This document shows positions 1 through 13,016 of a stretch of 13,016 nt of DNA, one piece after another. The stretch is taken from positions 1 to 13,016 of IMG/VR virus record IMGVR_UViG_3300033066_001079; one strand, 5' to 3'. The notes beneath the pieces are model-generated. The model saw nothing but the letters and a program-made list of their open reading frames with translations. It made no database searches and had not been told where the DNA came from. Each line of letters begins with the position of its first letter. The stretch's first letter is position 1. Both the position numbers and the translations under genes were made by a program. The DNA comes from a virus (Duplodnaviria; Heunggongvirae; Uroviricota; Caudoviricetes).

Positions 1-3000
1 TCTTCGCCCTTTGCCTTGCCGATTGCTCCCTCTAGCTGTTCGAGAACATTAAGAGGCAACTCAACGGTTATAGTGCTAGGAGCCATTGCTGCTCCGGGCG
101 CTCCGCCTGCCATTGGATCTCCGCCGCCAACGTCTCCGCCCATTGGGTCGGATGCTGGGTCTGCCGCAGGGTCAGCGAACGGATCAACGTCTCCGCCAAA
201 CTCGTCGCCGCCACCCATGCCCGGATGTTCTGGCGATGCTCCGCCGCCCATCTCAGGAGATGAAGCCTCAGGCGCTCCGCCTCCCAACTCGTCGCTTAGG
301 TGATCTTCAAACTGAGCATACTTTGCCTTGATTTGGTCGCAAACAAAGCATGCCTTCTTCATTGTAAGGCCTGTGCGTACAAAGTCTTCTACGCATTCAA
401 CCATTTGGTCTTCCTTAGCCCAAACAGACGCTACCTTGATAGCAATGTCATTAGAATAGACGCCAGCCGTAGAAAGCTTCTGGCATACGCAGTCGGCAAG
501 GTTCTTTCCCTCGCATGGACCGCTTAGAGCAAGAGCGTTCTCTCCGTACTTACGAGCAATCTTCATGCGGCAAGTTTCGATTGGGAACTTATCGCCAAAG
601 CCTGCCGTCTTCTTGAGTCCAGCAAGAACTGATTCATTTGCAGAAGCAGTCTTTACTGCGACAAACAATCCCTTATTCTTCATAGCAAGAATTGTCTTGC
701 CCTTATCTGCCAACTGCATTGCGTCGAATACGTCCTCGCTGAGGCCATGCGTCTTTAGAGCAGAAGCAAAAGCCTTCTTGGTGCGGTGACAGCCGGGGCA
801 TCCCAAGTTCGTTGGTCTAGCGTCGAAACGCCATTCCGCAAACATAGCTTGCTTACCAGCTTGCTTTACGCCTCGTAGATGAACTTCATAGTTCTTGCCC
901 GTATCGAGGCACAAGAACTTATTGTCAGCAATCTTCATGACTTCAGACGAGCCAGTGAAAGGACTTACGCCGCCCAAAGACCATGTAAGACCCTTGGCCT
1001 TGAAGTCTTCCGAAGCCTTCTTAACCATTTGAGAGTTCAACTGAACCATTGCAGCAACAGGAATGCTTTCCTGAGCTTGGCTTGGGTCAGGCAGAGCAAA
1101 GCCTTCGCCGCCCTCTTCTTCGCCCATGCCTTCGCCGCCAAGACCCTCTTCTGTATCTTCAGCGCCAGAGTCAAGGATGCCCGGAGCTTTGGTCCATTCG
1201 CCAATGATCTTCCAAGTTACTTCTGCACCGCAGTTGTTACACTTAGACTTTCCATCAAGAACGTCTACGTCAGTAGAACCGCACATTCCGCAGAGAGTAC
1301 CCGGTGGCTTTGGCTGCATATCGCTATCGTCGCCGCCCATTGGGTCTTCTTCGCCAGCGCCAAGGTCACCCGGCTGTCCGCCTAGGTTCTCGGCTGGTGG
1401 CATTCCGCCTGCGCCCATATCAGCGCCGGGCATGGTTGCTCCGGCTCCGCCTTGAGCGCCGCCGCCTCCCATACCGCCGCCCATTTGTCCGCCCATCATC
1501 TGAGCTTCCTTAACAAGATTTGCTCGATTTGTAGAACGAGCGGTCTTGTCTTGCGGCTTTGCGGTTGCAGTCTTGAACTGAGAAGTTACAGCAGAAGCAA
1601 AAGCCTTCTTCTCTTCGTCAGAACAGATTCGCTCTTCCTTGCATTCAACTTCAAAGATTCCGGCTTCCTTGTCGAGGTTTACGTTTGCAATAACAAATGG
1701 AACGTCAATGTTCTGCTTAGCAAAAGCAAGCAATGACTTCATAAACTCGCTCTTATTTGCAGGGTCAGCCGTTACGTCGTCCTTCAAGGTTCCGCAAAGC
1801 TTATAAAGTCCGTCTTCTGGACGGTCTAGCTCGGCAAACGCCTGACGGAACATAGAAGCCTTATCAACTACGACTTCGCCAGTATCTTCTCTGGAAGCAA
1901 TCTTAGTATGAGCGCTGCTTTCGGCAGACGCAAACGCCTTCTTGTCAGTAACGACAAACTGGATAGCGTCAACAAAGTCCTCTCCCTTGAGATAACCAAT
2001 GTTGTCAGCCATTGCAGATATGAAGGAGTCGATTGGCTTTAGATTATTAGAAATGGAAGCGCTCTTGGCGAAATAGTCGCGACGCTTGCGGCTTGCAACT
2101 CTTGCCTGAGTCTTGGTTGGGGCTGCATTTACCAAAGTAAGGTAAGAAGCCTTGATTGCAGACTGAGGAGAAGCGGTAATCTGACGAACAGCGGCGCTAA
2201 TCTCGGTTGGAGTTAGGCCGTAGTTGGCGATTGCGTCTGCTACAGCAGAAGAAGCTGCCTTTACGAGATCCTTAGCCGAAGAAGCCCAACGAGCCGAATC
2301 CGACTTCCCTTCTGGGGAAACCTTCTTCTGTCCATTAAGCTGATCCTGCGTAACAGTCTCAGGAGCGGTCCACTTATGAGAAGACTGCAAGCTTACAAGC
2401 TGTGCTTCGGTCGTCTTGTCGGTATAATCGGAACCCAAAGACGAAGAAACTCGACGGCTCATCTCGGTCCATTGAGCTTCGGTAATAACTTCTGGGTACT
2501 CGTTCCAACGAACAGCATGGTCGCTATCAATAGACTCAAGCTGAGCCTGAGTAATAACTTCCGGAGCAGCATCCTTGCGGAGCGCGTTATTGTCAGAAGT
2601 TGTATCGTTAACGTCCTTAAGTTCGCCCTTACCCTCTAGCTGAGCCTGAGTGGTAACGGTTGGAGCCTTGTCCTCTCTTGGATGAAGCGGACCAGCGTTT
2701 TCTAGCTGCTTCTGAGTGGTAACTTCCTGCTGAGCAGAACTACCCGCCGCTGTTTTGGTGGTGTTGTGAGACATAGTTACTCCTGACTCCTTTTGGTATT
2801 GACTTAGTATTGTCTTGGCTGCTTCCTGAGGATTGGAAGTTATGAGAGCCTTAAGCTCATCGCCAAATTCCTCAGCAGACGCCCAACTTACGAGCTTATT
2901 ATCTTTCCATTTCCCTACTACTGTTTCGTTATTTTCTGCACTAGCAACTGTTACTTTAAGATTACCTTCAGATACTTCAGCAACGTGTTCAGAATTAGCC

Positions 3001-4388
3001 ACTTCTACTCTCCTTCTGTCGAATAAATCTAAAGATAGTTGTAGCGCTGAACTTACGCGCTCCAATTGACTTGTCTTATTTCTTGCTTGCTTCAAGAATT
3101 CCTTCTTTAATTCTTCTGAAGCCCCTGTAAAAGTCGGTCGAGTAACGCTTCCTAGGCCGTCCAAGCTTGCCGAAGACGGCGGAGAACCCTTTCCAGATTG
3201 CGCCTCTGGCTGAGGTTGAGCCTGTCCTTGACCGCCTACCTGTTGAGGATTCATGACTTGCTGAGACTGTCCCGTAACAGGAGCAGTCATTATGTTTCCA
3301 AGAGCAATCTGATGCTCTGGCGGAGACGCAAGTTGAGCATATCCCATTTCTACAAGTTCGTCTGTCAAAGACTGAACCTTAGCAAGTTGTTCAACAAGAT
3401 CGCTTACATAATCAAGCTGAACTTGATTCTTTTGAGCCATCATAGAACGAGCAACATGCTCCATAAGATTCATAGCCTGCGTCAAAGCCTGAAGCTCCGA
3501 CTGTCCAGCCGTCTTCTCAAGAGAACCCTCATTCATTTTGCTAACCGAGTCATTCATTACGGAAGCAATCTTCTGAAGCTCAGCTATCTTTGTAGATACC
3601 TTAGTCTCAAGATCTGCTGTAAGAATTTCGCAAACAAGGCAAGAATGGCAAGCCGGATTGACAACGAAGCTGTCTTCAATAAACTTGATGTCATAGTTCC
3701 ACTCGTAAACACGAGCTTCCTTATGAATCATCTCTTTAGATTCTGATTTCTTTTTACCGTCTACAGGGCAAGGCTCTTCTGGCTTGCATGAACTGTCATG
3801 GAACTTACAATCGTATTTTCCGCTTAGTTTACGGTTCTTTCCATTCTTTATGTGAGTACAGAACTCGTCGGCAGTATGAGCCTTGTTATGGCAAATAGAG
3901 CAAACGGAGTGACCGACTTGCGCTCCCATCGAGGTGCCTGTAATGTAGCCCTCTTCAATACCTCTCGCCAAACGAGGGTAGGCGCTGCGATCAACCATGT
4001 TAATGCAGTAAATGCCCTTTGAAGGCTCGTCATACCAAGCATGAACAACTTTGCCACGAGCGTTTTCTACGTTATCATTTTGATGGTTTACAAAGACAGG
4101 AACGCCAACAAATGAGGCTGCTCCCTTCTTTAGCTCTTCAATAGAGAAGCAGTCGCCGTTGTCATTTACTTCATTGGCTTTGATAGCAAAAACCTTAACG
4201 AACAAGTTCTCAGGGTTCTTTTCAATAGCCGCAGAAAGATCGAAGCCGCCAAGGTCTACGTCCTTGGACTTGTCTATAGAAGCAACTTTTATGCGACTAG
4301 TGTTATAAAGGCTCCATGCCCAACTCTTAGGCAAATTAAGAGCCTCAATAGACATTTTCTGATCTGTATGAGCTTTCTTCTTGAACAT
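1..4388 (-). CDS. Prohead (maturation) protease fused to a long scaffold/core-like region; at least 1462 aa, runs off the left edge
   Basis: Not in the ORF track because it has no stop in the window. Manual translation from ATG 4388 (AGGAG at 4398-4402, 9-nt spacer; TAATG overlap with the upstream stop) is open to base 1 and begins MFKKKAHTDQKMSIEAL. It has N-D-N-G-D, FVNH (H102), GTSMG (S153) and IEDSFVVNPA (E238), matching the H / G-x-S-x-G / E-x-S-x-V-x-x-P-A pattern of HK97-type/assemblin-fold prohead proteases. The rest is helical or low-complexity with Cys motifs. Confidence 0.85.
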   Translation of the reverse strand, partial: MFKKKAHTDQKMSIEALNLPKSWAWSLYNTSRIKVASIDKSKDVDLGGFDLSAAIEKNPENLFVKVFAIKANEVNDNGDCFSIEELKKGAASFVGVPVFVNHQNDNVENARGKVVHAWYDEPSKGIYCINMVDRSAYPRLARGIEEGYITGTSMGAQVGHSVCSICHNKAHTADEFCTHIKNGKNRKLSGKYDCKFHDSSCKPEEPCPVDGKKKSESKEMIHKEARVYEWNYDIKFIEDSFVVNPACHSCLVCEILTADLETKVSTKIAELQKIASVMNDSVSKMNEGSLEKTAGQSELQALTQAMNLMEHVARSMMAQKNQVQLDYVSDLVEQLAKVQSLTDELVEMGYAQLASPPEHQIALGNIMTAPVTGQSQQVMNPQQVGGQGQAQPQPEAQSGKGSPPSSASLDGLGSVTRPTFTGASEELKKEFLKQARNKTSQLERVSSALQLSLDLFDRRRVEVANSEHVAEVSEGNLKVTVASAENNETVVGKWKDNKLVSWASAEEFGDELKALITSNPQEAAKTILSQYQKESGVTMSHNTTKTAAGSSAQQEVTTQKQLENAGPLHPREDKAPTVTTQAQLEGKGELKDVNDTTSDNNALRKDAAPEVITQAQLESIDSDHAVRWNEYPEVITEAQWTEMSRRVSSSLGSDYTDKTTEAQLVSLQSSHKWTAPETVTQDQLNGQKKVSPEGKSDSARWASSAKDLVKAASSAVADAIANYGLTPTEISAAVRQITASPQSAIKASYLTLVNAAPTKTQARVASRKRRDYFAKSASISNNLKPIDSFISAMADNIGYLKGEDFVDAIQFVVTDKKAFASAESSAHTKIASREDTGEVVVDKASMFRQAFAELDRPEDGLYKLCGTLKDDVTADPANKSEFMKSLLAFAKQNIDVPFVIANVNLDKEAGIFEVECKEERICSDEEKKAFASAVTSQFKTATAKPQDKTARSTNRANLVKEAQMMGGQMGGGMGGGGAQGGAGATMPGADMGAGGMPPAENLGGQPGDLGAGEEDPMGGDDSDMQPKPPGTLCGMCGSTDVDVLDGKSKCNNCGAEVTWKIIGEWTKAPGILDSGAEDTEEGLGGEGMGEEEGGEGFALPDPSQAQESIPVAAMVQLNSQMVKKASEDFKAKGLTWSLGGVSPFTGSSEVMKIADNKFLCLDTGKNYEVHLRGVKQAGKQAMFAEWRFDARPTNLGCPGCHRTKKAFASALKTHGLSEDVFDAMQLADKGKTILAMKNKGLFVAVKTASANESVLAGLKKTAGFGDKFPIETCRMKIARKYGENALALSGPCEGKNLADCVCQKLSTAGVYSNDIAIKVASVWAKEDQMVECVEDFVRTGLTMKKACFVCDQIKAKYAQFEDHLSDELGGGAPEASSPEMGGGASPEHPGMGGGDEFGGDVDPFADPAADPASDPMGGDVGGGDPMAGGAPGAAMAPSTITVELPLNVLEQLEGAIGKAKGE
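80..290 (-). repeat. Gly/Met/Asp/Pro low-complexity coding tract in the protease-scaffold ORF
   Basis: Translates LGGGAPEASSPEMGGGASPEHPGMGGGDEFGGDVDPFADPAADPASDPMGGDVGGGDPMAGGAPGAAM. aacgtctccgcc recurs at about 129 and 186. Confidence 0.75.
1330..1500 (-). repeat. Gly/Met-rich coding tract in the protease-scaffold ORF
   Basis: Translates QMMGGQMGGGMGGGGAQGGAGATMPGADMGAGGMPPAENLGGQPGDLGAGEEDPMGGDD, directly after KEA. Confidence 0.75.
2337..2726 (-). repeat. Six degenerate peptide repeats, consensus x-x-x-T-[QE]-[AKD]-Q-[LW]
   Basis: EVTTQKQL, TVTTQAQL, EVITQAQL, EVITEAQW, DKTTEAQL, ETVTQDQL, spaced 22, 33, 23, 24 and 20 codons. DNA copies tagctgcttctgagtggtaac (2703-2723) and tagctgagcctgagtggtaac (2637-2657) differ by one codon. 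Confidence 0.8.
2772..2791 (-). promoter_or_regulatory. Candidate internal ribosome-binding site and in-frame ATG (M539)
   Basis: Minus strand reads AGGAGtcAGGAGtaactATG: two AGGAG motifs, with spacers of 12 and 5 nt before an in-frame ATG at 2774. Confidence 0.5.
3000..3015 (-). promoter_or_regulatory. Candidate internal ribosome-binding site and in-frame GTG (V463)
   Basis: Minus strand reads AAGGAGagtagaaGTG (7-nt spacer), in frame with the protease ORF. The motif is built from consecutive AGA AGG AGA Arg codons. Confidence 0.5.
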
Positions 4389-6172
4389 TAAGTCAATCTC
4401 CTAATCAAACTCTTTGCAACAGCGGCCATATTAGCATTAGGTTCTTCTGGGGCATTTTGTACTTGCGGCTGCTGCGGAGCTTCATTGGCTTGCGGTACTG
4501 CTTCTGGTTTAGGCTGAAGCGGCACTTTTGCTGGAACTCCCTTTGCTTCTTCAAGAGCTTTCTGAGCTACGTCCAAGCTTCGAGCTTGAGCGTTGATACG
4601 AGGTATGTTTCCTCCCTTACCGGCTGCTACTTGTACCATCTTATCAACTGCTGATTGAGGATCGTCTGTTTCGTCTACAACTGTCCATTCGTCTAAGTAC
4701 GTCTTCTTATTTCCGCGAGTATCTTGGTAATACCTTTCATTCTGCACTCTACGAGACTCGCTTATGCTATTAGATACTACCACCCATCGCACATCTCTAT
4801 CGACAATAACATCCTCTCCTCCTCGGACAGGATTCTCTACTTTAGAAATAGATTTAGGATCAACAAACGGTCGAGCTACAGCTTTTCCTTCTCCAAGATT
4901 CTTTGCTCTAATGAACTTAGGTCCAACCATTAGAATATAGAAACCTTCAAAAGAAGTATGTACGTCTTCTTTGCCTTTGTCCGCTCCCGTCATATCTAAG
5001 AAGTTTCGCAACTGCTGTAGAGCCTGAGCAGAAACCGCCCATTCTAGCTGATTTTGTGGGTTTGGAGCATTCAAACGATTCTCGCTATCAGGACTCATGG
5101 TATAAACCAATCTAGTTCCCTTAACAAGACCGTCATAGTCTATTGCTTCATTCTTACTAGCAGGACGAACGATGTGATTTGTTCCCAAACGAGAAGGCTC
5201 AAGAATCGCAGCAATCTGTTGAGGATTCATATAGACATTCTCTCCGTCAGAGAGAGCGGCGCTTCCTCGTCCCTTAAATCCTTTACGCTGTCGCAAGAAC
5301 AAGCATCCATTCTCGTCGGCATAAATGCCAAAGATAAACTTAGCCTGACTTGGTTGCTGAGAAACTAGGCTGTGAGCCATTCCATTGTCAATATGAAAAG
5401 CTATGGGACCAGTAATGTCTGGCTCTGATTGCTCAGCAACATAGTCTTCAACAACATTTTGATGGCCCTTGGGTGGAACATAAACCACACCCTTACCCAA
5501 CATGAGTTGATTGCCTTTGAAAAACTGCCTCGTGTTCTGTGCAGCTTGACCGGCAAAAACTGGGATCTCGTCAAGAGAACGAATAATAGGTCTGAAGCCC
5601 TCTCCATATGGAGCAATAACTAGTGGCCCCTGTGGATATGAGGAGTTTCCGCCTGTATATGGCTTTATCTGCCTATTCATGTTTCCCCGCTGAGTCATGA
5701 CTTCAAAGCCGGGAATACCTTTATAAGCATATCCAAAGAGCGAAATCCAATACTTAGTGCCAGCGCTATGCGGCGTGTTGTTTGGAGGAAGCTGAATTCC
5801 AGTTTGTTGAACAAACTTAGCTGTTTCTGCTAGCTTACGAATATTTGCGGGAGCGTCTGGACTATTGAGGTATCTTAGAGTGTCGTCTGATACGGCTCGG
5901 TCTTCGGCATAAGCGACCCATAGCATTCCTGCATAGTCTTTCTTTTGCGCGGCATCCATTTTTCTGAACTCGCCATCAAACTCTTCTAGCTTCTTAGAAA
6001 TAGCTCTCTTAGGAGCGTCTGGAAGTTTTGCCAATCGCTGACCTATAGAGTTTCGATCAAAACGAACCCAATGAAGATCTCTCTTATTGAGTTGATTCTG
6101 ACCTTGAAGCATGCCCATGTCGGACTGCTTCAATAGTCTGTCAATGATAGTTTTGGCAGAAGTATACATCAT
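4388..6172 (-). CDS. Hypothetical protein, 594 aa (candidate minor head/internal protein by position)
   Basis: Long open frame coupled at both ends: ATGA overlap at 6169-6172 and TAATG overlap at 4386-4390. No family recognised. Has a P/Q/E/A-rich C-terminal tail. Confidence 0.8.
   Translation of the reverse strand: MMYTSAKTIIDRLLKQSDMGMLQGQNQLNKRDLHWVRFDRNSIGQRLAKLPDAPKRAISKKLEEFDGEFRKMDAAQKKDYAGMLWVAYAEDRAVSDDTLRYLNSPDAPANIRKLAETAKFVQQTGIQLPPNNTPHSAGTKYWISLFGYAYKGIPGFEVMTQRGNMNRQIKPYTGGNSSYPQGPLVIAPYGEGFRPIIRSLDEIPVFAGQAAQNTRQFFKGNQLMLGKGVVYVPPKGHQNVVEDYVAEQSEPDITGPIAFHIDNGMAHSLVSQQPSQAKFIFGIYADENGCLFLRQRKGFKGRGSAALSDGENVYMNPQQIAAILEPSRLGTNHIVRPASKNEAIDYDGLVKGTRLVYTMSPDSENRLNAPNPQNQLEWAVSAQALQQLRNFLDMTGADKGKEDVHTSFEGFYILMVGPKFIRAKNLGEGKAVARPFVDPKSISKVENPVRGGEDVIVDRDVRWVVVSNSISESRRVQNERYYQDTRGNKKTYLDEWTVVDETDDPQSAVDKMVQVAAGKGGNIPRINAQARSLDVAQKALEEAKGVPAKVPLQPKPEAVPQANEAPQQPQVQNAPEEPNANMAAVAKSLIRRLT
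4398..4402 (-). promoter_or_regulatory. Shine-Dalgarno site of the protease-scaffold gene
   Basis: AGGAG 9 nt before ATG 4388, embedded in the AGG AGA codons at the end of the upstream gene. Confidence 0.7.
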
Positions 6173-6612
6173 GCCTTTACATGCTCCGGGATATCCACTG
6201 ACTCTAACGCTTCACGATTATAAGGAACTTGCCCCTTAGGAATACGAATACCCCATCGCTGGCTGGCATAGACCAACGCTCCCTTGATAGTTGGAAAATA
6301 TTCTCCATATGGGCTATAAGTCTTAGTATCAGGATCTTTGGTAAACTCTTCCAAAGGAATCTTCTTGATGCCTGCAAAGAACATCTTACCAACATTATGC
6401 TGCACAGACGGACCAACAACTACATAGTATATTGAGTTGGTAGTATAATCATGGCCTTCCCATCGGTAATAAGAACCCGGTCCAAGTTCTTTGTCGAACT
6501 TTTCCTTCTGAGGAGCAGACCTCTCTCGGTACATCTCCTCCCACTTAATACCACGGTCTTTGATTCTCTTGCGACCGGCGACCTTAGCCAAGTTGTATAC
6601 TAGTTCGCTCAT
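6169..6612 (-). CDS. Hypothetical protein, 147 aa
   Basis: ATGA overlap with the portal stop and GGAG 10 nt upstream. Aromatic-rich, globular-looking sequence (YYRWEGHDY...YYVVVGP...YGEYFPT). No function assignable. Confidence 0.8.
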   Translation of the reverse strand: MSELVYNLAKVAGRKRIKDRGIKWEEMYRERSAPQKEKFDKELGPGSYYRWEGHDYTTNSIYYVVVGPSVQHNVGKMFFAGIKKIPLEEFTKDPDTKTYSPYGEYFPTIKGALVYASQRWGIRIPKGQVPYNREALESVDIPEHVKA

Positions 6613-8936
6613 CCTTCTTTTACTCCGTCCGGTATGATGGCACCCTTAGAAACGGTACATCCATCAAACGGACTGAAATGGGCTGTCCTATACTTCGCAT
6701 TTTCTGCTCCGTTGGCCTTCTTTGACAGAGCTTTCTTCTCTTCTGCGGCGTCAGAGACTTCCTTAGTAATGACTTGTTGGATCTTATCAAGATTTTCGCT
6801 AATCGCCATTTCGGTGAATCGAAGAACTCTCCAACCCAATCCAGCAAGAGTCATATCTCTTTCTTTGTCCTTCTGCTTATCTTCAACAGAAGAATGCCAT
6901 TTCTCTCCGTCTACCTCTATATCAACTCCAAGAGACGGAATAGCAAAATCCATAAGATAGAAATTCGAATCATTTGGAACTTGCTGCTTATACTGAGCAA
7001 AGAGTTGGAATGGAAGATTCATAGCAACTAGCGATTTATACATACGAGACTCTGGCCTTGTAAGTTGAATAGTGCTAGGACGAAGAGGCTGCATTGGCTC
7101 GTCAGCTTCCTTAGGCCCCTTGCCTTTTCTATAGATCTTCTGCTGACCTTGAGCAGCCGCTCCCATACCTCCGGGAGCCCCGCCGCCGCCCATGCCGCCA
7201 CCCATACCGCCGCCTGCCCCACCCATACCTCCGTCCATGCCTCCAGCGCCCGGCATTCCGCCTGCGCCGCCTCCCATGCCGCCAGTTGGGTCCATGCCGG
7301 GAGCGCCGCCTGCTCCTCCGGGAGCGCCGCCTCCGCCGCCTCCCATGCCACCGCCCATACCTCCACCGCCTGCTCCGCCTCCTTGACCGCCCTGCATAAG
7401 CTGACCATTCTGCATGGCATGAACTTGTTCTTCTCGAATCCTCTCGGTTTCAAGATCATAATCCAAGTCAAACTGCTCAAGAAGAGTTTGGGCCGAGATA
7501 AGACCGCTCTGCTGCATCTGTAGCAACATCTGAAGATTGTTAGTATTGTCTCGTAGACGCAGATCGTTCCACTTGATTCTAGGATACAAGTAGGTTGTTT
7601 CTTTGAACTCCTTAGTCTCTTCCTCATCAATGAAACCTTGCATCTTTGCAACAGGCAAAAAGATATTCTTCTCAATCCATTGCGCCAGTTCATTACGCCA
7701 AGACTCGATACGACGAATCATAACTTCTACACCAACCTGAGCAGAGTTATAGCCAGCCATTTCTCCGTTCAATAGAGTCTGGTTGAGCATAAGTCCGTCA
7801 AGGATTTCCTTACCGACAAACTCAAGCTCTTGATTGATGTTATGAATCTTACCGCTTGCGCCGTACCATTCATACTCAAAATTATTGTGCGTTACAATTG
7901 TAAGATTTGGATCGTTTGCAACAGCGCCCAACTGCTGGGACGCATCTGCAATTGCGTCTTCGTCTGCCGGTCGGTCGTCAGAACCAATCTTGACAACTCG
8001 AACAGGAAGAATCATTCTCTCGGCAACAATCCAGTTAGCCGTCATAAGCTTTGTTTTATAAGCCAAAACAGTGAACAAGCGACGGAGCAAAGACTCTCCA
8101 TATGTTCCGTAAGGAACGCCGCCATGCTTCATATGACTTGTAACTCTGTTCGATAGCAAGATTGGCTTCTTAGCCATAATCTGAACTTTGATATTCTCAG
8201 GAATCTGGTCGTACAGGAACTTAGGCTGCTTTGTCTGAATAATCTTCTGAAGCTCTTCGTCTGGTAGAAGAACAATCTGAGGCTCCTGCGAAATAGGAGT
8301 CTTCATTACCTCGATCCAGTCTGGATTCAGTACGGTAAGCCGTCCAATCGTTCCGTCAGGATGGTTACAAGGCTCTCCGCTCTCTTGGTCTATGCCGCTA
8401 CCTTTGCAATGAGGACAATCAATTTCCGTCATTACAAACACGTCGCCAAGCAAGAATCTCTGATGGCTGATCATTCTAAGCCAATACATAAGATCTAGCT
8501 TTTCAACCAATCGCTCGAAGAATCGCAGCGTACTCTTCTTCTTGCACTGAAGTTTCATTCCGTTGATAGGGAACTGCGAATAGAAATCTATACCTGCCGC
8601 TACCTTTGGTTCATTCTCATAGTAGTGCCTTGCCCATTGATAAACTTCTTTTCTCTTGCTTGCAATCTGCCAGTTTTGCGGCGTATGCAATGGAGAAAAG
8701 AACATAGGCTGAGTCATAATGACGTTTGCTCCCGAGCCAGCAAACTGAGCAGCCTTAGTTATGGGGAATCGCATATTTGTAGAACTGCAATAGCCTGCGT
8801 AGGCGTTTAGCTGACCCGGAGGCTTCATTCTAGGATTAAAGCCATCGTCTACTACTTGGCCCTTAATAGCGGAGATCTTAGACGCCGCTGTTTTATCAGG
8901 CAAGTTCATTCTAATCGGTTTGTTCTTATCAGACAT
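6609..8936 (-). CDS. Portal protein with Gly/Met linker and C-terminal DUF559/Vsr-like endonuclease domain, 775 aa
   Basis: aa about 64-505 resemble a tailed-phage portal (YYENEPKVAAGIDFYSQFP, LTVLNPDWIEV, HMKH...YGTYGESLLRRLF, LP-V-R-VVKIG, QSGLISAQTLLEQFDLDYDLETERIREE), and the gene lies upstream of the protease. aa about 625-727 match the DUF559/Vsr pattern: T-x-x-E-x-x-M-Y-x-x-L...Q...YLMDF(D663)...IEVDG(E674,D676)EKWH(H681)...D-x-x-RD-x-x-L-x-x-x-GWRVLRF. Confidence 0.8.
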   Translation of the reverse strand: MSDKNKPIRMNLPDKTAASKISAIKGQVVDDGFNPRMKPPGQLNAYAGYCSSTNMRFPITKAAQFAGSGANVIMTQPMFFSPLHTPQNWQIASKRKEVYQWARHYYENEPKVAAGIDFYSQFPINGMKLQCKKKSTLRFFERLVEKLDLMYWLRMISHQRFLLGDVFVMTEIDCPHCKGSGIDQESGEPCNHPDGTIGRLTVLNPDWIEVMKTPISQEPQIVLLPDEELQKIIQTKQPKFLYDQIPENIKVQIMAKKPILLSNRVTSHMKHGGVPYGTYGESLLRRLFTVLAYKTKLMTANWIVAERMILPVRVVKIGSDDRPADEDAIADASQQLGAVANDPNLTIVTHNNFEYEWYGASGKIHNINQELEFVGKEILDGLMLNQTLLNGEMAGYNSAQVGVEVMIRRIESWRNELAQWIEKNIFLPVAKMQGFIDEEETKEFKETTYLYPRIKWNDLRLRDNTNNLQMLLQMQQSGLISAQTLLEQFDLDYDLETERIREEQVHAMQNGQLMQGGQGGGAGGGGMGGGMGGGGGGAPGGAGGAPGMDPTGGMGGGAGGMPGAGGMDGGMGGAGGGMGGGMGGGGAPGGMGAAAQGQQKIYRKGKGPKEADEPMQPLRPSTIQLTRPESRMYKSLVAMNLPFQLFAQYKQQVPNDSNFYLMDFAIPSLGVDIEVDGEKWHSSVEDKQKDKERDMTLAGLGWRVLRFTEMAISENLDKIQQVITKEVSDAAEEKKALSKKANGAENAKYRTAHFSPFDGCTVSKGAIIPDGVKEG
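7161..7391 (-). repeat. Gly/Met low-complexity linker in the portal (aa 516-592)
   Basis: 77 codons, of which 50 are Gly and 10 are Met. A 15-nt direct repeat, ccgggagcgccgcct, occurs at 7297-7311 and 7318-7332. Confidence 0.85.
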
Positions 8937-8948
8937 ATATCACTTTCA

Positions 8949-9404
8949 TTATAACCCTAGATGATCTGCCGAATGGTCGCAGTTAGAAAGATGTCCTTCG
9001 TCAACAACTTGAGCGTCGTCGTCCGAAATCAATCTCTTCTTCTGGTTAATCGGCTTACGAGGCATTGGCATAGGAGCCATTGGCCTTGGAGCAGTCTTAG
9101 CCAATGGCATAACCGCTTGCGCCTGCATAGGTATGCCGGGCACAATCATCTTGTTAGTGGGAGTGTTGTTAAGTAGCGTTACTTGCTGCTGAATGCGAGG
9201 AGCCTCGCCTTCTGCGTCCGGCTTTCTTTGCTTAGGACAAGAAGACGTTGTAGCTACAGCAGTTGGATTTGGACAACTTTGGTTGTCGCATTTTACGGCG
9301 GTAGGAGGCAAGTCCTTACCACACGCAGGACAAACCTTTTCAAGGGCCAAAGGTTTGACTTCGTTTATTTTAGGGATCTCTACGCTTTCAGACTGAGCCG
9401 TTAC
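8949..9404 (-). CDS. Zn-ribbon-containing Pro/Gln-rich frame (151 codons), probably reached by -1 frameshift from the 9401-10648 gene
   Basis: The frame stays open from the A9 run (9405-9413) to TAA 8949: VTAQSESVEIPKINEVKPLALEKVCPACGKDLPPTAVKCDNQSC. The track's start at 9350 is a TTG with no Shine-Dalgarno motif. C-x2-C-x10-C-x4-C lies at 9273-9332. Confidence 0.65.
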   Translation of the reverse strand, partial: VTAQSESVEIPKINEVKPLALEKVCPACGKDLPPTAVKCDNQSCPNPTAVATTSSCPKQRKPDAEGEAPRIQQQVTLLNNTPTNKMIVPGIPMQAQAVMPLAKTAPRPMAPMPMPRKPINQKKRLISDDDAQVVDEGHLSNCDHSADHLGL

Positions 9405-9414
9405 TTTTTTTTTA
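9401..9414 (-). other. Slippery sequence GTA AAA AAA AAG TAA (A9 run containing A_AAA_AAG)
   Basis: Nine consecutive T on the plus strand at 9405-9413. The A_AAA_AAG heptamer is in the correct phase just before the stop codon. Confidence 0.6.
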
Positions 9415-10648
9415 CGGCGGCTTCTTTCCAGTTGTATGGCTTAGCTGTTGAATCCGTAGGATTGTAACCTCGCTCCTTAGCCATGTCCTTACGAGCAGCC
9501 TCAAGGCGAGATTCAGTATTGCCGAACTCTGGAAGAATAGGTCTACGACGCTGACCCGGTAGCAACTGATAATCATTGCCTACTGGAATGTTATGATCAA
9601 CTTCGAATCGCTTGTTCATATAGCCGCCAACCCACTCGCCCTTACGGTTGCGATATGGCTGGCTATACTTGTCCATGATATTTCCGCGCCAGAAAGTATC
9701 AAAGTCTACAAAGTAGTTGTCATCGAAATGGAAGTCGTGGCCCTTGTTTCTCTCATGAACGTGCCAATCAGAACCAAGATAGCCTTCTTTTCCGCCGGGG
9801 AGAACTCTCATTTGATTAGGACCAAAGTTTAGGAACTCGCGAGAACCGCTCCATGCTTCCTTCTTGAGATTATATGCAACCGCAGTTTTGACTGTCTTCT
9901 TGCTTGCCGCTTTCTTTGCAAATGCAGCGATAGCTTTGTTAGAATCTTCAACAAGAGCCTTGATAGAAGCTGTAGTATAAGTTCCTTGCACAGTATCGCC
10001 TCCCTCGCCTTTCAGTTTTTCATAAAGCTCGCCTACCAAAATCATCTTAGTGGCTTCTGCATGCGGATTGCCTTGGTCTTGACTTATTTCTTGGTATCTA
10101 GAAAATGTATCGCTTACAAACTGGGTAACGTCTCCTCCGTCTGAAGAGATGCCTCCGGGAACCATCTGTAGAAGTTTAGATTCCGCTTCCGGATCGTTAG
10201 CGCTACTTTCCAAGAATGCCTTCAAAGACTCTGGCGAGTCCAAAGGAGATCCCTGTTGCTGAGCCATAGGATCGGTTGGCGGCATTGACGGGTCTGCTCC
10301 CATTCCCATATCAGGAGACGGAGCAGCCATTGGGTCCATAGTAGGAGCCATGCCTTGCGCAAACTTCTTCAAGTCAAAGTAAGAAGAAGCCAATGCTTCT
10401 TGTTCTAACATGGCAGATTGGTCAACTTCATGCTGCATGTTCATGACCTTGCCTTGGTCTTCGTCAACAAGATTGCCAGCCTCGTCTAGCCTGCCAGTAA
10501 GCTGATTCAACATTGCTTTTTGATGTCCTATTGGCTTAGTAGGATCAACCACGGGATGAATCTGCGCAAGCTGAGCGTTCGCCTGTTCCGCCTGCTGTAT
10601 AGCAAGTTGATCGAGCATTTTCGCACCAGATGGAAAGGCTGCTGGCAT
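9401..10648 (-). CDS. Hypothetical protein, 415 aa (566 aa if -1 frameshifted); candidate head-associated protein
   Basis: AAGGAG at 10655-10660. The N-terminal half is M/P/Q/A low-complexity. The C-terminal third is aromatic and His-rich and looks folded (DWHVHERNKGHDFHFDD...FWRGNIMDKYSQPY...RFEVDHNIP). Confidence 0.85.
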   Translation of the reverse strand: MPAAFPSGAKMLDQLAIQQAEQANAQLAQIHPVVDPTKPIGHQKAMLNQLTGRLDEAGNLVDEDQGKVMNMQHEVDQSAMLEQEALASSYFDLKKFAQGMAPTMDPMAAPSPDMGMGADPSMPPTDPMAQQQGSPLDSPESLKAFLESSANDPEAESKLLQMVPGGISSDGGDVTQFVSDTFSRYQEISQDQGNPHAEATKMILVGELYEKLKGEGGDTVQGTYTTASIKALVEDSNKAIAAFAKKAASKKTVKTAVAYNLKKEAWSGSREFLNFGPNQMRVLPGGKEGYLGSDWHVHERNKGHDFHFDDNYFVDFDTFWRGNIMDKYSQPYRNRKGEWVGGYMNKRFEVDHNIPVGNDYQLLPGQRRRPILPEFGNTESRLEAARKDMAKERGYNPTDSTAKPYNWKEAAVKKK

Positions 10649-10651
10649 TCA

Positions 10652-11437
10652 TCACTCCTTGGTGTTTCGTTGACTAAGAACCTTGTACAATCTATCTACA
10701 GCGTCATTATGCACGCTCTTATTAGTCGTCTTTTCTTCTTGATTGAGAATACCGTCCATGAATCTAGCAGATGCGTCCTTTGACGAAAACGCCTTTGACG
10801 GAGCATTTGCAACCTTGACCTTTGGAGCCTCTGGCTCTGTCTTTGGACTTACTCTGTTGTTCAAAGCAGTAAGACGGTCAAAGTTCTCATTCGTGTCAAA
10901 AATACTCAACTGGTGGGCAGGAACCCAGCCCTTGTTGTTTAGACTTCCAGAAGTTGATTGATGGATAGTAGAAGCCTTCTTTTCAAGAGCCTCTGCTTCG
11001 CCCTCGCCAAGCTTAGGAGACATGCTTTGCTTGTATTCAGCTTGCTTGAGTTCTCGCAAACGTCCAGAAGAAGCCTTCTCTTCAGCAATACGCTCTTTAG
11101 AAGAAGCTGTCTTGGCAAGGTTAGCAAGAACGTCGCTATCCCAAATAGAGTTCTTTCCAGTAACGCCAACCTGCTTGGTAGGACCGCCAATATCAGTAAT
11201 ACCACCATTGCTGTCGCAACGGGCTGGTCTTACGCTTGAAGAGCTACGAGCCATTGGGTTATTGAACTCGGTAGAGTCATAACCTTGCTCTTTAGCCCAA
11301 GAGCGATCCTTTTCAATCTTCTTGGCCTGCTTCATTTCAGGGACTCTCTCGGCAAGTTCCTTACGATAGTTTGGCTTACCGCTGTCCTTGAGCAATGAAT
11401 CTACAATACTGTTTTGATCAGAATGCTTACGAAGCAT
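10652..11437 (-). CDS. Hypothetical protein, 261 aa (start revised from 11449 to ATG 11437)
   Basis: GGAGGT at 11442-11447 lies 4 nt before ATG 11437 (MLRKHSDQNSIVDSLL) and overlaps the end of the upstream gene. K/S/A-rich, with WDSDVL and WVPAHQLSIFD motifs. Confidence 0.8.
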   Translation of the reverse strand: MLRKHSDQNSIVDSLLKDSGKPNYRKELAERVPEMKQAKKIEKDRSWAKEQGYDSTEFNNPMARSSSSVRPARCDSNGGITDIGGPTKQVGVTGKNSIWDSDVLANLAKTASSKERIAEEKASSGRLRELKQAEYKQSMSPKLGEGEAEALEKKASTIHQSTSGSLNNKGWVPAHQLSIFDTNENFDRLTALNNRVSPKTEPEAPKVKVANAPSKAFSSKDASARFMDGILNQEEKTTNKSVHNDAVDRLYKVLSQRNTKE

Positions 11438-12275
11438 GATTACCTCCAAAGCCCTGATTCAACAGGGAGTCAACTATACTGTTTCTACTGTTTTTGATCA
11501 ACGAATTCTGACTATAAGCTGCCTTGGCCTGAGGAGGCTTCTTGCCTACGCTCGGACCAATCTTGCCAGCCGTTTCAGCAACTTCTTCTGCATACTCTCT
11601 TGCGCCAGAAAAATCTTCATGAGCTTCGGCCTGTTGAGGAAAGGAAAACCTTACTTCAAATCGACCGGGCTTTGGACTCTTCATAACCTTAAGAGAGTTT
11701 ACCGGGAAGTTCTGCTTGATCATTTGCTTAAAAAGCTCAACGCCGTTTTGGGCGTCAAGCTGCTCAAGATCTGTTTTATTGATGTTCATGATTACGTTGA
11801 CTTGATTCTTGATATCATCTGTATCAAAATCGAAAACCGACTTTGAGTTCAGAATCAAATGAATCCAACGTTCTTCATAACCAACTTTTGTCAAATACGA
11901 ACGGAAGAAGTCTTCTAGAGAACGATAGATACTATCTTCTTTAGATTTTGCCGCAGGCTGGGCACCTGCTGCGTCTCCGCCCGCCCCAGCGCCAGCCGCT
12001 CCCTGAGGAGCTTCTGCTGGTGACTTGCCGCCAACTGCCTTATTAAGAGCATCTTGGTCAGGAACTTTAGGAGAAGCTCCGGGCTGCTTTTGTTTTTGGA
12101 GTGCATTGTCAAGCTTACCGATAGGGTTGAAATTACCACCCTGAGGCGCTTTCGCTCCTCCGGGAGTAATATCTTCCTGTTCAACAGTATTACGCTTTGC
12201 GGGAGCATTCGCTCCGTTTGGCGTAGCCTGTTGCAGCTTCATAAATCTACGAGTGCCGCTCGGTACAATAGCCAT
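11427..12275 (-). CDS. Hypothetical protein, 282 aa
   Basis: AGGAG at 12282-12286, 6 nt before the ATG. Disordered A/G/P/Q/K N-terminal half, then a central alpha/beta-looking domain (IYRSLEDFFRSYL...GRFEVRFSFP). Confidence 0.85.
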   Translation of the reverse strand: MAIVPSGTRRFMKLQQATPNGANAPAKRNTVEQEDITPGGAKAPQGGNFNPIGKLDNALQKQKQPGASPKVPDQDALNKAVGGKSPAEAPQGAAGAGAGGDAAGAQPAAKSKEDSIYRSLEDFFRSYLTKVGYEERWIHLILNSKSVFDFDTDDIKNQVNVIMNINKTDLEQLDAQNGVELFKQMIKQNFPVNSLKVMKSPKPGRFEVRFSFPQQAEAHEDFSGAREYAEEVAETAGKIGPSVGKKPPQAKAAYSQNSLIKNSRNSIVDSLLNQGFGGNHAS

Positions 12276-12306
12276 TAGCTTCTCCTAAGTTTAACCGACC
12301 AAAACA

Positions 12307-13016
12307 TTACTTATCAGCGAACATGGCTTCAACGTAGGCAGCCGGATAGAGCTTCTTCCAATAAGTCTTCCATTCGTTCTTGGTCTTGGAGTCGAGATTA
12401 GCAATCTTGACATAAGCAGGAGACGAAGCTTCCTTCTTCTCGGCCTTGTCAGACTTCTCAGCCTTCTTCTCGCCTTCAGAACCGTCGTCGCCCTTAGAAG
12501 ATGGAGCGCCGCAGCACTCGTCAACCTTATGGGTTACGCCCTTGTTCTCAGCAGGAACCTCGTCATTTGAGGCCTTCTTGCCAACTGGCTTGCCCTTGAT
12601 TTCCTCAACCTTAACTTTCTTGGTAACGATTACTGGCTTCTTGCCAGCTTCCTTTACCTCAGCCTTGGCTTCGGATTCCTTCTTCTTTTCGCCTTCTGGC
12701 TTGCCGGTGTTGGTTCCGCCAACTGGGTCCATTTCCTGCATCTTGACGTGGCATTCCCCGTCCTTGCTCTTGCAGTCGCCCTTCTCGGCTACCTTAACTT
12801 CCTTCTCAGCGGTAGCTTCTTTCTCTTCCGCTTCTGGCTTTGCTTCTACAGTGCCTTCTGGCTTCTTTGCCTCGTCCTTCTTGCCGAAAGGAGGAGCCTT
12901 CTTGTCTCCAAAATTGGAGGCATTAGCTTCCTTAGTTACGGCTTCAGTAGAAGCGGTCTTGCTGAGAGCAGCATTGCTTTCTGCGAGCTTCTGGACGAAT
13001 GCCCCGAAGCCAGCAG
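12307..13016 (-). CDS. 5'-truncated K/E/A-rich protein (more than 235 aa visible) with an aromatic C-terminal helix; scaffold/core-like
   Basis: The frame of the track's 144-aa ORF stays open to the right edge (AGFGAFVQKLAESNAALSKTASTEAVTKEANASNFGDKKAPPFGKK...CHVKMQEMDPV), so the true start is outside the window. Ends AYVKIANLDSKTKNEWKTYWKKLYPAAYVEAMFADK. Confidence 0.8.
   Translation of the reverse strand, partial: AGFGAFVQKLAESNAALSKTASTEAVTKEANASNFGDKKAPPFGKKDEAKKPEGTVEAKPEAEEKEATAEKEVKVAEKGDCKSKDGECHVKMQEMDPVGGTNTGKPEGEKKKESEAKAEVKEAGKKPVIVTKKVKVEEIKGKPVGKKASNDEVPAENKGVTHKVDECCGAPSSKGDDGSEGEKKAEKSDKAEKKEASSPAYVKIANLDSKTKNEWKTYWKKLYPAAYVEAMFADK

What the first reader, a model, noticed from the sequence alone, without database searches (positions are those of the whole stretch)
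1..4388. Hidden giant protease-scaffold polyprotein (at least 1462 aa) missed by the ORF track
Seen: one uninterrupted minus-strand frame from 4388 past base 1. The protease motifs occupy only aa 1-253, followed by more than 1200 aa of helical, repeat, Zn-ribbon and Gly/Met segments. Established: protease-scaffold fusions exist (P2 gpO, lambda gpC/Nu3, herpesvirus UL26) but are a few hundred residues long. Inference: this is an unusually large, multi-module inner-core polyprotein that the protease cuts up during head maturation.
Basis: partly seen in the sequence, partly recalled or inferred. Interest (0 to 1): 0.72.

Follow-up and report, generated by a model that had tools for sequence, protein, structure and literature searches.

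The report
Giant phage protease-scaffold head gene
The long hidden frame is real: it is the first three quarters of a roughly 2000-residue head-assembly protein of a giant uncultured phage related to Bacillus phage G. A herpesvirus-like capsid protease at the front is tied to a long, acidic, beads-on-a-string tail, and the gene probably also makes a protease-less version from an internal start.

Summary
Observation confirmed. The minus-strand frame 3..4388 is open for 1462 codons and runs off the start of a 77-kb viral record. Independent assemblies hold co-linear relatives of about 1990-2010 aa, so about 530 codons are missing and the frame is not an artefact.

- Context: relatives keep portal - 147 aa - about 600 aa - giant - 209 aa - 298-aa capsid protein (52% identical to phage G's).
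- Tail: five folded modules with no recognised fold are separated by disordered linkers. It is strongly acidic.
- New here: Met539 is preceded by a Shine-Dalgarno sequence in every relative whose Met aligns there (10 of 10, against 0-5 of 13 at other conserved Met columns). This points to a nested protease-less product, as in lambda C/Nu3 and herpesvirus UL26/UL26.5.
- Motif: K-[TVI]-A-[ASG] is tenfold enriched in the head module. It marks conserved sites in linkers and is a plausible cleavage code.

No cleavage or scaffold function has been shown. The scan met this family before on other DNA, and cultured actinophages carry 1089-1511-aa versions. I rate it a new variant of a known kind.

The parts
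3..4388 (-). Open-ended ORF, 1462 codons: the 5' three quarters of a head gene of about 2000 codons
   Evidence: Full-length relatives of 1990-2010 aa. 1991-aa ORF in L007.
4398..4402 (-). Shine-Dalgarno AGGAG of the main start. The ATG at 4386-4388 overlaps the upstream stop as TAATG.
4281..4388 (-). N-terminal leader, aa 1-36. It is basic, modelled with low confidence, and ends in the conserved I-K-V-A-S site (aa 33-37).
   Evidence: pLDDT below 50 at aa 1-13 and 29-38. K34 and A36 are nearly invariant. The motif is conserved.
3603..4280 (-). Prohead serine protease domain, aa 37-262, with the assemblin/T4 gp21 fold
4083..4085 (-). His102 codon, the putative catalytic His (VFVNHQN)
   Evidence: Invariant in 33/33 and 37/37.
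3930..3932 (-). Ser153 codon, the putative catalytic Ser (GTSMG). Relatives carry an intein between G151 and T152.
   Evidence: Invariant in 37/37. Intein junction G|C...SN|TSMG in L017 and L022.
3852..3902 (-). Zinc knuckle inserted in the protease domain (C163, C166, C177, H179)
   Evidence: C163 and C166 are invariant. The last ligand is His or Cys in different relatives. Also present in phage G gp19.
3504..3515 (-). K292-T-A-G295: candidate release site just after the protease domain
   Evidence: Conserved as K-[TKAV]-A-G across relatives of 35-70% identity. Lies in a stretch with pLDDT below 50. Cleavage is inferred, not shown.
3348..3500 (-). Conserved helical hairpin, aa 297-347
   Evidence: The best-conserved stretch outside the protease. 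Two helices in the model. Only generic helical-hairpin fold matches.
3114..3332 (-). Gln/Pro/Gly-rich disordered linker, aa 353-425
   Evidence: pLDDT 28-30. Composition. Low conservation.
2781..3113 (-). Alpha/beta module, aa 426-536: a long helix, a four-stranded sheet, then helices
   Evidence: pLDDT 60-82.
2772..2792 (-). Internal in-frame start: AAGGAGTCAGGAG (2780-2792) followed by ATG of Met539 (2772-2774)
   Evidence: Sequence. A strong SD is present in 10/10 aligned relatives, against 0-5/13 at the other 13 conserved Met columns. The SD is spelt by different codons in different subclades. A weaker AAGGA is seen in L025/L026.
2745..2756 (-). K545-T-A-A548: conserved motif 6 aa after Met539, a candidate leader-removal site of the nested product
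   Evidence: Lies in a disordered stretch. p147 and the portal have the same Met-leader-K-x-A layout.
2319..2720 (-). Six [EV]-[VI]-T-x-x-Q-[LW] repeats, aa 557-690, each opening a short helix
   Evidence: The residues are invariant or nearly so in A2. Helices in the model.
1584..2276 (-). Helical plus alpha/beta module, aa 705-935. It holds two KKAFASA motifs and the K829-I-A-S site.
   Evidence: pLDDT 71-88..
1299..1583 (-). Gly/Met-rich disordered linker, aa 936-1030
   Evidence: pLDDT 26-55. 23 Gly in 60 residues. 26 nt are shared with the portal tether.
1200..1298 (-). Zinc ribbon, aa 1031-1063 (C1033, C1036, C1050, C1053)
   Evidence: All four Cys are invariant in A2. Beta hairpins with pLDDT 65-81.
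1062..1199 (-). Acidic Gly/Glu linker, aa 1064-1109 (net charge -12)
282..1061 (-). Cys-rich beta plus helical module, aa 1110-1369. It is the only basic module (pI 8.9) and holds the K1246-T-A-S and K1260-T-A-G sites.
   Evidence: pLDDT 61-88. Invariant Cys. Charge. Found almost only inside giant proteins.
54..281 (-). Gly/Asp/Pro-rich disordered linker, aa 1370-1445 (net charge -13)
3..53 (-). Conserved short helix, aa 1446-1462, cut by the contig end

Best explanation
This is the truncated head-maturation protease/scaffold gene of an uncultured phage of roughly 500 kb that shares its head module with Bacillus phage G.

Shown:
- An N-terminal serine protease of about 225 residues with the assemblin/T4 gp21 fold and invariant His102 and Ser153.
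- The protease is covalently joined to a long acidic tail. The tail has five conserved folded modules separated by 45-95-residue disordered Gln/Pro, Gly/Met and Gly/Asp/Glu linkers.
- The gene sits between the portal and (in relatives) a 209-aa protein plus a 298-aa HK97-type capsid protein that has no delta domain.

Inferred:
1. The tail is the assembly scaffold or core. It carries the protease into the procapsid, as in herpesvirus pUL26 and lambda C.
2. A conserved Shine-Dalgarno sequence plus ATG at Met539 produces a protease-less protein with the same C-terminus. This would be the bulk scaffold, about 1450 aa in full-length relatives.
3. After shell assembly the protease cuts at K-[TVI]-A-[S/G/A] sites in the linkers (aa 34, 292 and 545, perhaps 829, 1246 and 1260). 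The same motif lies near the N-termini of the portal and other head proteins. Cutting would free the protease and fragment the acidic tail so that it leaves as DNA enters.
For: Fold:
- The AF2 model of aa 1-262 has pLDDT 85.
- Every listed Foldseek PDB hit is a herpesvirus assemblin or T4 gp21.

Sequence:
- phrog_18299 'head maturation protease' at 1e-8 and phrog_2774 at 2e-30.
- 46% identity to phage G gp19 (hhalign 99.8%). PMC12484599 calls gp19 the head maturation protease.
- His102 and Ser153 are invariant in 37/37 sequences.
- Inteins are inserted one residue before Ser153 in 17 of 227 family proteins.

Context:
- The portal is 30% identical to phage G gp14.
- The order portal-147-6xx-giant-209-MCP is kept in at least 15 loci.
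- The MCP is 52% identical to phage G gp27.

Nested start:
- A strong SD precedes Met539 in 10/10 sequences, against 0-5/13 at other conserved Met columns.
- The SD is made from K-E-S codons in some relatives and from S/L-G-V codons in others.

Motif:
- K-[TVI]-A-[ASG] occurs at 2.95 per 1000 aa in window ORFs against 0.30 per 1000 in the remaining 64 kb.
- The sites are conserved across relatives of 35-70% identity.
- The sites at aa 34, 292 and 545 lie in low-confidence linkers.
- The motif is also present 10-15 aa from the N-termini of p147 and the portal.

Tail properties:
- 446 of 1199 residues have pLDDT below 50, lying between modules at 70-88.
- Net charge is -44 here and -85 to -183 in full-length relatives. 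The last 120 aa are conserved and slightly basic.

The UL26/UL26.5 logic is described in PMC4498786.
Against: - No experiment or proteome shows cleavage, scaffold function or use of the internal start.
- No tail module matches a known scaffold or any known fold. Foldseek PDB and BFVD gave no hit at E <= 0.001, and VIA-align gave only generic helical hairpins. These searches used one 1199-residue model, which is a weak test.
- Pfam finds nothing, not even S78, S77 or S21 models, for the protease domain.
- Several motif copies (aa 829, 1318) lie in confidently folded helices and may be structural.
- The strongly conserved, metal-binding and partly basic modules look more elaborate than a disposable scaffold needs to be.
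- The C-terminal quarter, where capsid binding would be expected, is missing from this record.
- Phage G has a 300-aa stand-alone protease. Its downstream genes gp20-gp24 show no similarity to the tail.
Confidence: 0.6

Rival explanations
1. The tail is cargo, not scaffold. It is a polyprotein of internal head or ejection proteins. The protease releases them inside the capsid, and they stay with the DNA and are injected, like T4 internal proteins or the inner-body and ejection proteins of phiKZ and SPN3US. A mixed outcome is possible, with some modules expelled and others kept.
For: - The modules are conserved and folded. They include an invariant four-Cys zinc ribbon and a basic (pI 8.9) Cys-rich module that is found almost only in this family.
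- The candidate cut sites would release discrete domains.
- Large phages do package processed internal proteins (PMC13282480).
Against: - The tail is strongly acidic overall (net -44 here, down to -183 in relatives). That suits expulsion better than residence in packed DNA.
- There is no similarity to any known internal or ejection protein.
- A conserved nested start and a conserved C-terminal domain are hallmarks of protease/scaffold gene pairs.
Confidence: 0.22
2. The protein is not processed. It acts as a long internal tether or ruler that stays intact. The K-x-A motif is a binding or targeting signal rather than a cut site, and the protease domain acts only on other head proteins.
For: - Half of the motif copies lie in or next to folded helices.
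- The motif also sits at the N-termini of other head proteins, where it could act as a capsid-targeting tag.
- The repeated [VI]-T-x-x-Q-[LW] helices look like multivalent binding elements.
Against: - The motif copies at aa 34, 292 and 545 are in disordered linkers at module borders.
- By my own knowledge, not tested here, the small residues at the last two motif positions resemble the Ala-Ser cut sites of assemblins.
- A 213-kDa acidic protein kept in many copies would compete with DNA for space.
Confidence: 0.12
3. The long frame is an artefact: a mis-assembly, a chance open frame, or a run of fused pseudogenes.
For: Only that the ORF is truncated by the contig end, so it is absent from a default ORF list.
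Against: - There are 1462 stop-free codons.
- An identical protein comes from a second contig, and over 100 co-linear relatives of about 2000 aa come from independent assemblies.
- Conservation is module-wise, with invariant Cys, His and Ser.
- Synteny is conserved.
Confidence: 0.01

Closest known systems
Herpesvirus pUL26 / pUL26.5 (assemblin protease-scaffold precursor with a nested in-frame scaffold gene)
   Same: - The protease is fused in frame to a C-terminal assembly protein.
- A second, protease-less product shares the C-terminus (here through a conserved SD plus ATG at Met539).
- A candidate release site follows the protease domain.
- The candidate sites end in Ala followed by a small residue, like the Ala-Ser sites of assemblins (own knowledge).
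- The UL26 organisation is described in PMC4498786.
   Different: - About 2000 aa against about 525-635 aa.
- No sequence similarity (13-17% identity in structural alignments).
- The nested product would arise by internal translation initiation, not from a separate transcript.
- The catalytic partner of Ser and His is not identified.
- A zinc knuckle is inserted in the protease domain.
- The tail is a chain of folded modules and long disordered linkers.
- Cleavage has not been demonstrated.
Bacillus (Lysinibacillus) phage G gp19 and its head module (portal gp14, capsid protein gp27)
   Same: - Closest cultured relative.
- Protease domain 46% identical over 125 aa, including the zinc knuckle.
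- Portal 30% identical.
- Capsid protein of relatives 52% identical.
- gp19 carries K-I-A-G and K-I-A-S near its two ends.
   Different: - gp19 is a stand-alone protein of 300 aa.
- Six separate genes (gp20-gp25) lie between it and the decoration and capsid genes.
- None of the four tested (gp20, gp21, gp22, gp24) resembles the tail.
Long N-terminal-protease proteins of cultured actinophages (PHROG 2774): Mycobacterium phage Alice/Bxz1 gp90 (1511 aa), Gordonia phage Stormageddon gp13 (1089 aa, annotated 'capsid maturation protease')
   Same: - Homologous protease domain at the N-terminus (34% over about 220 aa, E 5e-30).
- A very long C-terminal extension.
- The same gene order: portal - large protein - protease protein - small protein - major head protein.
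   Different: - The tails share no detectable similarity beyond about residue 262.
- Those phages are 136-160 kb, not about 500 kb.
- The K-[TVI]-A-[ASG] motif is nearly absent there (1 copy in gp90).
- No nested start was examined there.
Phage lambda C/Nu3 and phage Mu I/Z (nested protease/scaffold genes; own knowledge)
   Same: One frame encodes a protease-plus-scaffold protein. From an internal start it also encodes the scaffold alone, with a shared C-terminus.
   Different: - Lambda C is a ClpP/S49-type protease, not assemblin-fold.
- Those proteins are a few hundred residues long.
- Here the nested product alone would be about 1450 aa.

Membership tests
Assemblin-fold prohead serine proteases (herpesvirus S21, T4 gp21 S77, HK97 gp4 S78) | Assemblin / gp21 three-dimensional fold | tested here: met
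   [not shown]
Assemblin-fold prohead serine proteases (herpesvirus S21, T4 gp21 S77, HK97 gp4 S78) | Conserved catalytic Ser and His | tested here: met
   His102 and Ser153 are invariant in 37/37 full-length relatives and in phage G gp19. Inteins target the site. Their juxtaposition in 3D and the third catalytic residue were not examined.
Assemblin-fold prohead serine proteases (herpesvirus S21, T4 gp21 S77, HK97 gp4 S78) | Match to the curated sequence models of S21, S77 or S78 (Pfam) | tested here: not met
   No Pfam family at E <= 5 for aa 1-262. Only PHROG models match. At sequence level it is a separate family with the same fold.
Assemblin-fold prohead serine proteases (herpesvirus S21, T4 gp21 S77, HK97 gp4 S78) | Gene lies in the head module between the portal and the major capsid protein | tested here: met
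   The portal is at 6609-8936. In relatives the capsid gene lies about 800 nt downstream of the giant gene.
Assemblin-fold prohead serine proteases (herpesvirus S21, T4 gp21 S77, HK97 gp4 S78) | Proteolytic processing of head proteins | not testable with these tools
   Only indirect evidence: an enriched and conserved K-[TVI]-A-[ASG] motif.
Nested protease/scaffold genes (lambda C/Nu3, Mu I/Z, herpesvirus UL26/UL26.5) | Conserved in-frame internal start that gives a protease-less, co-C-terminal product | tested here: met
   An SD plus ATG at Met539 is present in 10/10 aligned relatives, against 0-5/13 at control Met columns. Synonymous re-spelling of the SD is seen. Use of the start in vivo is not shown.
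Nested protease/scaffold genes (lambda C/Nu3, Mu I/Z, herpesvirus UL26/UL26.5) | The C-terminal part acts as the capsid scaffold and binds the capsid protein | not testable with these tools
   Circumstantial only. The tail is acidic and partly disordered, relatives have a conserved and slightly basic last 120 aa, and the capsid protein lacks a delta domain. The C-terminus is absent from this window.
Nested protease/scaffold genes (lambda C/Nu3, Mu I/Z, herpesvirus UL26/UL26.5) | Self-release of the protease at a site after the protease domain | tested here: inconclusive
   A conserved K292-T-A-G lies in a low-confidence linker right after the domain. No cut has been measured.
PHROG 2774 / actinophage long 'capsid maturation protease' (Alice gp90, Stormageddon gp13) | Homology along the whole protein | tested here: not met
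   Only positions 38-171 of the 1263-position profile match. BLASTP to gp90 covers aa 34-257 only. The tail has no match in 50,697 phage records.
PHROG 2774 / actinophage long 'capsid maturation protease' (Alice gp90, Stormageddon gp13) | N-terminal protease domain plus an extension of over 800 aa, at the same position in the head module | tested here: met
Internal head / inner-body / ejection proteins (T4 IPs, phiKZ and SPN3US) | Sequence or fold similarity to known internal head proteins | tested here: inconclusive
   No hit in PHROGs, Pfam, BFVD or PDB for the tail. The fold search used a single multi-domain model, which is a weak test.

The most novel reading that the evidence does not exclude
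The protein of about 213 kDa, mostly made as the roughly 1450-residue nested form, is a molecular ruler. Its chain of folded modules and long flexible linkers would span the radius of a very large (phage G-like, T=52-class) procapsid. It would set how big a shell the minimal 298-aa, delta-domain-less capsid protein builds. The six [VI]-T-x-x-Q-[LW] helices and the conserved C-terminus would be the multivalent shell contacts. If so, capsid size in this clade would be encoded by the length of one gene.
Probability: 0.15. Interest if true: 0.8.

Novelty: new variant of a known kind. Interest (0 to 1): 0.55.

Why it matters
How very large phage capsids are built to a defined size from a small HK97-type capsid protein without a delta domain is an open question. 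Phage G, the only cultured phage of this size, has a head-assembly pathway that is essentially uncharacterised.

This family is hundreds of metagenomic clusters strong, on contigs up to 548 kb. It concentrates the protease, a probable scaffold and a readable set of signals into one gene. Those signals are a nested start, a candidate cut motif and repeated helices.

That yields concrete predictions that can be tested by expression in E. coli. It extends the parallel between herpesvirus and phage head assembly (assemblin fold, nested scaffold gene, cut sites ending in Ala) to the largest known phages. It also allows a functional annotation for a large set of 'hypothetical proteins', including gp90 of the much-studied Bxz1-type mycobacteriophages.

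Tried and rejected
The window's own contig could not be extended, and the record itself ends at base 1.
- Second nested start at GTG/Val463, from an earlier first-stage note: rejected. That column is Val in only 16/37 sequences and is gapped in many.
- Tail as a fusion of phage G's separate genes: BLASTP found only gp19. hhalign of the family profile against gp20, gp21, gp22 and gp24 gave probabilities below 1%, while gp19 as the positive control gave 99.8%. The templates were single sequences, so sensitivity was limited.
- Tail against all phage records by tblastn: no match.
- Pfam on five segments: nothing above noise.
- ESM Atlas for aa 1095-1365: no usable hit.
- Sequence search of the PDB with aa 1-263: none.
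- Short family members as natural split forms: rejected. Relatives of P0123 (472 aa) at 86-87% identity are ORFs of at least 949 and 2356 aa. Short hits to the Cys-rich module come from short contigs or broken genes.
- A strict motif with a hydrophobic residue before Lys missed the copies in the other head proteins. The relaxed K-[TVI]-A-[ASG] was used afterwards.
- Literature searches found no description of a roughly 2000-aa protease-scaffold in phage G-like phages.
Full report
**1. The observation**

With open ends allowed, the window has one ORF at 3..4388 on the minus strand. It has 1462 codons and an ATG start, and it runs off the edge. The window is the first 13 kb of a 77-kb IMG/VR record that CheckV rates 15% complete. 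The frame is therefore truncated by the contig end, which explains why a default ORF list omits it.

The start is credible. AGGAG lies 9 nt upstream, and the ATG overlaps the stop of the preceding gene as TAATG.

The frame is not an artefact:
- A protein identical over all 1462 residues comes from another contig (P0002, 1583 aa).
- More than 100 co-linear relatives at 33-70% identity come from independent JGI, ENA, NCBI, Tara and Logan assemblies, on contigs up to 548 kb.
- Most relatives are 1820-2050 aa. Those of 2200-2450 aa carry inteins.

So about 530 codons are missing here.

**2. Genomic context**

Upstream on the same strand lie a 594-aa ORF, a 147-aa ORF and the portal at 6609-8936. 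The portal matches phrog_16240 at 5e-41 and Portal_Mu, and it has a C-terminal DUF559 nuclease domain. It is 30% identical to phage G gp14.

In at least 15 related loci the order is portal - 147 aa - about 600 aa - giant gene - 209 aa - 298-aa major capsid protein. That capsid protein is 52% identical to the structurally characterised phage G gp27 and has no delta domain.

**3. The N-terminal domain is a prohead protease**

- PHROG models match aa 57-189: phrog_2774 at 2e-30 and phrog_18299 'head maturation protease' at 1e-8.
- Pfam finds nothing.
- Residues 67-191 are 46% identical to phage G gp19 (hhalign 99.8%). PMC12484599 lists gp19 as the head maturation protease.
- An AlphaFold2 model of aa 1-262 built on 33 sequences has pLDDT 85.
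- Every listed Foldseek hit is an assemblin or gp21, although the best E-value is only 2e-3.
- His102 (VFVNHQN) and Ser153 (GTSMG) are invariant in 37 of 37 full-length relatives.
- In 17 of 227 family proteins an intein of about 389 aa (Cys1 ... Asn, then Thr) is inserted between Gly151 and Thr152, one residue before Ser153. Inteins typically sit in functionally critical sites.
- A zinc knuckle (C163, C166, C177, H179) is inserted in the domain and is shared with phage G gp19.

That criterion is not met.

**4. The tail**

An AlphaFold2 model of aa 264-1462 on 32 sequences shows beads on a string: 446 of 1199 residues have pLDDT below 50, lying between modules at 70-88. In order along the protein:

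| Residues | Feature |
|---|---|
| 297-347 | conserved helical hairpin |
| 353-425 | Gln/Pro/Gly linker |
| 426-536 | alpha/beta module |
| 537-612 | disordered stretch |
| 557-690 | six [EV]-[VI]-T-x-x-Q-[LW] repeats, each opening a short helix |
| 705-935 | helical plus alpha/beta module |
| 936-1030 | Gly/Met linker |
| 1033-1053 | invariant four-Cys zinc ribbon |
| 1064-1109 | acidic linker |
| 1110-1369 | Cys-rich module |
| 1370-1445 | Gly/Asp/Pro linker |
| 1446-1462 | short helix, cut by the contig end |

The conservation profile follows this map.

The tail is acidic. Net charge is -44 here and -85 to -183 in full-length relatives, with pI 4.4-5.2. Only the Cys-rich module is basic. 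The last 120 residues of relatives are conserved and slightly basic.

No module matched a Pfam family, a phage record, the ESM Atlas or a known fold. The fold searches used one large multi-domain model and are weak tests. The Cys-rich module occurs essentially only inside these giant proteins.

**5. A nested start**

An earlier first-stage note on this window flagged two internal starts, and I tested both.

Met539 is supported:
- In the window its ATG (2772-2774) is preceded by AAGGAGTCAGGAG.
- Among 14 Met columns conserved in at least 70% of 13 DNA loci, only this one has a strong Shine-Dalgarno sequence upstream: 10 of 10 sequences. The other columns have 0-5 of 13.
- The SD is spelt by K-E-S codons (AAGGAGTC) in distant relatives.
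- Close relatives write K-E as AAAGAA, and there S/L-G-V codons supply the SD (tcAGGAGt). This argues for selection at the RNA level.
- Still more distant relatives have a weaker AAGGA.
- The site lies in a disordered linker at a module border.

Val463 is not conserved and is rejected.

The gene therefore probably makes two proteins. One is the full-length protease fusion. The other is a protease-less form with the same C-terminus, about 1450 aa in full-length relatives. This is the logic of lambda C/Nu3 and Mu I/Z (own knowledge) and of herpesvirus UL26/UL26.5 (PMC4498786).

**6. A candidate cleavage code**

- K-[TVI]-A-[ASG] occurs 8 times in the giant protein and once or twice in each of four other head-module ORFs.
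- That is 12 copies per 4073 aa in the window, against 6 per 20,003 aa in the remaining 64 kb of the record, a tenfold enrichment.
- The copies at aa 34, 292, 545, 775 (K-S-A-S in the window), 1246 and 1260 are kept across relatives of 35-70% identity while their flanks vary.
- Those at aa 34, 292 and 545 lie in low-confidence linkers.
- The site at 292 follows the protease domain directly, like a release site.
- The site at 545 lies 6 residues after Met539. The nested product would then begin Met - short leader - K-T-A-A, the same layout as p147 (K10) and the portal (K15).
- Phage G gp19 has the motif near both ends.
- The capsid and 209-aa proteins of relatives lack it.
- By analogy with the Ala-Ser sites of assemblins (own knowledge), cutting after the Ala is the natural guess.
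- Copies at aa 829 and 1318 lie in folded helices and may not be cut.
- No cut has been measured anywhere in this family. An earlier follow-up of this scan reached the same reading on a related genome.

**7. Comparison with what is known**

- The protease domain has 2399 representative relatives at E <= 1e-3. Most of the best 150 are proteins of 1100-2700 aa with the domain at the N-terminus.
- In cultured phages the same domain heads Mycobacterium phage Alice/Bxz1 gp90 (1511 aa, annotated hypothetical) and Gordonia phage Stormageddon gp13 (1089 aa, annotated 'capsid maturation protease'). The gene order is the same, but the tails are unrelated.
- In phage G the protease is a stand-alone 300-aa protein.
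- The literature I could search does not describe the roughly 2000-aa form or its nested start.
- The scan has noted the same family in several other genomes.

**8. Verdict**

| Claim | Status | Probability |
|---|---|---|
| The frame is real and open | confirmed | - |
| N-terminal domain is a prohead protease | well supported | about 0.9 |
| Nested start at Met539 | likely | about 0.7 |
| K-x-A motif is a cleavage code | plausible | about 0.5 |
| Tail is a scaffold or core rather than retained cargo | preferred on charge, disorder, gene logic and position; unproven | about 0.55-0.6 |

It is a new, very large and modular variant of the known protease/scaffold gene pair. It is not a new kind of system.

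Noticed in passing
L017:10001-15274 and L022:10001-15559 (relatives); equivalent to window 3930-3938: Inteins of about 389 aa (Cys1 ... Ser-Asn, then Thr) are inserted between Gly151 and Thr152 of the protease, one residue before the invariant Ser153. 17 of 227 family proteins carry one at this spot.
   Followed up: partly
window 1459-1484 and 7333-7358: The Gly/Met-rich linker of the giant protein and the Gly/Met tether of the portal share 26 nt at 92% identity. Two head proteins therefore use the same unusual linker type.
   Followed up: no
window 6609-8936 (minus strand): The portal protein carries a C-terminal DUF559/Vsr-like endonuclease domain (Pfam 7e-10, aa 648-727). An earlier follow-up of this scan already covers it.
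   Followed up: no
window 6169-6612, 6609-8936, 10652-11449 and 12307-13014; G000:C1:13137-14363 and 63703-66510: K-[TVI]-A-[ASG] lies 10-15 residues from the N-termini of p147 and the portal, and also near the N-terminus of a 935-aa ORF 50 kb away. That ORF may therefore be another processed virion protein.
   Followed up: partly
window 818-826, 929-937 and 1206-1214 of the protein (nt about 1911-1937, 1578-1604, 747-773): The heptapeptide K-K-A-F-A-S-A occurs three times, each at the end of a folded module and twice just after a Cys pair. It is conserved as [KT]-[AS]-F-A-[SA] in relatives. Its function is unknown.
   Followed up: partly
L023 (phage G) 16840-22468: Phage G gp19-gp25, the genes between its protease and its decoration and capsid genes, add up to about 1800 aa, close to the length of the giant protein. 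No sequence or profile similarity to the tail was found for gp20, gp21, gp22 or gp24.
   Followed up: partly
L025:3442-7479 and L026:3066-5861: In a more distant subclade the ORF just upstream of the giant gene is itself very large (1345 and 931 aa). This recalls the large protein before the protease gene in Alice (gp89, 1271 aa) and Stormageddon (gp12, 973 aa).
   Followed up: no

What the first reader, a model, noticed from the sequence alone, without database searches (positions are those of the whole stretch)
6609..7391. Portal protein fused through a 77-aa Gly/Met tether to an apparently intact DUF559/Vsr-like endonuclease
Seen: after the portal core ends at about aa 505, there is a Gly/Met linker and then a domain retaining D663, E674, D676 and H681 plus the RD...L...GWRVLRF tail. 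There is no stop, frameshift or intein junction between them. Established: portals are dodecamers whose C-terminal crown faces the capsid interior. Packaging cleavage is normally done by the large terminase. DUF559/Vsr folds include the EDxHD homing endonucleases (I-Bth0305I). Inference: up to 12 tethered nuclease domains would sit at the DNA entry/exit vertex. Possible roles are end trimming or nicking during packaging, DNA sensing, or protease release and ejection as an anti-host or anti-competitor effector. It could instead be a domesticated homing endonuclease. I know of no characterised portal-nuclease fusion, but cannot exclude database examples.
Basis: partly seen in the sequence, partly recalled or inferred. 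Interest (0 to 1): 0.85.

Follow-up and report, generated by a model that had tools for sequence, protein, structure and literature searches.

The report
Giant-phage portal with tethered nuclease
The DNA-entry (portal) protein of this uncultivated giant wastewater phage really does end in an intact-looking DNA-cutting domain on a long floppy tether, and a whole large clade of such phages shares it, so about twelve nucleases should sit inside every capsid for a purpose nobody has tested.

Summary
Window 6609-8936 (-) is one 775-aa gene. It comprises a portal core (aa ~61-505), a ~95-aa Gly/Met/Ala linker and a DUF559/Vsr-type endonuclease domain (aa ~623-740).

It is not an assembly artefact. 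Independent contigs span the linker without indels. Every relative with a complete portal core at about 38% identity or more carries the same three-part layout, on contigs up to 515 kb. Less similar portals, including phage G gp14, have only a low-complexity tail.

The nuclease looks functional:
- D663, H681 and E629 are invariant in 221 domains. E674, D676 and D690 are kept in at least 217.
- dN/dS is about 0.09.
- The AlphaFold model matches I-Bth0305I, a DUF559 protein and Vsr.
- In 13 lineages an intein sits exactly inside the E-x-D-G motif.

The domain co-diverges with the portal core (r = 0.82), so it is a fixed, old fusion and not a mobile homing endonuclease. The phage keeps a normal terminase nuclease region, so the portal nuclease is an extra one.

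Its function is untested. My best guess (about 0.4) is a capsid-internal, tethered enzyme that nicks, trims or holds the phage's own DNA at the portal mouth. The main rival (about 0.3) is a protease-released, injected effector.

I found no paper describing the fusion. This scan has already found it on other genomes (e1-5336948, e1-5340081, e1-3451887).

The parts
6609..8936 (-). Whole gene: 775-aa portal-linker-nuclease protein (P0001) plus stop codon
   Evidence: Single open frame. Pfam and PHROG hits to portal and DUF559 lie in one polypeptide. Homologs with the same architecture.
8757..8936 (-). N-terminal ~60 aa, poorly conserved and of low model confidence; ends at the conserved P-I-T-K-x-A-Q-x-A-G motif (aa 58-67, just inside the core part)
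   Evidence: AF2 pLDDT below 50 for aa 1-18 and 25-90. Q64 is invariant and P58/T60 nearly so in alignment A2. A K-x-A-[QS] motif occurs in this region in 118 of 208 homologs.
7422..8756 (-). Portal core (aa ~61-505: clip, stem, wing and crown)
   Evidence: phrog_16240 E 5e-41. Portal_Mu above cut-off. 30.5% identity to phage G gp14, which is virion-detected according to PMC12484599. AF2 model plus Foldseek: 114 hits at E<=1e-3, and the top 50 are all portal proteins.
8352..8417 (-). Cys/His insertion in the portal core (C174, C177 ... C190, H192), a probable zinc knuckle
   Evidence: C174, C177 and C190 are nearly invariant and H192 is invariant in 70 aligned cores. Metal binding was not tested.
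7140..7421 (-). Gly/Met/Ala/Pro low-complexity tether (aa ~506-599)
   Evidence: 52 Gly, 12 Ala and 12 Met in 98 aa. Homologs keep a 70-100-aa tract of the same composition but not the same sequence. GC rises to 0.60 here. Independent contigs span it.
7110..7139 (-). Conserved basic segment K-I-Y-R-K-G-K-G-P-K (aa 600-609) between tether and nuclease
   Evidence: G605 is invariant and K603 and K609 are kept in at least 80% of 121 homologs. The motif is unique in the 77-kb genome. A role as a DNA-binding arm is inference only.
6717..7070 (-). DUF559/Vsr-type (EDxHD-like) endonuclease domain, aa ~623-740; key residues E629, D663, E674, D676, W680, H681, D690, R693, D694, R706
   Evidence: Pfam PF04480 E 7e-10. 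Profile hits to 3r3p (2e-6) and 3hrl (3e-5). AF2 pLDDT 84.6. Foldseek: 3r3p TMt 0.75, 3hrl 0.77, PvuRts1I, Vsr. Residue conservation. dN/dS ~0.09.
6609..6716 (-). C-terminal tail (aa 741-775) with a predicted beta-hairpin, plus the stop codon
   Evidence: AF2 strands at model residues 152-160 and 163-170, pLDDT ~91. Less constrained, dN/dS ~0.23. Shorter in the distant subclade, only ~30-45 aa after the R-F motif. K-x-A-[QS] motifs after the nuclease core in 104 of 208 homologs.
6169..6612 (-). Downstream 147-aa ORF whose ATG overlaps the portal stop (ATGA); tightly conserved neighbour, function unknown
   Evidence: 80-85% identical and directly abutting the portal in L003-L014, 52% in L015. 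No Pfam or PHROG hit. Not detectable next to a distant fused portal, L026. It is therefore not an obligate partner of the nuclease.

Best explanation
This is the portal gene of an uncultivated huge phage of the phage-G-related lineage, found in wastewater and activated-sludge samples. The contig is 77 kb, and relatives reach 490-515 kb.

Shown here:
- One polypeptide joins a portal core, a ~95-aa flexible Gly/Met tether and a DUF559/Vsr-fold endonuclease domain.
- The metal-binding Asp (D663), the general-base His (H681) and the surrounding acidic residues are all kept.
- The fusion arose once, at the base of a large clade, on a portal that already had a low-complexity C-terminal tail. It has since been inherited vertically under purifying selection.

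Inferred from established portal architecture:
- The C-terminus lies inside the capsid and the portal is a dodecamer. Every procapsid should therefore carry twelve nuclease domains within a few tens of nanometres of the inner mouth of the DNA channel.

Inferred mechanism, to which I commit:
- The domains stay tethered and act in cis on the phage's own DNA as it passes or ends at the portal crown.
- They nick, trim or clamp the incoming or terminal DNA. Examples are capturing or processing the first-packaged end, or introducing relaxing nicks during packaging of a half-megabase genome.
- The conserved basic arm (aa 600-609) would help to hold DNA.
- This nuclease is additional to the terminase nuclease, not a replacement for it.
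For: Real, single gene.

Portal identity.

Nuclease fold and family.

Conservation of catalytic residues in 221 domains: D663, H681 and E629 in 221/221, E674 in 219, D676 in 218, D690 in 217.

Purifying selection: dN/dS ~0.09 for the nuclease against ~0.03 for the core.

Intein evidence: an intein lies exactly between E674 and residue 675 in 13 homolog clusters. This is the kind of site inteins favour, namely conserved functional motifs.

Phyletic pattern:
- The fusion is present in all complete relatives at about 38% identity or more.
- It is absent from complete cores at 36% identity or less and from phage G gp14. Several of these still carry Gly-rich tails.
- Core and nuclease distances correlate (Pearson 0.82, 5253 pairs), with no pair that is far in the core and close in the domain.

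Tether: its length and composition are conserved at 70-100 aa.

Terminase: TerL of the same genome keeps its C-terminal nuclease region (phrog_9 6e-14). The acidic motifs are visible by eye.

Weak evidence that the domain stays attached: the candidate protease motif K-x-A-[QS] is frequent at the N-terminus (118/208) and after the nuclease (104/208). It is not enriched between core and nuclease (35/208).

Tolerated geometry: T4 portals with C-terminal GFP fusions still function (PMC9958956).

Precedents for a second nuclease at the packaging vertex: T4 gp4 (PMC7824862).
Against: - No biochemical, proteomic or structural data exist for any member.
- Nuclease activity, tethering in the mature virion and the substrate are all inferred.
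- Twelve active nucleases beside the packaged genome need an unexplained safeguard, such as sequence, structure or modification specificity, metal limitation, or autoinhibition.
- Conserved catalytic residues are equally compatible with a released effector.
- The role of K-x-A-[QS] as a protease site is itself an untested idea from this scan.
- dS is saturated in most pairs, so the dN/dS values are rough.
- The distance correlation uses non-independent pairs.
Confidence: 0.4

Rival explanations
1. Packaged effector. Fusion to the portal is a way to load exactly twelve nuclease domains into each procapsid. The prohead protease, encoded two genes downstream as a giant protease-scaffold polyprotein, then cuts the tether or the basic segment. 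The free ~20-kDa nuclease is ejected with the DNA to attack host or competitor DNA. The phage genome would be protected by modification or by lack of target sites.
For: - A head-maturation protease domain lies at the start of the 1462-aa neighbour (phrog_18299 1e-8, phrog_2774 2e-30).
- That protein carries similar Gly/Met-rich linkers, so such tracts may be processing sites.
- Precedent: MuF/gp7-type portal-associated head proteins carry C-terminal toxin domains, more than half of them nucleases, and are proposed to be delivered with the DNA (PMC5576092).
- The catalytic residues are invariant.
Against: - No conserved candidate cleavage motif lies between core and nuclease, and the basic motif is unique in the genome.
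- The tether length is conserved, and a similar tail exists in relatives without a nuclease, which suggests the tail has its own role.
- No immunity-like neighbour is conserved across the clade. orf147 is absent next to the distant fused portal L026.
- No MuF domain was detected.
- No separate DNA-targeting domain is present.
Confidence: 0.3
2. Non-cleaving DNA clamp or assembly module. The nuclease fold is used only to bind DNA, for example gripping the 5'-phosphate end or a nick through its metal site. This would anchor the first-packaged end at the portal or sense head filling. Alternatively, together with the low-complexity tail, it helps to nucleate the scaffold core.
For: - A metal-site end clamp would keep the same residues conserved.
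- The basic arm is conserved.
- Low-complexity tails of similar composition occur in other head-core proteins of the window and in the nuclease-free phage G portal.
- SPP1 gp7 is a portal-bound protein inside the capsid (PMC5576092); that it binds DNA is my recollection, not shown in the passages read.
Against: Complete retention of the general-base His and of all acidic residues over deep divergence is more typical of active enzymes. So is an intein sitting in the catalytic motif. No known DUF559/Vsr member is documented as a pure binder, as far as I know.
Confidence: 0.17
3. Selfish element. The domain is an EDxHD-type homing endonuclease that has lodged at the 3' end of an essential gene. 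It promotes its own spread, or that of this portal allele, in co-infections.
For: - The best solved-structure match is the homing endonuclease I-Bth0305I.
- The clade's portal and TerL genes are rich in inteins and LAGLIDADG endonucleases.
Against: - The domain is present in every complete member of a deep clade, not sporadically.
- It co-diverges with the portal core, with no sign of transfer between lineages.
- It is under purifying selection.
- It lacks NUMOD or other DNA-recognition modules and has no intron or intein boundaries.
- Close stand-alone copies were found only on contigs of 2.5 kb or less, probably fragments.
Confidence: 0.06
4. Artefact. A chimeric assembly across the repetitive linker joined a portal gene to an unrelated nuclease gene.
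For: The linker is GC-rich and weakly repetitive. De Bruijn contigs of some runs break inside it, and run X7 shows alternative joins there.
Against: - A 4.7-kb contig of another run spans it without indels.
- Hundreds of independent assemblies from JGI, ENA, NCBI, Tara and Logan show the same fusion.
- The two parts co-diverge.
Confidence: 0.01

Closest known systems
Portal protein gp14 of Bacillus/Lysinibacillus phage G (Donellivirus gee); Pfam Portal_Mu PF06074; phrog_16240
   Same: Homologous portal core: 30.5% identity over aa 70-504, E 1e-61. It sits in the head module. gp14 also has a long low-complexity C-terminal tail. gp14 is detected in virions (PMC12484599).
   Different: gp14 is 649 aa and ends in a Gly/Pro-rich tail with no folded domain and no DUF559. 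The window's protein adds a complete nuclease domain and a Cys/His insertion in the core.
I-Bth0305I catalytic domain (PDB 3r3p), prototype of the EDxHD homing endonucleases; DUF559 protein NGO0050 (PDB 3hrl)
   Same: Best sequence-profile and fold matches: 3r3p E 2e-6, TMt 0.75, 28% identity; 3hrl TMt 0.77. It shares the Vsr-like core and the Asp, Glu, His and Asp catalytic set. I-Bth0305I is Mg-dependent, dimeric and cuts both strands, leaving 2-nt 5' overhangs (PMC3239194).
   Different: I-Bth0305I is intron-encoded, mobile and carries N-terminal NUMOD DNA-binding modules. Here the domain is fused to a structural protein, fixed in a clade, and has no recognisable targeting module. Dimerisation could not be assessed.
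E. coli Vsr very-short-patch-repair endonuclease (PDB 1vsr, 1cw0)
   Same: Same fold (Foldseek probability 0.99-1.0). By the alignment and Vsr numbering from my own knowledge, D663 corresponds to Vsr D51, H681 to H69 and W680 to the intercalating W68.
   Different: Only 19-22% identity. The sequence match is not significant (E 0.27). There are no cysteines at the positions of the Vsr structural zinc site. No evidence for T:G mismatch specificity.
T4 gp4 head-completion nuclease
   Same: A second nuclease, besides TerL, working at the packaging vertex. gp4 is a virion-associated REase-fold DNase needed for morphogenesis (PMC7824862).
   Different: It is a separate protein that acts on the outside of the portal and neck. 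It belongs to a different fold family (TnsA-like REase). It is not covalently fused to the portal and is not inside the capsid.
MuF/SPP1 gp7-type portal-associated head proteins with C-terminal toxin (often nuclease) domains
   Same: An enzymatic, often nuclease, domain is carried into the capsid interior by attachment to the portal (PMC5576092).
   Different: No MuF domain is present here. The attachment is covalent to the portal itself, which fixes the stoichiometry at 12. No conserved immunity gene. These are lytic-looking huge phages, not temperate siphophages.

Membership tests
Phage portal protein (Portal_Mu PF06074 / phage G gp14-like) | Sequence match to a portal family model above the curated threshold | tested here: met
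   PF06074 29.2 bits against a cut-off of 23.9. phrog_16240 E 5e-41, with four further portal PHROGs.
Phage portal protein (Portal_Mu PF06074 / phage G gp14-like) | Portal fold (clip-stem-wing-crown) | tested here: met
   AF2 of aa 1-512, pLDDT 66.4. Foldseek PDB gave 114 hits at E<=1e-3, and the top 50 are all portal proteins: T4, lambda, HK97, G20c, P7-1 and others.
Phage portal protein (Portal_Mu PF06074 / phage G gp14-like) | Location in a head-morphogenesis module with protease/scaffold, and a terminase in the genome | tested here: met
   A protease-domain polyprotein lies two genes downstream. TerL lies at G000:C1 about 22.9-25.7 kb.
Phage portal protein (Portal_Mu PF06074 / phage G gp14-like) | Dodecameric ring at one capsid vertex | not testable with these tools
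   No virions or structures exist for this clade. Inferred from homology.
DUF559 / Vsr-like endonuclease (PF04480) | Sequence match above the curated threshold | tested here: met
   39.1 bits against a cut-off of 20.6, aa 648-727. The family profile hits 3r3p and 3hrl.
DUF559 / Vsr-like endonuclease (PF04480) | Vsr-type alpha/beta nuclease fold | tested here: met
   AF2 pLDDT 84.6, pTM 0.77. Foldseek: 3r3p, 3hrl, 4oq2, 1cw0 and 1vsr at probability 0.99-1.0.
DUF559 / Vsr-like endonuclease (PF04480) | Catalytic Asp (Vsr D51 equivalent), general-base His (H69 equivalent) and the accompanying acidic residues | tested here: met
   D663, E674, D676, H681 and D690 are present. They are kept in 217-221 of 221 homologous domains.
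DUF559 / Vsr-like endonuclease (PF04480) | Metal-dependent DNA nicking or cleavage | not testable with these tools
   Needs an enzyme assay.
Vsr sensu stricto (T:G mismatch repair nickase) | Significant sequence similarity to Vsr, its structural zinc site, and a repair context | tested here: not met
   Vsr match E 0.27. No Cys cluster in aa 623-740. The domain is fused to a structural protein. The JGI label 'very-short-patch-repair endonuclease' is an automatic family name only.
EDxHD homing endonucleases (I-Bth0305I type) | Vsr-like catalytic domain with the E, D, H, D residue set | tested here: met
   Best PDB match by profile (2e-6) and by fold (TMt 0.75, 28% identity).
EDxHD homing endonucleases (I-Bth0305I type) | Encoded in an intron or intein, or as a free-standing mobile ORF, with NUMOD-type DNA-binding modules | tested here: not met
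   In-frame C-terminal domain with no intein boundaries. No NUMOD or other DNA-binding family by Pfam.
EDxHD homing endonucleases (I-Bth0305I type) | Sporadic, horizontally mobile distribution | tested here: not met
   Present in all complete members of the clade. Domain and core distances correlate at r 0.82 with no discordant close pairs.
MuF-type phage polymorphic toxins | MuF (PF04233/PF06152) head domain followed by a toxin domain and an immunity gene | tested here: not met
   No MuF hit. The downstream orf147 is not conserved across the fused clade.

The most novel reading that the evidence does not exclude
Huge phages of this clade use a second, capsid-internal nuclease ring. Twelve portal-tethered Vsr-type enzymes would process the genome from inside the head, for example by introducing site- or structure-specific nicks, or by trimming and clamping the leading end. 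This would make packaging and ejection of about 0.5 Mb of DNA topologically feasible. It would be a new functional component of the tailed-phage packaging machine, and the virion DNA would carry its signature as defined nicks or processed ends.
Probability: 0.2. Interest if true: 0.85.

Novelty: new variant of a known kind. Interest (0 to 1): 0.7.

Why it matters
Portals are among the best-studied viral machines. They are regarded as passive or sensor-like DNA conduits, and all known packaging cleavage is assigned to the terminase. Here an enzyme domain is covalently built into the capsid-interior end of the portal. It is conserved with an intact active site across hundreds of huge-phage lineages from marine, groundwater and wastewater samples. 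That implies an unrecognised step in genome packaging, retention, ejection or host takeover that is specific to very large phages.

It is directly testable, because the ~180-aa domain is small and folds confidently. It offers a natural example of stoichiometric cargo loading into capsids through the portal C-terminus. It also corrects a misleading automatic annotation ('very-short-patch-repair endonuclease') on hundreds of portal genes.

Tried and rejected
1. Portal nuclease as a replacement for a lost terminase nuclease: rejected.
- Pfam Terminase_6N, Terminase_6C and TerL_ATPase, phrog_2 and phage G gp1 found nothing in the window's genome or in four large relatives.
- phrog_9 then found a ~1000-aa TerL in all five.
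- It is split by an intein in the Walker A motif. Its C-terminal nuclease region matches terminase PHROGs.
- The earlier blanks were a sensitivity problem, not absence.

2. Homodimer prediction of the nuclease domain (collected): no verdict. It is not used as evidence either way.

3. orf147 as an immunity or inhibitor partner: not supported as a general feature. It is strongly conserved in the near subclade but undetectable beside the distant fused portal in L026. The Atlas feature search gave only sub-threshold leads.

4. Shared cleavage motif: the basic K-I-x-K-R-G-K motif occurs only in the portal within the 77-kb genome. The 'WY tag' of earlier notes is not in the portal.

5. Internal translation start for a separate nuclease product: Met615 has a possible AAGGAAG 11 nt upstream. 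However, Met615 and Met632 are not conserved, so this was rejected.

6. Stand-alone close homologs of the domain: only three, on contigs of 2.5 kb or less, probably truncated fusion genes. The word-based search is of limited sensitivity.

7. PDB sequence search with the whole protein mostly returned Gly-linker noise.

8. RNA-library contigs from wastewater metatranscriptomes hold the gene. Contigs cannot show transcription, so no expression claim is made.

9. PDB sequence search with the TerL C-terminal part: no hit.


Full report
**The gene and its parts**

The window carries a minus-strand head-morphogenesis operon. The ORF at 6609-8936 (-) translates without interruption into 775 residues.

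- Pfam finds Portal_Mu (29.2 bits, cut-off 23.9) and DUF559 (aa 648-727, 39.1 bits, cut-off 20.6) in the same polypeptide.
- PHROGs gives portal family phrog_16240 at E 5e-41 over aa 60-482.
- Between the two lies a Gly-rich tract from about aa 505 to 600, with 52 Gly, 12 Ala and 12 Met in a 98-aa window.

**Is the fusion real?**

Logan contigs from three studies were laid on 6400-9100.

- One 4734-nt contig (run X1) covers 6400-8712 with seven substitutions and no gap.
- Contigs of X3 and X7 cover the linker in the same register.
- No indels were reported. Some de Bruijn contigs break inside the repeat, as expected.

More decisively, the 120 best 90%-identity clusters in a 5.8-billion-protein search all carry PF04480 together with the portal. 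They come from JGI, ENA, NCBI, Tara and Logan assemblies, on contigs up to 515 kb. All have a 70-100-aa tract of the same composition. Fourteen IMG/VR loci, on contigs up to 494 kb, show the same gene. A chimeric assembly is excluded.

**How far does it extend?**

An exhaustive phmmer search of 1.84 billion 50%-identity representatives gave 2989 hits at E<=1e-3 and 342 at E<=1e-30. I built HMMs of the portal core and of the C-terminal domain and scanned all retrieved proteins.

- Every representative with a complete core at about 38% identity or more has the nuclease domain.
- Complete cores at 36% identity or less lack it: P0252, P0254, P0255, P0258, P0264, P0266 and P0268.
- Phage G gp14 (30.5% identity) also lacks it. 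It ends in a ~130-aa Gly/Pro-rich tail.

So a low-complexity tail predates the nuclease, and the nuclease was added once at the base of a large clade. Short stand-alone close relatives of the domain were found only on contigs of 2.5 kb or less, probably truncated fusion genes.

**Is the N-terminal part a portal?**

An AF2 model of aa 1-512 (70-sequence alignment, pLDDT 66.4) returned 114 PDB matches at E<=1e-3. The top 50 are all portal proteins, including T4, lambda, HK97, G20c and phiCD508. Phage G gp14 has been detected in virions by proteomics and cryo-EM according to PMC12484599. In T4 the clip is outside, and the stem, wing and crown are inside the capsid (PMC9958956). The model's last helices (aa 465-510) are the crown. 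The tether therefore starts inside the head.

**Is the C-terminal part a functional nuclease?**

- Fold. The AF2 model of aa 598-775 is confident (pLDDT 84.6, pTM 0.77). It has an alpha-beta-beta-beta-alpha-beta-alpha core plus a C-terminal hairpin.
- Foldseek matches. These are I-Bth0305I (3r3p, TMt 0.75, 28% identity), the DUF559 protein NGO0050 (3hrl, TMt 0.77), PvuRts1I/AbaSI and Vsr.
- Profile search. The family profile hits 3r3p at 2e-6 and 3hrl at 3e-5.
- Residue conservation in 221 unsplit homologous domains. D663, H681 and E629 are invariant. E674 is kept in 219, D676 in 218, D690 in 217, and G701, W702 and R706 in at least 218.
- Active-site equivalence. By the alignment and Vsr numbering from my own knowledge, D663 corresponds to the Mg-binding D51, H681 to the general base H69 and W680 to the intercalating W68. 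This is inference.
- Selection. Where dS is measurable, dN/dS is about 0.09 for the nuclease and 0.03 for the core. Saturation makes these values rough.
- Intein evidence. In 13 homolog clusters an intein with a LAGLIDADG endonuclease sits exactly between E674 and the next residue of the E-x-D-G motif. Inteins typically occupy conserved functional motifs, so this is independent circumstantial support.

**Mobile or fixed?**

For 103 intein-free full-length proteins, pairwise distances of core and nuclease correlate (Pearson 0.82, Spearman 0.76; 5253 non-independent pairs). No pair is far in the core but close in the domain. The domain has no NUMOD or other targeting module. These points, with the universal presence in the clade, argue against an active homing endonuclease.

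**Does it replace the terminase nuclease?**

No. Several terminase models failed at first. phrog_9 then found a ~1000-aa TerL in the window's genome (G000:C1 about 22.9-25.7 kb) and in four large relatives. It is interrupted by an intein in the Walker A motif. Its C-terminal region matches terminase PHROGs (6e-14), and the three acidic nuclease motifs are visible by eye (inference).

**Tethered or released?**

This could not be settled.

- The candidate protease motif K-x-A-[QS] was proposed by other first-stage notes. It is about five- to six-fold enriched at the portal N-terminus (118/208) and after the nuclease (104/208), but not between core and nuclease (35/208).
- The basic motif at aa 600-609 is conserved and unique in the genome.
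- The neighbour orf147 is 80-85% conserved and its start overlaps the portal stop. It is absent beside a distant fused portal, so it is not a general immunity partner.
- The protease-scaffold polyprotein carries similar Gly/Met tracts, which keeps the cleavage model alive.
- A homodimer prediction gave no verdict.

**Comparison with what is known**

- The portal core is a member of the phage G/Portal_Mu portal group.
- The C-terminal domain is a member of DUF559. It works like the EDxHD/Vsr nucleases, but it is not Vsr proper and not a homing endonuclease by context.
- Functional analogues are T4 gp4 (PMC7824862) and MuF-toxin fusions (PMC5576092). T4 also tolerates engineered C-terminal GFP on the portal (PMC9958956).
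- Four full-text searches found no description of a portal-DUF559/Vsr fusion.
- This scan has already reported the same fusion on other genomes with the same conclusions. My tests agree with those reports independently.

**Verdict**

This is a real, ancient and conserved portal-tether-nuclease fusion in a large clade of huge phages. I class it as a new variant of a known kind. The mechanism is open. My best estimate is a tethered, capsid-internal DNA-processing or DNA-holding enzyme (0.4), followed by a protease-released injected effector (0.3).

Noticed in passing
homologs P0068, P0086, P0116, P0121, P0126, P0135, P0139, P0144, P0149, P0161, P0167, P0171, P0187 (equivalent to window aa 674/675, nt ~6912-6914): An intein of ~360-480 aa with a LAGLIDADG endonuclease is inserted exactly inside the E-x-D-G catalytic motif of the portal's nuclease domain, with Cys as the +1 residue. 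This occurs in 13 homolog clusters.
   Followed up: partly
homologs (e.g. P0171 3003 aa, P0166 2602 aa, P0161 2238 aa): Portal genes of this clade are an intein hot spot. Many representatives are 1100-3000 aa, with the portal core split into up to 5-6 matched stretches.
   Followed up: partly
G000:C1 ~22907-25687 (-), locus L023:373-3153 (outside the window): The large terminase carries an intein with a LAGLIDADG domain inside the Walker A motif (G-R-R | intein | S-G-K). It is so divergent that Pfam terminase models, phrog_2 and phage G TerL all miss it. Only phrog_9 and phrog_2699 detect it.
   Followed up: partly
window 6169-6612 (-): A 147-aa ORF whose start overlaps the portal stop. It is 80-85% identical across relatives, as conserved as the portal core and far more so than the flanking 594-aa and 415-aa genes. 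No family hit. Absent beside a distant fused portal (L026).
   Followed up: partly
window 8352-8417 (-), portal aa 174-195: A C-x-x-C ... C-x-H insertion in the portal core, nearly invariant in 70 relatives. Probably a zinc knuckle, which is unusual for portals.
   Followed up: no
window 3-4388 (-): An ORF of at least 1462 aa with an N-terminal prohead-protease-like domain (phrog_2774, phrog_18299), followed by more than 1200 aa. This part includes Gly/Met-rich tracts like the portal tether and several Cys clusters. It is a probable protease-scaffold polyprotein and runs off the window.
   Followed up: no
portal aa 58-67 (window ~8736-8765) and aa 739-751 (window ~6684-6722): K-x-A-[QS]-type motifs are enriched at the portal N-terminus (P-I-T-K-x-A-Q, with Q64 invariant) and just after the nuclease core in homologs. 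This fits the scan's idea of a prohead-protease cleavage code, which remains untested.
   Followed up: partly
L016:10001-13330: In one 187-kb IMG/VR relative the portal gene is broken into several frames and holds a LAGLIDADG-like ORF. The cause is either assembly indels or an intron/intein-disrupted copy.
   Followed up: no
window 6400-9100; runs X2-X5, X7-X8: Near-identical sequence occurs in wastewater metatranscriptome libraries and activated-sludge metagenomes from several studies. This points to a wastewater or activated-sludge habitat. Most strain differences are spaced in multiples of 3 nt, which would fit third-codon positions (not checked).
   Followed up: partly
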